IMG/VR virus record: IMGVR_UViG_3300016457_000282
Location: 1-64,000 of that record
Source of the DNA: a virus
Length of the DNA: 64,000 bases
Strand: one strand, 5' to 3'
Part shown: positions 1 through 64,000 of the stretch, in pieces
Layout of the letters: each line of letters starts with the position of its first letter
Position numbering within the stretch: the stretch's first letter is position 1
The notes under the pieces: generated by a model
What the model was told of the DNA's origin: nothing
Database searches by the model: none
The model's input: only the letters and a program-made list of their open reading frames with translations
Program-made: the position numbers and the translations under genes

Positions 1-65
1 AGAAGTACTTGTAGTGAGTTAGGTTGTTGAGGTACACACTTAATTTGAGGAGGTGAGAATTGTAA

Positions 66-110
66 ATGAACACACCAACTTATAACACCAAAAGATTGAG
101 TTTCGGGCCT
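66..110 (+). CDS. Major tail (tube) protein, exon 1 (MNTPTYNTKRLSFGP)
   Basis: ATG at 66 downstream of GAGGAGG. Joins in frame to 1300 to give ...LSFGP|GVLYIG... Lies upstream of the chaperone and TMP genes. Confidence 0.8.
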
Positions 111-1299
111 AAGTGACACTGGGCCCGTAAAACCTCTGCTGATCAACGGGGAAACACAATGGTATCCACTCAGCTAAATGAGATTTTAGATGGATTAATT
201 TTCAGTGATGGGCATATTGCTTATTGTAAGGCTGGTGACTATAGGTTCGAGTTGGGGACGACCAAGCGTTTGTACGCAGAGCAAGTTTGTAACCTTCTTC
301 GTCCTGTTATTTCCTGTTCTATTAGAGAACAAGTACGTATTGGATTTGGGAAGAAATTTATCTCTTACAGAGTTGTTGGATATAAAGCTCCTGTTATGAA
401 GAATCTTCACTATCGTTGGTATGATGATAAAAAGAAAAAGCTTCCCAAAGATTTTAGATGGACGCCTACTACTTTGAACGTTGCTTATTGTGGTGATGGT
501 ACTGTTATTGAGAATAGCCCGACTATGTGCTTAAATAGTTGGGCGGTTCCCGAGGTGAAAGAGATAGTTAGGTGCTTTGAAGAGTTGGGCTTGTATGGGA
601 CGGTTGTCCAAACCCCAACAGGACCGATTTTTAGGTTACATCAAGATTGTGCCCTAGATTTCTTCGAGTACATAGGAGACCCACTAATTCCGTTTCACTC
701 TTATAAGTGGATTACCGTTGTCAACCCCCAGCAAGCAGTTCGCGCGACTCTGTGGGACGATGACCTAGCTCAAAAGGTTGCGAGGTGTATTAAGAAGATT
801 ATGATTTTACGCGTTTGGGGAGGTTCGAAGGAACGGCGGTACTTGTCGTACTTTCCTGAGTTAGTCGTAATGGTTAATGATAAAGACGTTAAAGATGCCC
901 TTCAGAGAATCAGAACTTCAAGGAAGAAAGGTGAGGTTGTAGTTAGAGGTCGACAAGCGAAACGTGTTTTAGAAAGGGTCCATTTGTTTCTTCCGGACGA
1001 TAAACGAATGTTAGCTACAATTGCGTTAGCTTTGCCTCTTGGGCGGAGGAAGAAAGATTTGAAGGAAGTTCTATATCAGTTTTTCTGGACGAAATTTAAT
1101 GAATTAAATCCGCCCGAGAGAAGACGGGGACCCAAAAGAGAGTTGAATAGCGAACTGCGGCTGCAGAGACTGAGCGTAGAGGACACTAACCTCTTTCAGG
1201 ATCTGGTTAGTGTATACGACAGTCCGACCCCTACGGTGACGTAGGGAAGTAGTTGTACTACTTGCCCGAAAGGGTCAAGAAAAATAACAGGTTAAAGCG
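111..1299 (+). mobile_element. Group I intron in the tail tube gene
   Basis: P1: GGGCCU(105-110) pairs with GGGCCC(121-126), with U.G at the 5' splice site. P10: AAGUGACACU pairs with 3' exon GGUGUGCUU. P3-like CCUCUGC/GUAGAGG. Core motifs GCAGAGACUGAG (~1164) and ACAGUCCGA (~1219). Terminal G at 1299. Confidence 0.88.
159..1244 (+). CDS. Intron-encoded LAGLIDADG homing endonuclease
   Basis: Motifs ILDGLIFSDGHI and LNVAYCGDGT; located inside the intron. Confidence 0.85.
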   Translation: MVSTQLNEILDGLIFSDGHIAYCKAGDYRFELGTTKRLYAEQVCNLLRPVISCSIREQVRIGFGKKFISYRVVGYKAPVMKNLHYRWYDDKKKKLPKDFRWTPTTLNVAYCGDGTVIENSPTMCLNSWAVPEVKEIVRCFEELGLYGTVVQTPTGPIFRLHQDCALDFFEYIGDPLIPFHSYKWITVVNPQQAVRATLWDDDLAQKVARCIKKIMILRVWGGSKERRYLSYFPELVVMVNDKDVKDALQRIRTSRKKGEVVVRGRQAKRVLERVHLFLPDDKRMLATIALALPLGRRKKDLKEVLYQFFWTKFNELNPPERRRGPKRELNSELRLQRLSVEDTNLFQDLVSVYDSPTPTVT

Positions 1300-1803
1300 G
1301 GTGTGCTTTATATTGGAAGCGCCGGCCAAACACCTACTATTGATATAGGCGCTGTTAAGACTGGAGCAACTCTAACATTTACTCGAGATAAACTCGAGGT
1401 TAAACAGGGTTCTCCCGAGAAGTTGATCAAACAGTGGGTTGTTACTGAGACAGTTAAACTAGATGTTGTTGGTCATGAATGGAATCTTGAGAATTTGAGG
1501 TATGCTATTGGTTGTGGTATCATTCAAACTTCGGGAAATGAGAAGACGATGGATTTCGGCGGAGATATGGAAGTTACTGAAGCGTCGCTGAAGTTCGTTC
1601 ACCAGATGCCTGCTGGAGGAACTGTGGAAATTGATATTTGGAGAGCTCAGTCCGCAGGAGAACTCTCGATCGAGTTTGGGAACGATCCACACGAATTCCC
1701 TTACTCGTTCGTTGCTCTGGATGCCGATACTGCTTGGGATGGCACTACCTTGGATGAGAGGGGAAGGTTGTGCCGAATTAGGTTAATCGGTGACTTCTCC
1801 TAA
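1300..1803 (+). CDS. Major tail (tube) protein, exon 2
   Basis: Beta-rich tube-like sequence (GVLYIG...DIGAVKTGATLTF) upstream of the chaperone and TMP genes. Confidence 0.8.
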   Translation, partial: GVLYIGSAGQTPTIDIGAVKTGATLTFTRDKLEVKQGSPEKLIKQWVVTETVKLDVVGHEWNLENLRYAIGCGIIQTSGNEKTMDFGGDMEVTEASLKFVHQMPAGGTVEIDIWRAQSAGELSIEFGNDPHEFPYSFVALDADTAWDGTTLDERGRLCRIRLIGDFS

Positions 1804-1856
1804 TTTTAGGTTAACTTAGTTAGTACAATTTAGACGCCCCAGGAGGTGCATTTATT

Positions 1857-2255
1857 ATGAAAGCTTTTGAAGAGTACATTGAAGGAGCTCGTGAAGTTAC
1901 CTTAAGCAATGGGAACACGGTTGAGATTCCTCCGCTTACTTGGGGGAAGGAACTTAGGCTCTACAACATTCTAACTAAGGTCTTTTCTAAGCTTTCCGTT
2001 AGTACTGATGCAGAAGGCAATCCTCAGTTCGATGAGTCCCAAGTCTACGCGTTCATGACCGCCTTTGCTAATGACGTGTCTGAGATTGCATCGATTATTT
2101 TCAACAAAGACAAGAAGTGGGTTGAAAATAATCTGACCTCAAAGGATATGGTAGAGTTTATCGTCCCTTTGTCGCTTCACATTTTCGGAAAGCTAAATCT
2201 CGGACTAACCAACGCGGTAACGAAGTTGGCAGAAGAGGCGGGGGAGACCCCATAG
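1857..2255 (+). CDS. Tail assembly chaperone (gpG-like)
   Basis: Position between tube and TMP; GGAGG RBS; ends just after GGGGGAG slippery site. Confidence 0.75.
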   Translation: MKAFEEYIEGAREVTLSNGNTVEIPPLTWGKELRLYNILTKVFSKLSVSTDAEGNPQFDESQVYAFMTAFANDVSEIASIIFNKDKKWVENNLTSKDMVEFIVPLSLHIFGKLNLGLTNAVTKLAEEAGETP

Positions 2256-2518
2256 AGAAGACCATAGCGCAGGTAGTCGACTTCTTGTGCTCTCAGTATG
2301 GATGGACTCCTGACCAGGTTTTCGCCTTGACAAGGCCCACGATTGAGGGTTTACTAGAAGAAGCGAGAGAACGACTCCACGCTCAGTATCGTTTCTATGC
2401 TTCTCTAGTAGGCGCAGAACTTCGTGATGATTACGTTCGGCCAGATAGTGATGATCCACGTACCTTGTTGAAGAAAGTGCGAGATATTGGAGTCGATTTT
2501 GAGGTGGTTGGTGGGTAA
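2240..2518 (+). CDS. Tail assembly chaperone -1 frameshift extension (gpT-like)
   Basis: The -1 frame is open from G GGG GAG (2240-2246): GDPIEKTIAQVVDFLCSQYGWTPDQVFALT, a typical GT-type motif. Confidence 0.7.
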   Translation, partial: GGDPIEKTIAQVVDFLCSQYGWTPDQVFALTRPTIEGLLEEARERLHAQYRFYASLVGAELRDDYVRPDSDDPRTLLKKVRDIGVDFEVVGG

Positions 2519-2523
2519 AGAAT

Positions 2524-5500
2524 ATGGCCGAAGAGTATATAGTAGAAATAGGTGTTGAGAATAAGGAGGAGTTAGAAAAACTCCGTACCCAAGTCGCGAA
2601 AACCGCTGAGTCTGTCCAAACCCTTTCTGAAACTGTACGTAAGCTCGCTGAAAGTCAACGACAATTAGTTGAGTCGATTCGTAATACCGCCCGGAGTACC
2701 CAAGCTTCTGTTAAGTCCACCCAAAGTGCTTCGAAGGCCACTTCACAGTACGCCTCCTCTGTTCTCACGTTAAGGACTGCGTTTATTGCTATTGCCTCTG
2801 CAGCTGGGTTGGTAACTGCAGCGATTAACTCTAAAAAGATCTCGATGAGCTTAGCGAATAAGTTGTACGTACTTTATACGCGCTCAGCCCAAAGCGCTGC
2901 TCGAGCAGTCACCTCATTTGCAGTACAGCATCGCTTCCTTGGTACCGTTTTGACGCAAACCGTTCATATACTTTCCACTACAACTTCTGCTTGGATTACT
3001 TGGGCAAAAGGATCAATCCCTGCTACTGCCGCAATGAAACAGTCTTTAAATTCTGTGCGAGATGCGCTCAGAGTGTTGTTCACCGAGTTTCGCAGGGGAC
3101 CTTTTACTTGGATAGCTTCTCAGTTTACGCACGTTGCAGAAGTTGGTAAGTCTGCGTTCGTTTCTATTGCTGTTTATGCTGTAAGGGCAGCTACTAGGTT
3201 AGTTGAGTTCTTGACTCCTGCTGTTGCTACGGTAACGCGCTTGTTTTTGAAGTTGAGCGATTCTCTTACTCCAGTAAGGGAAGCTCTTTCTCGTCTGTTT
3301 GTTAGACTGAGAATTCCAGACGCCTTTACTAAGCTAACCGAAGTTTTTACCAGGCTTAAAGTGATAATCGTTGATGTCGCGGATGTTATCTCTACTAAGT
3401 TTGTGTCTGGACTTCGTGTCGTAGCCGACCTCTGGAAAGGCTTACTCCGACTTGCTTATTCCCTACGTGATCGTGTAGCCCAGATCGGGAGTGTGGTGAA
3501 GTCTAAGTTAGCCGGCAAGATAGGACTGACCGCTAGTTTTGCGTTTTTAGGTACTGTATTGGATAAGGTGCGAGACAAGATCTTGCAGCTCGGGGCTCGT
3601 ATTAACGAATCCCTAGGTGGTGAGGCCGTTTCTATAGGCGCGAAGTTATCTAAACCTTTTGTGGCGATGATGGGGAGTTTGACCATTCTTTCCGGGAAAC
3701 TGTTGCGTTTCTTTCCCTTGACTAAGAAGTTAGGCTCTACACTAACTACGTTGGGGTACTCCCTCGCTTCTGTGTCCTCGTTTTCGCGGTCGTGGTCTAT
3801 GGTAATGTCCCATTTGGATAAGACATTACCTGGAGTCAACGACCGATTACGCAGAGTTACTCGCGGTTTCTCAGAGTTGACCGGTAAGATTAACATACAA
3901 ACGGCCGCGCTTCCTAGATTGATCAAGGCACTTGGGGAAGTCACCTTTCACTACCTTATGATATTCAAGTTTAATGTTAGTCTAGCTCACGGATTCGAGC
4001 TCTTGGGTGAGAAGCTCTCTTACTTTGGTGAAGCCATGCTCGAGCACTTCTCCGAATCGTATAGAGTCAGTTCTGAGATGATTCGCACGCAGGTTGATTT
4101 GAACCGAGCGGTTCGGAGGTATGCTGAGTTGACCGGCGATGCTTCTATGAGTGCAAAAGATTGGCTCCAGTGGTCCGACAGACTTGCTCTTTCTGCAGGT
4201 AAAAACGTTTCAGAGATGCGCCGGGTTACCGGTGCTCTGTTGGATTTTGCGGCTTTGTATAAGTTGAACCAAAAGGAGACGAAGCGATTCATTTCTTTGA
4301 TGACAGACGTTTCGAGTTTCTTGGGCAAAGATGTGTTCGAGACCTTGCAACATGTCCACGGTGCGTTGGCTGGGTTAACTAATTCAGCCATGATTTTGGG
4401 CATTAACATAGACCACCTCAGAGAGAAGACTAAGTTTTACGAAGAACAACTCCGGAAAGAAGGCACCGAAACTGGAAAGTCCGTCAAACAAAAAGCGAGG
4501 ATGCTCGCTCTTATACAGGAGTTGAGTTACTTACAGGGTGTTAACAATAGGTTGATGGAAACAGGGTATGGTATTCTGAGACGTTATCGCGTTTCTCAAG
4601 AACTTCTCGCGGCCCAAACTGGAAATTATGTAACTCCTATTTTGAATGCTTATTACAAAATTTTGACCCGAATTAACGAGGTCATGGCTCAGCCCGGGAT
4701 TGGAGGTTTTATCACTACGATGAAGGCCGCTGGTGCCGCCTCACTTGATTTGCTAGGACGTTTTGTAAAACTCGGAGCGCAGTTGTTTGTATTGATTGAG
4801 ACTGTACATTTAGTTGAAAAGGCGTTAACAGCACTAAACGCAGCCTTTGACGTCTTTGGGATGACTCAGAGAACAGCTCTTGCTCCTCTATTCGTGATGA
4901 GAGATGGTATGGTCAAAACTAGTTTTACTGCCTCGTCACTAAGCAAAGTTCTCAAGAGGTTAAGCGTTTACATTGGTACTACCTTTGTAAACTTCTTCAA
5001 AAACGGTGCCAAGGCTGTTAAAGGCCTTGTTGTAGAGTTAAGAACTGCGATCTCCACATTAATGGCGACTAAAGTTCCCAAGGCCATTTTTGGCCCAGCT
5101 CTAGCATCTGCTATGGTTCCAGAAAGGGGTGTGATTAGGAAAGCTCTGGCTGCTAGTAAGTTGATGCAAGCGACTTTTATGGCCGAAGGGTTGGTGCTGG
5201 CGAAGAAGGTAACTCCTATGGTACAGAAGCACGCTAAACAGGTTCGAGATTTGTACTTAATTACTCATGACGTCGCCGGAGCTCAACGGGAGTGGGCTAA
5301 TACCATAATTACGTTTACTGGGGCGGCCGGGGGTTTGTCTAAAGTATGGTACACTTTCTTAGGTGTCGTTACAAAAGTTAAAGGTGCCGTGTTAAAACTC
5401 ATTAACATATTCAAAGGCTTTGCCAAGATTTTTGGGATTATTTTGATCGTCATTCCCGCGGTGTATAAAGCCTTCAAAGAAGCGCTTATCCCGGCTTTTA

Positions 5501-8500
5501 AGGAAACTTTTGGGGAGTCCGAAACTTTTCGGGCCGCGGTTTCTGCACTAGGGAAAGTTTTGGGTTGGTTAGGAAAAATCATTGTACAGATTGTTACTGG
5601 CCCCGTTAAGCTGTTTGCGACGGGAATCGCTGGGACTGCAGGTGTTATTTCGTATGCACTGGGATTGATTATTAAGTACAGGGGCGTTCTTCTCCGCTTA
5701 ACAGGACCTTTCTATTTACTCGGGAAGTCCGTCTTTAATGTGGGGAAGTGGTTCGGTATTTGGGGTAAGTCTGTTGACTCCTTGAACAAGAAACTTGACA
5801 GTGCTGGCGAGACTTTGATCAAGTTTGGAGAACGGTCTGCAGATAATGCTCGAGCTATAATTGGGCTGAACAAGGTACTACAGACTAACATCGATCGTAC
5901 TGCGCGGTTGCGAAAGGAACTTGCTGAAGGAATGAAGAGACGACAAGAGGAACTGGGACTGAACCTTTCGTCTGCTAAGTCGTTGGAGCGAGTTGTTAAC
6001 GCTATTCAGGAGTATCGAGATGCCTACCAAGAGTTCCTCGAAGTTCAAGATGAGATTGAGAAAGGTAGGACGACTGAGGGTAAGCAGTTAGAAGATGCAG
6101 AGGCTTTACATAGGAGAAGTACCGAAGCGGTTCAGGAGCTTTCGAAGGCGCGTTCCGCTCTTGCAGAGAATTTGAAGAAGCAGTTTGAAATTACAGGAGC
6201 CCAGATTAAGGAAACTAAAACGTTGGTAAGTTTGTACTCAAAGTACACTAAAGCTATTGGCGACGTTTCGACTGGACAAGTAGTTACTCTCAAAACTGGG
6301 CAAGCTATTTCACGGATTTGGCAAGGCTTAAATCAGATTACACAGGGAAACTTAAGTGGGATTAAGACAACCGCAGAAGCGTACAACTCGTTAGCAGGTA
6401 TACTTCGTGATATGGCCTCTAAAGCTAGCCCTTCACTACGGGCCGCGTTGGTAGCAGAAGCTAAGTCTTATGAGAAGCAAGCTGGTATACTAACTAAGGT
6501 AATGGAGAGGACCAAAGGGAAGGTCAAAATTGATGAAAAATTAATCGAGACTTCCTTCAAAGTCTCCGCTGCCCAACGTGCTGTGAATGACGAATTACAA
6601 AGGCACCAAGCAATTTTGACTTACTTACATAAATCGATTTCCGATACAACTGAGGGACTGGGTCAGTTCGCGAATGTGTATTCTAAAGATGTAACAGTCT
6701 CGGCCGAAACTGCCGCCCGTGTACAGCTCGCTTTAGCGAAGATCTCCGAAGTAGGTGCTCGTCGCTACGAAGAAGCTATCAATGGTAATATAGACTCTCT
6801 TAAAGTGTACCGGAACTATCTTGAAACAATTCAGAAGTCCCAGAACGACGAATTTGCCACTCTTGTTAAGGACGCAAAGGGGAGACAGCTCCTGAATGCT
6901 TACTTGGAAGCACAGATTCGAACCGTTGATAACTTGATAAAGTCTTATGAGAGTGAGTCTCAAGTTCATGTAACTTTATCGGCTCGTATAAAAGCACGAC
7001 TCGCTACTTTGAAGGCGCAGAATAAGGTAACAACGGAAACTCTGAAGCTTCGGAAACTTCTACTTGACCTTTGGAAGTCTGAGTTTAACCTCCATTCTCG
7101 GTTAAACGCCCTTACGTTACAGGGGTTGACTACAAGAGAAAAGAGAGCCCAAGCAGAACAGTATCTTAGCGAGGCTTTACAACAAAGTATCGAGCAGTAT
7201 AGCAGAGCAGGACTTTCTCTCAAAGCCTTTGATGATTACGAGAAAGGGGCTATTTCAACTACTACAGCCGTTAGACAGGCTCTGGTGCAATTACAAGGTC
7301 GTACCGACTTGTTAAGTAGGGCTATTAAGGAAACCCTCTTAGAAGCTCTGTCTCGTGCTACATCTCAACAGCGTGAGTATGCGGCTATGACGATCCAAAG
7401 TGCGAGGCGGATTAAAGAACTCGAGAAAGTAATTCACCCTGTTTATACTACTTTTGGGAATTACTCGAATCTGATCGCTGATTTGGTTAATCGTTCTCGT
7501 GACCTAGCAAAGCAGACAGGGATTTCGGCCCTCGCCTTTGATTCCTCTACGGTTACTGTGAGTGAACTGGCTTCTTATCTCGCCCTTTTAAGCGCACATC
7601 AAGTTGATTACAACAATGTTTCAAAAGAGACCGCTCAAGAAGTTACCTCTCTAGTTGAGAAGTTACTCGAGCTGACCAGAGTTGATGTCCCCCAATGGGG
7701 GTCAAGCTTAGCTAATGTATTTGAGAGCTTACAAGGGAAGACTAAGGATTTCATTTCAGCGAATGATTACCTCAAACCCGCTCTCCTGAACGCTATCTTT
7801 GGATTTAGGGGGTTGGTTGACAGAGTCCGTGAGCTTGATGCTAACCTCGCTCCTGTTATACAAAGCGTGTTAGACAGCGCTTCGGCGATGTATGAAGCTA
7901 AGAGTTCTTCTTCGGCTTATAGTGAGGGGTTGAGTAAAATCACGAGTTTGGAAGAGCAAGTACGTACCGCCCTTAGTAGCGTACTCCCTCATTTAAACGC
8001 GCAAGTTCAGGCTTTAGCTAAAGGGAAAGTGCAAACTGCTGACATGATCGCGAAGACTCAAGATTATGCTAGGATCGTTTCAATACTGGTTTCCCAGTTA
8101 AACACATTGACTGATGCTGAGGAACGTTTGCGAGAAAGCCGCCGTAAGAATTTGGAGTTGAGTTCCTCTTTGGTATTTTCCACTCAGCAACTTCATGAGA
8201 ATGTGTCCGAGCTCGCTAACATTGCTGTACAAGATCTGATTCAACAGTACCGACGAGCGGGTGTGGTACTGAGTGAATCGCAGAAACAAGCACTGGAGGA
8301 CATAACAAGGACTATTACAGGTTACACAGAGTTAACTGAGTTGGCTCGTAGACGAGTTGATACTTTTACGAAGTTCGTGGACGCTAAGCTGGCCGAACAA
8401 ACACGCGCTTGGTCGCGCAATAAGGATGAAGTTGAAGCTTTTGCTAATGGCTTGAGGACTATTGGCGAGAGTGCAATGCAAGGAATCTTGAAGAACTATG

Positions 8501-9141
8501 CTGAGATTGGGGCGAAGATCGAGGAAATGGGCGGGTTCTTTGGCGCCCTCGGACAAATGACTCAAGAGGCTGTTGCGAGGACCGCTGCGAGCGCGTTTGA
8601 TGAGTTGAACAGGGCAATAATTGATTCTATAGTATACGGAAAGCGATTTCAGATGAACTGGCAGGAAATTTTGAGAAGCTTTACGGCAGGTCTTGCTCAG
8701 GCAATGCTACAGTTGTTAGAATTTAAACTAGCTATGATGGCGCTGCAGGCGATGGGAATTCGAGTTCCTATGATGAGACGTGGGGGTTTGGTTCCTTTAA
8801 GGAGGCAGGCCGGCGGCCCGGTACCTGGGCAAGGACGTGGAGATAGCGTCCCCGCTTTACTAGAACCAGGAGAATATGTTGTTCCAAGGCCTGTGGTAGA
8901 AAAAATAGGAGTTTCGTTCTTTGACGCGCTACGTAAAGGTGTTGTACCTCCGACGATAACACCTTTTCATTACCAAGCGGGAGGCTTGGTTACGCCGATG
9001 CAACAACAAACGCAGGAACCGAAGGTAACGGTTGTGACTATTTTCGATGAGAAGGAGCTTAATAAGTATTATAGCTCTCCCACTTATGGCAGGGTTGTTG
9101 CGAACAATGTAGGTGAGAGAATCGCGAGGAGGACTAGCTAA
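2524..9141 (+). CDS. Tail tape measure protein (2205 aa)
   Basis: Very long helical Ala/Leu-rich ORF; C-terminal AGGPVPGQGRGDSVPALLEPGEYVV motif typical of TMPs. Confidence 0.92.
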   Translation: MAEEYIVEIGVENKEELEKLRTQVAKTAESVQTLSETVRKLAESQRQLVESIRNTARSTQASVKSTQSASKATSQYASSVLTLRTAFIAIASAAGLVTAAINSKKISMSLANKLYVLYTRSAQSAARAVTSFAVQHRFLGTVLTQTVHILSTTTSAWITWAKGSIPATAAMKQSLNSVRDALRVLFTEFRRGPFTWIASQFTHVAEVGKSAFVSIAVYAVRAATRLVEFLTPAVATVTRLFLKLSDSLTPVREALSRLFVRLRIPDAFTKLTEVFTRLKVIIVDVADVISTKFVSGLRVVADLWKGLLRLAYSLRDRVAQIGSVVKSKLAGKIGLTASFAFLGTVLDKVRDKILQLGARINESLGGEAVSIGAKLSKPFVAMMGSLTILSGKLLRFFPLTKKLGSTLTTLGYSLASVSSFSRSWSMVMSHLDKTLPGVNDRLRRVTRGFSELTGKINIQTAALPRLIKALGEVTFHYLMIFKFNVSLAHGFELLGEKLSYFGEAMLEHFSESYRVSSEMIRTQVDLNRAVRRYAELTGDASMSAKDWLQWSDRLALSAGKNVSEMRRVTGALLDFAALYKLNQKETKRFISLMTDVSSFLGKDVFETLQHVHGALAGLTNSAMILGINIDHLREKTKFYEEQLRKEGTETGKSVKQKARMLALIQELSYLQGVNNRLMETGYGILRRYRVSQELLAAQTGNYVTPILNAYYKILTRINEVMAQPGIGGFITTMKAAGAASLDLLGRFVKLGAQLFVLIETVHLVEKALTALNAAFDVFGMTQRTALAPLFVMRDGMVKTSFTASSLSKVLKRLSVYIGTTFVNFFKNGAKAVKGLVVELRTAISTLMATKVPKAIFGPALASAMVPERGVIRKALAASKLMQATFMAEGLVLAKKVTPMVQKHAKQVRDLYLITHDVAGAQREWANTIITFTGAAGGLSKVWYTFLGVVTKVKGAVLKLINIFKGFAKIFGIILIVIPAVYKAFKEALIPAFKETFGESETFRAAVSALGKVLGWLGKIIVQIVTGPVKLFATGIAGTAGVISYALGLIIKYRGVLLRLTGPFYLLGKSVFNVGKWFGIWGKSVDSLNKKLDSAGETLIKFGERSADNARAIIGLNKVLQTNIDRTARLRKELAEGMKRRQEELGLNLSSAKSLERVVNAIQEYRDAYQEFLEVQDEIEKGRTTEGKQLEDAEALHRRSTEAVQELSKARSALAENLKKQFEITGAQIKETKTLVSLYSKYTKAIGDVSTGQVVTLKTGQAISRIWQGLNQITQGNLSGIKTTAEAYNSLAGILRDMASKASPSLRAALVAEAKSYEKQAGILTKVMERTKGKVKIDEKLIETSFKVSAAQRAVNDELQRHQAILTYLHKSISDTTEGLGQFANVYSKDVTVSAETAARVQLALAKISEVGARRYEEAINGNIDSLKVYRNYLETIQKSQNDEFATLVKDAKGRQLLNAYLEAQIRTVDNLIKSYESESQVHVTLSARIKARLATLKAQNKVTTETLKLRKLLLDLWKSEFNLHSRLNALTLQGLTTREKRAQAEQYLSEALQQSIEQYSRAGLSLKAFDDYEKGAISTTTAVRQALVQLQGRTDLLSRAIKETLLEALSRATSQQREYAAMTIQSARRIKELEKVIHPVYTTFGNYSNLIADLVNRSRDLAKQTGISALAFDSSTVTVSELASYLALLSAHQVDYNNVSKETAQEVTSLVEKLLELTRVDVPQWGSSLANVFESLQGKTKDFISANDYLKPALLNAIFGFRGLVDRVRELDANLAPVIQSVLDSASAMYEAKSSSSAYSEGLSKITSLEEQVRTALSSVLPHLNAQVQALAKGKVQTADMIAKTQDYARIVSILVSQLNTLTDAEERLRESRRKNLELSSSLVFSTQQLHENVSELANIAVQDLIQQYRRAGVVLSESQKQALEDITRTITGYTELTELARRRVDTFTKFVDAKLAEQTRAWSRNKDEVEAFANGLRTIGESAMQGILKNYAEIGAKIEEMGGFFGALGQMTQEAVARTAASAFDELNRAIIDSIVYGKRFQMNWQEILRSFTAGLAQAMLQLLEFKLAMMALQAMGIRVPMMRRGGLVPLRRQAGGPVPGQGRGDSVPALLEPGEYVVPRPVVEKIGVSFFDALRKGVVPPTITPFHYQAGGLVTPMQQQTQEPKVTVVTIFDEKELNKYYSSPTYGRVVANNVGERIARRTS

Positions 9142-10115
9142 TGGCTTTTAGAAAAACGTCTGGAACTGTATCTTCGCTGTCGGATTTATTTGCTCGAATT
9201 AGGACTTTCTTTGTTGGCTCTCTCGGATGGACACAAGTTCACTCAGGAACTCAAATGGGGAGTGCTTACTACTTTTATCATAGTACAGGAGAGGCTGGAA
9301 ATAAAGACATTTACATTGGTGTTAGATCTTTCCGGCGCAGTAGCACTTTGTGCGGCTTTCAGTTTACAGCTTGTACAGATATAAACACGTCGGAGGATTT
9401 CGATAGTCAGCCGGGGGGTTTTGGAACTCCAGACTGTTGTTGCTGCCAGTTTGTAAGGTATCCTATCTTAAGCGCTGTTGATGATGGGACGTCGATGGCG
9501 TATTGGTTTATTGGGGATAAGGATTTTGCATTTCTTTTGTTTAGAATTGGTTCTAAATATTTATCAGCTTACGTGGGGTTGATTAATTCGTACTGGAGTG
9601 ATTACCCTTTACCATTAGTAGTTCTTGGTTCTTTAACCTTCGACCCCTATCTTAGATTTGGCTGTACTAGCGTTTGTTGGCGTGATCGTCAGCTTGCAAT
9701 CCCGTATCGCCGGAATCTGGGGAGTGGTGAAGGTTATGACGCCTTTTTCGGTTGCTGTGGTTCCTGGCTTCGAAATTGCGGAAATACTGAGTGGTTTCGC
9801 CGCTTTGTAACTAATTGTGTAGATAGTTATAATAACTGTGAATTTCTAAGCCATACTAATTCTTGTTGGTGGTTGGTTACTTACTTCTATTGCCAATCGT
9901 ATTCGACCCGGTCTCAAGGGCACGTTTTATTTCCTATTTATGTCGGGAGCCCAGAGATTGACCTACTCGGTGAGTTGAAATATGTTTACTATTCATACTT
10001 TTATGGTAATGTACCGTCTGAGTCTACTATTTACGTTGGGGGCGACCCTTACTTGGTTTTTGTAAGTACTTATGGAGAAGACTCCGTTTCAATAGCAATA
10101 AGGGATTACGAATAA
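9141..10115 (+). CDS. Virion structural/tail protein, Cys-rich
   Basis: Follows TMP; paralogous to the next ORF (LGW...STGE...DIYIG). Confidence 0.6.
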   Translation: MAFRKTSGTVSSLSDLFARIRTFFVGSLGWTQVHSGTQMGSAYYFYHSTGEAGNKDIYIGVRSFRRSSTLCGFQFTACTDINTSEDFDSQPGGFGTPDCCCCQFVRYPILSAVDDGTSMAYWFIGDKDFAFLLFRIGSKYLSAYVGLINSYWSDYPLPLVVLGSLTFDPYLRFGCTSVCWRDRQLAIPYRRNLGSGEGYDAFFGCCGSWLRNCGNTEWFRRFVTNCVDSYNNCEFLSHTNSCWWLVTYFYCQSYSTRSQGHVLFPIYVGSPEIDLLGELKYVYYSYFYGNVPSESTIYVGGDPYLVFVSTYGEDSVSIAIRDYE

Positions 10116-11065
10116 TGGCATATCATATAGAACACTTAACTGATATAAACGGGCCTCAAGCGTTATACAACGCCTTGATTGACTTTATGACAAGTACGTT
10201 AGGGTGGGAAGTCAAGAAAACTGGAACTACTGGAGGTAGTTACGGAAGAGATTATACTATCCTTTATTCTAGCGGCGAATCAGAGCAAGAAGATATTTAC
10301 GTTGGATTTAGTTGGTATTATCGTACTAATATTCGTTGCGGCATTCAAGTAAACGCTTATACAGGGTTCGACAGTGCTTACGGCTTTAGTAGTTTAGGTT
10401 CTCTAAATACGGAGAAGTCCCACGGTGTTTATAGGTGGTTGCCCACCGTACTACTTCAGGACACAAATTACGATCACGTGTGGTTTTGTGGAGATAAAGA
10501 TAGTTGTTTCGGTGTAGTTAGGTGTGTTACTATTTACCCCCACTTTTGTGTTGGCCTCTTACGACGTTATTGGTCACGGTATTTTGATCCTTACCCTCTT
10601 TATGCGTTTGGAACTTTCAGTGGCGGATACAATTACCCTTATGACTATGACTGGAACGACTCTTCGCGGTTCAGAGGAATCAGTTCTTACCGACATGGGG
10701 ATTACTGTAGAGATTACTTGTGGTACAATCAGGATACTTGGCATTCGGATTTTGGTTACTACCCCGTGGATCCTGGTACAGGAGATACTATGCGACATGA
10801 ACATCCTGAAAGAAAAAAGAAAATCTTTACCGCTAATATGTTTATCCACGCAATGGAACTGCCTAACAACGAGAAAGCTATTGCCCCTTTTATGATCGCC
10901 GATGAGACAGGTATACGCGGCGAAATTAAGTGGGTTTATAAGTTATCTCGAGCTGTTGGGCTGGATCCGGAGGACGAAGTTACAATTAACTCGGCTTCGT
11001 ACAAAGTATTCCCTGGTACAGTAGATCTGAATCTCTCAAGATGGTTTGCAATTAGACTCGCTTAG
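10115..11065 (+). CDS. Virion structural/tail protein
   Basis: Paralog of the upstream ORF (LGWE...SSGE...DIYVG; YPL; GEIKWVY). Confidence 0.6.
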   Translation: MAYHIEHLTDINGPQALYNALIDFMTSTLGWEVKKTGTTGGSYGRDYTILYSSGESEQEDIYVGFSWYYRTNIRCGIQVNAYTGFDSAYGFSSLGSLNTEKSHGVYRWLPTVLLQDTNYDHVWFCGDKDSCFGVVRCVTIYPHFCVGLLRRYWSRYFDPYPLYAFGTFSGGYNYPYDYDWNDSSRFRGISSYRHGDYCRDYLWYNQDTWHSDFGYYPVDPGTGDTMRHEHPERKKKIFTANMFIHAMELPNNEKAIAPFMIADETGIRGEIKWVYKLSRAVGLDPEDEVTINSASYKVFPGTVDLNLSRWFAIRLA

Positions 11066-11072
11066 GAGTTAA

Positions 11073-12026
11073 TTGAGCATGGGTGTGATTAAACTCTATA
11101 AGTCAAAAATTGTTAACGATTCGGAGTTCAACGGAGGTTATGAAGATTGCTCGTCCGAGATTTTCTCAGGACAATATGAGAACCTTTTTCCAGATGTCTC
11201 GCCCTCCGAACGTGCTTCTGGGTACGTTCGTTATCGAAAGTTCTTCGTTCACGCAACTGCTCAAACTATCTCTAGTTCGTACGTAGGAATCTTTGACAGG
11301 AGCCCTGCAGGAGATTATTTTAGACTTCACGCAGCAACTGTTGCTCAGACTCAAGGAAGTTTACTCGCACTTCCTTCGCACAAGTGGTATGGTACTGGTA
11401 GGATTACCCAACCCGTTGCCTCTGGGGCTACAGTTGTAGTTGCGTCTTTTGATGGTGATGTCCCTGATATTGAAGTGAACGATACCGTTCTTTTGGCTAG
11501 TGCGACTGATAATGAACTGCATACTGTGGCCGCTGTTACCAGTTCCGGACTGAGTGTAACCGTTACTTTGAGTAATGGTACTAACCACTCGTACGATACG
11601 GGTTCTCGTTTGTGCCACTTACTTCCGTTGGGTAGTATTGCCCCTAGTTACTCTGATTGGTTGGAGTCTAGCTCTTCAGGGACTTATGATGAAGTGAATT
11701 ACCCTCCTAGTGTGTATAATGTGGGGACGGTTGAAGATGTTTGGACTTTGACGTTTTATAGTTCCTCTGCGTTTACGTGTGTAGGTTTAACTACGGGAAC
11801 TGTTGGAACAGGAGATATTAACAACGATTTTTCGCCCAGTAATCCTGTGGGGGGCACCTATTTCACACTCTACGCCTCCGGTTGGGGAGGTTCATGGCAG
11901 TCTGGAGATTCTGTCTCGTTTAAAACTCACCCGTCTTCGAAGCCTGCTTGGGCTAAAGAAGTTATCCCTGCGGGCGCTGCGCCTTGTTTCTCGAATGAGG
12001 TGCCCTTTATTGTGATCTATGCTTAA
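11073..12026 (+). CDS. Tail protein
   Basis: NLFPDVSPSERASG..RYRKFF and GWGGSWQSGD motifs seen in phage tail proteins. Confidence 0.6.
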   Translation: MSMGVIKLYKSKIVNDSEFNGGYEDCSSEIFSGQYENLFPDVSPSERASGYVRYRKFFVHATAQTISSSYVGIFDRSPAGDYFRLHAATVAQTQGSLLALPSHKWYGTGRITQPVASGATVVVASFDGDVPDIEVNDTVLLASATDNELHTVAAVTSSGLSVTVTLSNGTNHSYDTGSRLCHLLPLGSIAPSYSDWLESSSSGTYDEVNYPPSVYNVGTVEDVWTLTFYSSSAFTCVGLTTGTVGTGDINNDFSPSNPVGGTYFTLYASGWGGSWQSGDSVSFKTHPSSKPAWAKEVIPAGAAPCFSNEVPFIVIYA

Positions 12027-12120
12027 GGGGACCCAGATGACTCTTAAGACGACTACTCCAATTCTCGAGTCTTACACTCCTAGTGGGCTACTGCGATTAT
12101 AACTTAAGGAGAGGAAGTAA

Positions 12121-15100
12121 ATGGGCTGGCTCCCAGAATATTCACACAGAATCAGGTTCAAGATTGATCATGCAAAGATTGACTCTGATCTTACTCACTT
12201 CCCTATTACCCTCTTCTTGACTGAAGATAATGCTGATGCAGTCTTTAATGAACTGGGTTCTAACTATAAGAAGATTGCAGTTACTTCTGATGATGGTACT
12301 ACTCAACTTTATGTAGAAGTTGAAGTATGGGACTCAGCGAATAAACAGGCAGTTCTCCATATTTCTAGGTCGTCTTGGACTATTTCGTCATCTTCAGATA
12401 CTTATTTTTATCTTTACTACGACGCGTCTGTTGCAGACAACACAACTTACGTTGGAGATCCTGGAGATTCTGTTGCTGCAAATGTTTGGGATGACAACTT
12501 TAAAGCGGTTTACCATTTATCTCAAAATCCCACAGGAGGCAATGGATGTATTAAAGATAGCACCAGCAACAATAATGACGGTACTCCTCATGGAAGTATG
12601 ACTTCAGATGATTTAGTTGATGGGGGGGTAGGAAAGGCTCTGGACTTCGACGGAAGTGACGACTATGTGGATTGTGGGAGCGACGGCAGCTTGGATATTA
12701 CTGGTCCTCTTACAATAGAGTCAGTTGTGAAGTTATCTTCTACAGGCGGGAGTCAAGCTTTTTTTGAAGGGCGTCTGCAATATACATTGTGGGTGAATTC
12801 AAGTGGTAGAGTACGCCTTGCAGACACGCAAGGTAACTACTGTGATTCAGATTCTGGTGATTTTGCCTGGGATGTTTATCAGTACGTAGCTGGCAAGTTT
12901 TCGGGTTCTTCTGGAGACTCTATTACCACGTCCAATGCTGCTGTTTTTATAAACGACGCTAATGTAACAGCAGCTACGGGAGGTACGTGGTTGCCACAGT
13001 CTCTTTCTACTGCTGTAATTGCGTGTTCTCCTCAAGCTACGCCCATCTCTTTTGCAGATGGTTTGATAGACGAAGTAAGAATTTCCAACGTGGCTCGTTC
13101 CGATGCTTGGATCAAGGCGACTTATTATTCTTTATTTAATAGTTTGATAACTGTTTGTGAGCATGTAACGGCGTGGAGTTATAGAAAGAAAATTACTATT
13201 TCTGGTTCTCCAGGAGCCGGAACAGGTTATCAAGTCCTTTTAAAAGTAGGAGAAAGTTCTGGAGCTAGTAACTGTGATTTCCATGTTGAAGGGCATTCTG
13301 CCAAGTTCCCTTCAGGAACCAATGATTCAGGAGACCTTCGTTTTGTAGATAACGATGGTTCTACTTTTTTAAACTTCTGGGTTGAGAAGGTAGAAGGTGA
13401 GGCACCCAATAGAGTAGCTTATTGTTGGGTTAAGATAAACGACAACTTAGATTCGGATGTGAATATTTACTGTTATTATGGCAACCCTGGGACAGGTAAT
13501 GTAAGCAACGGGAAAAATACGTTTGAGTTCTTTGACGATTTTAGCATTGACTCACTTTCAAACTATGATCTGATTTCGGTGTTTCACTTCGGCGACGGTA
13601 CTGATGATAAAACAGCAGGAACTTATGATGTAGTTAATCAGAGAGTAAACATTAACACTGGTGATAACCTTGAAACGGTTTATTCCCCGAAAAATTTTAC
13701 CATCAGAAATTTTCATGCCCAGGCTAAGTTTCTTGTTTCAGGAGGCTACCCGTATGGTGCTACGGGTACTGTAGTAGGACGGTATCAAGATGACAACAAT
13801 ATGTACACAGGCCAAAAGGCAGCACAACAGTATAGTGAGACTGGGGGGACAGGTTCTTATTGTAGTTATACATCACCAATAATACGTAAGTGGGTTGCTA
13901 GTACCGAGAGTGACATTGCTACACCCCCGTCAAATAATTACATTCCAATGAATACTGAAACTATACTAGCTCTAGCAATATATGAAAACAATATAAAATT
14001 CTTTGTTGACGGTTCAGAGGTTTTATCGACTACAGACTCTGATTTATCTGATGCAGGCAGGGTGGCATTTGGAGCGGGTCAGTGGGAGGGCTGGCTGGAT
14101 GAGATCAGAGTCCGTAAATATGTGTCTCCCGAACCTTCTTTCTCTACTGCAGGAGACGAAGAGCAACTTGTCGGCCCTACCTGGTATCAGGCTATTTCTT
14201 GTATTCGAAATCGCCTTTACGAGATTGCCTACAATTCTAAACATTACCTTACTTCTACCTTTTATATGTTCTTTAGAATTTGGGGAGGTGATATTACTAA
14301 AGTCAAGAACAAAGTATTTGCTGATGCGTTAACTTTAATAGCCAACCAAGTTCGATCCTATCAGCTCGTGGTCCCTCATTTGATTCAACATTGGGACGGC
14401 CCTGAAGGTGATTACCGGCTCGTTCCTCCTTCTACTCGCGAACGTCCATGGTGGTGGTGGCCTTATTCTTGCGGTGAACCCGTATCTAAAGGGCAGGAGG
14501 GTATTAACTATTCACGTATTTCGAAGGATCGTCGTTACGACACGTTTTTCTCCCCCCAACGGTATTATTGGGGTGTAATAGTAGGGACACCGTACTCACG
14601 AACTCCCTCATCTTACGCAGGTAAAACAATTGAGGACAAACCAAAGAATTTCTTCTGGAACAGAGTTTACGTTGTCCCTACAAAAATTGATTTCGGATTT
14701 ACTAAGGTAGGTTCGTCTCGGTTAATTCACATTTTACATCGTTATGAAGACACCTCTCACGATTTACAATCTGTTTCTTCTTCGGATCCTACGTTTTCGG
14801 TAACTCTTCCTGAGCCTTTGCCTCACACTATGGCTCCCGGGGCTGAGATGGACGGTCTTGTGAATGTGGCACAGGTGGGGGCAGTGAGAGTAGTAGACGC
14901 GCCCATCTACTTCCATTTTGATACAGTAGGAGACGCCATTTGTTATGTTTCTGCTACGTTCGCTATAGTCCTCTTGAAACCGAGAAAGTATGATCAATGG
15001 AATACACCTCATACTTTTCAGAAGATAAAGTTCAAGTTCGAAACAGAATTGGTTCACAACTTAGCAAGCAAGCCCACCCGTATTCCTAAACTTTATTACC

Positions 15101-16113
15101 CTACCCGCTCGTCTTCGTTGCACTTGGGAGCTGTTGATGAGGTTGCATATGATCTTGATTATGATGCTATCAATGCGGCTCGTTATTTAGTAGTAGTGCC
15201 TGAGTTTCCTCTTAGAGTACGATTAGTGAGCAACGCGCACCAACATGATACCCAGATAGTGGTAGAAGATGTCACAGACTTTGAGGTAGGGTATTCTGCT
15301 GTTTTGTGTAGCTCGCGTCATTTAGAAGCGGGCCAGATCACCGAAATTGACGCAGCCTCGAAAACACTTAAGTTTGCTGGCCAGCTTCAGTATGATTATG
15401 ATGTGAACGATACCTGGGTGTACCCCAGTTTTACGGGGTACGGCCACGTGCGACGGACTCGTTCTTTAGTGAAACATAATGTTTACAACCTTGAGATTGA
15501 CGTAGATGAAATAATCCCTGAGGGCTGTAACGCATTGACAGGTACTACTTCGCAGTGGTACAAACGGCCAAGAACGGTGCTTGTTGAAGGGTCTGTAGTT
15601 GATAGTAGGGATGTTAAGGGTCTTGAAGTTGGCGTCCCGTCCATTAAAAATCCTTTGAGCTCTCGTCTGCGTGATAAAATTGTTGTAACGCATAGTTACC
15701 AGTTCTTTGGAACTGCTTGGAGGGATTTCAAAGACTTGTTTTTATACGCAAAAGGGCGCTATCAGAAAGTCAATATAATCACTTGGTTGAGTGAATTACG
15801 CGTTTACGAAGACGCTTATCAAGGTTCTGCTTCGCTAAAGATCATACCTCGGACTTACTCTGAGATTTGGAGTGCTTACAAGAAGGTGGTGATTGATTAT
15901 GGATCTACTATAGTTCACACGACCGTTACGGGCGTAGTTACTGCTGAGGATCATTGTGTAGTTACCCTTCAAGATAATTTGTCGTTAGACACACCGAAGG
16001 GTACCCCACTCCACTTTAAGATTGACGCTTACTTAACAGAGGATACCATCGAGTTTGATTTCAAGGGCGATGGCTGTTTCGTAACTGTTACTTGGGAGGA
16101 AGCGTATGACTAA
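12121..16113 (+). CDS. DUF2341/LamG-domain tail protein fused to a distal-tail-like region
   Basis: Two DUF2341-like units (WSYRKKITI; DLRF..DG..L.FWVE), LamG (ALDFDGSDDYV...GLIDEVRIS), then a C-terminal tail-protein-like region. Confidence 0.75.
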   Translation: MGWLPEYSHRIRFKIDHAKIDSDLTHFPITLFLTEDNADAVFNELGSNYKKIAVTSDDGTTQLYVEVEVWDSANKQAVLHISRSSWTISSSSDTYFYLYYDASVADNTTYVGDPGDSVAANVWDDNFKAVYHLSQNPTGGNGCIKDSTSNNNDGTPHGSMTSDDLVDGGVGKALDFDGSDDYVDCGSDGSLDITGPLTIESVVKLSSTGGSQAFFEGRLQYTLWVNSSGRVRLADTQGNYCDSDSGDFAWDVYQYVAGKFSGSSGDSITTSNAAVFINDANVTAATGGTWLPQSLSTAVIACSPQATPISFADGLIDEVRISNVARSDAWIKATYYSLFNSLITVCEHVTAWSYRKKITISGSPGAGTGYQVLLKVGESSGASNCDFHVEGHSAKFPSGTNDSGDLRFVDNDGSTFLNFWVEKVEGEAPNRVAYCWVKINDNLDSDVNIYCYYGNPGTGNVSNGKNTFEFFDDFSIDSLSNYDLISVFHFGDGTDDKTAGTYDVVNQRVNINTGDNLETVYSPKNFTIRNFHAQAKFLVSGGYPYGATGTVVGRYQDDNNMYTGQKAAQQYSETGGTGSYCSYTSPIIRKWVASTESDIATPPSNNYIPMNTETILALAIYENNIKFFVDGSEVLSTTDSDLSDAGRVAFGAGQWEGWLDEIRVRKYVSPEPSFSTAGDEEQLVGPTWYQAISCIRNRLYEIAYNSKHYLTSTFYMFFRIWGGDITKVKNKVFADALTLIANQVRSYQLVVPHLIQHWDGPEGDYRLVPPSTRERPWWWWPYSCGEPVSKGQEGINYSRISKDRRYDTFFSPQRYYWGVIVGTPYSRTPSSYAGKTIEDKPKNFFWNRVYVVPTKIDFGFTKVGSSRLIHILHRYEDTSHDLQSVSSSDPTFSVTLPEPLPHTMAPGAEMDGLVNVAQVGAVRVVDAPIYFHFDTVGDAICYVSATFAIVLLKPRKYDQWNTPHTFQKIKFKFETELVHNLASKPTRIPKLYYPTRSSSLHLGAVDEVAYDLDYDAINAARYLVVVPEFPLRVRLVSNAHQHDTQIVVEDVTDFEVGYSAVLCSSRHLEAGQITEIDAASKTLKFAGQLQYDYDVNDTWVYPSFTGYGHVRRTRSLVKHNVYNLEIDVDEIIPEGCNALTGTTSQWYKRPRTVLVEGSVVDSRDVKGLEVGVPSIKNPLSSRLRDKIVVTHSYQFFGTAWRDFKDLFLYAKGRYQKVNIITWLSELRVYEDAYQGSASLKIIPRTYSEIWSAYKKVVIDYGSTIVHTTVTGVVTAEDHCVVTLQDNLSLDTPKGTPLHFKIDAYLTEDTIEFDFKGDGCFVTVTWEEAYD

Positions 16114-16975
16114 AATAGCACTTGAGCTCACTGGGGGGTTAGGGAAGAATATTGCTTTTACTGCAGTGCTCCCTTACCTCGACTCTAAACCAACCATTTT
16201 ATGTTCGTTCCCTGTTGCCTTTGAGAATAGTCCTTATGTGGAGGAGTGTGTGCCGTGGCCTTCTTCCAACTTTAGGGTGCTGAGTGAGTTTGATATAAGG
16301 AAAGTTGAACCCTACTACGTTGCGGATTACCGTCAAGGGAAGATTACTCTGATTGAGGCAATATTTAGATCCTGTGATGTTAAGCTTGTGCAGGGCGCTG
16401 CCCCGAAGCTTTACTTAACTGATAAAGAGAAGAAGGATGCACGGGCCTATCTCGATCGGAAAGGGCGCCCTGTTATTTTATTCCAACCTTTTGGAGCTTC
16501 TACCGACGTATCCAGCCCCCTCTCTTCAGGTCAACGCTCTTTGAGTAAAGATCAAGCGCTGAAGTTAGCCCGGTTCTTGAGCGATTTTGGTACTGTACTC
16601 GTACTGCGCGGTTTGTCCCAACCCTCGCTACCTGGATTTGAGCATCCTGATTTGAACTTAAGGTTTTCCATCTCTCTTGTGTCAGAAGCGGACGCTCTAG
16701 TGGGTGTGGATAGTTGGCTTTGCCACGCCGGGGCTGCACTGGGGAAGAGAGGTTTCTTTATCTTTACGTCTACGGACCCGAGACAGTTGTCCTATCCTCT
16801 GCACATTTCAGTTCAGTCACCTAACCGCTGCGATTTGTACCCATGCCGCCGTCCTTGGCCAGGAGTTCCTGACAATTTTGTGTGTCCCTTTGGTTTGAAG
16901 TGCCAAGATTTTAATCCTGAAGTATTTTTTGAAGAGATAGAGTCCTATTTGAAGGAGGCCCTCGTTGAAGTTTGA
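16106..16975 (+). CDS. Glycosyltransferase, GT9 (heptosyltransferase-like)
   Basis: GGLGKNI N-terminus; VGVDSWLCHAGAALG; C-terminal Cys cluster. Confidence 0.75.
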   Translation: MTKIALELTGGLGKNIAFTAVLPYLDSKPTILCSFPVAFENSPYVEECVPWPSSNFRVLSEFDIRKVEPYYVADYRQGKITLIEAIFRSCDVKLVQGAAPKLYLTDKEKKDARAYLDRKGRPVILFQPFGASTDVSSPLSSGQRSLSKDQALKLARFLSDFGTVLVLRGLSQPSLPGFEHPDLNLRFSISLVSEADALVGVDSWLCHAGAALGKRGFFIFTSTDPRQLSYPLHISVQSPNRCDLYPCRRPWPGVPDNFVCPFGLKCQDFNPEVFFEEIESYLKEALVEV

Positions 16976-17765
16976 CGGCGTAATTCTCGTTTATGGCATG
17001 CATACAGACTATTTAATTGCGACTAACTTCCCGTTTACGACCAATGACTCTATTACCTGGGAACCTCTTATCACGTCTGATATTTCATACGAGCTTTCTG
17101 GCGTAGATCGGAAAGAAGCGTTTACTATTAAAATTTTACGGGATAAAGTACCCGATCTCTCAAGTTACCTTGTAAATCGAGTTGGTTCTGTGACAGTTCG
17201 CGCTGTTGAGATTGATGTGGATACGGCAACTTGGTCAGAGTTTTATCAAGGTAATGTCACTAAGTTTAAAATCGACCTCCACTTTGTCGAACTCGAAGTT
17301 GAGAGTATGGTGTCGTTAGGTCTTAGGTCAGCGAATCGTGTCCGCCTTTCTCTAGGATGTATTCGAACTTTAGACGAATGTGGAGTCGCATGGGATTCTT
17401 ATTCTGCTTCTGGAATAGTAGCTGGTATTAGTGGGAGAACTATCTCGATTAACTATACTACTCGGGGTTCAAACTTCCCAGACCCCGTTCCAAATAATTT
17501 TCTGAAATATGGGAAGTTAGTTGCGCCAACGGAAGTTAGGAGTATAGTTTTTAATGATGCGGGTTCTGTGGTGGTGAGGTTTGCTACTCGTGATCTGTCT
17601 GTAGGAGATGTTGTTACTGTTTACGCCGGGTGTGATAAATCGATTGCAACTTGTAGAGACAAGTTTAACAATTTGGATAACTACTTAGGTTTTCCTCATA
17701 CTCCTACAGAGAGTGCGACTTTAAGAGGAAGACAGGGAAAGACTGCGTCTGGTGGAAAGAAGTAA
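16965..17765 (+). CDS. Baseplate hub protein, DUF2163/BR0599-like
   Basis: C-terminal GCDKSIATCRDKFNNLDNYLGFP signature. Confidence 0.85.
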   Translation: MKFDGVILVYGMHTDYLIATNFPFTTNDSITWEPLITSDISYELSGVDRKEAFTIKILRDKVPDLSSYLVNRVGSVTVRAVEIDVDTATWSEFYQGNVTKFKIDLHFVELEVESMVSLGLRSANRVRLSLGCIRTLDECGVAWDSYSASGIVAGISGRTISINYTTRGSNFPDPVPNNFLKYGKLVAPTEVRSIVFNDAGSVVVRFATRDLSVGDVVTVYAGCDKSIATCRDKFNNLDNYLGFPHTPTESATLRGRQGKTASGGKK

Positions 17766-18213
17766 GTGCTACAATTGCGTACTCTTTGAGAAGGCTAATG
17801 AATGGATTGGTACCCCATTTAAACTCAGGGATTGTGTTAAAGGTAGGGGGGCTGATTGTGTGAGTGCGCCTCTTTCGATCTTGGTAGATGTAGGTCTACT
17901 TCCTAAGGAAACGTTTCTAGATATTTACAGCGCGCGAATGCTCAAACTATTTCGTCAAAACCATCAAGAGTTCTTACGGCAACTGGCGCATACTTTTGGT
18001 GACAATTACATGGTGGTAACTGGAGATAAAAGTGTGAAGTGCGGAGATATTGTGGTGCGAGACATTGGGCGCTATAGAGAGATGTTCGCCGCAGTCTATG
18101 TGTCCGATAAGTTTCTCGTTGCTAGACCTGTAACCGGAGTTCAGTGGGTTGCTAACTTTGAATTTGACTACAAAATTTCTAAAGTCAATTTTAGGTGTCC
18201 TTGTGAAGTGTGA
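17752..18213 (+). CDS. NlpC/P60-like tail-associated protein
   Basis: WIGTPF...GADC motif. Confidence 0.7.
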   Translation: MERSKCYNCVLFEKANEWIGTPFKLRDCVKGRGADCVSAPLSILVDVGLLPKETFLDIYSARMLKLFRQNHQEFLRQLAHTFGDNYMVVTGDKSVKCGDIVVRDIGRYREMFAAVYVSDKFLVARPVTGVQWVANFEFDYKISKVNFRCPCEV

Positions 18214-18667
18214 GAATTGTTATTATTATCAGTTAGCACAGAAGTGGGTTAATACCCCTTTCAAGCTCGGGGGTACTTCTCTTAAGGGAATTGACTGCTT
18301 TGGAGTCTCATTACGTATAGCACAAGAGAGTGGTTTGATTTCGGAGGATCAGTTCAAAGTAATTCATACTACAACGGTACTTAGGATTCTAAGGAAAGAG
18401 GGTGTACATAAATTCAAAACGTTTATTCAGGAAGGGAGTGGTGGACGACTTGTTGAAACAACTAACCCAGCAGACTTGAAGTGTGGGGACTGGGTGTTAA
18501 GAATTATAGGAAGAAATTTTGACGTTGAGAGTGCTCTGTTTGTAGGAGGTCAGTTTATTACATCTTTCCCGAAAGAGTGTGTTACTATCACACCTGTGTT
18601 TAAGTTTGACTTTGCAATCTCGTGGGGAGGATTTTCGTTTAGGAAATGGCGGTCTTTGCAACTCTAG
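18203..18667 (+). CDS. NlpC/P60-like tail-associated protein (second copy)
   Basis: WVNTPF...GIDCFG; likely GTG start at 18203. Confidence 0.7.
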   Translation: MKCENCYYYQLAQKWVNTPFKLGGTSLKGIDCFGVSLRIAQESGLISEDQFKVIHTTTVLRILRKEGVHKFKTFIQEGSGGRLVETTNPADLKCGDWVLRIIGRNFDVESALFVGGQFITSFPKECVTITPVFKFDFAISWGGFSFRKWRSLQL

Positions 18668-20985
18668 CAATTTATGCGGCGTTGTTTCTCGCGAGCTACT
18701 TTTTGGCGGGGCCACCTAAGACTGAGGACAGTCCGGGCGACCAAAGTGCTAATGAAGTAAAGATTCCTCGCAACCGAGTTGGGCTGGCGATTCCCTCTGT
18801 TTTTGGAAGGGGCCAGGTTGCTGGCGTAATGATTGATATGGTTCCTAAAGTAGAGGCATATGGTCGTTTCAAGCGGTCATTTCAAGAGGTTGAACATAAG
18901 AAGAAGGTAGGTTCTGGTAAGGCTAAGGCAGAAATTACCTATTACACCTACGTGATGGTTGCTCGTTGGGCCTTTTCTATAGGCCCGGTCGATGAGTTTA
19001 CGAAGCTAATCCTTGAGTCCACTCGAGTGGATGTAGATCACCCTTCTTCGGGGTGCGATCAGAGTGAACGAGGTAAGTACCTCGGGGGCTATTGGTACTA
19101 TGGTACGTCTACGCAAACTCGACATTCTCACGACACCGCTCTTCATGACAGTTCCGACCTATTGAACTATCGCAATGTGGCGTACGCTACACTAAATATT
19201 TGTTTAGGACAATCTCCATCTCCTATCCACCCACAATGTGAGTTGAAAAGGTTCGTTCAGCCCTTGACTTCACTTGGGAAGAAAGTTGGAGATGACGCTA
19301 ATTTGATGCAAGTCCTTTACTACATTCTAACGAATCGATGGTATTTGAACATCCCGGAAAGTTTGGTCGATAAAGATTCGTTTATAGAGGCAGGTAATGT
19401 TCTTGCGTCGGAGGGAATTGGAGGTTCATATGTAGTTTCAACTTCAGCCGACCTAGGACAGGTAATAAGAGAGATCTTAGATTGGTGCGGGGCCAAGCTT
19501 TATTGGTATCAAAACAAAATTTGCGTTAAGGTAATTAGAAATACAGGGGCTGCAACGTTGACTTTAACTGATGATGACATTGACAACTTGTCACTCGAGG
19601 GGAATCTTTGGACCGCAGTTCATTGTGCAGCTTCGCTGGAGTGGATTGATCCTCACAATGATTATGAGACGAACTGGATTTATCAGGTTGACCACGGTAC
19701 CGAAGCAGTTGCAGGTAATTTTAAACTAAACGAGTTTAGTTATAGGATTATTGCTTCTGATACTATTGCAAAGAAAGTGCTTGATCGTAAGATGACTGAG
19801 GTTACGTTCCCCCGTATTAAAGCTACTTTCACGACTACTGTGTCTATCGAACCTTACCAAATCATTGAGATTGATTCTGACCAGTTTGGAGTAACGGGTA
19901 CATTTAGGGTTACATCAATTGTTCGAAAGGGAGTGGGCGTTTACGAGCTTGAGGCTATAGAACTTGTTGAAGCAGAACCTGTTGACATGTCAGACGTTCC
20001 TTCTGTTGGTCCAGGAGTAGTTACGCAGGACTTCGAGAGTAGTTGGATTTCCTGGGGTTATCTCGAAAACCCAATTGGAGGTGTTTACTTCTGGTGTAAA
20101 CCTGATTTAAGCAATCCTTACTTAAAAGGTTTCTCGATAACCTTGAGTTACGACTCTTTAGAGCTTTCTACGGCAGAGATTTTGGTTAACTACTTAGGGA
20201 CGCTAACTCACGATGTTCCTGTTACTCATAAGACTTCTAGGACTTATCAGATCGATGTTACTAGTGACGTCGCTTTTTCACTACTTGGATCTAGTGATGC
20301 TGGTTGGTTCGCTGGTTCTTTGTTATTACTGATCAATAACGAGATAATTTCTGTTAGAGATGTAAGTGTAGATGAGAGTGGATACCATTTTGTAGGAGTA
20401 ATCAGGGGATTCTTCAAGACAATCATCTCTTCACATGCTGCTGGAACTGACGTGTTCTATCTGAATTACAACTCTCCCGTTACTACGGATAGAAATACGT
20501 TTGCGCCTCTTGCTAACCAAACCCTCGATATTGACATGACCCCTCGACATCACTTCCTTGGAGCGGAAATCGACGATACAGAACACGCGGAGACAGACTC
20601 CTTTACGTACAAGGGTAATCCTTTTAGGCCATTGCCAATCTGTAATCTCCAGGTTAATGAGCAAGGTAATAATCACCGCGTTTCTTCGGGCGATGACGTC
20701 AGCATTAGTTGGAGGAACCAATCTAGAGATGGGGCGGGGTTTCATTTCCCAAGTCAGCAAAAGCCACAGGATCCTACTCCTGATTATGACCAGATCCGGT
20801 TAGAGATTTATGATGGTACCACGCAGGTGAGAGAAGAGATATTAGATGGCACAACTACGTCGTATGACTACACGTCCGCGCTGCAATCTTCAGACGGCGT
20901 GCTTAACAAGAACTTCACGATTAAAATTACGCCAAGGAACAACGTATGTGAGGCGGACACTGTTGAACTAACAGTACTACGCTGA
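18646..20985 (+). CDS. Central tail/tip protein (GTA megatron / gpJ-like)
   Basis: G.AIP.VFGR, YRNVAY, DANLMQVLY.IL motifs; follows the hub and NlpC genes. Confidence 0.75.
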   Translation: MAVFATLAIYAALFLASYFLAGPPKTEDSPGDQSANEVKIPRNRVGLAIPSVFGRGQVAGVMIDMVPKVEAYGRFKRSFQEVEHKKKVGSGKAKAEITYYTYVMVARWAFSIGPVDEFTKLILESTRVDVDHPSSGCDQSERGKYLGGYWYYGTSTQTRHSHDTALHDSSDLLNYRNVAYATLNICLGQSPSPIHPQCELKRFVQPLTSLGKKVGDDANLMQVLYYILTNRWYLNIPESLVDKDSFIEAGNVLASEGIGGSYVVSTSADLGQVIREILDWCGAKLYWYQNKICVKVIRNTGAATLTLTDDDIDNLSLEGNLWTAVHCAASLEWIDPHNDYETNWIYQVDHGTEAVAGNFKLNEFSYRIIASDTIAKKVLDRKMTEVTFPRIKATFTTTVSIEPYQIIEIDSDQFGVTGTFRVTSIVRKGVGVYELEAIELVEAEPVDMSDVPSVGPGVVTQDFESSWISWGYLENPIGGVYFWCKPDLSNPYLKGFSITLSYDSLELSTAEILVNYLGTLTHDVPVTHKTSRTYQIDVTSDVAFSLLGSSDAGWFAGSLLLLINNEIISVRDVSVDESGYHFVGVIRGFFKTIISSHAAGTDVFYLNYNSPVTTDRNTFAPLANQTLDIDMTPRHHFLGAEIDDTEHAETDSFTYKGNPFRPLPICNLQVNEQGNNHRVSSGDDVSISWRNQSRDGAGFHFPSQQKPQDPTPDYDQIRLEIYDGTTQVREEILDGTTTSYDYTSALQSSDGVLNKNFTIKITPRNNVCEADTVELTVLR

Positions 20986-20997
20986 GGAGGTTAGTAG

Positions 20998-21846
20998 ATG
21001 GGATTCTTAGAGCCTTACGAGTTTGAGGAGATGGGGAATGTAATTGGATGGGATGCTATTTGCACAGGAAACACTCAAAAAGTAAGAGATGCAATCGGTG
21101 CTCCTTGTTATTCGGTTACAGCTGGAGAAAACCTCTCTAAAGGACAAGCTGTTTATATCGCAAGTGATCAAAGGGCTTATAGAGCTAGCAATACTTCTGA
21201 CAGTACCATGCCTTGTGTAGGGTTTGTCTATAAGGATGCATCTGCAGGTAACGATGTGTGGATACAGTTTGACGGGCGTGCCGCGCTGTTTTCAGGTCTT
21301 ACAGTTGGGTCTAAGTATTTCGTAGGTACAAATGGAGGGATTACTTCTACACGGCCTACTGGGTCGAATATAGTTCAATGTGTTGGGATTGCTGTTTCTT
21401 CAACCACACTCCTGCTCGTATCTTTGGGGTGCGACTTTGCTAGCACTAGGACGGCAGAAGTAGGAGGTTTACATATAGTAGGGGCAAGTGACAGCTTTGG
21501 AACCGCTCAGGTGATTGATGTTGATGCTTCCCAGAGCGACCCATCTGCTATTACGTCTACTGCAGTTACCTATGCCGATGCTGCGGCTGTTACTTTAGGA
21601 GACGCAGACTTAACGTATGACGCGAATGAGAGAGACTTGATTAACGATCTGAAATCCAAATATAACGATCTTGTACCTCTGGTAAACGAGATAAAGAGTG
21701 ACTATAATGCGTTAAGAGCTGATGTTACTTCTATCCACTCTGTCTTGATAGGGACTATTGATTACTGTGATGCTTTAAAAGCGAAAATTAACGAATTACT
21801 AGGAGAGCTCCGTAAGACCGGTGGTTGCGGAGTTTTGAATGATTAG
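20998..21846 (+). CDS. Tail fibre/decoration-like protein
   Basis: AGENLSKGQAVYI...GLTVGSKYFV...VGIAVS domain followed by a coiled coil. Confidence 0.55.
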   Translation: MGFLEPYEFEEMGNVIGWDAICTGNTQKVRDAIGAPCYSVTAGENLSKGQAVYIASDQRAYRASNTSDSTMPCVGFVYKDASAGNDVWIQFDGRAALFSGLTVGSKYFVGTNGGITSTRPTGSNIVQCVGIAVSSTTLLLVSLGCDFASTRTAEVGGLHIVGASDSFGTAQVIDVDASQSDPSAITSTAVTYADAAAVTLGDADLTYDANERDLINDLKSKYNDLVPLVNEIKSDYNALRADVTSIHSVLIGTIDYCDALKAKINELLGELRKTGGCGVLND

Positions 21847-21858
21847 AGGAGGTAGCTT

Positions 21859-22272
21859 ATGATAGAGTATCCTGTTGTTGAAATTGTAAGGCTAGAGGAG
21901 AATGAATCTTACGGCACCTTTGGAGTGCTTCGTATTCAGAAGCAAGTCTTTTGTGTGACTCTCGAACCTGCGGACCGATTCAATATGCCCGGAGTTTCAT
22001 GTATTCCCGCACAGCAGTACATATGTAGAAGGCACGTTTCTAGCCGGTTTGGGGAGACTTTCATAGTTACAAATGTACCGGGCCGTGTTGGTATTCTATT
22101 CCATCCGGGCAATGAAGTTGAAGATACTGCTGGGTGCATTCTTTTGGCGGAACATTATGGGAAGTTACACGGTGATAGAGCTGTGCTGAATTCGGGTAAG
22201 ACGTTCAAGAGGTTTATGGAGGTTATGAAGGACTTTGATAAGTTTCATTTGACAATTCTGGAATGTTATTAA
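21859..22272 (+). CDS. DUF5675-family putative endolysin
   Basis: TFG.L, CVTLE, SCIP, VPGR.GILFHPGN...DTAGCIL. Confidence 0.8.
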   Translation: MIEYPVVEIVRLEENESYGTFGVLRIQKQVFCVTLEPADRFNMPGVSCIPAQQYICRRHVSSRFGETFIVTNVPGRVGILFHPGNEVEDTAGCILLAEHYGKLHGDRAVLNSGKTFKRFMEVMKDFDKFHLTILECY

Positions 22273-22727
22273 AGGGGGTTAAATTGGTGAAAAGAGTTTT
22301 AATAGGAGTATTATTGTTGTTTTTAATGAACAGTTCTCTTTGCCTGGCGAAGAATCGGATTACTTGGCTTAGTTTGCTAAACAACAAGCATTTCTCTGCT
22401 GGTGAAGTTGTTTCCACTCGAGTCCTCGATCTTGATAAACTACGCGCTACAGGGTACTTTTCGTTACAAGTGACGATTACTGGAGGAGGTGTTTACACTA
22501 TTAAGGAGAAGTGCAGTCTCGATGAACAGTTTTTCAGAACCCCCGAAGGAGTCCCAGATATTGCGACTGAGCTTACTTCTACTTCTGGTCCGGAGAGCGA
22601 CGGCCATTTGTTTATACCAGTTGATTTGGGTGCAATGACGAAGTATTTGCAGTTTGAGGTGGTTGAAACTTCTGGGACTTCCGGAGGTACTGTAACAATT
22701 CTATTGGGGATAACTGTGGATCGATAA
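22263..22727 (+). CDS. Hypothetical protein with signal-peptide-like N-terminus
   Basis: Hydrophobic N-terminus, beta-rich body. Confidence 0.5.
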   Translation: MLLKGVKLVKRVLIGVLLLFLMNSSLCLAKNRITWLSLLNNKHFSAGEVVSTRVLDLDKLRATGYFSLQVTITGGGVYTIKEKCSLDEQFFRTPEGVPDIATELTSTSGPESDGHLFIPVDLGAMTKYLQFEVVETSGTSGGTVTILLGITVDR

Positions 22728-23204
22728 GTGATGGTCAGGAAAGTCCTTTCAATTAGTATATTGCTCTTGGCGATTTTTACAACAAGTGTTTGTGCTCAAT
22801 GGGTGCGTAAACGTCAATTCGTCTCAGACTCTACAATTACTGTCGCGTGGAACGCTCCTATAGTGCTGTCTACAGGTGACCCGATTCCAACTGATGCTGT
22901 TTTAAAGTACCGGGTTTACATTCGAAGAGTTGGGTCTCCTCCGCGAGAGATTACTTCTGCTCCTATTACAGAGACTCAATTTACGTTCGCTCCTCCTAAA
23001 GTTGACTTTTGTTTTATTGGTGTACGTGCAGTACTTTACGATTCTAACGGAGTTCAAATTAGTGAATCACCTATCGCGTGGTCGTACGACCTTAGAGTAG
23101 CAGCTAATGGTCGTACGTTCGGGATGCGTAACTATTCCTCGAAGTTGATAACTATATTGGGGCGAAGACCTCGATGGGGCCAGCTTTGGCATCATCGATG
23201 GTAA
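22728..23204 (+). CDS. Secreted FN3-like protein
   Basis: Signal peptide; ITVAWNAP...YRVY...GVRAV. Confidence 0.5.
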   Translation: MMVRKVLSISILLLAIFTTSVCAQWVRKRQFVSDSTITVAWNAPIVLSTGDPIPTDAVLKYRVYIRRVGSPPREITSAPITETQFTFAPPKVDFCFIGVRAVLYDSNGVQISESPIAWSYDLRVAANGRTFGMRNYSSKLITILGRRPRWGQLWHHRW

Positions 23205-23240
23205 AAAGCACACTAAATTCTAAAACAGGAGGTAGTTAAG

Positions 23241-23456
23241 ATGGAGATTAAACCAGGATACAAAACTACTGAGTTTTGGGTAACTGTAACAGCGAAAGCA
23301 ATTGCCCTGCTTGCGGCTCTAGGTGTGTTTACACCTGAGCAAGCTTCTGTGGTAACTCAAGCGATTACTCAACTAGCCGGAGTAGTGGGAGTTGTAGCAG
23401 CTGCATTTGGCTACTCTCTGGCAAGAGGTTCTGCTAAGAAAGGGAGTCAACAATAG
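23241..23456 (+). CDS. Putative holin
   Basis: KPGYKTTEFW, two TM segments, Y..ARG..K tail. Confidence 0.7.
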   Translation: MEIKPGYKTTEFWVTVTAKAIALLAALGVFTPEQASVVTQAITQLAGVVGVVAAAFGYSLARGSAKKGSQQ

Positions 23457-23712
23457 AATACTAACTCGCATTAGGGGGTAGAAGAGTGTTTACGAGGCTG
23501 GTGATCGCTTTAATCTTGTGCTTTTTTCGTGTTTGTTAGTCACGCTCTGGGAGTAGCACGTACTAGCGCCACTCCCAGACCCGGTCCAGTAAGACCTACA
23601 GCACTTAGGGTACTTCATTAGGTGAGTCAGACCGCTTTGAATCATCGGCAGAGCTTTACACGAGGGTACAACTGTATTACAGCTATTATCTTCAATTGGG
23701 AGGTCCGAAAAA

Positions 23713-24255
23713 ATGGCCGAACTATTAGTCAAGTCTAGTGATACGACAAACCCCGATCCAATAAAAGATTTACGCGGATGCTACAAAAAGGGTGACGTTG
23801 TAGTTGTGAAGCCAGATGGATGGAAATGGGGGAAAGAAGAGTTGAACAAGAATAAGTTCTACATTCTGTGTGTGCCTGACAAAGAAGTCGATGAATTAAA
23901 GTTTTTGACAAAGGAAGATGAAATTGTGCTGGGAAATCGGTACATTGCTGAGTCTCCTGAATTAGGAGTAATGGCAGAAGGTCCTGATGCAGAGACAGCA
24001 TCTAAGACTTGCCAAACCCTAGCTGATGCTGTTCTGAAGAGATTACAAGACCACGATTTATCTCCTAGTTACCAAATCGTAACAAGAATAGAACCTATCA
24101 GACACGTTGTGGCCAGGCGCAGACATAGGATCAACATTGAAGATATTGAGGACATCCTACAAAGTGAGGTAGTTGCTGAAGTAACCAGTGACAAAATCAG
24201 CGTAACAGACAAACCTCAGAAAATATCAGCAACCTTAGCGAAGCTGGCTAAGTAA
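23713..24255 (+). CDS. Hypothetical virion-associated protein
   Basis: MAELLVK...YKKGDVVVVKPDGWKWGKEE; precedes fibre-like genes. Confidence 0.5.
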   Translation: MAELLVKSSDTTNPDPIKDLRGCYKKGDVVVVKPDGWKWGKEELNKNKFYILCVPDKEVDELKFLTKEDEIVLGNRYIAESPELGVMAEGPDAETASKTCQTLADAVLKRLQDHDLSPSYQIVTRIEPIRHVVARRRHRINIEDIEDILQSEVVAEVTSDKISVTDKPQKISATLAKLAK

Positions 24256-24256
24256 A

Positions 24257-26908
24257 ATGGCAACTGAAGTTGTAAAGATAGTCGATACAGGAGGAAGTGG
24301 AGATTACTCATCTCTAGCTGCTTGGGAAGCAGACTTCGGGAGCTGTACCCAGTCGAACTACCCTTCTATGTCTGGAGACGGTGACCTTGTGGGAGCGGAC
24401 TTGATCGCTGTTGCTGATTGTAGGTGTTCAACTGGGGATGAGGATGATAGTGCAGTTACTATTGATGGATGGACTTCTGTAGACTCGGATCACTACATTA
24501 GGATTTGGACCGATCCAGATCAGGGGTACAGACACCCAGGGAAATGGGATGACACAAAGTACAGGCTTGTGCTCTCCGAAGGAACTATTTTTGACATACA
24601 AGAAGAGTATGTGAGACTTATTGGCTTACAGATGAAAGGAACGAGATCGACAGGGTCTCAGTTGTTGATACATACATATTACACAAGCCGTTATCTGCGG
24701 GTCGAAAAATGTATCCTCTGTAGAGAGAATGCTGGTGGAACAGTAAATACTGGAATTAGTTGTGATAATTCTGCTGTACAAATTTATTTGGTCAATAATC
24801 TTTTTTATGACATACCTCAATATGCCATTCGTGGAAACGACTATTACTACTTATACAACAATACTATTATCAACTGTGGTACTGGTGTAGATGGTGGATC
24901 ATCAGGGTATTGCAGAGCTATCAACAACATTGTTGACTGTACTACTTGTTTTGTTGGAGTTTTCGACTCTGATTCAGATTTCAACATCTCGTCAGATGAT
25001 ACAGCTCCAGGACCAAATTCAATCCATAATGCTACGGTCACTTTTGTAGACGCAGCTAATGGCGACTTTCACCTTGATGCTTCTGATACAGTAGCTAGAG
25101 ACGCAGGTACAGACCTTTCATCTGATCCTTATTTAGCTTTCACTGACGACATCGATGGTGAAACTCGCTCTGCTCCTTGGGATATTGGAGTGGATGAATA
25201 TGTGAGCGGAGGTGGAGGAGTACTTACAGCTATAGCTGATATACTATTAGCGTCTCTCACTCCGGCCACGTCGTTTAGCGTACTCAGGAGTATATCAGCT
25301 TCCCTCAGTTCTCTAAGCACTACTTCTCTTTCCCACTTAGGACTGCTCCTTACCCTTACTTCAAACATTCAACCTAGTTCCTCTACTGACGAGATTATCC
25401 TCTCTTTAACTAAACTAGCGATGGTCGGTGTAAGTAGTCAATCAACTACTGCCGATTCGGATTTAGTCATCTTACGGTCGCTGTTAAGTAACGTACTCCC
25501 AGTCTCTGACTCTAGCATCTTTCATTTAGATATACTGAGGAACGCTTTAACACAATCTCAGGTTGGTACGTTTACTCCGAGTGGTGCTCTCTCAGTACTA
25601 CGCCGTGTAACTAGTTCTGAGCCAATTCAGTCGTACGCAAGCACTACTGCCCTCAGAGTTTTGAGGAATCTCACAAGCTCGCTACAAGCGCAGTCTTTTA
25701 CATCAGCTCTGATTCACTTACACGTAGTTAGGGAGTTGCTGGCAAATATACCCTTGCAATCCGACGCCTCTGACGAAGTCATACTTTCGCTGGCCGAGCT
25801 GTTTACAGCGATCGCGAACATTGTCACTGGAACAAGTACTAACACGCCACGTCTCTTGGTACTCCGGTCACTTGTAACGAGCGCTTCTGTGTTGACGGAC
25901 TCCAACAGTGTAGTACTTCGACTACTGAAAAGGGTGTTTACCTACGTTTTGAGTCACACTGTTACGTCACCTACGACATTGAACGTTCTACGGATTGCTT
26001 TAAACTCGATCACCGCACAATCGTCAACTCCCGACGACGCCGAACTTCTCCTAGCGCAGTTGATCACAGCAGTCTCAAACATTCTTGCGCTAGTTATACC
26101 TTCAACTACTTCTCTGGCAATAAAACGAGCTCTCGTATCACATATTCAAACGACTACTGGCACGGGCGATGTACCTCTTGAGTTATTGAGAGAAGTGCTC
26201 GTTAATATTTTAAGTCAAGCAAGTGGTTCAACAGCTCCGCTACGAGTGCTAAGACCTGTTTCGAGTGCTACCTCAGTCCAAACACTGGCTGCTGATGACG
26301 TTGTCTTGTTGTTAGTCGAAGTGCTTATTGCTGCGGCCAACGTTGTAACTACTGTTACTACCAGTGAAGTTAGTTCGAATGTACTACGCGAGTTGTTAAC
26401 ACTAACCGAAGTTAAGACTACCTCTTCAGATTCTGTTGAACTTTCTATTGCCGCGCTCATAAAAGCAGCCGCTGATGTTGTTTCACAAGTTCTTACTGGT
26501 AATGCGAAGTTCTCGATATTAAGACTGATTTCAACTGAAGTTCAAACTCAAACCGCTTCGCACGCTGTGGTACTCGAGCTGATTCGCTCTGTTACTTCTG
26601 CTATTCAGGCCGCTGTTACGTCGTCGAACAGCGTCGGGCTAATAATCGTTAAAGTTGGGCAAGTAGAGATTGTAGTCACTGCTCAGGTTGCTCAAGCAGC
26701 TCTCGCGATTCTAAAGGCACTTGCTATAGATATTACCTCTAACACCATTACTGCGGATGTGTTGCTCAGGGTACTAAGATCGACATCTTTGGGAGTAGAT
26801 AGTACGACCTTAACTGGAGCGGTTGAGTTGATCACTACCATGTTAGGTTTGATTGTAGACACAACTATAGAATCGCTTACGCCGAGGCGAACCATAGAGG
26901 AGGTTTAA
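24257..26908 (+). CDS. Beta-helix (pectin-lyase-like) protein with long Ser/Thr/Leu/Val repeat tail
   Basis: GDYSSLAAWE; NNTI..C; DFHL...DIDG..R...WDIG.DE; then ~560 aa of imperfect ~22-aa repeats. Confidence 0.65.
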   Translation: MATEVVKIVDTGGSGDYSSLAAWEADFGSCTQSNYPSMSGDGDLVGADLIAVADCRCSTGDEDDSAVTIDGWTSVDSDHYIRIWTDPDQGYRHPGKWDDTKYRLVLSEGTIFDIQEEYVRLIGLQMKGTRSTGSQLLIHTYYTSRYLRVEKCILCRENAGGTVNTGISCDNSAVQIYLVNNLFYDIPQYAIRGNDYYYLYNNTIINCGTGVDGGSSGYCRAINNIVDCTTCFVGVFDSDSDFNISSDDTAPGPNSIHNATVTFVDAANGDFHLDASDTVARDAGTDLSSDPYLAFTDDIDGETRSAPWDIGVDEYVSGGGGVLTAIADILLASLTPATSFSVLRSISASLSSLSTTSLSHLGLLLTLTSNIQPSSSTDEIILSLTKLAMVGVSSQSTTADSDLVILRSLLSNVLPVSDSSIFHLDILRNALTQSQVGTFTPSGALSVLRRVTSSEPIQSYASTTALRVLRNLTSSLQAQSFTSALIHLHVVRELLANIPLQSDASDEVILSLAELFTAIANIVTGTSTNTPRLLVLRSLVTSASVLTDSNSVVLRLLKRVFTYVLSHTVTSPTTLNVLRIALNSITAQSSTPDDAELLLAQLITAVSNILALVIPSTTSLAIKRALVSHIQTTTGTGDVPLELLREVLVNILSQASGSTAPLRVLRPVSSATSVQTLAADDVVLLLVEVLIAAANVVTTVTTSEVSSNVLRELLTLTEVKTTSSDSVELSIAALIKAAADVVSQVLTGNAKFSILRLISTEVQTQTASHAVVLELIRSVTSAIQAAVTSSNSVGLIIVKVGQVEIVVTAQVAQAALAILKALAIDITSNTITADVLLRVLRSTSLGVDSTTLTGAVELITTMLGLIVDTTIESLTPRRTIEEV

Positions 26909-26910
26909 AA

Positions 26911-27717
26911 ATGGGATCACTATCAAATTATTTAGAGAATGCATTACTAGATCATGTTCTTAATCAGAATACGTACACACCACCTACTACTATTTACATA
27001 GCTTTGTCTACTGCAGATCCTCAAGATGATGGTTCTGGAGTGAGTGAACCATCTGGAGGTGGTTATGCTAGGCAACCTATTACATTTGGAGCAGCTTCTA
27101 ATAGGAGAGTGGTTCAAAACACGGATGTTGAGTTTCCTCAGGCCACCGCTGATTGGGGTACTATTACTCACTGGGCTCTTTTTGATGCTAGTACAGGTGG
27201 TAATATGTTAGCGTATGGCGAATTGGCGTCTGCTAAGACAGTTTATGAAGGCAACACTCCTTCGATAGCGTCAGGTGAAGTGTATATAGAATTCACTGCA
27301 GGGTACATTTCCAGCTACCTTGCCAACGCATTACTTGATTTTGTATTTCGTAACCAAACCTACACACCGCCTTCTACTTACGTAGCTCTAACTACTGCTA
27401 CTATTAGTGATAGTGACACAGGGTCAACTATTTCTGAACCGCCAGGAAATGGCTACTCTAGAGTGTTAGTGAATCCCAATGGAGGTAGCTCTCCTGCTTG
27501 GGGAACAGTTTCGAATGGGGCTATTGAGAACGCGGATAACATTGATGTGGGCCCTGCTTCAGGGGGTTCTTGGGGTACTATAGTAGCCACTGCCTTGGTA
27601 GACGCTTCGAGTGCAGGTAACGTGTTGTTCTACGATAACGGAGTAACAGATCAGGAAGTCGGCGATGGAGATACTTACCGGTTCCCCGCTGGAGATTTCA
27701 ACATAAGTATGGACTAA
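26911..27717 (+). CDS. Tail fibre-associated protein with tandem duplicated domain
   Basis: Two copies of S.YL.NALLD.V...TYTPP..Y.AL.TA...EP.G.GY.R...WGTI. Confidence 0.7.
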   Translation: MGSLSNYLENALLDHVLNQNTYTPPTTIYIALSTADPQDDGSGVSEPSGGGYARQPITFGAASNRRVVQNTDVEFPQATADWGTITHWALFDASTGGNMLAYGELASAKTVYEGNTPSIASGEVYIEFTAGYISSYLANALLDFVFRNQTYTPPSTYVALTTATISDSDTGSTISEPPGNGYSRVLVNPNGGSSPAWGTVSNGAIENADNIDVGPASGGSWGTIVATALVDASSAGNVLFYDNGVTDQEVGDGDTYRFPAGDFNISMD

Positions 27718-27765
27718 TAGTACGCGCTTTCACATTTTTTAAATTAATTTGCGATACGAGACTTT

Positions 27766-28089
27766 TTGAAGATGATAGTCGAAGTCTTCTACTTAGGGCA
27801 TGACAATAGCATAGATTTGCTTCTGAAGTCTAATAACTCAGTTGTTGACCTTTCCCCAGTTACGAAGATGGAACTGGAGATCAAGGGGGTTACTACTCTT
27901 TCAACTGAAGATTATCCCGGACTGATACAGTGGGCGGGTTCACTGGAAAGGGGAAGGGTTGTGATTGACCTAAATAGGTACACTGGTACGTTGCCAACGG
28001 GTAGATTTATTGCTCGATTAATCGTTTACGACCCATCTCACCCACATGGTATTGTGTGGGGTGAGTTTGTGCTTTATATTCGTGATTAG
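27766..28089 (+). CDS. Hypothetical protein
   Basis: 107-aa ORF in the structural module. Confidence 0.5.
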   Translation: MKMIVEVFYLGHDNSIDLLLKSNNSVVDLSPVTKMELEIKGVTTLSTEDYPGLIQWAGSLERGRVVIDLNRYTGTLPTGRFIARLIVYDPSHPHGIVWGEFVLYIRD

Positions 28090-28106
28090 GGAAGGACTTA
28101 GGAGGT

Positions 28107-28412
28107 TTGACGAAAAAAGACAACCTCTCTTTCAATCTTAATTGGTGCCTTTCTTTTCTCAGTGATTGTGCTTGCTCAACAAGTAAATTGGCACGTAGTT
28201 AATCAAGTTACAGTTACATGGGACCTACAATTCTAGCAAACGGTAATCCTGTCCCCAGGGACAATTCACTTAAGTATCGTGTTTACGTCAAGCGAGATGC
28301 CTCTGATGTCCAAGTTCAAGAAGTGACTACAGATCTCATTTCTGAGGCACAGTATACAATTACACTATCTGAGGAAGGTTGCTACTTCGTTGGAGTACGT
28401 GCTTTAATCTAA
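28107..28412 (+). pseudogene. Frameshifted paralog of 22728..23204
   Basis: Signal peptide + WHVVNQVTVTWD in one frame; PTILANGNPVP...LKYRVYVKR...FVGVRAL in another. Confidence 0.6.
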
Positions 28413-28435
28413 GGGATTCATCCTCAGGTGTTAAC

Positions 28436-28603
28436 ATGAGTCCGTTCACAACACCTTTGATAGTAGAACCTATAAGTACTAGACGTTGGAGATTGGTAGC
28501 GCCGTTTGAGTATCACGTAGGAAGTTATCCAAGTTCTAAGCCTAAGTGGAAACGTTTCATCAAAAGTCTTCGGAGAAAAGAGGATTTTAATTTTAGACGA
28601 TGA
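28436..28603 (+). pseudogene. Truncated DUF1353-like fragment
   Basis: MSPFTTPLIVEP...WRLVAPFEYHVG N-terminus without the usual downstream VP.GF.TD.AS segment. Confidence 0.5.
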
Positions 28604-28730
28604 CGGGATGGCTTATTAATTTTCTATAGTGGTCTAGGCTAACTATAGCTGACCTATTGAAAAATTGGAGGGTGTACCTACTGATGAAGAGCTGAGGGCG
28701 TAACAGTGGTAGTCTACATCTGTTAGGAAG

Positions 28731-29870
28731 GTGGTTCTTATGTCGATAACATATGATTCAGAAAACAGTACAATTATCATTACGGATTTTACACTGGAAA
28801 GTCCTTGTACTTTTGAAGATATTTATCAAACTGACGTGTCAAATGGATGGGGAGTTGTAGAAAAGAAGGAGACTGCATATTTCATACATGCTATTATCCA
28901 GCTTGGTGATAGTGACCATGATGCTTGGCTGGTTGATAAGAATAAACAACTATTTTTCTTTGCTGATTGTGCTTTTAAAAATTCTGTTCGGACGGGGCAT
29001 TTAATTTTGGGAGAAATTGAAAATGAATAAGAAAAAACTGCAAAGAATGGATGCTATATAGAGTGTTATGGAAATTATTTTATTGATGGTAATATTCAAG
29101 AAATTGATTTGCTTGATATAAAAGTTGTTTCAAGAAATGCTGATAACTATAGTATCTTGGCAGTTGATAACTGTATCGGAAAGATTTGGAATAGTGAATT
29201 GCATCTTTTTGTATTAAGAGGGAGTGCTGCAAATTTAGATATATACAATGTGGAACTTGGTAATTTTCCCCAAGATAGCTTTGTTTCACCTTTTTTGTAT
29301 TTTAGTGTTGGCTCTGGAAATATGGAAAAAATCACTGTTGTTAATTGTTCATATACAGCTATTATTTTTATGTACGCTGGATTTGCTATCAAAAATCTTG
29401 TTGGGAGAAATATCAGGAATGCTCTTGTTTTGTGCAGGTTTGCTAGAAGTGAATCTTTTGCGATTGATTGGGATGTTGATTGGAATATGGCCGTTCTTGA
29501 GGGAACCGCATATGAAGGTCTTAATAAACTTTGGCGGCAGTATTCTTTTAACGTTAGAGTTCAAGATGAAAGAAATAATCCCATATCAAACGCATCGGTT
29601 ATTTTGAAAGATAATAACGGTAATACTGTTTATTCTGAAACGTCAGATGAGTCAGGAAGGAGTCCCATTCAAGTCCTCGACTGGGGATATTATGCTCTCG
29701 ACGACAGTAGTAATTGTATTGAGTATCCATCAACTCCTCATACCCTTGTTGTTACAAAACAAGGGTACCAAAAGTATGAAACAAAGATCGAACTAACTAA
29801 AAAACTGGCGGACTTTCCAGTAGTTCTTAAGAAAGAGAATATTAATGTTGACCAAGAGGCCTTAGTATGA
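28731..29870 (+). pseudogene. Structural protein gene split by an in-frame TAA (29028-29030)
   Basis: ORFs 28731..29030 and 29109..29870 share a frame and are separated by a single TAA; AT-rich. Confidence 0.65.
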
Positions 29871-30613
29871 GGTATGCCAAATCAGAGTCCACAAACATTT
29901 TAGCGTTATTTAATAGCGGAGATACTGTAACGATTAATGTGTACAGGTTGTCAGACAATACGAAGGTGGTGGATGGTGCTTCTTGCTCTGAAGTGGCAGA
30001 AACAGGGATATTTAAGTATCTTTTTAGTCAGACGATTTCGCAGAAAGAAGAATACTTGTGGGTAATGAACAATGGAGAATATAGCAAGTATGGGAAGATA
30101 GTGTTAAGCGGGTGGATGGATGATACTGCTGACGAGATTCAAAACCACCGTAATATGGTAGAACCTAAGATAGATATAACTATCAGCTCCAGGGCTTCCC
30201 AAGAGTCTGTTGATGCCATTCCTACAGCAGATGAGATTGCCGATGTTGTATGGGATGAGACAACCTCTGATCATACTACTTCTGGATCATTTGGTGAGGA
30301 AGTTCAAAGTCACGCAACCAAAACTGAGTTGGATCAAGCTGAAGCGAACATAAGAGGTGTTGACAGCGACTCTCTCAAAACCCTTTCTGACCAGATAGAC
30401 TCAGTAAAAGAGCAAACGGATAAGATTCCCACTATTCAGTTAGATGTGTCTTTTATTAAGGACATTGAAGGTGGTCGTTGGGTGCTTGACGGACATCAAA
30501 TGGTGTTTTATAAAGAAGATAACACTACGGAAGTTGCTCGATTTGATCTCTACAATAAAGACGGGGCATTGATTAGTGAAGAAGATGACGCCTATGAAAG
30601 GCGTCGAGTTTAA
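29867..30613 (+). CDS. Hypothetical structural protein
   Basis: IADVVWDE..SDH...GSFG and IEGGRW motifs seen in phage virion proteins. Confidence 0.5.
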   Translation: MRYAKSESTNILALFNSGDTVTINVYRLSDNTKVVDGASCSEVAETGIFKYLFSQTISQKEEYLWVMNNGEYSKYGKIVLSGWMDDTADEIQNHRNMVEPKIDITISSRASQESVDAIPTADEIADVVWDETTSDHTTSGSFGEEVQSHATKTELDQAEANIRGVDSDSLKTLSDQIDSVKEQTDKIPTIQLDVSFIKDIEGGRWVLDGHQMVFYKEDNTTEVARFDLYNKDGALISEEDDAYERRRV

Positions 30614-30635
30614 AAAAAGAGAAGGAGGGATTAGG

Positions 30636-30974
30636 ATGATTAGGATGTCGAAAGTATTGACAGGAATTTTTCTTCTGGCTTTTTGTATTTTCATGGCAGG
30701 GAGTGCATTTGCCGCTCCTTATCTAGTTTGCGACCCCCAAACTAACGTAACCTCTTACATAGTTACCCTAGATGGAACTGAGACCGAAGTACCTGCTCAA
30801 GATTTGGGTAATGGTACTGTACGTCTCCATTTCGATCTAGCTAGTGTAACAGAAGGGGAGCATCATGTTGAAGTAAGAGCGAAGAACATTTGGGGGGTGA
30901 GTGATCCGGTCCCTTTCGACTTTACAAAAACACTACCCGCTCTTCCTTCGGGCTTCTCTATATCGACAGAATGA
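30636..30974 (+). CDS. Secreted Ig/FN3-like small protein
   Basis: Signal peptide; APYLVCDP...VRAKNIWGVS. Confidence 0.5.
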   Translation: MIRMSKVLTGIFLLAFCIFMAGSAFAAPYLVCDPQTNVTSYIVTLDGTETEVPAQDLGNGTVRLHFDLASVTEGEHHVEVRAKNIWGVSDPVPFDFTKTLPALPSGFSISTE

Positions 30975-30996
30975 TCTACTACTTGGAGGTTGAGCC

Positions 30997-31401
30997 TTGT
31001 CGGTAGGAAGAGTGAGTACCTTATTAGGGGTGCTGGTGGGGCTTTGCTCTCTGATAGGAGCTGTAGCGGCAGTGGACTCCCGTTATGCTAAACAGGTGTA
31101 CGTGGAGAAAATAGAGCAGCGCTTGGACCAGAAGATATGGTCTGATAGGTATTACCAAATACAGCAGAGAATTTGGCAGCTTCAAGATCGTTACCCAATT
31201 CCCCAAAATATGCCCCAATCTGTGAAGGAGGAGCTGCGTAAACTCAAGTTTCTGAAAGAGCAGATTGAGAGAAAACTGAGAATTCCTGCTGACCAACTAG
31301 GGACGATAGAACTGGCAGTGGCTCATGCTAAAGCCACTGCCGGCGCCCCTGTACCTCCTAAACGTATTAAAGTTTCCGAGAACTACAGTATGGGAGTGTA
31401 G
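30997..31401 (+). CDS. Membrane-anchored hypothetical protein
   Basis: N-terminal TM, DSRYA, coiled coil. Confidence 0.5.
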   Translation: MSVGRVSTLLGVLVGLCSLIGAVAAVDSRYAKQVYVEKIEQRLDQKIWSDRYYQIQQRIWQLQDRYPIPQNMPQSVKEELRKLKFLKEQIERKLRIPADQLGTIELAVAHAKATAGAPVPPKRIKVSENYSMGV

Positions 31402-31409
31402 GTGATGTT

Positions 31410-31595
31410 ATGACGAGTTTGATTATCACAAGAGGTTTTGGAAAATGTAAAGGTGAAGCTCAACCTGTAGTAGTAAGTGGGGGTGAAGTGATTACTCAGG
31501 AAAAACCCCGAATTTATATTGATAGGTTAGTTACCAAAGATGCTCCTGACACAAGTCAGCTCTTGAAGGTGATTGTGGAGTCGGTACATGATTGA
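31410..31595 (+). CDS. Hypothetical protein
   Basis: IITRGFG N-terminus; coupled to the next gene. Confidence 0.45.
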   Translation: MTSLIITRGFGKCKGEAQPVVVSGGEVITQEKPRIYIDRLVTKDAPDTSQLLKVIVESVHD

Positions 31596-31941
31596 GGCAT
31601 ATTTACAATCTGCAAAAACGTTCGAATTCAGAGTTACCATTGAAGGGGTCCACTACTCCGTACTAACAGCTTATTTAAGAGTGCAAGTCGGTAAAATTGA
31701 GCTGGGGTTTCCTGGTGAAGTCCTACGAGACAAGATCGTTGTTACCATTCCCGCATTACAGAAGTTCGTGAGTCTTGCGCTTGATAGGACTTATAAAGTA
31801 AGATTAGAAGTGATTGGCGGCGGTTTCTATTTGGTTCCTTGGGAAGATAGCATTGTGTTTAAACCTTCGATTGCAGTCAAGAACGTTGAGGTAGTAAATG
31901 AGAAGACGCCGTGTATAGTTTTGAAAAGGAGGTCAGTATGA
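31588..31941 (+). CDS. Hypothetical protein (paralog of next ORF)
   Basis: Shares F..I.GV....LR...IE.G.P...V.IP...LE...WED...KP with 31938..32378. Confidence 0.55.
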   Translation: MIEAYLQSAKTFEFRVTIEGVHYSVLTAYLRVQVGKIELGFPGEVLRDKIVVTIPALQKFVSLALDRTYKVRLEVIGGGFYLVPWEDSIVFKPSIAVKNVEVVNEKTPCIVLKRRSV

Positions 31942-32378
31942 AACTCGCTCCTAACAAACCTTACAACCTCTCCTTCGAATCCGAAATCACGGGAGTTGAT
32001 ACGTCCAACTTAAAGGGATTCCTGAGAATGTCCATCAATGGCATTGAATATGGAGTTCCTGCTACAATTCGAAAGAACTCGATCGACGTTTCTATCCCAC
32101 CTTTTGAGAGCTTTGTTAAGGTCTCTTTCGAGAAGGAATTGAAGGTACCAGTTAAGTTGGAGATAGTAAGCCCTGAATTCTGTTTGTGTGTTTGGGAGGA
32201 TACATTTGTAGTTAAACCTGTAGTTAAAGCTCGTGTCGCCCCAGTAAATATCCAGGGTTCAGGAAAGGTTGTAGTTAAAGGGTTGAAGAAAACTACTGAT
32301 ATTGACAAGCAGTTTGAAAGAGCCGGGATTACAGATCCCCGTGTTAAAGAGTTGATCAAAAAGAAGATGAAGAAGTAA
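31938..32378 (+). CDS. Hypothetical protein (paralog of previous ORF)
   Basis: GGAGG RBS; shared motif pattern. Confidence 0.55.
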   Translation: MKLAPNKPYNLSFESEITGVDTSNLKGFLRMSINGIEYGVPATIRKNSIDVSIPPFESFVKVSFEKELKVPVKLEIVSPEFCLCVWEDTFVVKPVVKARVAPVNIQGSGKVVVKGLKKTTDIDKQFERAGITDPRVKELIKKKMKK

Positions 32379-32390
32379 AAGGAGGTTAAC

Positions 32391-32762
32391 ATGATCAAAG
32401 TTGAAGTTCTTGCTAAAGATGGTGGTACTAAAGTGGTAAACCTCACTCGTACCAAAGCGGTACATGAAAGGTGCTTGAACTGTTCCGCGTGGAATGCTTA
32501 CGCAGTTTCACAGTGTACCTTTACAGACTGCCCTCTGTACCCTTTCCGAACTGGTAAAGGTGTACGAGGTAGATCCGCTGAGAGAAATAAAGCAATAGTT
32601 AGATATTGTCAATGGTGTTCAAATAGCAGAACACCTAAAGATTGCACTGCGAGATTGTGCCCTTTATATGTGTACAGAACAGGTCGTATTGATAACAATG
32701 TAGTCCTGGAGAGGGTCAAGAGTCCCCGAGAGTTTCGCTTCAGTAAGAACATGAACGACTAG
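32391..32762 (+). CDS. Cys-rich (Zn-binding) protein with duplicated CxxC...C...CPL unit
   Basis: CLNCS...C...DCPLYPFR and CQWCS...C...CPLY. Confidence 0.6.
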   Translation: MIKVEVLAKDGGTKVVNLTRTKAVHERCLNCSAWNAYAVSQCTFTDCPLYPFRTGKGVRGRSAERNKAIVRYCQWCSNSRTPKDCTARLCPLYVYRTGRIDNNVVLERVKSPREFRFSKNMND

Positions 32763-33027
32763 TATAAAATTTTCTTTTTCCACTACAACGAACTTACCCC
32801 ACACCCTCGGGTATAACTAAGTATAGGTTGAGCGTTACCTGCGATTTAAGTGCCAAAGGTATGCGCACTTCTGGGCTAAAAATCGATTTTTACAAGCAAC
32901 TGAAGATCACGTCTCCCCCTTGCTTTTACGACACGTTAACGTAATAATCACTATTGACATCCCTCTTTGCTTAGAAAGGGAGAAACCTTGCAGACTTGAA
33001 ATTAGGTAAAAACTTAGGAGGAAGCTT

Positions 33028-33213
33028 GTGAAACAAACACGAAAAGTCAAGGTATTTGATCTCTCGAGGTTGATCGACGACGAGTGGATTCACAAGGCTC
33101 CACATGAAGGAGTTCCCTTTACTACGTTGATAGGCGACGCTATTTCGCTGACTCCTATCTCAGAAGCGCGTCTGCTACGTCGTAAACTCAAGAGAAGGGA
33201 GAGGAGGAAATGA
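33028..33213 (+). CDS. Hypothetical protein
   Basis: GGAGG RBS; coupled to the next gene. Confidence 0.4.
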   Translation: MKQTRKVKVFDLSRLIDDEWIHKAPHEGVPFTTLIGDAISLTPISEARLLRRKLKRRERRK

Positions 33214-34529
33214 ACTACTTTCGCACTTCTTTTTTCCACAAGATTCGCAACAAACTTTTCAGGATCTACTTGAATGGAAGTGGAGAAGAGGGTGTCTTCA
33301 TTACAAAGGGAGGTCGGAGGATATTCCTAAAGTTAAAGTCCAAGGGAGCTCGCGTCAACGAGCAACGTGTTAAATACTGGATGGATAGAATTGACGAAGT
33401 AGGACTATACAAGCTGGTAAAGGATCGTAACTTTAAAACCTTCTTAGGGAACACAGGAAAATATGTACATCCTCTCTTCTCAGAACTATATCGTACTTGG
33501 CCAAACAAACAGGATAAGTTGTGGTATAGGAAGTTGATCGAGAACTGGCATTGGAACCGTTCTAGAGCTAGGGATACTCTACAGAAGCTAGTTTCTGGGG
33601 AACTTAAGAACCCTTTTTGGGATGAAGTATCCGCACTGAACAGGGCACTTTTGCTAAAAGAGTCTAAGGAACTACCTCGTATTACTTTGTACAGAGGTGT
33701 GTGGGTTTCAACCCCTTATTCGCCAACCTACGCGCACCATATGATCCAGTTTTTTGCAGACTTAAAAGAGATGCAACTCAACCCACAGAAGTACATTCTC
33801 AAGGACTTCCCGTTCGCATCTTTTTCAACCCTTCAAAGTCAGGCTCAGAAGTTTGGAATGGTCGATCACGCCAAAATCCCTGTCTCCCGTATTGTTGGGC
33901 ACTATAGGATTGGTTTTGGTTCAACAAGAGAGAAGGAATTTATCGTCCGTACATCGTACAGGAGAGTTCCTGAGTTAATAACACGGGCAAGTTCGAGTTT
34001 AAAGAGCGCGAAGAAGTGGCCGGACATACAGTATTCCCCACTCCCGGAGACCGCTACTAGAGTTTACAGGTTTAATAGAGAAGTGTTCTCTGAAGTACCT
34101 TTTCGGAGGAACTTCGCTTTTCGCGAAATTCGCCTAGTAACACACGCGGGTGACACTGATTACGTAGCGGGCTCCCACCGCATTCACTACGTAACACTTC
34201 AATTTAACAGCGCGTTCTATGACCGAACAAAAACGTTTTTAGAATCCATGCAAGTCTTAAACAGGGAATGGGTGTTTTACGTTAAGAATCGAGACGACGC
34301 CCTCGAACTCTACTCAACTTTCTGTGATCAACTGACTCGCGGCCGTAGCCGTGATCTTGTTTCCAACATCCCCAAAGTAATTGATCGAGTTACGAAAAAC
34401 TACGACTTAGAGTGGTATTTTGCAATTCCAACTACTCCTAAGAGTCTGCTCACGTCTCCATTTAGTACTACCAAAGACACGACGCACGCTTTTTACTTCG
34501 CCTCAAGGGATATACTCAAACCCTTCTAA
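33210..34529 (+). CDS. Putative ADP-ribosyltransferase (R-S-E clade) domain protein
   Basis: ITLYRG ... FASFST ... REKEFIV in the expected order. Confidence 0.6.
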   Translation: MNYFRTSFFHKIRNKLFRIYLNGSGEEGVFITKGGRRIFLKLKSKGARVNEQRVKYWMDRIDEVGLYKLVKDRNFKTFLGNTGKYVHPLFSELYRTWPNKQDKLWYRKLIENWHWNRSRARDTLQKLVSGELKNPFWDEVSALNRALLLKESKELPRITLYRGVWVSTPYSPTYAHHMIQFFADLKEMQLNPQKYILKDFPFASFSTLQSQAQKFGMVDHAKIPVSRIVGHYRIGFGSTREKEFIVRTSYRRVPELITRASSSLKSAKKWPDIQYSPLPETATRVYRFNREVFSEVPFRRNFAFREIRLVTHAGDTDYVAGSHRIHYVTLQFNSAFYDRTKTFLESMQVLNREWVFYVKNRDDALELYSTFCDQLTRGRSRDLVSNIPKVIDRVTKNYDLEWYFAIPTTPKSLLTSPFSTTKDTTHAFYFASRDILKPF

Positions 34530-34593
34530 AATAGTAATCCCACAAAAGGGAACTGAGTTCAATTTTACTAAGTGTTTAAATTTATTTGAGTTA

Positions 34594-35193
34594 CTATCGA
34601 CCCTGTTTACTTCCATAGGCAACGTAACTGCCTCGGGTCAACAACTGTTTCTTAGAGAGCCACTGAATTCGCTTTTCCCATCTATCGAGCTCGACCTCTT
34701 CCTTGAACCCTCCGAGGCCAAAGTTTGATACCTTTACTCCATTCCAGGAAATACTCCTTTCTATAACTAGAAGTTCCTGTACGGTGAAGTTACCTCCCTC
34801 GAAGCGGCCCAGCTCGATCCAACGTGCATCCCATCCCAGCCAAAGGACAGTAGGGAGGACACGTACGTCAAACAATCTATTCACGTACCAACGTAGTGGT
34901 TTGAAGACGGCTATGTGTAAGGTCTTTCTTAAGGTAAGTCGGTAGATTAGATCGAGAGGTATACGGTAGCTCTTACTCTCGTTATCCGAAGGCCAGACGA
35001 ACAGGACGCGTTGGAACGTATGGGAGCACCTTCTGCGAAGATCTAGCCAATTAGTTACAACAAGTTCGGAAAGGTTTAAGGGAGTGTAGTACAGAGGGAA
35101 GTCCGTCCTCCGTAAGGAGACTACGTATTCTCTCTCCTCAAGGGAGAGCCTGTACTGAGATTTGTTCTTCCAAGTTTTCTTTGGTACTCTCAT
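34594..35193 (-). CDS. Hypothetical protein
   Basis: 199-aa ORF with ATG start. Confidence 0.5.
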   Translation of the reverse strand: MRVPKKTWKNKSQYRLSLEEREYVVSLRRTDFPLYYTPLNLSELVVTNWLDLRRRCSHTFQRVLFVWPSDNESKSYRIPLDLIYRLTLRKTLHIAVFKPLRWYVNRLFDVRVLPTVLWLGWDARWIELGRFEGGNFTVQELLVIERSISWNGVKVSNFGLGGFKEEVELDRWEKRIQWLSKKQLLTRGSYVAYGSKQGR

Positions 35194-35207
35194 AAGTGGG
35201 CATCCCC

Positions 35208-35235
35208 TTGACTTAAGAGTTTAACCTACTAGAAT
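35208..35235 (+). promoter_or_regulatory. Sigma70-like promoter
   Basis: TTGACT-16 nt-TAGAAT upstream of the RBS and ATG at 35271. Confidence 0.5.
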
Positions 35236-35270
35236 AAGGTTAGCACTTGGTTAAGAAGGAGGAATTAAGA

Positions 35271-36266
35271 ATGCCGCGGAAACTCGCTCTTGCAGCGGCG
35301 CCAGCGAAAGTCAATCCCAGGATTTCAGTGAAGTGGGGTTGGAGGGAGGCTGGCGTTTCTACTATCCCCTTGTTTAGAGAGATCTTCGAGGAATTCCTTC
35401 CCCGATTTGAGGAAGTGTATAAAGAGGAAGGAGCGGTCACTCCGATATCTCAAGCACATAGAGTACTTGGGTCCAAAGCATTTCATCAGTCTAACTTCGG
35501 CGAGTATCTATCTCTCAAAGCACAGGAGAAGGATATTGGTAAACCGAAAACAGAGAAGCTCTTTGAGGAGTTTATTTCTCGAATTAAAAAGGAAAAGCCC
35601 GCCGATTACATACCTAAGACACCAATAAGAGTGTTTAAGACACCACTATCCTCTAGGTTCCGTCCTACTCGAGATAAAGGAAAAGTTCAGTTTGAGCTCA
35701 CTTCAGTGGTTGATAAGAATGGGTATATCGTTCTCGAGATTGTACTCACACCTAGAGAGAACCTCAAGAAAGGAACGGCTCTCCTTCAGAGAGCTGCAAA
35801 GGAAGACCCGGTTTCCAAAGTTTCCAAACTAACTACGTGGAAAGGCGAAAGAGGATACTGGGTGACTCTAAAAAATGGTAGAAAGATCTTCATTCCCGAA
35901 AAATATCAAAAGCAATACCATAATTGGAAGGCTGTAGAGGGGGTAGGAGCTTTTGCTGCGGTGATGGGAACGCTAGGCCTTTTCACGACTGCGGGAATAA
36001 TGAGTGTTCCTATACTCACAGCAGGTCTTACCAAAGTAGCTTCCCTAGCTGTTAAGGATCCTGCGAAAAAGGCAGCTCTCAAGTCAATTCAATCTGCCAT
36101 TAAAAAAATTGCGGAGAAGACTACGCTTAAGGTCGCTGCCATTAGCGCTATTGGGGTTGTGGGAGGATTCCTAACTCACATAATTGCCAGAGCGATACAA
36201 TGGGGGATGAGACTTTGGGCTGCTAATGCACGCGCCGCAGCGCGCATTCTCAAGAAGGAAAGATAA
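35271..36266 (+). CDS. Membrane protein with C-terminal hydrophobic helices
   Basis: YWVTLKNGRKIFIP motif followed by two Gly/Ala-rich TM segments. Confidence 0.55.
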   Translation: MPRKLALAAAPAKVNPRISVKWGWREAGVSTIPLFREIFEEFLPRFEEVYKEEGAVTPISQAHRVLGSKAFHQSNFGEYLSLKAQEKDIGKPKTEKLFEEFISRIKKEKPADYIPKTPIRVFKTPLSSRFRPTRDKGKVQFELTSVVDKNGYIVLEIVLTPRENLKKGTALLQRAAKEDPVSKVSKLTTWKGERGYWVTLKNGRKIFIPEKYQKQYHNWKAVEGVGAFAAVMGTLGLFTTAGIMSVPILTAGLTKVASLAVKDPAKKAALKSIQSAIKKIAEKTTLKVAAISAIGVVGGFLTHIIARAIQWGMRLWAANARAAARILKKER

Positions 36267-36291
36267 CTTAGAGAGCACAAACTCGCAATTG

Positions 36292-36317
36292 AAAGGGCAC
36301 CCTCACGTGCCCTTTTT
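36292..36317 (+). terminator. Rho-independent terminator
   Basis: AAAGGGCAC-cctcac-GTGCCCTTT followed by a T run. Confidence 0.7.
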
Positions 36318-36337
36318 AGTTACATTGTAGTGGGAGG

Positions 36338-38479
36338 TTGCAGATGAGAGTGTATATTGCAGGAATGGATGGTTACTTGGGTTGGACTTTAACTGTTTAC
36401 TTACTTGCTAGGGGTTACGTAGTAGGTGGCTGTGATTTGATGTTGAGAAGAGAGTGGGTTGAGGAGATGGGATCTCAATCCGTGACACCCATCGCGAGTA
36501 TGGAAGAGAGGATACGTGCTTGTGAGGAAGTGTTTGGTAGGAAACCTATTTTCTATTTCGGGGACTTAAGGAACCCCAAATTTGTGTTGAACTCCATTAA
36601 AGAGTTCAAACCAGATGCAATTGTCCACCTAGGTGAAATGCCTTCTGCACCTTACTCAATGATCGATGTACATCACACTACTTTCACCCAAGTCAACAAC
36701 CTAGTGGGGACCTTAAACCTTTTGTACGCCATCAAAGCTGTGAGTAAGGATATCCACTTAGTTAAATTAGGATGTTATGACGACAAAACAGAGGTGCTAA
36801 CAAGTAAAGGATGGAAGTTGTTCAAGGACCTAGATTACTCTGACAAAGTATGCTGTCTCAACGGAGAAACAGGAGAAGTATCGTTCAACTGTCCAAACCA
36901 TATAGTTGAGTATCCGTATGCGGGAGAGATGCTGAGAATTGTGAACGACGATGTCGATTTCGTGATTACTCCCAATCATAGAGTGGTCTTTAGAGAATCT
37001 CCTTCGGGAGTTGTGCAGATAAAGAGGGCTGATCACGTGGCAAAGAAATCTAGCTTCATAATTCCACAGATAGATAGCCAAACTAAAGTAACTCCTTCTG
37101 ATATGGAATGGGTTCCTTATGCAGGAAAGGTGTACTGTTGCACCGTTCCTACAGGAATCATATATGTACGCCGGAACGGAAAAGCGGCTTGGTCAGGAAA
37201 CACAATGGGAGAGTATGGCGTCACAAACCTCGACATTCCTGAGGGATTCTTTGAAGTTGAATATAGAGGGCGTAAAGATACTCTTCCTTTTCCTTGTCAA
37301 CCTCCTAGTTTTTATCATTGTACGAAGGTACACGATTCTGTCAACATTAGATTTGCTTGCGACGTTTGGGGGCTTAGATCTACTGATATCATGCAAGGAG
37401 TGGTTTATGGGATTCAGATCCCCGAAATGAAAGGAGATGAGAGATTAATTACTCGCTATGATGTAGATGAATGTTTTCCTCCTAACACCAGAATTACATG
37501 CTTAGAGGGCGTAAAACCTATAAAAGACGTTCAGGTAGGAGACAAAGTCTTAACTCATAAGGGTCGGTTTCGAAAGGTGCTTAAGAAGTTTGAACGAGAA
37601 TACGTTGGGGAAGTGATAGAGATAGAACTTGAGCGCGCTTTTGGAAAAATTGTTTGTACGCCAGGTCATCCCATCTTAGTAACGACGCTCTCTTCAGCGC
37701 ACGGTAAAGAGACGACACGGTGGATGACAGCGCGAGAACTAAAAGAATGGCTCCAAGTTCAAACTAATCCGTTCCTTGAGAAGTATGAGAGGTTTAACAG
37801 GTTAGTCGCAAACGGGACTTCGATCATAAGCGTAATGGATTTGAGCTGTCCTATCTATTTACATTCAGGAGGGTTTGACAACCTGGTGCGAGTAAAATCA
37901 GTTTCAAGTAAGATGTACAAAGGGAAGGTATACAACCTCCATGTTGAAGAAGATCACACGTACGTCGCAAACAACGTCCAGGTGCATAACTGCTTCGGCA
38001 CTCTCGTAAATCGTACTTGCGCTCAGGCTATTGTAGGAATTCCACTAACGGTTTATGGAAAAGGGAAGCAGAAGAGAGGGTTCCTTCCCATTCAAGACTC
38101 CATGCAATGCTTCCGTATTGCTATTGAGAACCCTCCCAAGGAAGGAGAATATAGAGTGTTTAACCAATTCGAGGATGTATACGAAATCATCTGGCTGGCT
38201 CGGTTGGTAAAGAGGGAGGCAGAAAAGCTGGGGTTCACTGTCAAACTCGCTCACTATGAAAATCCACGAGTTGAAGCGGAAGATCACTACTACAACCCTG
38301 ATAGGAACAACTTACCTAGACTTGGCTACAAACCTACAGCAAACCCCGCTGTAGTGATCAAAAACATCTTAACCAACCTAATCAAATACAAACACAGAAT
38401 AATACGTGAAAAGATAATCCCGGAAATTCGTTGGAGTGGTGATAAGAACAAGTGTAGGATTATTACAGTTGAGGAGTAG
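36338..38479 (+). CDS. sqdB: UDP-sulfoquinovose synthase-like SDR (SqdB/Agl3) with two inteins
   Basis: GMDGYLGW, HLGEMPSAPYSMID, NLVGTLNLL.AI, HLVKLG|TMGEYG, YHCTKVHDS, GVVYG, ENPRVEAEDHYY. Confidence 0.88.
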   Translation: MQMRVYIAGMDGYLGWTLTVYLLARGYVVGGCDLMLRREWVEEMGSQSVTPIASMEERIRACEEVFGRKPIFYFGDLRNPKFVLNSIKEFKPDAIVHLGEMPSAPYSMIDVHHTTFTQVNNLVGTLNLLYAIKAVSKDIHLVKLGCYDDKTEVLTSKGWKLFKDLDYSDKVCCLNGETGEVSFNCPNHIVEYPYAGEMLRIVNDDVDFVITPNHRVVFRESPSGVVQIKRADHVAKKSSFIIPQIDSQTKVTPSDMEWVPYAGKVYCCTVPTGIIYVRRNGKAAWSGNTMGEYGVTNLDIPEGFFEVEYRGRKDTLPFPCQPPSFYHCTKVHDSVNIRFACDVWGLRSTDIMQGVVYGIQIPEMKGDERLITRYDVDECFPPNTRITCLEGVKPIKDVQVGDKVLTHKGRFRKVLKKFEREYVGEVIEIELERAFGKIVCTPGHPILVTTLSSAHGKETTRWMTARELKEWLQVQTNPFLEKYERFNRLVANGTSIISVMDLSCPIYLHSGGFDNLVRVKSVSSKMYKGKVYNLHVEEDHTYVANNVQVHNCFGTLVNRTCAQAIVGIPLTVYGKGKQKRGFLPIQDSMQCFRIAIENPPKEGEYRVFNQFEDVYEIIWLARLVKREAEKLGFTVKLAHYENPRVEAEDHYYNPDRNNLPRLGYKPTANPAVVIKNILTNLIKYKHRIIREKIIPEIRWSGDKNKCRIITVEE
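36773..37201 (+). mobile_element. Mini-intein 1 (143 aa) in sqdB
   Basis: Starts CYDDKTEVLT, TPNH block B, ends SGN before extein Thr; interrupts conserved KLG|TMGEYG. Confidence 0.88.
37472..37990 (+). mobile_element. Mini-intein 2 (173 aa) in sqdB
   Basis: Starts CFPPNT, TPGHP block B, ends VYNLHVEEDHTYVANNVQVHN before extein Cys. Confidence 0.9.
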
Positions 38480-38771
38480 GAGTTCCCTTGCCTCTCTTAG
38501 CAGATTAATGGATATACATAGTCAACGACTGATTAGAGAGGAGAGTAAAATCGTGGAGATTCCCAAAGTTAACGCAATCAAGGATCTTCCCTTATATCCC
38601 CTAGCAAACGCGCTCTCTCCAACATGTTATCAGTGTAAACACTACCTCAAGAACGACAAATGCAAAGCCTTCCCTAAAGGAATACCTCGAAAGCTCCTGT
38701 TAAGTCCGTACTGGCATATCGCCCTTCTTCCACAACAGCAAGGTGACTACATTTTCGAGCCGAGGGTATAA
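38436..38771 (+). CDS. Small Cys-rich phage protein
   Basis: C..CKH....CKAFP.GIP motif; true start probably further downstream. Confidence 0.55.
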   Translation: MVIRTSVGLLQLRSRSSLASLSRLMDIHSQRLIREESKIVEIPKVNAIKDLPLYPLANALSPTCYQCKHYLKNDKCKAFPKGIPRKLLLSPYWHIALLPQQQGDYIFEPRV

Positions 38772-39623
38772 ATGAGGCTCAGGATCCTCAAGTGGATAAC
38801 GTATAAGGGCAGGAGGATTCCAATCACGGAGAGAATCCTAAGAGGAGCCCGCTTTCTCTCGAAAAAAGAAGCTATACCAATAGCTGAAGAGCTTGATCGA
38901 AGGTATTGGAGAAGGTACGGCGACATCGAACCTCATTTCACGAAGTACGACCTGAAGAGCTTGGGGATTTCAGTTCGAGCCGTAGACGAAAAGTTCCCGG
39001 GAATCCTACACGGCACCAAGATAATCCCAATCAAGACAAGTAGAGGAACGTCAGTACTGAGTTTTGTCGTTAATGATACTCTGGGGCGAAGAGATTTACA
39101 GGTACTTACCATCATCAGTAAGGAATTACGTAGTGCAACCTCACGCACTGAACTTCGAAAGATCGCCGCGAAATACGGTTTGGGTACCTCCAACCCAAAC
39201 TTGACGTACGACACCCTGACTCATCTTAAAAACTACTATCTTACTCAAATAGAGAAGCTGAAACCCTTGGTAATACTTCCTCTCAGGGGAGGAAGACCTC
39301 AAAAGAGCGCTATTACTCCGGACGATATAATCATTTGCTTTCAACCTTCCGTTTTGAATAAACGAGATCCACTAACACAAAGACACGCGTGGATTCACGA
39401 GTTCGGGCACGTCCTAACTGCTAAGCTTCAACCTTCTCAGTGGAAACGTTGGGTTGATGTTTACTATCCCAACCAGCTAAAGTTACGTTCGGAGTACGGA
39501 AGAACTAGCCCCACTGAAGGGTTTGCAGAGGAATTTTGGTTGTTCATTTCAAGAGGAAATAACTCGACAAAAGAACTTAACGAGTATTTTAGAAGCCTTC
39601 ACAAAGAGTGGAACTTACTTTAG
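38772..39623 (+). CDS. Zincin metallopeptidase-domain protein
   Basis: HEFGH plus SEYGRTSPTEGFAEEF. Confidence 0.7.
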   Translation: MRLRILKWITYKGRRIPITERILRGARFLSKKEAIPIAEELDRRYWRRYGDIEPHFTKYDLKSLGISVRAVDEKFPGILHGTKIIPIKTSRGTSVLSFVVNDTLGRRDLQVLTIISKELRSATSRTELRKIAAKYGLGTSNPNLTYDTLTHLKNYYLTQIEKLKPLVILPLRGGRPQKSAITPDDIIICFQPSVLNKRDPLTQRHAWIHEFGHVLTAKLQPSQWKRWVDVYYPNQLKLRSEYGRTSPTEGFAEEFWLFISRGNNSTKELNEYFRSLHKEWNLL

Positions 39624-39648
39624 AATGACGCTAGTTAACAAGTAAGTA

Positions 39649-40500
39649 ATGACTTATGAAAGGATCATAACGTGGATTACCTACAAAGGAAAAAGGATCC
39701 CCATCCGAGAGAGCCTTTTTAAGGGAATTAAGTTTGTTCGTAGAGCAGACACGGAATCTCTACTTAAGAGACTTTCACACTCCTCACCTCATACCTTCAA
39801 AGGGTTAGTTCCATATAAGGGGAAAATCGACTGGAAATGGCTCGCCGCCGCGTGCAAGGACACCGACAAAAAATTCCCGGGACTACTCGAGAACGTAGAG
39901 GTCCACTTCTTTTCTGATACAGAGAAAAGGAAACTAAAGGGGTTTGCTCTTAGTACAGATGTCGGAAAGCGCAAGATAGCCTATTACCGTCAGATAATCT
40001 CTGAGCTAGAGAAATCCAAAACTTCCCAAGAGAAGTTCATCGCAACAGCAAAGAAATTCCATTTAATTCCCTATGGTGTGAAGGAATTAGACGAAAACTT
40101 TGTAAACTTCCTTCAAGAATTGGTAGAACACGACTTAAAAAGGTCCCTTAGGTCTTACTACCAAAACAAAAAACTACTAGGTGACCGAAACTACCTCTTT
40201 ATGAACCCTGCCTTACCTACAAGGAACCCTTCTAGTTACGTAAAGACAGAAAAAGACGTGTGGATTCACGAATTCGGGCACCTTCTTATGGGAAAGATTT
40301 CCAATAAAGAATTCGAAGCTTGGAACATAATCTACGAGAGGCAACGAAACAGGATCCAATCAACCTACGGCCGCTCCAATCCCTCTGAAGGGTTTGCAGA
40401 GGAGTTCCTTCTCTACATTAAAACAGGTAAATGCTCAACCAACGCTATTACCCTCTACTTCGAAACACTTGAGAGATCTTGGAACTTCCTAAGTAAATAA
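39649..40500 (+). CDS. Zincin metallopeptidase-domain protein (paralog)
   Basis: HEFGH plus STYGRSNPSEGFAEEF; same length (283 aa) as its neighbour. Confidence 0.7.
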   Translation: MTYERIITWITYKGKRIPIRESLFKGIKFVRRADTESLLKRLSHSSPHTFKGLVPYKGKIDWKWLAAACKDTDKKFPGLLENVEVHFFSDTEKRKLKGFALSTDVGKRKIAYYRQIISELEKSKTSQEKFIATAKKFHLIPYGVKELDENFVNFLQELVEHDLKRSLRSYYQNKKLLGDRNYLFMNPALPTRNPSSYVKTEKDVWIHEFGHLLMGKISNKEFEAWNIIYERQRNRIQSTYGRSNPSEGFAEEFLLYIKTGKCSTNAITLYFETLERSWNFLSK

Positions 40501-40508
40501 CCTTCTCT

Positions 40509-41777
40509 TTAAGCGCACCTATACACAACATTATCGTTAAGAGTCAAAACCGATCTATCACTAAAGTACTTCCCAGTTTTTTGGTAGAAACTGTTCACTT
40601 CTTTCAGTTTACCTTCTCGAATTATCAGTACACTAGAAGGGAGTTCCTCTCCCAACTTGAACATTACCTTATCCCAGTCAAAATCTTTTTTTGTCTCGCC
40701 GAAGTACTTTTCAAGGAAGGAATGTGAGGTAGGTTCTTTGACCAGTACAATATCGTTCTTCAGTATCTTAGGAAAGACATGTCGTACTTCGACTCTCCTA
40801 TACCTTCCAGTTTTTAAGAGGATCTCTCCAATTTCTCTCAACTCAGACAGATCGACATTTCCTATCTCTTTATGTCGGAGGAAATACAGAATTGCAGCTG
40901 CACGGACGGTTAGGTTCTTATGCTTAAGTAACTCAGGTAGTTCCTCTGGCAACCTCTTTGGGATCCTCTCCCTCTTAATTACTGCCTTCTGAACCTCCTT
41001 CGCCCATGGTCTATCATCATACACAACACACCTACAATACTTCTCGTTTGTTAGGTGATACAACAGAGAGAAATCACCTGAATTGATTACAATCACTCGT
41101 GATCTCACGGGTATCCAAGAACTAACTACATCCTCGAGGTCTCTCCTTCCATTTAGATATCTATTTAGGTTATACAGGTGCCTCGTTCCTCCACTCTTCT
41201 CAAACACCCTCCTTGCCGCTTCCAAAATAGTACTACTCATAGTTCTTTTACTAGGGTCAAACCACATATACAATTCTCTTATACCATATCTATCTCTAGC
41301 CTCTTTCAGCACTTTCACCCAATGCTCAACCCTCTTAGTCTCGAACTCATCGTAATTGAACACTTCTGCTTCCCTTGGGACTATACCATACTTCCAACTA
41401 ACAATACTCGCAGGTAATTTATACTGATCACAAAACTCTAGGTATTTTTGAATCCTCCTACTATCCCAAAGTACCTCAGGAGTTGCTTTCACCACTTTAC
41501 GCTTGCTTTGCGAACATAAAGTTCCCGTTAAAACTTCTCTCTTACCTATCTCAGCTCCACTCTTCCTAACCATCTCAACACCCAACTCTCCTTCTCCCTT
41601 TTTAACACTCTTCACTCTCAACACTATTACCTCTTCTTTCCCCTTGAGCAAGTCAACATCCAACTCTACCTTCTCTCCTAACCTCCAATTTCCTCTAACC
41701 AAAACCCTTTTTACTCCTGGTATTTTGACCAAGCACACTTCCCCAATTTTCTTAGTTACCAAACCTACCGCCTTCAT
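40509..41777 (-). CDS. DUF6884-like domain protein
   Basis: LCSQSK...IVSWKYGIV.....FNYD resembles the DUF6884 CS..K / SAKYGL / PYD pattern. Confidence 0.45.
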   Translation of the reverse strand: MKAVGLVTKKIGEVCLVKIPGVKRVLVRGNWRLGEKVELDVDLLKGKEEVIVLRVKSVKKGEGELGVEMVRKSGAEIGKREVLTGTLCSQSKRKVVKATPEVLWDSRRIQKYLEFCDQYKLPASIVSWKYGIVPREAEVFNYDEFETKRVEHWVKVLKEARDRYGIRELYMWFDPSKRTMSSTILEAARRVFEKSGGTRHLYNLNRYLNGRRDLEDVVSSWIPVRSRVIVINSGDFSLLYHLTNEKYCRCVVYDDRPWAKEVQKAVIKRERIPKRLPEELPELLKHKNLTVRAAAILYFLRHKEIGNVDLSELREIGEILLKTGRYRRVEVRHVFPKILKNDIVLVKEPTSHSFLEKYFGETKKDFDWDKVMFKLGEELPSSVLIIREGKLKEVNSFYQKTGKYFSDRSVLTLNDNVVYRCA

Positions 41778-42517
41778 TTTTCCTCTCCTACTAAAGTAAT
41801 GTCATTCTTAAATTCATGTGCTCTTCTTACCTTCCAATACTTCCTCATCATCCTCTCAATCTCATCCACTTTAGGTACCGCCTTCTTGTAGCATTCCACA
41901 ATCACCTTCCTAACCCCCACCGCGCTCACTAACTTAAATAACCTCTCATGATGTTCTCTTACATTACTCTCATTCCACAATTCATACTCTACTTCTTTAC
42001 CTATTAACCAACTGTCCAACTTAGGAAAATTCTTAAAAACACTCTCCTTCGCCGACCTAAATACTTTAGGAGTATCTATATATACAACACTACCTCTTCC
42101 CACTCTCTTAACTTTCCTCAAAAACTCATCATAACTCCCTCTACTAACTACTAACCTTCCTCCTCTAACCCTATTCTCTCTTAACCTCCTTGCTATCTCT
42201 TCCATCTTATCCTTCTTCAACTTCCTATCGTACCCTTCACTAGGTACCCTTCTAACACTTTCTAGTACACTTACCACTCTCACTGCGGTGCCAAACCACT
42301 TCCCATCTCCAACCAACGCCCGCCCTATACTATACGACCACCATCCTATATCATTACTAATTACATGCAAACCTTTCCTAACCATTAAATGACTAATAGT
42401 ATAAGTACCTGCAAAAGGTTCTATAACCCTTCTTGTTCCTTTAACTTCCTTATCAATAACTTCTTCTATAGCTTTGATATACTTGTACTTACTTCCAATA
42501 GTATTGACATACCACAT
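41774..42517 (-). CDS. DNA adenine methyltransferase-like protein (D12 class, degenerate)
   Basis: IGSK, IEPFAGT (motif I), SND; motif IV reads YIDTPK instead of DPPY. Confidence 0.6.
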   Translation of the reverse strand: MWYVNTIGSKYKYIKAIEEVIDKEVKGTRRVIEPFAGTYTISHLMVRKGLHVISNDIGWWSYSIGRALVGDGKWFGTAVRVVSVLESVRRVPSEGYDRKLKKDKMEEIARRLRENRVRGGRLVVSRGSYDEFLRKVKRVGRGSVVYIDTPKVFRSAKESVFKNFPKLDSWLIGKEVEYELWNESNVREHHERLFKLVSAVGVRKVIVECYKKAVPKVDEIERMMRKYWKVRRAHEFKNDITLVGEEK

Positions 42518-42699
42518 AATTAATTACTCCTTCTGATACAAGTTTTTTAGAGTTTACCTCCGATCTGTTCCCTTTTTCAAGAGTTCGTGATATACGACAC
42601 TTATCTAAGAAGAAGTAGATAAGAACTGAGATTGAGAAAAGAAGGGTATTAACAGTGAATAGGAACTCAAGGTAAAAGGCGCTTAAATTGGTACCTTAG

Positions 42700-43031
42700 T
42701 GAGGAACCTAAAATAGGAATAGGACCTAGATGGGAACCTAAATAGAACTTAAACAGTACTTAGTAAGAACCTACACGATAGGGACCTATATAATGAAGGT
42801 TCATTTAACTGGGGATTCATATAGTAAGGACTTCATATATTAACGAGGTTCATATTAGTGAGGTTTATATTACAGAGGGTTTGTACAACAGGAGAGGAAG
42901 AGGGTTATATAGTAAGGACTCTATATAACAAGGTCTATGTAATAGGAGTTTACATAACAAAGGTTCATATAGTGAGGTTTATATTACAGAGGGTCTGTAC
43001 AACAGAGGAAGAGGGTTATATAGTAAGGACC
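42700..43031 (+). repeat. Low-complexity direct repeats
   Basis: Two near-identical ~70-nt copies (~42846-42920 and ~42960-43031) plus ATAGTAAGGAC and GAACCTA units. Confidence 0.7.
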
Positions 43032-43114
43032 CATACGAGTTAAATTCGCCTCCCCTATTATAATTTACCTAAAATTAAAACATCACTTAAACTTAAGAAA
43101 GGAGGAGGTAAATT

Positions 43115-43426
43115 ATGAAGAACTTGAAAATTTACAACCCTGACCTTAAACCCCAGGTCACCATCAAAACCCTGATCTCCCAGGTAAAAACCCAGAAACC
43201 ACAACGTACCTTGGGACACGTGTCCCTCTCCCGAACATACATTCGGGAAATAAAGAGAGAGGTTGGGACCGAAGAGTTCGGGACTCTCGGACCCACCACT
43301 GTGTACAAAGTGGTGGTGGAACTGATAAAACAGAGAAAACCTGACCTTCTTCCCCGGATTAAAGAAGAGGTAGGGGAAGAAAGGTTTAAAAGGGAGGTAT
43401 TCAACCTCTACTACAGGGAAAAGTAG
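43115..43426 (+). CDS. Early hypothetical protein (paralog of 45049)
   Basis: NPDL...LGH.S..R....IK.EVG.EE..TLGP...KPDL...LYYR shared with 45049..45387. Confidence 0.65.
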   Translation: MKNLKIYNPDLKPQVTIKTLISQVKTQKPQRTLGHVSLSRTYIREIKREVGTEEFGTLGPTTVYKVVVELIKQRKPDLLPRIKEEVGEERFKREVFNLYYREK

Positions 43427-43437
43427 TAGAGGTTGAA
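43400..43437. terminator. 15-bp perfect inverted repeat over the stop codon
   Basis: TTCAACCTCTACTAC / GTAGTAGAGGTTGAA. Confidence 0.45.
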
Positions 43438-43628
43438 GGTAAGGTAAGGAGAGTCCTGTAAACCCTCTTTACACACAAAGGTCCGTTAAGGCCCGATCCG
43501 TAACGGGTACGGACGGTCGGGAGCTACACTGACGGACCTTCAAAACCAACCCGAACCTACTGTAATGAGGTTACAAGGTCACAAAGGACTGAACATCCTT
43601 TGTGACCGTCCTAAATACCTTAACGACA

Positions 43629-43710
43629 CGGGCCATGATGGCCCGGTCAGGAATTGTAATGATTTCAGTAGATTACCCTGAAAAACTCGTAAATTTCGGG
43701 GGCAAAAAAG
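43629..43710 (+). repeat. ~80-bp element, copy 1 (palindrome CGGGCCATNATGGCCCG)
   Basis: Palindrome followed by TTGTAATGATTTCA. Confidence 0.8.
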
Positions 43711-43747
43711 TCGTTGAGGTATTTAGGGCAACCGGCCCAGAAAGGAG

Positions 43748-44251
43748 GTGAGAAAAGTGAATATTAAGGAGCTCCTTCAACAGGCTCGTGCTCAGAGTCG
43801 ACGGAAGAGAGGTCGTGGTCACCGTCCTGTGATAAGTGACCGTAAGGCCTCCAAACCTAAGGCTCTGTTGGGCACGAAACTTAAGAGGAATGAGTGGGAA
43901 TGGCTTCCGTACCACTCTCCATCAGCATGGATGGCGGAGTGGTCAGCTAACCTACAGTATCAAGAAGAGGTACGTAGGTTAGAAGAGAAGACCACTCCTG
44001 CTCCAGAAGGCTCCTTAAGGGATCTCCTAACTAAAGCGAAGGCCTCGGTTAAGAGAGGGAGACCTCGTAAGCAGAGGCCGGAGTTGGTTAGGGACCCGGA
44101 GATTCAGACCGGATACGGATTAAAACTCCTCGAGTTAGAGGAGAAATACCCGGTTAATCCGTATTATTGGAACGATTCTCCAGGTGATCCTAGAGAGATT
44201 CCTTGGGGAGATTTGGATGACCTGGCCCGGTTGGTAGATAAGTTACTGTAG
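43748..44251 (+). CDS. Early hypothetical protein
   Basis: AAGGAG RBS; degraded paralog at 48857-49327. Confidence 0.6.
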   Translation: MRKVNIKELLQQARAQSRRKRGRGHRPVISDRKASKPKALLGTKLKRNEWEWLPYHSPSAWMAEWSANLQYQEEVRRLEEKTTPAPEGSLRDLLTKAKASVKRGRPRKQRPELVRDPEIQTGYGLKLLELEEKYPVNPYYWNDSPGDPREIPWGDLDDLARLVDKLL

Positions 44252-44387
44252 TACCACGGGTTTAGGTCAGGTAACAAGAACCGGGTTCTTAAAAGGGACC
44301 TTGGGATCCCTCCGTCTGCTTTGTTAAAGGAAAGGGAAGGTTAGTTTGGTTCATCTGCCGGGGGTTGTCTCAGAAAGTAGTGACAGA

Positions 44388-44470
44388 CGGGCCACCATGG
44401 CCCGGTCAGGAGTTGTAATGATTTCAATAGGTTAACTTAGAAAAGTAGGAATTTTTTGAGGCAAAAAATG
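44388..44470 (+). repeat. ~80-bp element, copy 2
   Basis: CGGGCCACCATGGCCCG + GAGTTGTAATGATTTCAATAGGTTAACTTAGAAAAGTAGGAATTTT. Confidence 0.8.
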
Positions 44471-44572
44471 AGGACAGGTTAGGTCATATTTTTTTATTTA
44501 CATATAATTTTATCTAAAATTTTTTTAAAATTTTGCGTGAATCCTGTAAAAAAGAGAAAAGGGGGCAGAAAA

Positions 44573-44947
44573 ATGGAAAAAAAGGAGAAAATTTTGAACC
44601 TAACACAACATCCAGCCACGTCGGATCAGATTGAAGCAGGAGTAATTGAACCGAAGGATAAAGAGAAGGTAAGAGAGTTGCTAACGTTTAATGAACTCCC
44701 GTCTTATGAAGAAGTGATGTCTAAAGCACAGGCTCTAGCCGACATTGCCGTTGAACACGGAGTTACAAAAGCGATGATTGGAGGAGCCTTGTTCTTCATG
44801 ACTCCGTTGGCGGCAATATTGCGGTGTAGAGGAGTAACACCGCTTTTCTCTTTCACAAAGAGAATGGTTGAAGAAAAGGTGCTTGAAGATGGTACAGTTG
44901 AGAAGAAAGCTGTCTTCAAGCATGAAGGGTGGATTGTGGCCTTTTAA
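44573..44947 (+). CDS. Conserved hypothetical protein
   Basis: ILNLTQHPAT..Q..AGV...AMIGGA...FSFTKR...FKHEG. Confidence 0.6.
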   Translation: MEKKEKILNLTQHPATSDQIEAGVIEPKDKEKVRELLTFNELPSYEEVMSKAQALADIAVEHGVTKAMIGGALFFMTPLAAILRCRGVTPLFSFTKRMVEEKVLEDGTVEKKAVFKHEGWIVAF

Positions 44948-45048
44948 GAGAAAAGGAGGTGATGGTCGAGTTACATTTTCTTATTTATAAATAAAATTTT
45001 TATAATTTTAAACGTTAACCGGTAAAAAAGAAGAAAGGAGGAGAAAAA

Positions 45049-45387
45049 ATGGAAAAAGTGACAGTTATCCACAATCCCGATCTTCAGAAAAGAGAGGAAC
45101 AGGTATCCTTGAGGGACTTATTGACCCAAGCCCGTCAGAGGAAGAAAGGACAATCGGCCGGCCTAGGACACATATCCTTTGCCAGGGAAACCTTACGGAC
45201 AATTAAGAAGGAAGTAGGTCAAGAAGAGTATGAGACATTAGGACCAGGAGCGGCCTTCTATGTGGTATGTAAGCTAATGGAACAGAAGAAGCCCGATCTG
45301 TACAAGAAGGTAATGTCCCAAGTTGGAAAGACATTGTATAGGTCGGAAGTCGGTCAATTATACTACAGAGTAAGAGATGAGAAATAG
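45049..45387 (+). CDS. Early hypothetical protein (paralog of 43115)
   Basis: Strong RBS; alignment to 43115..43426 visible by eye. Confidence 0.65.
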   Translation: MEKVTVIHNPDLQKREEQVSLRDLLTQARQRKKGQSAGLGHISFARETLRTIKKEVGQEEYETLGPGAAFYVVCKLMEQKKPDLYKKVMSQVGKTLYRSEVGQLYYRVRDEK

Positions 45388-45401
45388 CGAACCTTAAGTT
45401 G

Positions 45402-45431
45402 ATAAGGGACCCTTTTGTTAGGGTCCCTTAT
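45402..45431. terminator. Hairpin/terminator
   Basis: ATAAGGGACCC / GGGTCCCTTAT directly after the stop. Confidence 0.55.
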
Positions 45432-45636
45432 GTTAATAACCACTTAGGAAAAGGAGGTAGAGTAATGAGAGAAGTACAGGTATAGTGTAACACGTGTAAG
45501 GAATGGCATACCATACATAACTGGAATACAGTTTCAGAACTCAATAATTGGTCCTGTTCTCTCGACTTCAACACAATCAAAACCGTCTTTGTGACCGAAA
45601 CGAAGAGTGGTTCACTGAGACAAGAAAGGAGGTAGT

Positions 45637-46116
45637 ATGGCCAAGAGAGGCGCGGTTAGGATACTAAACGAGAAAAGAAAGAGACAGTTCAATAAGTACT
45701 GGGATTGGGATTGGACGGACCAGTTCAGATGGTGCCGTCCTAAAGTATATGCCCAATCTTTGAGAGAGAAGTTAGAGGAAATACAACCAAAGACACACAA
45801 GGAAAAGATAAGGTTAGATATTGCTAAAGGGTTCCTTAGAATTGCTGCGGAAGGACTGTCCAACGAAGTACAAGGACAACCATATGATGTGTGGGATACA
45901 ATACTAGAAGCTCTAGGGTTCACTGCAGAACATAAGAAAGTACTAATCACAGAGTTCAGTGACCGTACAGGAGAGTACAATCCTAAGTACGATCTGTTCG
46001 AGCTAGACTGGAACGCGATTAGAGAAGGTAACGGATTGGTACTATGTGGTGCTAAGACAATGAAGGTACGATGGGAAGTGCTTCATAGATGGGTAGCTCA
46101 TTTGTTAAGTGAGTAA
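45637..46116 (+). CDS. Hypothetical protein
   Basis: AAGGAGGT RBS; 159 aa. Confidence 0.6.
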   Translation: MAKRGAVRILNEKRKRQFNKYWDWDWTDQFRWCRPKVYAQSLREKLEEIQPKTHKEKIRLDIAKGFLRIAAEGLSNEVQGQPYDVWDTILEALGFTAEHKKVLITEFSDRTGEYNPKYDLFELDWNAIREGNGLVLCGAKTMKVRWEVLHRWVAHLLSE

Positions 46117-46267
46117 CCGAACTGATTTTGAGTAAGTACTTACTCTTACATTAGTTAGGTACCGATTGTACTTGTCATATACTCTGAGAAAGGTACTAAT
46201 CAGACAAGTAAGTATTTAGTCAAAATTGGTTCGGTTTGAATAACAAACATACATTTTTTGAGCCAAA

Positions 46268-46350
46268 CGGGCCATGATGGCCCGTGTCTGAGTTGTAATA
46301 ATTTCAACGAGTTAGCTTAGAAAAGTAGGAATTTTTGAGGACAAAAATGA
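46268..46350 (+). repeat. ~80-bp element, copy 3
   Basis: CGGGCCATGATGGCCCG + GAGTTGTAATAATTTCAACGAGTTAGCTTAGAAAAGTAGGAATTTT. Confidence 0.8.
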
Positions 46351-46580
46351 AGTACGGTTCGCAACAGTCTACTAAAATTTATAGTTTTACATAGTAGAAC
46401 CTTACAAAAAAGACAAAACAGCAAGTTTTTGTATAAGAAACTGAGGAAATTTTATCTATGTACAACCGAGCTTCTTTAATTTTTTCACAAGTACCGAAAA
46501 ATAAAATCTCAATTTTACTATGTAAAACCTAACATTTTTGACTTTTTCACGCGGTTTTGCATAGTAAAATTGAGATTTTT

Positions 46581-46605
46581 CAAACGGGCCATCATGGCCC
46601 GTTTG
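46581..46605. repeat. Bare extended palindrome
   Basis: CAAACGGGCCATCATGGCCCGTTTG next to the parB-like stop codon. Confidence 0.8.
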
Positions 46606-46614
46606 GTTGAGTTA

Positions 46615-47307
46615 CTATGACTGTACTACAGTAGATACAACTCTTATTAGTTCAGGATTTGACAGTTGCATCAACATTGTCTTCCATTGAGGTCCAGCAA
46701 CTTGATGAACTGTCCTAACCAAAGTACACACTGTCTCTGCCAGTTCTTTAGGTTTACAACCAAGTTCCTGTGCAAGTCTTTTAATACGACACTTCTGTTC
46801 ACTTGACTTAACCTGTCCTCTCTGTTTCAAGTACACATACTTAGAGATTGTCTCTTTACTTAACTGCAGACCATACTTCTCTTTCAACACCACACAGAAC
46901 TCTTCAAAAGACAGATCAGAGTGTACTTTTCGTAATCTTTTTACCAACTGTCTCTTACTTATCTGTCGACCTCTCTTTTCCTGCAAATTGAGCTTCAATC
47001 CTAATTCTACTAACTCTTCCTCATTCCTCACTTGAACCTCTTCTAATTCCAAATCCAAACCTAACTCCACTGCGATCTGAACTCTATGTACACCATCTAA
47101 CACTACATACCTTTTGACTTTCTTGTCACTGAACAGTACTACTCTCAAAGGTTTTGTTAATCCTTCCATCTTAAGAACTTCTCTGAGGTCCTCAATATCT
47201 GCTTTGGTAAGGTTAGGTAGTAGTCTTTGTAGAGGTTTGTAAGCATAGAACACTTTATCACTAACCTTTGTGATCCGTTTGAGTTGTTTTCGATCAACTT
47301 CTAACAT
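46615..47307 (-). CDS. ParB/Srx N-terminal domain protein with putative HTH
   Basis: G...PL.V...YVVLDGVHRVQIA (GxxR motif), LKLN; GGAGG RBS. Confidence 0.75.
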   Translation of the reverse strand: MLEVDRKQLKRITKVSDKVFYAYKPLQRLLPNLTKADIEDLREVLKMEGLTKPLRVVLFSDKKVKRYVVLDGVHRVQIAVELGLDLELEEVQVRNEEELVELGLKLNLQEKRGRQISKRQLVKRLRKVHSDLSFEEFCVVLKEKYGLQLSKETISKYVYLKQRGQVKSSEQKCRIKRLAQELGCKPKELAETVCTLVRTVHQVAGPQWKTMLMQLSNPELIRVVSTVVQS

Positions 47308-47409
47308 GATAACCTCCTTTTTTGTTAGTTTTGTCAGTAATTATACTTCAAACTTGACAAAAACACTACTAAAACGCGCAAATTGTCGTATCTGACAGAT
47401 ACCTGCATT

Positions 47410-47492
47410 CATTTTTGTCTACAAAAAATTCTGTATTTTCTCAGCTAACTTATTGAAATCATTACAACTCAGGAACGGGCCATCATGGCCCG
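47410..47492 (-). repeat. ~80-bp element, copy 4 (inverted)
   Basis: Reverse complement reads palindrome + GAGTTGTAATGATTTCAATAAGTTAGCTGAGAAAATACAGAATTTT. Confidence 0.8.
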
Positions 47493-47692
47493 TCTAAGGA
47501 AAAAATTTCCAGCAAAACAAAGCGTAGAATAGCAAATAATAATCTAAATGACAGACTCTTACTGCCGGGGGTTGTCTCAAGGAACTAAACTACGTTAAGT
47601 ACCTCACAAAACACCCCCTTAGGAACTGAACCCGGGGCGGTTGAGTTACAATAACAGGAGTAAGTACCCCATATCTAAAAAATTTAAAAATC

Positions 47693-47859
47693 GGAGAATG
47701 ACTTTTAGTACACTCTCATTAAAAGAGGAGAATGACTTTAGTACACTCTCATTAAAAGAGGAGAATGACTTTAGTACACTCTCATTTATAAAAATCGGAG
47801 AATGACTTTTAGTACTCTCTCATTTAAAATCGGAGAATGACTTTTAGTACTCTCTCATT
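47693..47859 (+). repeat. Five tandem iteron-like repeats
   Basis: GGAGAATGACTT(T)TAGTAC(A/T)CTCTCATT at 47693, 47727, 47760, 47797 and 47832. Confidence 0.85.
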
Positions 47860-47984
47860 TAAAAATTTGAAGAGTGAATCCGATACTCTTAATTTTGAAA
47901 AAACGAAAACGAACCTAGTACTCTGTATTTAAAAAAGTAAATCATAAGAGAGATTAGTTAGAACAAGAAAAGAGGCGATATATC

Positions 47985-48329
47985 ATGTTAATAGGTCTAC
48001 GCCGATTCGGCGAAGGTTCAGATCGAGATGTAACAGAAGTTGAAGCTAAGGAGATTTTGGTAACAGTAGAAGGACAAGGTTTGTGTGCAATTGAGGAACT
48101 GGGCGTTGTAGATCTGTGCACGTTGAAGCAACTAGAGGAAAGTTCGTTTTGTTGCATTCCTTCTCTGACTGGAGAGATTGAGTTGTTGATTGTACCGTTG
48201 AGAATGCTTGTTAAGTTAGGTTTACGTGAGGAGACTGAATTGGATGATAGTACTTCGTGTGCGCTTCTTGCGAGAATGAAGAGTGAAGACGAGTTTCATG
48301 TGTACGAACTTTCACTTATGTTTGAGTAA
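47985..48329 (+). CDS. Hypothetical protein
   Basis: 114-aa ORF with RBS. Confidence 0.5.
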   Translation: MLIGLRRFGEGSDRDVTEVEAKEILVTVEGQGLCAIEELGVVDLCTLKQLEESSFCCIPSLTGEIELLIVPLRMLVKLGLREETELDDSTSCALLARMKSEDEFHVYELSLMFE

Positions 48330-48355
48330 CAGTTAAGTTAGAAGGGTTAGTAATT

Positions 48356-48766
48356 ATGATTGTTAAAGTACATGCAGGATCAGGTAAGTGTGGTTGTATT
48401 GTATGTCCGAATTGCGGAGCACATGAGTTGCTTAATTGCCAATTTAAAGATGTACTATCTGCGGAAAAGTGGCGATGGCAGATACGACCTTTTAAAGTTG
48501 ATAATTGGTCACATTGTTTAGTATGTGGTTGTTGGTTCAATTTGGAAGGTAAAGTACAAGGCAATCGAAAAGTTCCTTCAGCTACTGTTATTTTCTCTAA
48601 AGCAAGAGAGTATGTAAAGAGTAACTTTTCTGAGGTTAGTGATCGTACTAAGTTGCGCAAGTTTGTGGAAATCTGTCGAGCGAATCAGTTGACAATGGAG
48701 CACTGGTCGGATCAATTAAGTGACAAACAAGTTAACTTAATGGTTCAGGGTTATGAATTAGTGTGA
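48356..48766 (+). CDS. Zn-finger hypothetical protein
   Basis: CPNCG...CLVCG. Confidence 0.55.
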   Translation: MIVKVHAGSGKCGCIVCPNCGAHELLNCQFKDVLSAEKWRWQIRPFKVDNWSHCLVCGCWFNLEGKVQGNRKVPSATVIFSKAREYVKSNFSEVSDRTKLRKFVEICRANQLTMEHWSDQLSDKQVNLMVQGYELV

Positions 48767-48856
48767 GCTGAACAGATTTTCTCGCAAAATATGACTAACT
48801 GTAAAGTAACATTTTTTTAATTTTTAAAAATTTTTTAATTTTTTTTTCGAAGTACT

Positions 48857-49327
48857 ATGCTGAGCGAGTTAAAGGATTTGTTAGAAAAAGTGAAGCGAGA
48901 GCAACAGAGAAAAAGAAAGGAAAGAGGTATACTTCGTATATTAGTACTAACAAAGCTAGTAAACCTAAAGCTTTACTAAGTACGAAGTTGACTCGGTATG
49001 AATGGGAATGGTTACCTTATCGTTCTCTATCAGCGCGGATGACAGAGTGGTCAGCAGAAAGTAATCAGAAAAAAGAGAGAAGATAAAGAAGAATAGTGCA
49101 CTGACAGATTTGTTGTTGACAGCAAAGAGTGAAGTTAAGAGAGGACGACTGAGGAGAAAGAAATCTGAGTTAGTTAGAGATCCTAAAGTCCAAACCGAGT
49201 ATGAGTTGAAGTTGTTTGAATTAGAAGAGAAGTACTCGTCAATCTGTACTATTGGAACGACTCTCTTGGAAATCCTAGAGAGATTCCTCAAGGAGATTTG
49301 AATGATTTAGCGAGATTGATAGATTAA
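48857..49327 (+). pseudogene. Frameshifted paralog of 43748..44251
   Basis: KASKPKALL...EWEWLPY, LVRDP.VQT.Y.LKL.ELEEKY and YYWNDS.G.PREIP.GDL.DLARL are spread over different frames. Confidence 0.75.
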
Positions 49328-49345
49328 TGTAGAAAGGAGGCTATC

Positions 49346-49531
49346 ATGGAAAAAATAGTAGGTAAGATAGTGTACGATCGAGACTCAAAACGATATCATA
49401 GATACTTAGTGGAAGGAGAAGAGATAGTAGGTACGATTTATCTTACAAAAGGAGCTGCTAAGGTGAAACAATACCAAATTACACTTGTACCTCTAACTGA
49501 GGAAGAAGGAATTGTACAGAAACAATTCTAA
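49346..49531 (+). CDS. Small hypothetical protein
   Basis: AAGGAGG RBS; DSKRYHRY...GTIY. Confidence 0.55.
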   Translation: MEKIVGKIVYDRDSKRYHRYLVEGEEIVGTIYLTKGAAKVKQYQITLVPLTEEEGIVQKQF

Positions 49532-49599
49532 CAGATCAGACAGGCATTGAAGTTGCTATTAGTGATTCATTATGTTATTAGAAAGCTGTAATATTTGTT

Positions 49600-49900
49600 T
49601 CTCCGTTAGTGTTAAGGAGAGGTTGAAGCGCGAGCTTGGTGTTACGCCAAGACTAATTTACTTACCATTGTGCGTAGTCTTGAGCAGGTTCGCCTCGCTT
49701 CGTCTCGGCAAAGCTGCGCAAGATAGAACCTCTCCAACTTTCACAAAAGAGGTCGCTGTCGTGAATCCTTTAAGTTTGTACTCTCAAATTGTGAAAAGAA
49801 CTTTCAGAAGAGAAAAAGACGAGAGTTCGCCGAGTTCTTCATAGGTACTCTTAGTTTGGTTGTAAACCCTCACGACTGGTTGGACTGTCTCACTCTAACT
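49600..49900 (+). ncRNA. Putative structured RNA upstream of the RT (msr/msd-like candidate)
   Basis: Nested stems: GGAGAGGTT(49616)/AACCTCTCC(49727); GCGC-AGCTT/AAGCT-GCGC; CAAGACTA(49648)/TAGTCTTG(49675); GTCGTGA(49758)/TCACGAC(49870). Confidence 0.45.
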
Positions 49901-49934
49901 ATAAACCATATAACGCCTATTAAAGAGGAATAGT

Positions 49935-50897
49935 ATGTTCAGCTTGGACGAACTGTTGTCGATCTTTAACGATGTTGAAGAAGTTGAGATGTCTCCTTCC
50001 TTTGCTTTTGTTTACTCACAGTTGGTAGAGAAAGGCACTTCTGCTTTTTGGTTAGGAGTGCGTAAGCACGCTTTGAGAGATTGGTATGAACAGTACCATA
50101 ATGTGTTAAGCGAAGACGTTAAAGTTGAGTATACTCCTGTTAGGATCCCTAAAAGGTCTGGTGGTTTTAGAACTCTGTACATTCCTTCAGATCAACTCAA
50201 GGAGAGACAGCGAGCGTGGTTAAAGCTAACCTACATTTTGGTTCCTAAAGTGACGCACGCTTATGCGTTCGAGAAACGCAGATCTTTACGAGATGCTCTT
50301 GAAAAGCATGTAGGTAACTACTTGTTCCTAAGACTGGACATAAAGGATGCTTATCCTTCGATCAGAAAAAAAGTTCTCGACTCAGTACTGGTAAAGCACG
50401 ATGTGCCGCTTTCTGTTAGACAAATGTTGATAAGAGATTGTTACTTTAAAGGTTTACCTCAAGGAGCTCCTACTTCGGGCCGGTTGTTCAATATCGTGCT
50501 TTCTCAGACTGATTTAGTAATTGCAGAAGTAATTGCGAGACTACACGGTGTATACACTCGTTACGCAGATGATATACTAGTGTCCTTTCCTAAAGACGCT
50601 AAAATCTCCATCTCAAAAACGAGTCAGGTCATTAACCGTTACCTAAACAAAATCAGTCTTGAGCTTCATCCTTCTAAGTTAAGAGTCGGAAGAGGCAAGC
50701 TACGAGTTTTGGGTTGTGTAGTTCATTCTGACAAAGTTACGATATCGCGTAAGGTTAGAAGATTGTACCGAGCTATGCTTCACAACAATAAGACAGGTAA
50801 GATCTCATTAAGTAAACATAAAATCAACGGTATCAAAGGTTGGTTAAATATGGTGTACCGAAGTGAAACGGTTCCGGCTATAGGACCTATCTCATAG
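49935..50897 (+). CDS. Retron-type reverse transcriptase
   Basis: IPKRSGGFR, AYAF...ALEKH (region X-like), LDIKDAYPSI, GLPQGAPTS, YTRYADD, VLG (region Y-like). Confidence 0.85.
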   Translation: MFSLDELLSIFNDVEEVEMSPSFAFVYSQLVEKGTSAFWLGVRKHALRDWYEQYHNVLSEDVKVEYTPVRIPKRSGGFRTLYIPSDQLKERQRAWLKLTYILVPKVTHAYAFEKRRSLRDALEKHVGNYLFLRLDIKDAYPSIRKKVLDSVLVKHDVPLSVRQMLIRDCYFKGLPQGAPTSGRLFNIVLSQTDLVIAEVIARLHGVYTRYADDILVSFPKDAKISISKTSQVINRYLNKISLELHPSKLRVGRGKLRVLGCVVHSDKVTISRKVRRLYRAMLHNNKTGKISLSKHKINGIKGWLNMVYRSETVPAIGPIS

Positions 50898-50988
50898 TGA
50901 GTGTTACGCTCACTTGCTACTTAGTCACTTCGCAGTCGTAAAGGTACAAGGTCTCAGCCGGAACTACTAAATTAAGAGGAGGTAAAAT

Positions 50989-51354
50989 ATGGGAACACAA
51001 GCTACTGTTACTGTATACGATGAAGACGACCGTCCTATCTGTTTAATCTACATACTGTTTGATGGATATTTGAGCGGTGTAGGAAAGCAGCTACAAGAGT
51101 TTCTAAAAGTACGTCGCTATGTTAACGGAATTCCTGTAGGAGCGACAAATGTCTACAACGGAATGACAGACCTTGCGGCTCAGCTTGTTTGGTATTTGAA
51201 GAAAGGAGAGTCAGGTAATGTGTACTTAGTGCCATTAGAAGAAGAACTCGGCTGTACAGACTACGAGTACGAAATTCGGTTTGTAGACGGCAACGCTCAC
51301 TTACGGGAATTGACACAGAAAGTAGTACTTTATCCTGAAGTAAAAATTGAGTAA
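50989..51354 (+). CDS. Conserved phage hypothetical protein
   Basis: MGT.......Y...DGY..G.G..L..FL...NGM..LAAQLV. Confidence 0.6.
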   Translation: MGTQATVTVYDEDDRPICLIYILFDGYLSGVGKQLQEFLKVRRYVNGIPVGATNVYNGMTDLAAQLVWYLKKGESGNVYLVPLEEELGCTDYEYEIRFVDGNAHLRELTQKVVLYPEVKIE

Positions 51355-51366
51355 AGGAGACTGGAT

Positions 51367-51996
51367 ATGCAACTAAGACAAGGTTCTGTAATTGCGGCGA
51401 AGGTATGGTTAGACAAGAAAGTAGTTGATCTCTCATTAGCTCTAGTGAAAATAGAACATCAAGACAAGCCTGTTCTGCGTTACGTCTCAGACGACTTGTC
51501 TATTGTTACTTCTTACTTCTCTTCGAGCAGCACAGGAGCCAGTATTAGTGATTACGTTCTCAAGTGTCCTGAGAAAGTAGAAGAAGTAATAACAAAAGAC
51601 ATTCAGGAAATCGATGCTTACCTCAGAGCCGAAGAAGAAAAACGAAAGAAGCTTGAGGAAGAAAAACGTCGTGAAGCTAAAGCAAAATACGAGCGTATCA
51701 AACAGTCGCCTGTTACTAAACCTTCTGTCATTCCTGGACTTATATTCCGTCGCTCAGACCCCGTGCTGGCATTTGGCAGAAAGTATGTTCACTACTATCT
51801 TTCAATTGTGTCTGAAGAGACTGGAAATGAGTTGTACATATCCAATTATGTTACAAGAAATGGAAGGTATCTCGTAAAGAAGTTTAGTTGCGATATGTAC
51901 TTGTACTGGCAAAAGAAAGTTCCGTCTAAAGGACCAAAACAGATTCTACAAATTTTACATCGTGAGTACGAAGAATTACGTAAGGATTGGTGTTAA
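51367..51996 (+). CDS. Hypothetical protein
   Basis: RBS; central coiled coil. Confidence 0.55.
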   Translation: MQLRQGSVIAAKVWLDKKVVDLSLALVKIEHQDKPVLRYVSDDLSIVTSYFSSSSTGASISDYVLKCPEKVEEVITKDIQEIDAYLRAEEEKRKKLEEEKRREAKAKYERIKQSPVTKPSVIPGLIFRRSDPVLAFGRKYVHYYLSIVSEETGNELYISNYVTRNGRYLVKKFSCDMYLYWQKKVPSKGPKQILQILHREYEELRKDWC

Positions 51997-52010
51997 GAAA
52001 GGAGTGTATT

Positions 52011-52145
52011 ATGAACTTCCTAAAAGGATTAATATTTGGCGGTAGTATATGTTTGATTAGTAGTGATGGTTCATGGTTTCCTGTAGCGAACTTTATAGGT
52101 TTATTGATTTTATGTGTAACTGTTAAGTACTTAGTAAAGGAGTAA
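52011..52145 (+). CDS. Small membrane protein (44 aa, not in ORF track)
   Basis: AAGGAG RBS; MNFLKGLIFGG...WFPVANFIGLLIL. Confidence 0.45.
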   Translation: MNFLKGLIFGGSICLISSDGSWFPVANFIGLLILCVTVKYLVKE

Positions 52146-52374
52146 ATGATGACTGAGTTTAAGAGAAAAGAAGAAGTCTATGTTGTGATTCGTTACCTAC
52201 CTGGTGACAATCACAGAGTTGATGTGTTTGAGATTACCGCTAAGAGTTTCAACGACGCACAAACTAAAGCCTTTGACTACGTTAATTTGGACTATGCGGG
52301 ATTTTGTTGACCCAAAGTCAATTTCAAGAGTTGTGTAAGAAGATTAGTAACTTGTAGAAAAAGGAGATAGAAGT

Positions 52375-52752
52375 ATGAGAAGTCGTTTGATCGAAGTTTT
52401 CAAAGAGTTGCGTAAAGAAGGATTCCTCGCTCGAGCCAATTTTATGTGTTGTCGAAATTGCGCAGGATCAGAGCTTGCTTGTAGAGCTGAAAAACTTTAT
52501 GAGAAAGGAAAGGAAGTTAAAGGAGCTATCTTTTGGACTCGGCAAGATGAGGAGAGTCTTAGAAATCATAGTCGAATGTACATTGCTTATGGACCTTGTG
52601 TTACTCAAAAATATGGTACAATAGGATTGTCAACTAAAGAAGTAGGAAAGAAATTATGCGAAAAACTCGATGCTTATCACATTCCTTATCGCTGGAACGG
52701 CGATCCTAATGTAAGGATCTTAGTAGGCGAAAATATTGATCAGGAGGTATGA
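52375..52752 (+). CDS. DUF6891-like protein
   Basis: F..LRK.G..AR.NF.CC..C...QD...W.G....RI. Confidence 0.6.
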   Translation: MRSRLIEVFKELRKEGFLARANFMCCRNCAGSELACRAEKLYEKGKEVKGAIFWTRQDEESLRNHSRMYIAYGPCVTQKYGTIGLSTKEVGKKLCEKLDAYHIPYRWNGDPNVRILVGENIDQEV

Positions 52753-52753
52753 C

Positions 52754-53242
52754 ATGTTAACAATCGCAAGAAAGTTCTCGTTTAATGCCGCTCATCGATT
52801 GAGCGAGACTGTACCAGAAGGACATCCGTGTTCTCGAGTTCATGGACACACGTACAAAGGTGAATTTTCGATTACAACTACTCAAGAGCCGCACGAATTT
52901 AGAGGAATGCTCGTTGATTTTTCAGTGTTAAAACAACTCCTCAAAAGAGAAGTTGAGGACTTTTTCGATCACAAGTTCTTGACAAGTGATGCTAGTACTG
53001 ATAAAAAAGGAACGGTAATACTACCTATAGATCCTACAGTTGAATACTTAACCTATCTTAGTACCGTTAAGATGTACTTTGCGTTAAAGAATACTCTCTC
53101 ACAGCCTACTTTTGAGGCTATTGCGTCTTTGTGCACGACTCTGTATGAAACTGAGCGTTCTTGGGGCGCTTACAGCTTGATGCTGCCTGTTAACACTGAA
53201 GATGCTTTGACTGAGGAGTTGTCCTCAATCAAAACACTTTAG
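52754..53242 (+). CDS. queD: 6-carboxytetrahydropterin synthase
   Basis: F.AAHRL, C.R.HGHTY, DF..LK, DHKFL, PT.E, ET. Confidence 0.85.
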   Translation: MLTIARKFSFNAAHRLSETVPEGHPCSRVHGHTYKGEFSITTTQEPHEFRGMLVDFSVLKQLLKREVEDFFDHKFLTSDASTDKKGTVILPIDPTVEYLTYLSTVKMYFALKNTLSQPTFEAIASLCTTLYETERSWGAYSLMLPVNTEDALTEELSSIKTL

Positions 53243-53251
53243 GAGTAAGTC

Positions 53252-53434
53252 GTGAAGGACTACATTACAATTTGTTGTAGAAAGTGCGGCAGAGAGCTTG
53301 CTCTGATCGCTTGTAGAGAGTTCGAGGTAGTGTCTTGTGACTACTCTGACTTTAGCTACTCTAAGGCATTGAACGAGTTTTGGATCGGCGAATACTGTGA
53401 AGAGTGTGCAGCGTCGTTGAGTAAATACGACTAG
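53252..53434 (+). CDS. Small Zn-finger protein
   Basis: CRKC...CEEC. Confidence 0.45.
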   Translation: MKDYITICCRKCGRELALIACREFEVVSCDYSDFSYSKALNEFWIGEYCEECAASLSKYD

Positions 53435-53592
53435 CGAGTTCTACCAGCACCTTTCCCGCGACCGCCTCCCATTCCGAAACCAGGTCCTCCAAATTTACAA
53501 GGACCTCTATTACGACCTTGTCGTTGTCCTCCCGAAACGCCTCTACCTCGGCCTCTACCATCACGCGGTCTTGGTGGTTGTCTTAGTGCCAT
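53431..53592 (-). CDS. Small Arg/Gly-rich protein (53 aa, not in ORF track)
   Basis: MALRQPPRPRDGRGRGRGVSGGQRQGRNRGPCKFGGPGFGMGGGRGKGAGRTR; GAGGT RBS and its own promoter. Confidence 0.7.
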   Translation of the reverse strand: MALRQPPRPRDGRGRGRGVSGGQRQGRNRGPCKFGGPGFGMGGGRGKGAGRTR

Positions 53593-53618
53593 TATTTACC
53601 TCTTTTTGTTTTTTCCTA

Positions 53619-53647
53619 AGTATAGATGCTGATCAACGGATTGTCAA
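53619..53647 (-). promoter_or_regulatory. Near-consensus sigma70 promoter
   Basis: TTGACA-17 nt-TATACT on the minus strand. Confidence 0.75.
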
Positions 53648-53648
53648 C

Positions 53649-53963
53649 ATGTACTTGCAATTAACAATGTTGTTAATGCTGCTTCAGGTACTCGATGTAG
53701 TATTAACTATGTACTTAGGATGTGGGGAAGCTAATCCGCTTGTGAGACCGTTGTTAGAGAATTCACCTAGACTGTTGATTGTAGTGAAAGTGCTGTTGGC
53801 TTATACCGTAGGACTGTTGTGTTGTTTAGACAAAAAAGTGAATTTACTGATATTTGTATGTGTAGTATACAGTTTGTTGGTTTTGACAGAATGTGCGTTT
53901 GTTATGTGCTCTTTTTTTTATTTTTTAGAAAAATTTTTTAGAAAAAATGTTACTTGTTCATAG
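53649..53963 (+). CDS. DUF5658-like membrane protein
   Basis: LDVVLT....G.GEANP.......K. Confidence 0.55.
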   Translation: MYLQLTMLLMLLQVLDVVLTMYLGCGEANPLVRPLLENSPRLLIVVKVLLAYTVGLLCCLDKKVNLLIFVCVVYSLLVLTECAFVMCSFFYFLEKFFRKNVTCS

Positions 53964-54063
53964 TCCTAGTAAATAAGGTAGTAGGAATATGGGAACTCGT
54001 TCGGCGATGGCAATAATTCAGCCTATAGGGATTTAGGAAGTTGAGAGGACTTTCGATGGAGCG

Positions 54064-54381
54064 ATGTTAACCGACGCCGCTCGTCGTGTAGTTGATAATC
54101 TGATCGAGACTGGAGAACTAGTACTACTTGACGTTGACGACATTGGTACCGGTGCTGTAGAGTACAATGAAGAAAGGAAGTACGATCAAGAGTATTTCAT
54201 GGCGATTGACCCTCATCGTAAGTTGTTGTGGTTAGATCCTTCTACTCTCTACTGTATTGGTCGAACTCTAGTTGAATGTTGCAGAAAAGTAATTGAGCTA
54301 TACGACAAACGAGGTTGGGAAGTACGATTAGCGTACGACACTACAGATGTGAAAAACAATACATACGGTCGAAGTTATTAA
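54064..54381 (+). CDS. Hypothetical protein
   Basis: 105-aa ORF. Confidence 0.45.
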   Translation: MLTDAARRVVDNLIETGELVLLDVDDIGTGAVEYNEERKYDQEYFMAIDPHRKLLWLDPSTLYCIGRTLVECCRKVIELYDKRGWEVRLAYDTTDVKNNTYGRSY

Positions 54382-54394
54382 GAACTACAACTTT

Positions 54395-54748
54395 TTGTAC
54401 AGGAGGCTCGCGATGCAAGTAGTTCGTTCAGAGGTTATTACATTAGATAAGTTACGAACTGTTTTAGAAGAAAACAAAGGTGTGTTGTTGTGGGTTTGTT
54501 TCTACTCGCCGTCCTACAGAATCCTCAAAGGACCTTACGACGCTGCTGGTAGAGAACGAGCGTACAGTTGGTTTTCGGCCTATCTCGATAGAGGCATGGA
54601 CCGTGAAAGTATGGGTGCTTCTAGTCCAGAAGAGTTGATCAGGTTCATTCAAGAGAGAATGTTAGTTGGAGACCAGTTTTATTGGTTTGCGTCTGAAGCT
54701 GATCTAATTGCTTGGTTACGTGAAACACCGATAGTTAAACAAGATTAA
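54395..54748 (+). CDS. Hypothetical protein
   Basis: GGAGG precedes an internal ATG at 54413. Confidence 0.5.
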   Translation: MYRRLAMQVVRSEVITLDKLRTVLEENKGVLLWVCFYSPSYRILKGPYDAAGRERAYSWFSAYLDRGMDRESMGASSPEELIRFIQERMLVGDQFYWFASEADLIAWLRETPIVKQD

Positions 54749-54764
54749 GGAGGAGTGTGCTATT

Positions 54765-55754
54765 ATGTATAGAATCGAAGGAAGTTACGCGTTAAAAGAA
54801 GTACTAGTAAAGTGTCTGCGAAACAATTTATCTGTTTTGGCCTCAGGGGCGCCAGGTATTGGGAAGAGCGAAATTTTCTTCCAAGCTATAAGTGAAGTCT
54901 CAGAATCGTTTGCTGTACTGACACCGACTGAGGTACGACTCTATTTAATGGAGCCAGGTGAGGCTAAAGGCATTCCTTGGCTAGTTGAGAGAAGGACTGT
55001 TTGGTCTCGGCCTGATTGGCTACCAGAAAAGGAAAACACGGCTCTGTTTTTCGACGACATTCATTTAGTTCGTGAATACAATCAAAGCCCTTTATATGAG
55101 TTACTATTGTGCAGAAGACTGCATGGACATACAGTTCCAGAGTCGACCAGGTTCGTTGCAGCTGGAAATATTGGTCTGGCGTCAGCTAGCGCCTCTGAGA
55201 TAATGGCGCCTATTATGGATAGGTTCGACCTTTTCGTCGGGTACACTCCTACTCTAGAAGACTTCGTAAAGTATGCGATTTCTCAAGGTCTTGATAATAG
55301 AATTATTACATTCTTGTCTTCTTATGGAACAGACTACTTATATACGCCTGATCCAGGAACGAGTCAGAAGTTTCCATCGCCTCGAGCTTGGTTTTCTTTA
55401 GATAAGGCACTTAAGGCAGGATTCTCAATTGAAGTGGCTCCAGGTGTAGTAGGAATCGATGCTGGATCCAAAATAGTAGATGCTTGGCCTTTTCTGAATC
55501 AGTCTCTCAATGATCTTTTGTCGAAAGATTTCACTGACGCTGATTTGAAAGATCAAGTAGCCGCGGCAGCCTTTCTATCGTCATACAAGCCCACAGACCG
55601 CATACTTGTGACAATTAAGAAGTTGACTCCGGACGCTCGAGCTTGTTACTTCAGACTAGTTCTCACTCGATTTCCCGATCAGGTCAAGTTCCTGTATCGT
55701 AATAGACACATGAAAGAAATTGTAGATGAACTAGCAGCTATTTTAGGAGAGTAA
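54765..55754 (+). CDS. MoxR-like AAA+ ATPase
   Basis: GAPGIGKS, LFFDD, AAGN, DRF, SPRAW. Confidence 0.85.
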   Translation: MYRIEGSYALKEVLVKCLRNNLSVLASGAPGIGKSEIFFQAISEVSESFAVLTPTEVRLYLMEPGEAKGIPWLVERRTVWSRPDWLPEKENTALFFDDIHLVREYNQSPLYELLLCRRLHGHTVPESTRFVAAGNIGLASASASEIMAPIMDRFDLFVGYTPTLEDFVKYAISQGLDNRIITFLSSYGTDYLYTPDPGTSQKFPSPRAWFSLDKALKAGFSIEVAPGVVGIDAGSKIVDAWPFLNQSLNDLLSKDFTDADLKDQVAAAAFLSSYKPTDRILVTIKKLTPDARACYFRLVLTRFPDQVKFLYRNRHMKEIVDELAAILGE

Positions 55755-55755
55755 A

Positions 55756-56901
55756 ATGAAGAAACAAAAGGATACAAAACTAAGAATTGATGCTTATCGA
55801 AAGGTAGGAACATCTGCTGCATTACAAATTCCGATCTACTTCGATAAGTTGCCTAGTGAAATAGGCGGTTGTCTGGTTCGAGATAGTCACATTGTAATAT
55901 CTGAAGAAGAAGATTATCAAACTCAGTTGTTTGTGTACTGTCACGAACTGCTACACTACATATTCAACCACATTAGAAGAGGTGCTGGAAAAGATCGAGT
56001 CCTTTGGGGACTAGCTATTGACCATGTTGTAAACAACTTATTAACTACTGTCCTCGAGCTTGAGTCTGTGAATTGGGTTGAACAACATAGGTTTATACTG
56101 TTTCGAGATATTCCTGATGGGCCTGCCGAGTTGATTTATCGAGAGTTACAACGCTTAGTAGATAAGACTAAAAAGGAAGGAAAAACCGAGTTTAAGTTTG
56201 GCGGCAAGACAATACGATTAGTACCGCTTACTGTAGATGGTATCAGACCCCCTAAGCACTTTACTGAACCTCTGCCGATAAGTACTGGATCATTATATGA
56301 GTTTGGGAATCATCTCAAGTCCCAAGGTAGTGTTTCTGCCGACGTGCTGCGTGAGATTGACCAAGGTTATAAGTCTCAAGTTCCTTGGGAGCGAGTAATC
56401 GCGGCTAGGATTTTGTCTTTCATAGGAAAGAAAGTTGCTACACCAACCTATACGAAGTTACCGTACTACCAAATCGCTTGCGACGTTCGTTTAGCTGGTA
56501 ACTACAAGAAGGAGTTTAATCTCGTTACGGCTTTTGATACCTCAGGTAGTATTTCGCAACAAGAACTTTCGAAATTCTGTGCTGAATATCAACGAGTTGA
56601 GAAGTTAGTTTCAGAACATTGGGTTTATGTGATAGATGCTGATATTCACGCTGTATTACATAACCCGTCGTATGACGAGCTGGTTGCGAACTTGAGAGGA
56701 GGTGGAGGTACTAGTCTAGCACCGCCTTTTGAAGATGTTGAGAAGAGAAAACTGAAACCTGACTTGTTCGTATACTTTACAGACACTTTTGGTACCTTTC
56801 CTCAAAAGACACCTACTTACTCTGTGATTTGGATTGTAGTTAGAACTTTCCAAACGTTAGACATACGAGTACCTTTTGGTACTGTTTACTATATTGATTA
56901 A
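55756..56901 (+). CDS. DUF2201-like metallopeptidase + VWA protein
   Basis: HELLH...H..R; DTSGS MIDAS; GGGGT; YFTD.FG. Confidence 0.85.
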   Translation: MKKQKDTKLRIDAYRKVGTSAALQIPIYFDKLPSEIGGCLVRDSHIVISEEEDYQTQLFVYCHELLHYIFNHIRRGAGKDRVLWGLAIDHVVNNLLTTVLELESVNWVEQHRFILFRDIPDGPAELIYRELQRLVDKTKKEGKTEFKFGGKTIRLVPLTVDGIRPPKHFTEPLPISTGSLYEFGNHLKSQGSVSADVLREIDQGYKSQVPWERVIAARILSFIGKKVATPTYTKLPYYQIACDVRLAGNYKKEFNLVTAFDTSGSISQQELSKFCAEYQRVEKLVSEHWVYVIDADIHAVLHNPSYDELVANLRGGGGTSLAPPFEDVEKRKLKPDLFVYFTDTFGTFPQKTPTYSVIWIVVRTFQTLDIRVPFGTVYYID

Positions 56902-56921
56902 GTGAAAGGAGGAATCAAGAA

Positions 56922-57173
56922 GTGAAATTTCTAGGAACTTGCCGTAAGTGCGGCGCTCGAATGTATCGTAATAGTAACGGCAGTATAGTTAGCTCGCCAG
57001 CGTCAGATTGTTTGTGTGAGTTAAGTTTGCGAGATCTTCCTTTAGAAGACGAGTACAAAATTACTCTGACTAAAGAGGATCTCATCTCTTTAGATGAAGG
57101 AGACTATGTTGAAGTAGAACGAGTAATAGAGAACATTTTGGATCAAGTAAGACAACGTATAGACGCTCAGTAA
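56922..57173 (+). CDS. Small hypothetical protein
   Basis: CRKCG; strong RBS. Confidence 0.5.
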   Translation: MKFLGTCRKCGARMYRNSNGSIVSSPASDCLCELSLRDLPLEDEYKITLTKEDLISLDEGDYVEVERVIENILDQVRQRIDAQ

Positions 57174-57177
57174 CCTT

Positions 57178-57630
57178 TTGTGTAAGGAGGTCAAAACGAT
57201 GTTTGATCACGAACGTGATAGTTTAGCTGAAGCAGTAGGGATTGAGAAGACAGTACTCTTTCAAGAGTTTATAGATTTGCAGCGACGAATAATGTCATTT
57301 CTAGAAGGAGACTTGGCTAGGTTTGAACAGACGGTCGAGTATCTCTGTGAAAAACCGAGAGTTTTGGTTGCTACGCTGTTAATGACAGCTCGTAGACAAA
57401 CGGCGCAAGTGTGTTCATTAATGTCTGAACCTGTTAATCGGTTATCTAACGTACTAGGAGCTCTGGCACAAGGAGCTAGCGGTGCTCCTGAACCTTATTC
57501 AATGCGGCCTTCTGAGGAAGTAGAAGTATTGAGTATTCTACCTCGTGAATACTTAGCGACTCAAACTATCTTGTGGAATGTCTGTCTACTTATCTTAACA
57601 ACTATACTGATTAGTGATTATGAACCCTAA
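57178..57630 (+). CDS. Hypothetical protein
   Basis: Likely start at ATG 57199 after AAGGAGG. Confidence 0.5.
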   Translation: MCKEVKTMFDHERDSLAEAVGIEKTVLFQEFIDLQRRIMSFLEGDLARFEQTVEYLCEKPRVLVATLLMTARRQTAQVCSLMSEPVNRLSNVLGALAQGASGAPEPYSMRPSEEVEVLSILPREYLATQTILWNVCLLILTTILISDYEP

Positions 57631-57832
57631 AATGATAAATAAACCCAAGGCAGTTTGTAAGAAGTGGATAAGTTGTCCGCTTTACGATAAATGTCTAACG
57701 AAAGCGGCCCAGCTCAACGCATTGGGCTGGACGTGTATAAAGTGTCCTTATTTCAAATTTGCTTCTCCGGACCAGATCGTTGAGTATAAGACAGGTCGTC
57801 CGTTAAAGTATTTACTAGCAGAGGCTTCATGA
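57614..57832 (+). CDS. Small Cys-rich protein
   Basis: C..YDKCL..AA......W.C..C. Confidence 0.5.
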   Translation: MIMNPKMINKPKAVCKKWISCPLYDKCLTKAAQLNALGWTCIKCPYFKFASPDQIVEYKTGRPLKYLLAEAS

Positions 57833-58335
57833 ACAGAAGATTAGCTCAACTCTTTGCAGGTAGTACTATCTGTCTTGCTGCTCTTACTTCATTTACAGCA
57901 GGTAAATACATTAGCGACAAATTTTCTCAGTACGACTATATCATTGCTCGACAACAAGAGATCATCTCTGATTTAACCAAGCAAGTAAGTTCCCTCACAG
58001 TAGAGCTCAAATCCCTGAAGTACAAGAACTATGTCATCGCTACTGTTACTGCATATTCGCCCTCCATTCGTGAATGCGACTCTACTCCCTATACCACTGC
58101 TTTTCTCAAAAGAGTTCATCCTAAGTACGTTGCTATTTCTCGAGACTTACTGCGCCAAGGTTGGTCGCCGGGTCGAAAAGTTTATATTGAAGGAATTGGA
58201 GTCAAAATCATTGGAGATCTAATGTCTCCAAAAGTAAAAGGACCACACGTTGATGTATTCATGTGGCGTAAAGAAGACGCTCTTAAGTTCGGTAAGTCCA
58301 AGAGATATGTTTTCTTAATGCAAGACTCGTTGTAA
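57829..58335 (+). CDS. 3D-domain protein (cell-wall hydrolase-like)
   Basis: TM + coiled coil, VTAYS..ECDSTP..TA, VAISRDL, D.M, VDVF...A.KFG. Confidence 0.8.
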   Translation: MNRRLAQLFAGSTICLAALTSFTAGKYISDKFSQYDYIIARQQEIISDLTKQVSSLTVELKSLKYKNYVIATVTAYSPSIRECDSTPYTTAFLKRVHPKYVAISRDLLRQGWSPGRKVYIEGIGVKIIGDLMSPKVKGPHVDVFMWRKEDALKFGKSKRYVFLMQDSL

Positions 58336-58458
58336 TACTCATTAATATAGGAAAAGTTTACTCTCGTTCGTGCCATCAAACGACAAGGAGTTAGACAGTA
58401 GCGCAACTCGGCGAAAAATCTCTTACTGTTCTCAAACTTTAGAAATGAGGAGGTTGTC

Positions 58459-58647
58459 GTGAAAGTGATTTGTTTATCTATCCCTGACGATCTTCTAGAT
58501 CAGTTCGACGAGATTTGTACACAATACCATCTCTCGCGGGCTACTGTCTTGAGGACTTACGTTAGAGCAGTTGTTGAGAATAAAGGGTTCCTTGACGTAG
58601 TTCTTCAAATCGAGGATCCGATAAAAGGGCCAGGACGAAGAGTATAA
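58459..58647 (+). CDS. Ribbon-helix-helix (CopG-like) regulator
   Basis: ICLSIPDDLLDQFDEIC....SRA.V.R. Confidence 0.7.
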   Translation: MKVICLSIPDDLLDQFDEICTQYHLSRATVLRTYVRAVVENKGFLDVVLQIEDPIKGPGRRV

Positions 58648-58664
58648 GTACGGAGGTAGAGGTT

Positions 58665-59336
58665 ATGCACTTTATACCGTCTAGTGTAAAAATTCTAACT
58701 GCGCGATTACCTAATTCGCGAGCAAGCTTAGAATTTCAATTCTTCAAGAAAACGATTACTATTCGTTTTGCGCCTATGTATACACAAAGTACAATACTCA
58801 AAAAACTAAAGAAAGATCCTGATATGACTTATTCAGATCTCGTCGACTTCTCTAGTTGGTATTGCGAGCGCCTTTATACAGGCAGAATGCGCTTTTTTAT
58901 TGAGATGGCGTCCGAAAAGGAGCTAGATCAGACGCTTAAGCAGTTACTCGATGAATTGGAGTATGAGAAATTTACCTCGTCTGCGGCATCGCCAAAGGAA
59001 TTTCTCCGTTATGTAGCAGTACGCGGACGGATTAGTATACCACCTATTTCCTTCTTAGTAATGGGTCACGGCTCAGTTGACCGTAAGTTTTCAGAAGCGT
59101 TATACTTCCAAGCTAATAAGGACTTACCTGCCGACGTGGTAAGCGTGATCCTCGAAAAGCTGGGCGTACTAGTGCCTACTAAGACATCGTTTGATCTTAA
59201 AAGCTCGTTCTTCTCAAATGAAAAAATCTCAGTGGTCTTAAGCAGCAACACGTATGCCTCAAGAATAATTAAGGACCGTTTGAGATTGTTAACTCTAGAC
59301 CAACTAATCACAGGTAGTAGTAAGGAGGTATCATGA
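58665..59336 (+). CDS. Hypothetical protein
   Basis: RBS; 223 aa. Confidence 0.5.
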   Translation: MHFIPSSVKILTARLPNSRASLEFQFFKKTITIRFAPMYTQSTILKKLKKDPDMTYSDLVDFSSWYCERLYTGRMRFFIEMASEKELDQTLKQLLDELEYEKFTSSAASPKEFLRYVAVRGRISIPPISFLVMGHGSVDRKFSEALYFQANKDLPADVVSVILEKLGVLVPTKTSFDLKSSFFSNEKISVVLSSNTYASRIIKDRLRLLTLDQLITGSSKEVS

Positions 59337-59743
59337 AGAAAGTTACGATTACATTTTTAGTGAATGATACCGATCCGTGCGCGAAGCTCATCAACGGAGC
59401 ACAAGAGATTGAGGACTCTTTAGTCTACCTCTTCGGAGAGTCTTTTAAAGGGGGAGTGACTTTCGATGCTATTGACTGTACAGATGTAGCATACGAAGTA
59501 GGAGAGTTTTACATCCCTCAGCGCATGTTTCGTGGTTTACGGTTATACATCGAGAAGAGAGTACCAATAGGAGACTTTCTAAGAGCTGTGTTGAGTAATG
59601 ATCTTACAGGAGCAGTGCTGTGCGCAGATGATGTTAACATTCGAAATTTACCTGCTTATGTTTACTATTTGTATAACGAAGCTCCGGCCGACTGTTGGGG
59701 TTCTGCAGCTAAAGTAGGGAAATGGCTTAACATAAATGACTAA
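59333..59743 (+). CDS. Conserved phage hypothetical protein
   Basis: GDFLRAVLSNDL..A...AD..N...APADCWGS. Confidence 0.6.
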   Translation: MKKVTITFLVNDTDPCAKLINGAQEIEDSLVYLFGESFKGGVTFDAIDCTDVAYEVGEFYIPQRMFRGLRLYIEKRVPIGDFLRAVLSNDLTGAVLCADDVNIRNLPAYVYYLYNEAPADCWGSAAKVGKWLNIND

Positions 59744-59761
59744 CTTATAAGGAGTTAAGTT

Positions 59762-60067
59762 ATGTCCAGTGAAGGATTAAGGACGAAGTCAAGAGATGCT
59801 TGCACAGTTGTAATAGAAGCCCTTATGTCAGGACTGAGAGTTAAAATTGGTGACTACATTTATGTATATGACTCTGACCAGAATGAAGTTTTTATTGTAG
59901 GTAAGACTAGTTCTGGGGAAGAAGTCTTATTCAGAATTGATACTCTTACCCTTAACGGATTCATTAGAATAGTCCATAAGGAATTTTCTGATGAAGAACT
60001 TCTGGCTTTGGTTAGCCAGCTTACTCTTAGGAGGTTAAGTTGTGAAACTGTTAAATACAGGAGCTAG
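59762..60067 (+). CDS. Hypothetical protein
   Basis: RBS; 101 aa. Confidence 0.5.
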   Translation: MSSEGLRTKSRDACTVVIEALMSGLRVKIGDYIYVYDSDQNEVFIVGKTSSGEEVLFRIDTLTLNGFIRIVHKEFSDEELLALVSQLTLRRLSCETVKYRS

Positions 60068-60118
60068 CAATACTAAGACTTTCAATGTACAGTTCTCTTT
60101 AGCATATCAAGAAGATAA

Positions 60119-60901
60119 TTGGGGAGTTTGTCCTACTGTAGCTTACGAAAACTAAAAGGTTATTTGAACGAAAGGTATCATTGGTATATTGAGCCTGATA
60201 CTCCTGTAGTGAGAGTACAAATGCCGGGCAGTATAAATCCTGCAGGAGGTACAACTCCCCGGGAATTTGAATCCGAACCATTACAGGCCGCTGACATTAA
60301 ATTAATTAACTGTTATTACCCGCCTCCTAAAGAAAGTGAGCTGAGAGATTTAATTTCCAAAGGGGTCCAAGAACTTGCTCGTAAAGTTCCAGGGCGTTTT
60401 TGTCCTGAACCTCCTTTATCTCAGAATTGGTTGTCTGCTCCTGATTTAGGAGTAGAAGATATTGTAGAAATTCTAAATGACTCTGAATACATATACAAAT
60501 TACCTCGACTCGGGCAGTGTAACGGTAAAATAAAACTAAAAGGTAGCGTGATACCAGGGCTGCGGCAGAGAGCTTTCTTTGTAGCTTCTTCAATTTCTTT
60601 TAGTCGACTGAAACTGTTTGTTTATCCTTCTTGTGAAAAAAGTGATGGGTTTGACACGTTGGTTCAAGGCGATTCTTTTAACATGGGTCATCACGAAATC
60701 AAAATAGTTGAAGGAGCTCTCTATATTTGGAGAGCCTACTCTGAAGACTACTATGGACACGAGCGAGCCCAGGCTTTATTCCGAACTTACGGAAAAGCCA
60801 CTTTGAGTGTCAAAGACTTAGTTGAAGGTGGCTCTAATACAGTGACTGTAAGAGGATCTTTTATTATGGTTCATTGGCCTATGTTAGGAAGATTAGACTA
60901 A
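60119..60901 (+). CDS. Hypothetical protein
   Basis: 260-aa ORF; start uncertain. Confidence 0.45.
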   Translation: MGSLSYCSLRKLKGYLNERYHWYIEPDTPVVRVQMPGSINPAGGTTPREFESEPLQAADIKLINCYYPPPKESELRDLISKGVQELARKVPGRFCPEPPLSQNWLSAPDLGVEDIVEILNDSEYIYKLPRLGQCNGKIKLKGSVIPGLRQRAFFVASSISFSRLKLFVYPSCEKSDGFDTLVQGDSFNMGHHEIKIVEGALYIWRAYSEDYYGHERAQALFRTYGKATLSVKDLVEGGSNTVTVRGSFIMVHWPMLGRLD

Positions 60902-61178
60902 AAAAGTAGCAGAGTAAGCTATGAAATGTTACATCTATGGCACGAAAGACAAATACTTAGCTTGCGGCAAAGCCTTGCCTAAGTGTAGTGAAGATTTTTT
61001 GTGACGCTTATGCCGGTCGTCTTATATGTTATAGCGAGGACGAGCGTATTTGTAGCAAGAGTAACAATGTTATTCAAGGCACGAGACTCTCTTTAGAAGG
61101 TTCACTGTAAGCTTGAGAAAGAGAGTTTTGTAGTAGTAGCTCGATTTAACTCAATATCAAATAAGGAGGGTTAAAAAC

Positions 61179-61793
61179 ATGAAGAAGCTCTCGGAGTTGG
61201 AAGAAAGGTTTGACGTAAAAATCCGCTTGTTGGAGAAACTTTTAGGTACTGTGCCAAAAGATCCAGAAGTCTATACTCGTTTTGTAGCAAGTAAGGCACC
61301 AGAACCTGAACTGGAAGAGGAAGAAACGGAAACCGTCGAAGAAGTAGAGGAGAGAGGTTGGACCGGATTTCATAAGAACGAGCAAGGTATTTTCATCTAC
61401 AACTACATGATCAAAGGCTTCCTTAAAAGCGCATGCGAAGTGTGCATGTCCGCAGGAGCCTTGTCTAAGATCGTTGCTTATAAGAAGTGGATCGATCTGG
61501 TAGTTTTTATTGACCCACGGCAGATACCGTTAGGAAAGAAGGAACCAGATGGTTGCTTAGAGCGACCTTTGAGAACGTTAACAGCGAAAGGTCCTCGAGT
61601 GACTGTTTGCAGAAGTGATTATGTAGATGCAGGGACTGAAATTCAGTTTACAGTGAGAATTCTGAAGAATAAAGTTGGGATTAATCGTGACGCTATTGAG
61701 CAAATGCTTGATTATGGTAAATACGTTGGGTTAGGACAGTGGAGAGGCTCCGGTGGTTATGGTCGTTTCGAAATAGTAGAAGTGTCACCTTGA
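61179..61793 (+). CDS. Stand-alone Cas7/RAMP-like protein
   Basis: N-terminal strand VKIRLLEKLLG, IKGFLKSA helix, RPLR...GPRV insert, AGTEIQFTV, C-terminal Gly-rich loop GLGQWRGSGGYGRF. Confidence 0.75.
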   Translation: MKKLSELEERFDVKIRLLEKLLGTVPKDPEVYTRFVASKAPEPELEEEETETVEEVEERGWTGFHKNEQGIFIYNYMIKGFLKSACEVCMSAGALSKIVAYKKWIDLVVFIDPRQIPLGKKEPDGCLERPLRTLTAKGPRVTVCRSDYVDAGTEIQFTVRILKNKVGINRDAIEQMLDYGKYVGLGQWRGSGGYGRFEIVEVSP

Positions 61794-62890
61794 AGTATGT
61801 AGTAGTGGTCATATGATCCTGTGTTAAAACATCATGACTTTCTCTGTATGGCGTTTGTAATGCACTGTAACGAAGCGTGAAGGTTTGTCTTTATAGAGCT
61901 AAGCATGAGCACAGTGATGCTCAGTTCCGTGAGCGGAAAATCAGTTTGCAAACCAGAAGATTACAGAGCCATCGTAGGTAGAATGGGGAAAGGTAGTATT
62001 AGCACGGAAAAGTGTAGTCGTGTAACCGGTATCGTGGTGTTATGTAATTTGATGTAAAAGTAAACTACTTTGACTAACTGAACATACGATGACTCATAGG
62101 TGGTTAGAAGAAGGGAAGTTCCTTCTCAGATGTCTCTTAAAGAGAGATTGTTCCATTATGTGGCAAAGAATGTTGTACAGTGCAGTCAAAGAGTTTTTAC
62201 GGGGCGTGAAAGCTTGGTTCAGTAGAGCAAACCAATGTTGTGTAAAGTAAAGGTATTGTATTGTTTTGCATGCGACGCACTGTCTTGGTCATAGCAATTA
62301 AGTACTGAATAACTTAGATGTAAGGAGTTTTATCAAAAGTTTTCAGAGAAAACCTAGAAGTTTGTCTCTAAGGTAGTTGACTGCACTGTTTGGTAGCCTT
62401 TTCAACATGCGTTGGTAGTTTTTGTTAAGAAAGTAAGGAAAAGTGGAAGAAAAGACAGCTCTGAGGAGAAGCTATTGCAAAGTCAACTAAAGTGAAGGTG
62501 GTGTATCGTACTATGCTGTGGAGGCTTGAGTAAGTTTAGCGAACTCGAGTGGTGGCTTCGTAATGCTCCGTGTTGTGGGGGAGTATGGTAAAGAGAGGTA
62601 CCGTATCATATTGCGAAGGTGATGTAAGGCCTGGTCCTGCACCGGTAATGTAAAGTCAACTAAAGCAGTCTGAAGTTGTGTGTGGTAACGGTTAAGTGTA
62701 CTGTGGTATTTTGAAGTGCAGTAAAGTGAAAGGTGCTGTCGCGTAACGTAGTGATCTGTATTGGCGTCTTAGATTTTTTTCTTCGCTTAAACATAGTCAC
62801 ATGATTAGGTGCTAAAGCATCACGGTTTTCTTCACGTGATCTGCAAAGTACAGTGTCGTATTCCAATGTGTGGGTTCTGTATCGTAGCGT
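61794..62890 (+). ncRNA. Non-coding array with 5-nt (NGY-NN) periodicity
   Basis: For example 62644: ggtaa tgtaa agtca actaa agcag tctga agttg tgtgt ggtaa; 62028: ggtat cgtgg tgtta tgtaa tttga tgtaa. No sense-strand ORF of 60 aa or more. Confidence 0.65.
62786..62840 (+). mobile_element. IS200/IS605-type end-hairpin remnant
   Basis: CTTAAAC..GTCACATGATTAGGTGCTAAAGCATC is near-identical to 62901-62936 and is followed by GGTTTTCTT. Confidence 0.55.
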
Positions 62891-62900
62891 TTAGAGTACA

Positions 62901-63100
62901 CTTAAACTCCGTCACATGACTAGGAGCTAAAGCATCCTGGCTTGTGATCATGCCAATGGACTATGGTGATGCACCCAGGGGTGTCGTTCCAGCTCCTGGC
63001 TCTGCGAAGGAGCATTCGATTGAATGCGTTCGTACTTTCAAGCCATAGCTCAGGCCAGGGACGTATTACTGCTCCTGCCCTATAGGGGCATACACCAGGA
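62901..63100 (+). ncRNA. omegaRNA (HEARO-like) scaffold of the IscB element
   Basis: GTCAC..GGAGCTAAAGCATCC..GCTTG opening hairpin; CACCCAGGGGTG..TTCCAGCTCCTGGCTCTG; CAGGCCAGGGACG; directly upstream of iscB. Confidence 0.7.
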
Positions 63101-63109
63101 GGAAAATCG

Positions 63110-64000
63110 ATGCAACATCAACGATTAATATTTCTTGTAGATGGAAGAAATAACATTTTACATCCAACACGAAAGTTGGATATGGTTAAACGTTGGTTGC
63201 GACAGATGAATGCTAAAGTCATTCGATTTGTCGGTAAAATTATGGTCGTACAAGTGTTCAAGACACTATCGCAGCAAAGAGATAACCCTATATACTGGAT
63301 TGGAGTAGATCCAGGAGATACGATTGGTATTTGTTTAGTCAGAATCACTATGTATAACAAAGTCAAGCAATTGCTAAGTATCGAATTTCACACAAGGTCG
63401 AAAGAAATCAAGCAATTACTTGAGATAAGACGGGGATATCGAAATATGAGACGATACTTCAGACGTAAACGTATTAAGAGAAAAGGACTCGTACCAAAGC
63501 ATAGACCAGCTAGATTCGAAAATAGAAGACGTTTAGATGGACGGTTGACTCCATCAGTTCGACATTTTCTAGAGTCACATAAAGCTGCTATACAGAAAAT
63601 AGTTGAATACGTTCCTGACGCTAACATCTCACTTGAATATGCTAAGTTTGACATCCAACGTATGATGAATTCAGATATTGAAGGTGAGCAGTATCAACAC
63701 GGAAGATTATTCGGTTACCAAAATATTCGTGCTTATGTACTACACCGTGATAAGTATGCATGTCAGCTATGCGGAAAGAAGAACGTTCAATTTCAGCTGC
63801 ATCATGTAGTACCCAGATCTCAAAACGGTAAAGATCATCCGGATAATCTTATTACACTGTGCCCAGATTGTCACGTTAAAGTACATACTGATGCTCAGTT
63901 GCTGAAAAGAGTACAAAGCAAAATCAAAACGAAAATAGCAGACTTCACATCTACATCCAGACTCAATATCATTATGCCGTTTTTAAAAGATTGGTTGTCA
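63110..64000 (+). CDS. iscB: IscB RNA-guided nuclease (partial, runs off the window; not in ORF track)
   Basis: PLMP-like ILHPT, RuvC-I GVDPG, Arg-rich RRGYRNMRR..RRKR, RF.NR, EYAKFD, HNH (RDKYACQLC...HHVVPRSQNG...NLITLC..CH). Confidence 0.9.
   Translation, partial: MQHQRLIFLVDGRNNILHPTRKLDMVKRWLRQMNAKVIRFVGKIMVVQVFKTLSQQRDNPIYWIGVDPGDTIGICLVRITMYNKVKQLLSIEFHTRSKEIKQLLEIRRGYRNMRRYFRRKRIKRKGLVPKHRPARFENRRRLDGRLTPSVRHFLESHKAAIQKIVEYVPDANISLEYAKFDIQRMMNSDIEGEQYQHGRLFGYQNIRAYVLHRDKYACQLCGKKNVQFQLHHVVPRSQNGKDHPDNLITLCPDCHVKVHTDAQLLKRVQSKIKTKIADFTSTSRLNIIMPFLKDWLS

Follow-up and report, generated by a model that had tools for sequence, protein, structure and literature searches.

Here, we propose that the phage reverse transcriptase (RT) encoded in the window, by which we mean the whole 64,000-nucleotide stretch analysed, is an effector-less, retron-derived enzyme that probably copies several template RNAs into short single-stranded DNAs (ssDNAs). 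We describe the family of the RT, its intact catalytic motifs, the architecture of the RNA units that accompany its gene and the covariation within those units, and from these we infer RNA binding, priming, cDNA synthesis and a biological role. Five RT lineages were compared, namely those of the window and of its relatives L003, L005, L006 and L008.

Results

The RT and its family

The RT gene lies at 49935..50897 on the plus strand and encodes 320 amino acids, confirming the compact open reading frame with LPQGAPTS and YTRYADD motifs given in the preliminary description. Its product matches Pfam RVT_1 (1.8e-23), and its top PADLOC model is RT_II-A (2.1e-43, 146.6 bits, with RT_VI at 94 bits); all 25 of the best 25 PADLOC matches listed are retron RT models. 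Among NCBIfam models, retron_St85_RT leads with 158 bits, ahead of group II (61.6), Drt2 (56.3) and Drt3a (37.5); its score falls below the curated cut-off of 235, as do the 82.6 bits of the Ec67 retron RT model below its cut-off of 450. The nearest solved structure is that of the Ec86 RT (4.5e-31, over residues 64-309), and the top PDB matches are retron RTs. Motif 4, LPQGAPTS, is unlike the DGR type. Judged by the model scores and the structure match, the enzyme's assignment as a retron-type RT, and not as a group II, DGR or DRT enzyme, is supported. This agrees with the retron-like character claimed earlier, the St85 and II-A models being the best and the Ec86 RT the nearest structure, and is the opposite of a grouping with group II or DGR enzymes.

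All catalytic motifs are invariant across five homologues. In region X, the positions under NATPH of Ec86 read ALEKH (the window and P0002), SLEKH, ALEVH or ALKVH; the H of NAxxH is thus invariant in the clade, with the N and A lost, and a sister RT on L176 has NASAH. Region Y (VTG in Ec86) is VLG, LLG or ILG, the G being invariant and the T replaced by L. Alignment to the Ec86 RT thereby bears out both substitutions reported earlier (ALEKH for NAxxH and VLG for VTG). The clade also has an N-terminal extension of its own of about 60 amino acids. The genome holds this one RT only, an apparent second copy at 99537-100496 having been ruled out as a mirror image inside a palindromic record. More members of the clade were sought, and an RT-alone scan of viral contigs returned none, while scans with an RT alignment returned 534 confirmed viral and 555 confirmed metagenome matches, none of them above 37% identity.

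Two RNA units flank the RT gene

The preliminary description had placed a structured leader of about 400 nt upstream of the RT, and had found no clean a1/a2 repeats in it. Folded whole, 49532-49934 has a z-score of -1.0, with 14 of 100 shuffles equally stable; because this fold is not significant as one structure, the idea of a single leader was dropped for a 120-nt unit, which is followed by a broken 56-aa gene. The structured part of the region is confined to 49612-49739 (z = -3.4; 2 of 200 shuffles equally stable), and within it the upstream ncRNA unit occupies 49616..49735 on the plus strand, as recognised by its closure, hairpin, fold and covariance-model match. The arms are present after all, with a1 (GGAGAGGTT) at 49616-49624 and a2 (AACCTCTCC) at 49727-49735. 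Between them, on the same strand, lie a 5-bp hairpin at 49635-49651, with the loop TGTTACG at 49640-49646, and a variable, template-like region at 49652-49726. Closure and hairpin are both retained in the minimum-energy fold, our covariance model R1 matches the unit with 60.7 bits (E 1.4e-10), and the L003 counterpart carries compensatory changes in both closure and hairpin.

The downstream ncRNA unit, at 50870..50965 on the plus strand, overlaps the RT stop and is recognised by its closure, fold and hairpin conservation. Its outer closure pairs 50870-50879 with 50956-50965 and its inner closure 50883-50888 with 50949-50954. The hairpin AGTGAG/CTCACT, which the preliminary description had correctly seen at the stop codon, lies at 50896-50914 (plus strand), overlaps the TAG at 50895-50897, and carries in its loop (50902-50908) the same heptamer as the upstream unit; a short variable region follows at 50915-50948. 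The fold has a z-score of -4.1, with none of 200 shuffles as stable, and R1 detects the hairpin alone (E 0.14).

A hairpin bearing this heptamer, or CGATACG in L005, is found at or just 3' of the RT stop in all five lineages (stems AGTGAG, GCAAG, AGTAG, AGTAG and GATGA). Those at the same position in L003, L005, L006 and L008 have stems that differ and all pair. In all five lineages, too, a unit overlaps or abuts the RT stop, and in four of them a1 lies within the RT coding sequence. The expected structured RNA with a retron ncRNA architecture exists, as compact elements of 96-140 nt and in two units instead of one long leader, and the one common to all relatives accompanies the 3' end of the RT gene, whereas the RNA had been placed upstream.

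A family of units with conserved structure

In the window, L003 and L005, the RT gene has a homologous unit on either side; no upstream unit was found in L006 or in the available part of L008. The window has two units, L005 at least eight (three in tandem and two adjacent), and the L003-type phage at least six, including the tandem array of four on L170 (8953-9604). Many units end 20-30 nt 5' of a gene start. In the 75-kb genome, a UGUUACG loop on a stem of 5 bp or more is found in exactly two hairpins, which lie on either side of the RT and on its strand; the background rate of such hairpins is 1 in 1.3 Mb, with both strands scanned. The specificity of TGTTACG comes solely from this hairpin context, and as a bare motif across the window it is meaningless (8 seen, 7.3 expected).

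In an alignment of eight units, pairing holds in 97.9% of cells and both partners differ in 8 of 12 pairs, figures that none of 500 shuffles matches; with the partners slid, pairing falls to 37-59%. Covariation extends to the closure, where four of seven pairs vary on both sides, and the GG within a1 is invariant in this alignment. A larger alignment gives similar covariation figures. The nucleotide 3' of a1 is G in 5 of 11 aligned units and A or T in the rest; a branching G at this place, from whose 2'-OH retron synthesis is primed, is thus not shared by every unit. When 16 units were folded singly (z-scores of -2.2 to -6.8), the minimum-energy fold held the closure in all 16 and the closure together with the hairpin in 15, the exception being L170:9481-9608, which retains the closure and not the hairpin.

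Retron ncRNAs carry between one and three msr hairpins, all short, ahead of a long and stable msd stem-loop. Every unit here has one conserved hairpin. A long stem in the variable region is present in most units of L003, L005, L006 and L170, and is weak or absent in the downstream units of the window and L003 and in the L008 unit. Many units carry UAAAG or UUAAG, a short A-rich motif, immediately 5' of a2. The L008 unit has an intrinsic terminator directly 3' of a2, consistent with an RT transcript ending at the unit. When the predicted cDNAs were folded as DNA, the z-scores were -5.1 for L005 and -4.1 for L006; the window's two variable regions, unlike these, gave -0.5 and +0.9 and so no significant hairpin, for which reason the window may carry a reduced version of the system.

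R1 recovers units outside its training set in L005, L008 and L170, and found none in 868 kb covering 80 other viral retron-like RT loci. The units co-occur exclusively with this RT clade, a co-occurrence for which five lineages offer little test power. Rfam at gathering thresholds gave no matches in the whole window, and a permissive Rfam search of 49300-51100 gave two chance lncRNA matches only. A guide-like function of the variable regions was rejected, as these match only themselves among the sequences compared. A pseudoknot between the hairpin loop and a GUAA before a2 is possible by eye in four units and not in others, and we do not claim it.

The S56 gene and other neighbours

The remainder of the supposed leader, 49761..49933 on the plus strand, is coding. 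It holds a broken gene of 56 aa, of a small-protein family that we call S56, whose frame is shifted twice, by a +1 insertion in each of the A-runs 49794-49797 and 49813-49817. S56 is intact in L003 (3965-4135, 56 aa) and L006 (6244-6411, 55 aa), the two being 49% identical (E 1e-17), and the differences between the window and L003 are mostly synonymous. An assembly error was ruled out because L172, which is near-identical to the window and comes from a different sample accession, has the same two extra A's. Further S56 copies occur in L005 (tblastn). In L005 the gene precedes the RT by about 1.8 kb, and in L006 it follows the RT, with a Csx3-like gene between the two. S56 has no family match, and the Atlas gives unnamed clusters only.

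The two neighbours that had been put forward for checking as effectors, a 61-aa gene at 49346..49531 and a 121-aa gene at 50989..51354 (both plus strand), have no defence match, and neither is a conserved partner. The former has no significant family match (IPI_T4 at 19.7 bits, below the cut-off of 25), and a gene of 60-61 aa at its position is seen only in L003-type contigs and L172. The latter is a widespread phage hypothetical protein with no Pfam, PADLOC or NCBIfam match, placed by the Atlas among unnamed viral hypothetical clusters; in L005, where the RT is intact, similarity to it occurs in scattered stretches, in different frames and with early stops, and the gene looks decayed there. 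It is absent beside the RT in L006 and L008, as is a 209-aa neighbour, which in searches matched only within its own and the L003 lineage. None of the neighbouring proteins is conserved in all five RT lineages, no defence or effector match was found among the neighbours in PADLOC, Pfam or NCBIfam, and no HTH partner is recorded among them, in keeping with the earlier remark that an obvious effector is lacking.

That the module is phage-borne, as first described, is likewise upheld. The genome, of about 75 kb, has tail PHROGs, QueD, and HNH and LAGLIDADG endonucleases; no tyrosine integrase was found in the phage context searched, and the phage hosting the RT module is probably virulent. Gene order around the RT is mosaic among relatives. 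Searches with the RT, the RT alignment and the 209-aa neighbour found no related phage without the RT.

Discussion

In light of these units, how might the RT work? A unit is built of an a1/a2 closing stem, a hairpin with a 7-nt loop, a variable segment and, in many cases, the A-rich motif before a2; the hairpin keeps its UGUUACG loop while its stem varies, and the variable segment usually forms a long stem-loop. We suggest that the RT recognises the conserved hairpin, initiates beside the a1/a2 stem, as retron RTs do, and copies the variable segment into a short ssDNA, predicted to be about 75 nt for the upstream unit and about 34 nt for the unit at the stop codon. As the RT gene has a unit fixed to its 3' end, its transcript would include its own template, and extra units, placed upstream or in arrays, would let one RT make several different ssDNAs.

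By RT family, the best match is to the Type II-A retrons (Ec86/Eco1, St85/Sen2), and the likeness extends to the RNA, whose ends pair and enclose a short hairpin and a variable stem-loop. Ec86, too, has a phage setting, being part of a P2-like prophage. The 7-bp core of the closing stem described here (AGAGGTT/AACCTCT) is identical to one of the stems of the Ec86 msr, possibly by coincidence, and this shared stem alone was matched when R1 was run on the Ec86 locus. The phage system differs, however, in an RT that scores below the 235-bit cut-off and keeps NAxxH and VTG in part, in the missing NDT-type effector, in having two to eight RNA units per phage where Type II-A has one, and in a universal unit placed at the 3' end of the RT gene instead of upstream. 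Stand-alone (msr-msd)-RT cassettes are known from retron RT clades 2 and 11 (Mestre et al. 2020, PMC7736814). These resemble the phage system in pairing a retron RT and ncRNA without a third component, but are described as bacterial and with a single ncRNA.

A closer parallel in layout is offered by the phage UG27 RTs, which use arrays of ncRNA units of conserved structure and diverse sequence to make cDNA hairpins of 50-100 nt (bioRxiv 10.64898/2026.09.22.753630). In both cases, a phage-encoded RT is accompanied by several units of about 100-170 nt, conserved in structure and diverse in sequence. These occur as tandem copies and in intergenic regions nearby, close relatives have gained or lost some of them, and short conserved motifs stand on either side of a central hairpin. 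UG27 RTs, however, belong to class 2 of the UG enzymes, have 380-450 aa and a YSDD active site, and need the accessory proteins sORF and bORF (bioRxiv 10.64898/2026.09.22.753630), whereas the present RT has 320 aa, YADD, a retron score and no partner found in all lineages. On that published description, it is not a UG27 member. S56, set beside the UG27 accessory proteins, is a recurrent small protein that is dispensable in the window lineage. Regarding the UG27 motif AUC-N7-UANAG, the UAAAG ends of some units fit the UANAG part, but the AUC spacing failed in one unit checked by eye, and the UG27 motif UUYA was not seen by eye in the hairpin loop. Among the top phage-database matches, the two retrieved, MT838163 and MT836269, have RTs with YADD and so are no clear UG27 cases.

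It is conceivable, though in our view unlikely, that the units are cis-elements unrelated to reverse transcription, acting as leader regulators, as RNA processing or stability sites, or as recombination hot-spots that shuffle small cassettes, with the RT an orphan that happens to share their variable region. T4-type phages, with their promoter-stem-loop repeats, offer a comparison. Such a role would suit units that all lie on the gene strand in intergenic positions, often ending 20-30 nt before a start codon, and that precede S56 (window, L003 and L005), the RT (L005) or the 121-aa gene (window); it would also suit the mosaic gene order around the RT and the four-unit array after a 168-aa gene in L170, which is missing at window position 58326 onward in an otherwise collinear stretch. 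It accords poorly with the finding that the only two units of the 75-kb genome both flank the RT, with the unit at the RT stop in every lineage and its a1 inside the RT coding sequence in four, and with the lack of promoter-like or terminator-like enrichment, and the architecture is that which defines retron ncRNAs (PMC7736814).

Two other readings keep reverse transcription and assign it a different end. If the module were a defence or superinfection-exclusion retron with S56 as a cryptic small-protein effector, reverse-transcribed DNA might derepress translation of a toxin as with the "hybrid RNA" of type VI retrons. In these, the hyRNA lies ahead of the RT and combines msr-msd with the coding sequence of a small protein (bioRxiv 10.1101/2025.10.22.683967), a layout comparable to the order of unit, S56 and RT in the window and L003; in L005 and L006, too, S56 homologues come after units. 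The likeness to type VI (Retron-Vpa2) stops at a structured template RNA followed by a small ORF and the RT, since here another RT model is best (II-A at 146.6 bits against 94 for RT_VI), the neighbours recorded include no HTH, and the small ORF, which is broken in the window, is not enclosed by a1 and a2. Its two frameshifts are carried by the window lineage on two contigs of different sample accessions beside an intact RT; as S56 also lies about 1.8 kb ahead of the RT in L005 and beyond the Csx3-like gene in L006, and has no family or informative Atlas match, we consider an effector role improbable. More improbable still is a mobile retroelement made up of the RT and the unit on each side of it, in which the units mark the ends of an RNA that is copied and re-inserted. 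The RT does lie between homologous units in the window, L003 and L005, and the RT mRNA would have an RT-binding hairpin at its 3' end, but the RT stays in the same syntenic place across related phages, in one copy per genome and without a fused integrase or endonuclease domain, while units also occur in arrays distant from it and no upstream one was found in L006 or the available part of L008. Among prokaryotic RT classes, moreover, autonomous mobility has been demonstrated for group II introns only, and not for retrons (PMC7736814).

For the effector-less, multi-template RT that we favour, our guess is a role in counter-defence or in competition between phages; the preliminary description had conjectured msDNA serving as an anti-defence decoy, in superinfection exclusion or in recombination. 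One specific version, which we regard as doubtful, is that phages turned a retron-derived RT into a multi-template ssDNA factory for counter-defence decoys, in a second, independent origin of a UG27-like system. One RT would then read a changeable library of RNA units through their shared UGUUACG hairpin, and the ssDNAs might replace host msDNA and so keep retron toxins silent or, alternatively, soak up immune proteins that sense ssDNA or DNA ends.

Retrons have been studied nearly always as bacterial, toxin-antitoxin-like defence systems with a single template RNA and, to our knowledge, retron-like viral RTs are listed in surveys with their function left unstated. Our findings suggest that a true retron-lineage RT has reached the same multi-template layout in phages as UG27, for which the copying of RNA-unit arrays into DNA hairpins was first shown in a 2026 preprint. 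Distinctive here are the defined recognition hairpin and the template built into the 3' end of the RT's own mRNA. If this is correct, a compact RT of 320 aa whose recognition element is short and portable, and whose templates are exchangeable by nature, would interest engineers of retron-based ssDNA production, and the system would provide a second test case for what phages gain from ssDNA synthesis.

A retron-type reverse transcriptase in a phage

Here, we propose that a phage reverse transcriptase (RT) of the retron lineage is accompanied by a family of repeated, candidate template RNAs. The RT gene (49935-50897, + strand) is a 320-aa ORF, and its preliminary description as a compact retron-like RT is correct. 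This is based on family scores and on alignment with the Ec86 RT. The protein matches Pfam RVT_1 (1.8e-23) and, in PADLOC, best RT_II-A (2.1e-43), with all of the best 25 matches listed being retron RT models. The top NCBIfam model is retron_St85_RT (158 bits, not reaching the cut-off of 235), followed at lower scores by group II (61.6), Drt2 (56.3) and Drt3a (37.5). The nearest solved structure is the Ec86 RT (4.5e-31, residues 64-309), in which NATPH aligns with ALEKH and VTG with VLG of the phage protein. The H and G, the most conserved residues of the NAxxH and VTG motifs of retron RTs (Mestre et al., PMC7736814), are invariant across the clade.

Retron-like RTs in viruses have been remarked on previously (PMC13681634) and are common, since the RT alignment, used to scan IMG/VR and metagenomes, retrieved hundreds, none above 37% identity. 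The clade described here is small: a search of 5.8 billion proteins yielded only four close relatives (84, 64, 57 and 51% identity), beyond which identity falls to 41% and then to 37% or less. The contigs of these relatives (L003/L004/L170/L171, L005, L006/L007, and L008) are syntenic phage fragments which, with the window, represent five lineages. L172, a 7.7-kb contig that comes from another sample accession, matches the window at 97.4% identity. The same accession as L172 holds L176 (960 nt), whose RT is more remote (41% identity) and whose motifs are the canonical NASAH and ITG; a different 9-bp hairpin lies 3' of this RT's stop, and both contig ends have transposase-adapter sequence.

Tail proteins, a QueD-like gene and homing endonucleases mark the window as phage DNA; no tyrosine integrase and no tRNA were found in this phage. 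The full record (150,430 bp), classed with inverted terminal repeats, reads identically throughout on its two strands and is therefore the fold-back of a single 75,215-bp sequence, probably an assembly artefact. This gives a true genome size of about 75.2 kb, each feature being doubled as a mirror image, and a "second RT" at 99537-100496 was rejected as such an image. In the region of the window's ATPase gene (~54868-54873), the L003-type homologue has an extra segment of ~460 nt (L170:5014-5478), absent from the window; the 482-aa ORF that contains this segment has a Pfam match to intein splicing.

The earlier observation that the RT has no obvious effector is also borne out. Its neighbours have no defence-model match in PADLOC, Pfam or NCBIfam, and no neighbouring protein common to all five lineages was found.

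Structured RNA units flanking the RT gene

The stretch upstream of the RT (49532-49934) had been described as a single structured leader of ~400 nt without clean a1/a2 repeats. Neither point holds: folded as one piece the stretch is unremarkable (z -1.0), and comparison with L003 divides it into a 5' part with a 120-nt structured unit and a coding 3' part of 170 nt. The unit (49616-49735, + strand) is closed by a1 (GGAGAGGTT, 49616-49624) and a2 (AACCTCTCC, 49727-49735), which enclose a hairpin, CTTGG-TGTTACG-CCAAG (49635-49651), and a 75-nt variable segment; 49612-49739 folds with a z of -3.4. In L003 the closure is GGAAAGGTT/AACCTTTCC and the hairpin stem CTTAG/CTAAG, so that both helices have compensatory changes relative to the window. 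L003, L005 and the window have a unit 5' of their RT; in L006 this place holds a 7-nt repeat of AAAAATC type in about 10 tandem copies (4484-4550).

The coding part corresponds in L003 to an intact 56-aa ORF that ends one base ahead of the RT start, with mostly synonymous differences from the window. A 55-aa homologue (49% identical) lies 3' of the RT in L006, and L005 has two further copies. In the window the frame is broken by two single-A insertions, located in A-runs (49794-49797 and 49813-49817). Assembly error was rejected as their source, as L172 shares both indels, and the window copy is thus a real pseudogene. A 90-aa ORF (49572-49844) running through the upstream unit into the N-terminal part of this gene is probably spurious, being closed in L003. 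Seven substitutions separate the window from L172 over 49520-49940. All are transitions and lie within 49672-49705, part of the upstream unit's variable segment; the pseudogene and the remainder have none. This cluster fits a fast-evolving template region, although it could instead be a small recombination patch.

A second unit (50870-50965, + strand, z -4.1) spans the RT stop codon, with a long-range closure around the hairpin AGTGAG-TGTTACG-CTCACT (50896-50914), whose loop is identical to that of the upstream unit. The preliminary description was right about this hairpin, as about the RT protein, but not about a single 400-nt leader; its observation is confirmed in part, and its interpretation is supported in part. 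All five lineages have a hairpin with this loop (CGATACG in L005) at or just 3' of the RT stop, and its stem differs in sequence among them with pairing always kept. A separate long-range stem surrounds every one of these hairpins, and its 5' arm lies within the RT coding sequence in four of the five; in L008 the arm begins directly 3' of the stop codon, and the unit is followed by an intrinsic terminator. L006 has two small Cas_csx3-family genes (2481-2765 and 5935-6222), one directly 3' of the RT-stop unit, which might be ring-nuclease-type anti-CRISPR genes.

Further units occur away from the RT. In total, at least eight units are present in L005, each of them intergenic and on the gene strand, and the L003-type phage has a four-unit tandem array ~8.4 kb 3' of the RT (L170:8953-9604), directly after a 168-aa gene. 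The array is missing from the otherwise collinear window, where identity stops at 58325 and unrelated sequence with a short open frame follows. When 16 units were folded singly (z -2.2 to -6.8), the minimum-energy fold kept both closure and hairpin in 15, most also forming a variable long stem; the exception, L170:9481-9608, kept only the closure. In an alignment of eight units 97.9% of cells pair and both sides change in 8 of 12 pairs; none of 500 shuffles was as good, and slid partners paired in 37-59%. Figures were similar for 11 rows fitted to the covariance model of the unit, R1.

R1 detects units outside its training set in L005, L008 and L170. In the 868 kb surrounding a further 80 viral RTs of retron-like type it detects no unit; Rfam has no match. 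Control sequence (1.3 Mb, both strands) has one TGTTACG-loop hairpin whose stem reaches 5 bp or more, and the window's 75-kb genome has exactly two, which lie on the RT strand and flank the RT. At the Ec86 locus, R1 matches only a shared 7-bp stem: the msr stem AGAGGTT...AACCTCT (L173:2503-2531, E. coli) has its 7-bp core in common with the closing stem of most units. This could reflect shared ancestry, Ec86 also being the nearest solved RT relative, or chance.

A candidate template RNA

What might the role of the units be? Retron ncRNAs are characterised by pairing ends, a short hairpin and a variable stem-loop (PMC7736814). The unit family carries these hallmarks, the long stem-loop in most of its members, and co-occurs only with this RT clade, and from these sequence features we read the units as the candidate cognate template RNA of the RT. 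The conserved hairpin would be a putative recognition element for the RT, and the variable segment the part putatively copied. Alternatively, the units may be purely cis-regulatory or cassette-shuffling elements, a possibility raised by the many that sit just 5' of gene starts. Bearing on this choice is the co-occurrence of RT and unit, which, with five lineages and no RT-less relative of the phage found, is suggestive rather than decisive.

Read in this way, the system differs from canonical retrons in having a universal unit at the 3' end of the RT gene, several units per phage, partly in arrays, no effector, and a G directly after a1 (the branching G) that is not conserved in all units. By analogy, the nearest functional precedent is a very recent one, the phage UG27 RTs, whose variable arrays of ~150-nt units, conserved in structure and diverse in sequence, give rise to cDNA hairpins of 50-100 nt (bioRxiv 10.64898/2026.09.22.753630). 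By the features described for that group, an RT of 380-450 aa with YSDD that requires two accessory proteins (bioRxiv 10.64898/2026.09.22.753630), the RT described here is not a UG27 RT. The predicted cDNAs of the window's two variable regions are without significant hairpins, while those of L005 and L006 have them.

Thus, as judged from sequence, the finding is real: this phage has an RT of the retron lineage together with template-like RNA units that recur, and it has no effector.

Follow-up and report, generated by a model that had tools for sequence, protein, structure and literature searches.

What is a single RAMP-like protein doing in the genome of a tailed phage, and what is the periodic DNA that follows its gene? 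The question is raised by a stretch of 64,000 nucleotides (the window), positions 1-64000 of a contig of 150,430 nucleotides that is an IMG/VR virus record and carries phage tail genes. A sequence-only reading had proposed that a 204-aa protein with RAMP hallmarks and a downstream NGY/NN array form a non-CRISPR RNA-guided system, and had pointed to a likeness to VIPR-type systems. The proposal is supported by the fold of the protein, the periodicity of the array, the linkage of the two and the homology to the Vipr family of Escherichia phage SUSP1, from which the mechanism would follow by analogy. We conclude that the locus is very probably a VIPR (Viral Interference Programmable Repeat) system of a tailed phage of ~75 kb, composed of the 204-aa Vipr and a vrRNA array on the same strand. 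This likeness was sound: VIPR was reported in preprints of April to October 2026, among them bioRxiv 10.64898/2026.04.26.720920 and 10.64898/2026.04.26.720927, and the kind of system found here is therefore already known.

The contig is a perfect palindrome about an axis at 75,215 and matches its own reverse complement with 0 mismatches. What looks like a second RAMP-plus-array locus, at 85,858-89,252, mirrors the one in the window, and the same phage assembled separately measures 75,197 bp. Either a fold-back artefact of assembly or a hairpin-linked form may account for the palindrome.

The protein and its relation to SUSP1 Vipr

The ORF of the 204-aa protein is intact and is preceded by a strong Shine-Dalgarno sequence (Table 1). 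It encodes the IKGFLK segment and the GLGQWRGSGGYGRF loop that had been singled out as RAMP hallmarks. Downstream of it come, in this order, ~1.1 kb of array region with no credible ORF, a weak HEARO/omegaRNA match and an IscB gene. The genome gave no match to Cas1 or to the Pfam RAMP families and no CRISPR-like repeat array was found in it, in line with the earlier remark that other cas genes and a CRISPR array are lacking. The protein itself had no match in Pfam, only a weak match to an unnamed family in PHROGs, and nothing relevant in the PDB when searched as a single sequence. Promoter and terminator scans of the locus gave nothing above shuffles.

Table 1. Positions of the features of the locus, numbered from the first nucleotide of the window
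Feature	Positions	Strand	Basis
Shine-Dalgarno AAGGAGG, 9 nt 5' of the vipr ATG	61163..61169	+	Read from sequence
Predicted vipr gene, 204-aa stand-alone RAMP	61179..61793	+	
Array cluster A: 7 + 5 GYNNN units, 17-nt gap between	61857..61933	+	HMM parses and in-phase GY run
Array cluster B: 5 + 6 units joined by "cg"	62002..62058	+	HMM parses
Non-periodic spacer within the array region, two short perfect hairpins	62062..62211	+	RNA fold
Array cluster C: 8 + 4 units, single-G join	62212..62272	+	HMM parses and in-phase GY run
Array cluster D (main): ~58 units, 10 blocks of 4-9 units	62472..62762	+	HMM parses
Array cluster E: 6 + 4 units, single-G join	62843..62893	+	HMM parses

The fold was explored with an AlphaFold2 model built on 38 homologues (pLDDT 84, pTM 0.79). 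The top PDB structure matches of the model all belong to the Cas7 family (best Foldseek E 3e-8), which agrees with the RAMP fold that had been expected. The model displays an RRM core with a helical insertion at approximately residues 29-50, helix-1 at residues 75-92 (containing IKGFLK), a beta-hairpin at residues 125-149 that is rich in invariant Arg and is read as the thumb, and the G-loop at residues 184-196. Within the G-loop, G184, G186, R189, G192 and G195 are invariant in the family, and the 204-aa protein keeps every invariant family residue.

PDB chain 36pp_D, "SUSP1 Vipr protein", was found among the matches of the family profile, with the G-loops aligned. The SUSP1 vipr gene was located at NC_028808, 28474-29061, minus strand, and its relatives were collected for a second family profile. 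Alignment of the two profiles with hhalign gave 95.5% and an E value of 1.6e-8 over 179 columns, end to end, and the comparison with the single SUSP1 sequence was weaker (76%, E 2.2e-5). In the profile alignment, W188 and R189 correspond to W178 and R179 of SUSP1, which stack on G2 and Y3 in the cryo-EM structure (bioRxiv 10.64898/2026.04.26.720927). The first G (G1) of the GGY triplet is read in SUSP1 by two residues, Asp177 and His17. The former aligns to Q187, which is nearly invariant in the present family, and the segment of the latter aligns to a gap; the G-loop thus reads G-x-G-Q-W-R here and G-x-G-D-W-R in SUSP1. For the thumb residues, the correspondence to SUSP1 R138 is not reliable. 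Model and profile alignment identify the 204-aa protein as a predicted Vipr, a minimal stand-alone RAMP related to Cas7.

Period 5 and the punctuation of the array

The spacing of GY dinucleotides was analysed by autocorrelation. Over positions 61794-62890 it reaches +0.20 at lags 5, 10 and 15 and is close to zero or negative at other lags, and this periodicity is absent inside the vipr ORF. The lag-5/10/15 statistic for 61794-62900 is 0.222, against a mean of -0.001 (sd 0.021, maximum 0.076) for 1000 dinucleotide shuffles (z = 10.4), so that the peak at 5 foreseen for this DNA is present. When ~1275 sliding segments of 300 nt were ranked across the 64-kb window, the best 20 all fell within 61751-63000, on the plus strand only. 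Runs of at least five consecutive in-phase GY, searched on both strands of the window, occur only in 61909-62643. As a positive control, the lag statistic marks the two known SUSP1 vrRNA regions, on the strand of the vipr gene, with hardly any other signal across that 90-kb genome.

In the rest of the contig, period-5 signals come only from pentapeptide-repeat ORFs. Two adjacent pentapeptide-repeat genes of 335 and 247 aa, located past the window at contig positions 66943-68717 and again in the mirror half, give 5/15-nt periodicity on both strands and could fool a pure periodicity scan.

The ~1.1 kb lacking a sense ORF had been parsed as in-register pentamers. The pentamers are real, and all the examples quoted in the sequence-only reading fall in the HMM parse; they do not, however, form one run. 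The HMM parses give ~100 GYNNN units in five clusters of tracts, each tract having 4-9 units (Table 1). Between tracts there is either a phase shift of one base or a non-periodic spacer, the spacers measuring 63-199 nt and ~560 nt in total, and every one-base junction in the array is a G. In cluster D, where the local periodicity is the highest in the window (0.28-0.33), five junctions consist of a single G, with ag, gga and an 11-nt gap at the remaining ones. The occupancy of GY per tract is 70-100%, with several tracts at 70-80%.

The same grammar was observed across 66 homologous IMG/VR loci, in which 563 of ~630 short gaps between HMM-parsed tracts are exactly 1 nt long and 506 of these 563 are G, with internal blocks mostly of 5-6 units. 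One extra base, in almost every case a G, divides the array into blocks of 5-6 pentamers, which are probably units of processing or of register. The array in the window is less regular than those of most relatives (local statistic 0.22-0.33, versus 0.4-0.6 in many loci). This lower regularity, the ~560 nt of non-periodic spacers and the abutting IS-derived sequence indicate that it may be partly decayed.

The spacers are dissimilar to one another. The one listed in Table 1 folds as RNA with z = -2.77, only 1 of 200 shuffles folding equally well, and its hairpins lie at ~62108-62128 and ~62133-62150. The other spacers and the array itself showed no structure beyond shuffles in RNA folding. No repeated or conserved 3' tail was found in 61794-62900, and neither the hammerhead nor other Rfam RNAs were detected in the window arrays at E<=1, nor any Rfam RNA at gathering score in the arrays of 14 homologous loci.

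The suspected relaxation of the triplet from GGY to NGY is borne out by the base preceding GY, which is G in 18% of the in-phase units here versus 72-85% in the SUSP1 arrays. The repeat of the window is NGY/NN, which the preprints would write as YNNNG, and not the canonical GGY with both G conserved. A first G that is not conserved fits the replacement of Asp177 by Q and the loss of the His17 segment, which hold the residues that read G1 in SUSP1. Family-wide, a G-loop of the form G-x-G-Q-[WFY]-R accompanies only 37% G before GY, and the argument from the replacement of D by Q is drawn from two families only.

Homologous loci, targets and the IscB neighbour

The association of gene and array postulated for the window extends to its homologues. 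A same-strand period-5 GY array lies directly beside the gene in 64 of the 66 loci, whose proteins are 29-87% identical. The array is usually downstream and sometimes upstream of the gene, and in nearly all loci GY lies on the strand that codes for the protein. The closest relatives (81-87% amino acid identity) are similar in their DNA only as far as the stop codon, and the arrays there are not alignable. The locus is identical in 10 near-identical contigs from several samples; since these share an identical array, they hold no information on array variation. Two groups of related gut-phage loci do have alignable arrays, in which the mismatch rate is 0.03-0.14 at G, 0.16-0.19 at Y and 0.19-0.34 at the three N positions, N varying 2-10 times more than G. 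Such a pattern is to be expected of a constant scaffold whose guide positions change fast.

Homologues of the ORFs that neighbour the gene in the window were found in none of the 66 loci. No cluster of non-Vipr ORFs is common to more than 10 of them, except for antisense ORFs inside the gene. Neither an accessory (vap) gene nor a 3' tail is conserved in the clade. It comprises 1806 protein clusters (50% identity) at E<=1e-3, or 1179 if the threshold is set at E<=1e-10; none of the best 120 lists NCBI or UniRef as a source, and a scan of 185,579 species genomes found relatives in only 5 MAG contigs. Almost all that is known of the clade comes from metagenomes. Hydrogenobaculum phage 1 (NC_028651), which has a cultured host, encodes a distant homologue at 3128-3898 (28% identity, hypothetical in the annotation), with a weak region of period-5 GY (0.15-0.19) immediately downstream at 3700-4700; this is possibly a VIPR locus in a phage of Aquificota.

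Targets were sought under the xNN rule. Every tract was scored against the 75-kb genome with positions 3-4 or 4-5 as guide, and the best matches equalled those of shuffled-order controls. An exact gapped scan of IMG/VR with the 9-unit tract at 62645 gave 7 matches versus 8 for the shuffled-order control, which is chance level, and none of the matches extended into the neighbouring blocks. Four of the seven lie in motifs of homing-endonuclease genes, with the skip on codon position 1 (L085 2838-2863, L086 8512-8537, L090 9098-9123 and L091 418-443). They share the motif EE(S/T)KKR(M/L)S, which in these phage homing-endonuclease-like genes we take to be of NUMOD3 type. Patterns of 10 units across blocks gave 0 matches or 4 unrelated, AT-rich ones; the contiguous NNN reading, searched as two 18-mers, gave 0; and the arrays of the family matched the 0.65 Mb of homologous loci no better than shuffles did. 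Under the published rule a block of 5-6 units specifies only 10-12 bases, so that exact-match scans have low power. Such a number of specified bases is short for a unique target.

The array abuts an IscB/omegaRNA unit, whose complete IscB gene (RRXRR and HNH, 487 aa) lies at 63110-64573 and ends beyond the window. Upstream of IscB, the HEARO/omegaRNA match at 62911-63069 is weak (28 bits, E 0.003, below the gathering score). The omegaRNA region starts with a stretch (62882-62943) to which the 62 nt at 62767-62828 are 73% identical; a second, partial copy of the omegaRNA 5' region is located 115 nt upstream of the first. Near its 3' end, the interval that the sequence-only reading had given to the array includes part of this copy (62786-62842). 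Cluster E sits between the partial copy and the full IscB omegaRNA; with ten VIPR pentamers between the two, the guide position of IscB falls on array sequence. All 10 near-identical contigs share this arrangement.

IscB was considered as an accessory gene of VIPR, an idea rejected on the ground that the 66 loci contain no IscB homologue within 5 kb of the gene. We treat IscB and its omegaRNA as an independent mobile element, an unrelated insertion against the 3' end of the array. This OMEGA/HEARO pair is also RNA-guided and lies directly downstream but does not belong to the VIPR unit. Two further ORFs, one LAGLIDADG homing-endonuclease-like and the other for a second HNH endonuclease, are present at window positions 159-1244 and 55756-56901 (phrog_11023, phrog_1314); counting IscB, the phage has several selfish nuclease genes.

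The probable assignment to VIPR and its meaning

The closest characterized system is Type II VIPR (Escherichia phage SUSP1 and a P. fulva prophage; PDB 36pp). Both have a stand-alone RAMP of ~200 aa, homologous over its full length and with the W-R pair of the G-loop conserved, and a phage-borne, same-strand array of 5-nt period in which G-Y is conserved and the following bases vary; neither is accompanied by cas genes or a CRISPR array. The window locus differs in its repeat (NGY/NN instead of GGY/NN), in the Q that replaces D177 and the missing His17 segment, and in having no vap gene. It also lacks the repeated 3' tail or pseudoknot of ~35 nt and the vrRNA units of ~100 nt, the tails being plainly visible in SUSP1. 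Moreover, its blocks of 5-6 units begin with an extra G, whereas SUSP1-like arrays have 9-16 uninterrupted repeats.

Relaxed repeats are not foreign to VIPR. The April to October 2026 preprints describe seven types, alternative repeat consensuses and staggered arrays. Those of bioRxiv 10.64898/2026.04.26.720920 include the non-canonical repeats YNNNG, NNNGG and NNNNG and arrays staggered by 1 nt. A VIPR array is expected to have a minimum of four units of YNNGG or a related consensus, and a two-gene operon with vap is typical but not universal. Arrays of WGT/NN and TGH/NN have also been reported (10.64898/2026.10.21.760802), and an independent language-model survey lists 21 clusters of non-canonical 5-mer arrays beside Vipr-like folds. 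These non-canonical arrays share with the window a relaxed triplet with one degenerate position and a Vipr-like fold encoded beside the array. The staggered arrays, with abutting, tail-less vrRNAs offset by 1 nt, are the closest published description. One difference is the source: the published census was drawn from NCBI NR, and the best 120 clusters of the present clade have no NCBI or UniRef source.

By analogy with SUSP1, the array would be transcribed as vrRNA and one protomer would bind each N-G-Y-N-N pentamer, with the thumb and the G-loop sequestering or flipping out G and Y. The two N bases after Y would be presented over successive units as a discontinuous guide, which would pair with double-stranded DNA while every third target base is skipped. 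Binding would then silence the genes of a competitor, be it a phage, a satellite or another mobile element. Blocks are probably cut, or the register restarted, at the extra G.

It is possible, though we hold it unlikely, that the clade represents a VIPR type with a different architecture and code. The guides would then be tail-less blocks of one G and 5-6 GYNNN units, ~26-31 nt long and cut or registered at the extra G, and the fifth position would be read as well, giving three bases per pentamer or some other skip rule. With the residues for reading the first G gone from the protein, the fifth position varies as much as the two guide positions do, and a position that variable may take part in target reading. 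A poorer prospect is that the locus derives from VIPR and no longer works, the protein gene persisting beside a degenerating array invaded by IscB. The tracts with 70-80% GY occupancy, the five clusters split by 63-199 nt of non-periodic sequence, the periodicity below that of most homologous loci, and the partial omegaRNA-like copy and full IscB element at the 3' end are what such decay would leave, but the ORF is intact, with a strong Shine-Dalgarno sequence and all invariant family residues, the locus recurs unchanged in 10 contigs from several samples, and G punctuates every one-base junction. Degeneracy is in addition a frequent internal feature of published vrRNAs themselves, as stated in 10.64898/2026.04.26.720920.

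Two readings outside VIPR can be given hardly any weight. The protein could be an orphan Cas7 from type III or type VII CRISPR-Cas, for example a decoy or anti-CRISPR acting on host crRNAs, with the periodic DNA unrelated to it. This is very improbable, given that the array accompanies the gene in 64 of 66 loci and that the protein, without a Pfam RAMP match, has full-length profile homology to the Vipr family. Compared with the Cas7 proteins of class 1 CRISPR-Cas (Csm3 of type III-A, Cas7 of type VII), the step is 5 nt and not the 6 nt of class 1 crRNA binding, the window has no CRISPR array, Cas1 or other cas genes, and the guide would be discontinuous. That the periodic tract acts as DNA, as iterons or as a phased protein-binding platform in replication, packaging or nucleoid organisation, is scarcely credible: the lack of a promoter or terminator above shuffles would suit such a role, but the signal is strictly strand-specific, GY sharing the coding strand with the gene in nearly every locus, the fold is that of an RNA-binding RAMP whose homologue was solved in complex with repeat RNA, and the N positions turn over fast, as guides do. 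A VIPR system is thus the preferred reading of the locus.

Given the published descriptions, what may be new is the quantified grammar of G-punctuated blocks, the link between the replacement of D by Q and the loss of the first G, and the size of the clade (1806 clusters, or 1179 at the stricter threshold) together with its absence from NCBI and UniRef among the best 120 clusters. The case also illustrates that a reader without tools can spot such systems in raw sequence.

VIPR is a newly described form of RNA-guided DNA recognition, of which only SUSP1-like systems have been characterized in depth so far. In the present clade the whole system is one small protein and its array. It raises the questions of how tail-less, G-punctuated arrays are processed and of the minimum length of a specific discontinuous guide. 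The clade, in which the replacement of D by Q in the G-loop goes together with a lost first G, is also a natural test case for the reading of the repeat by the protein.
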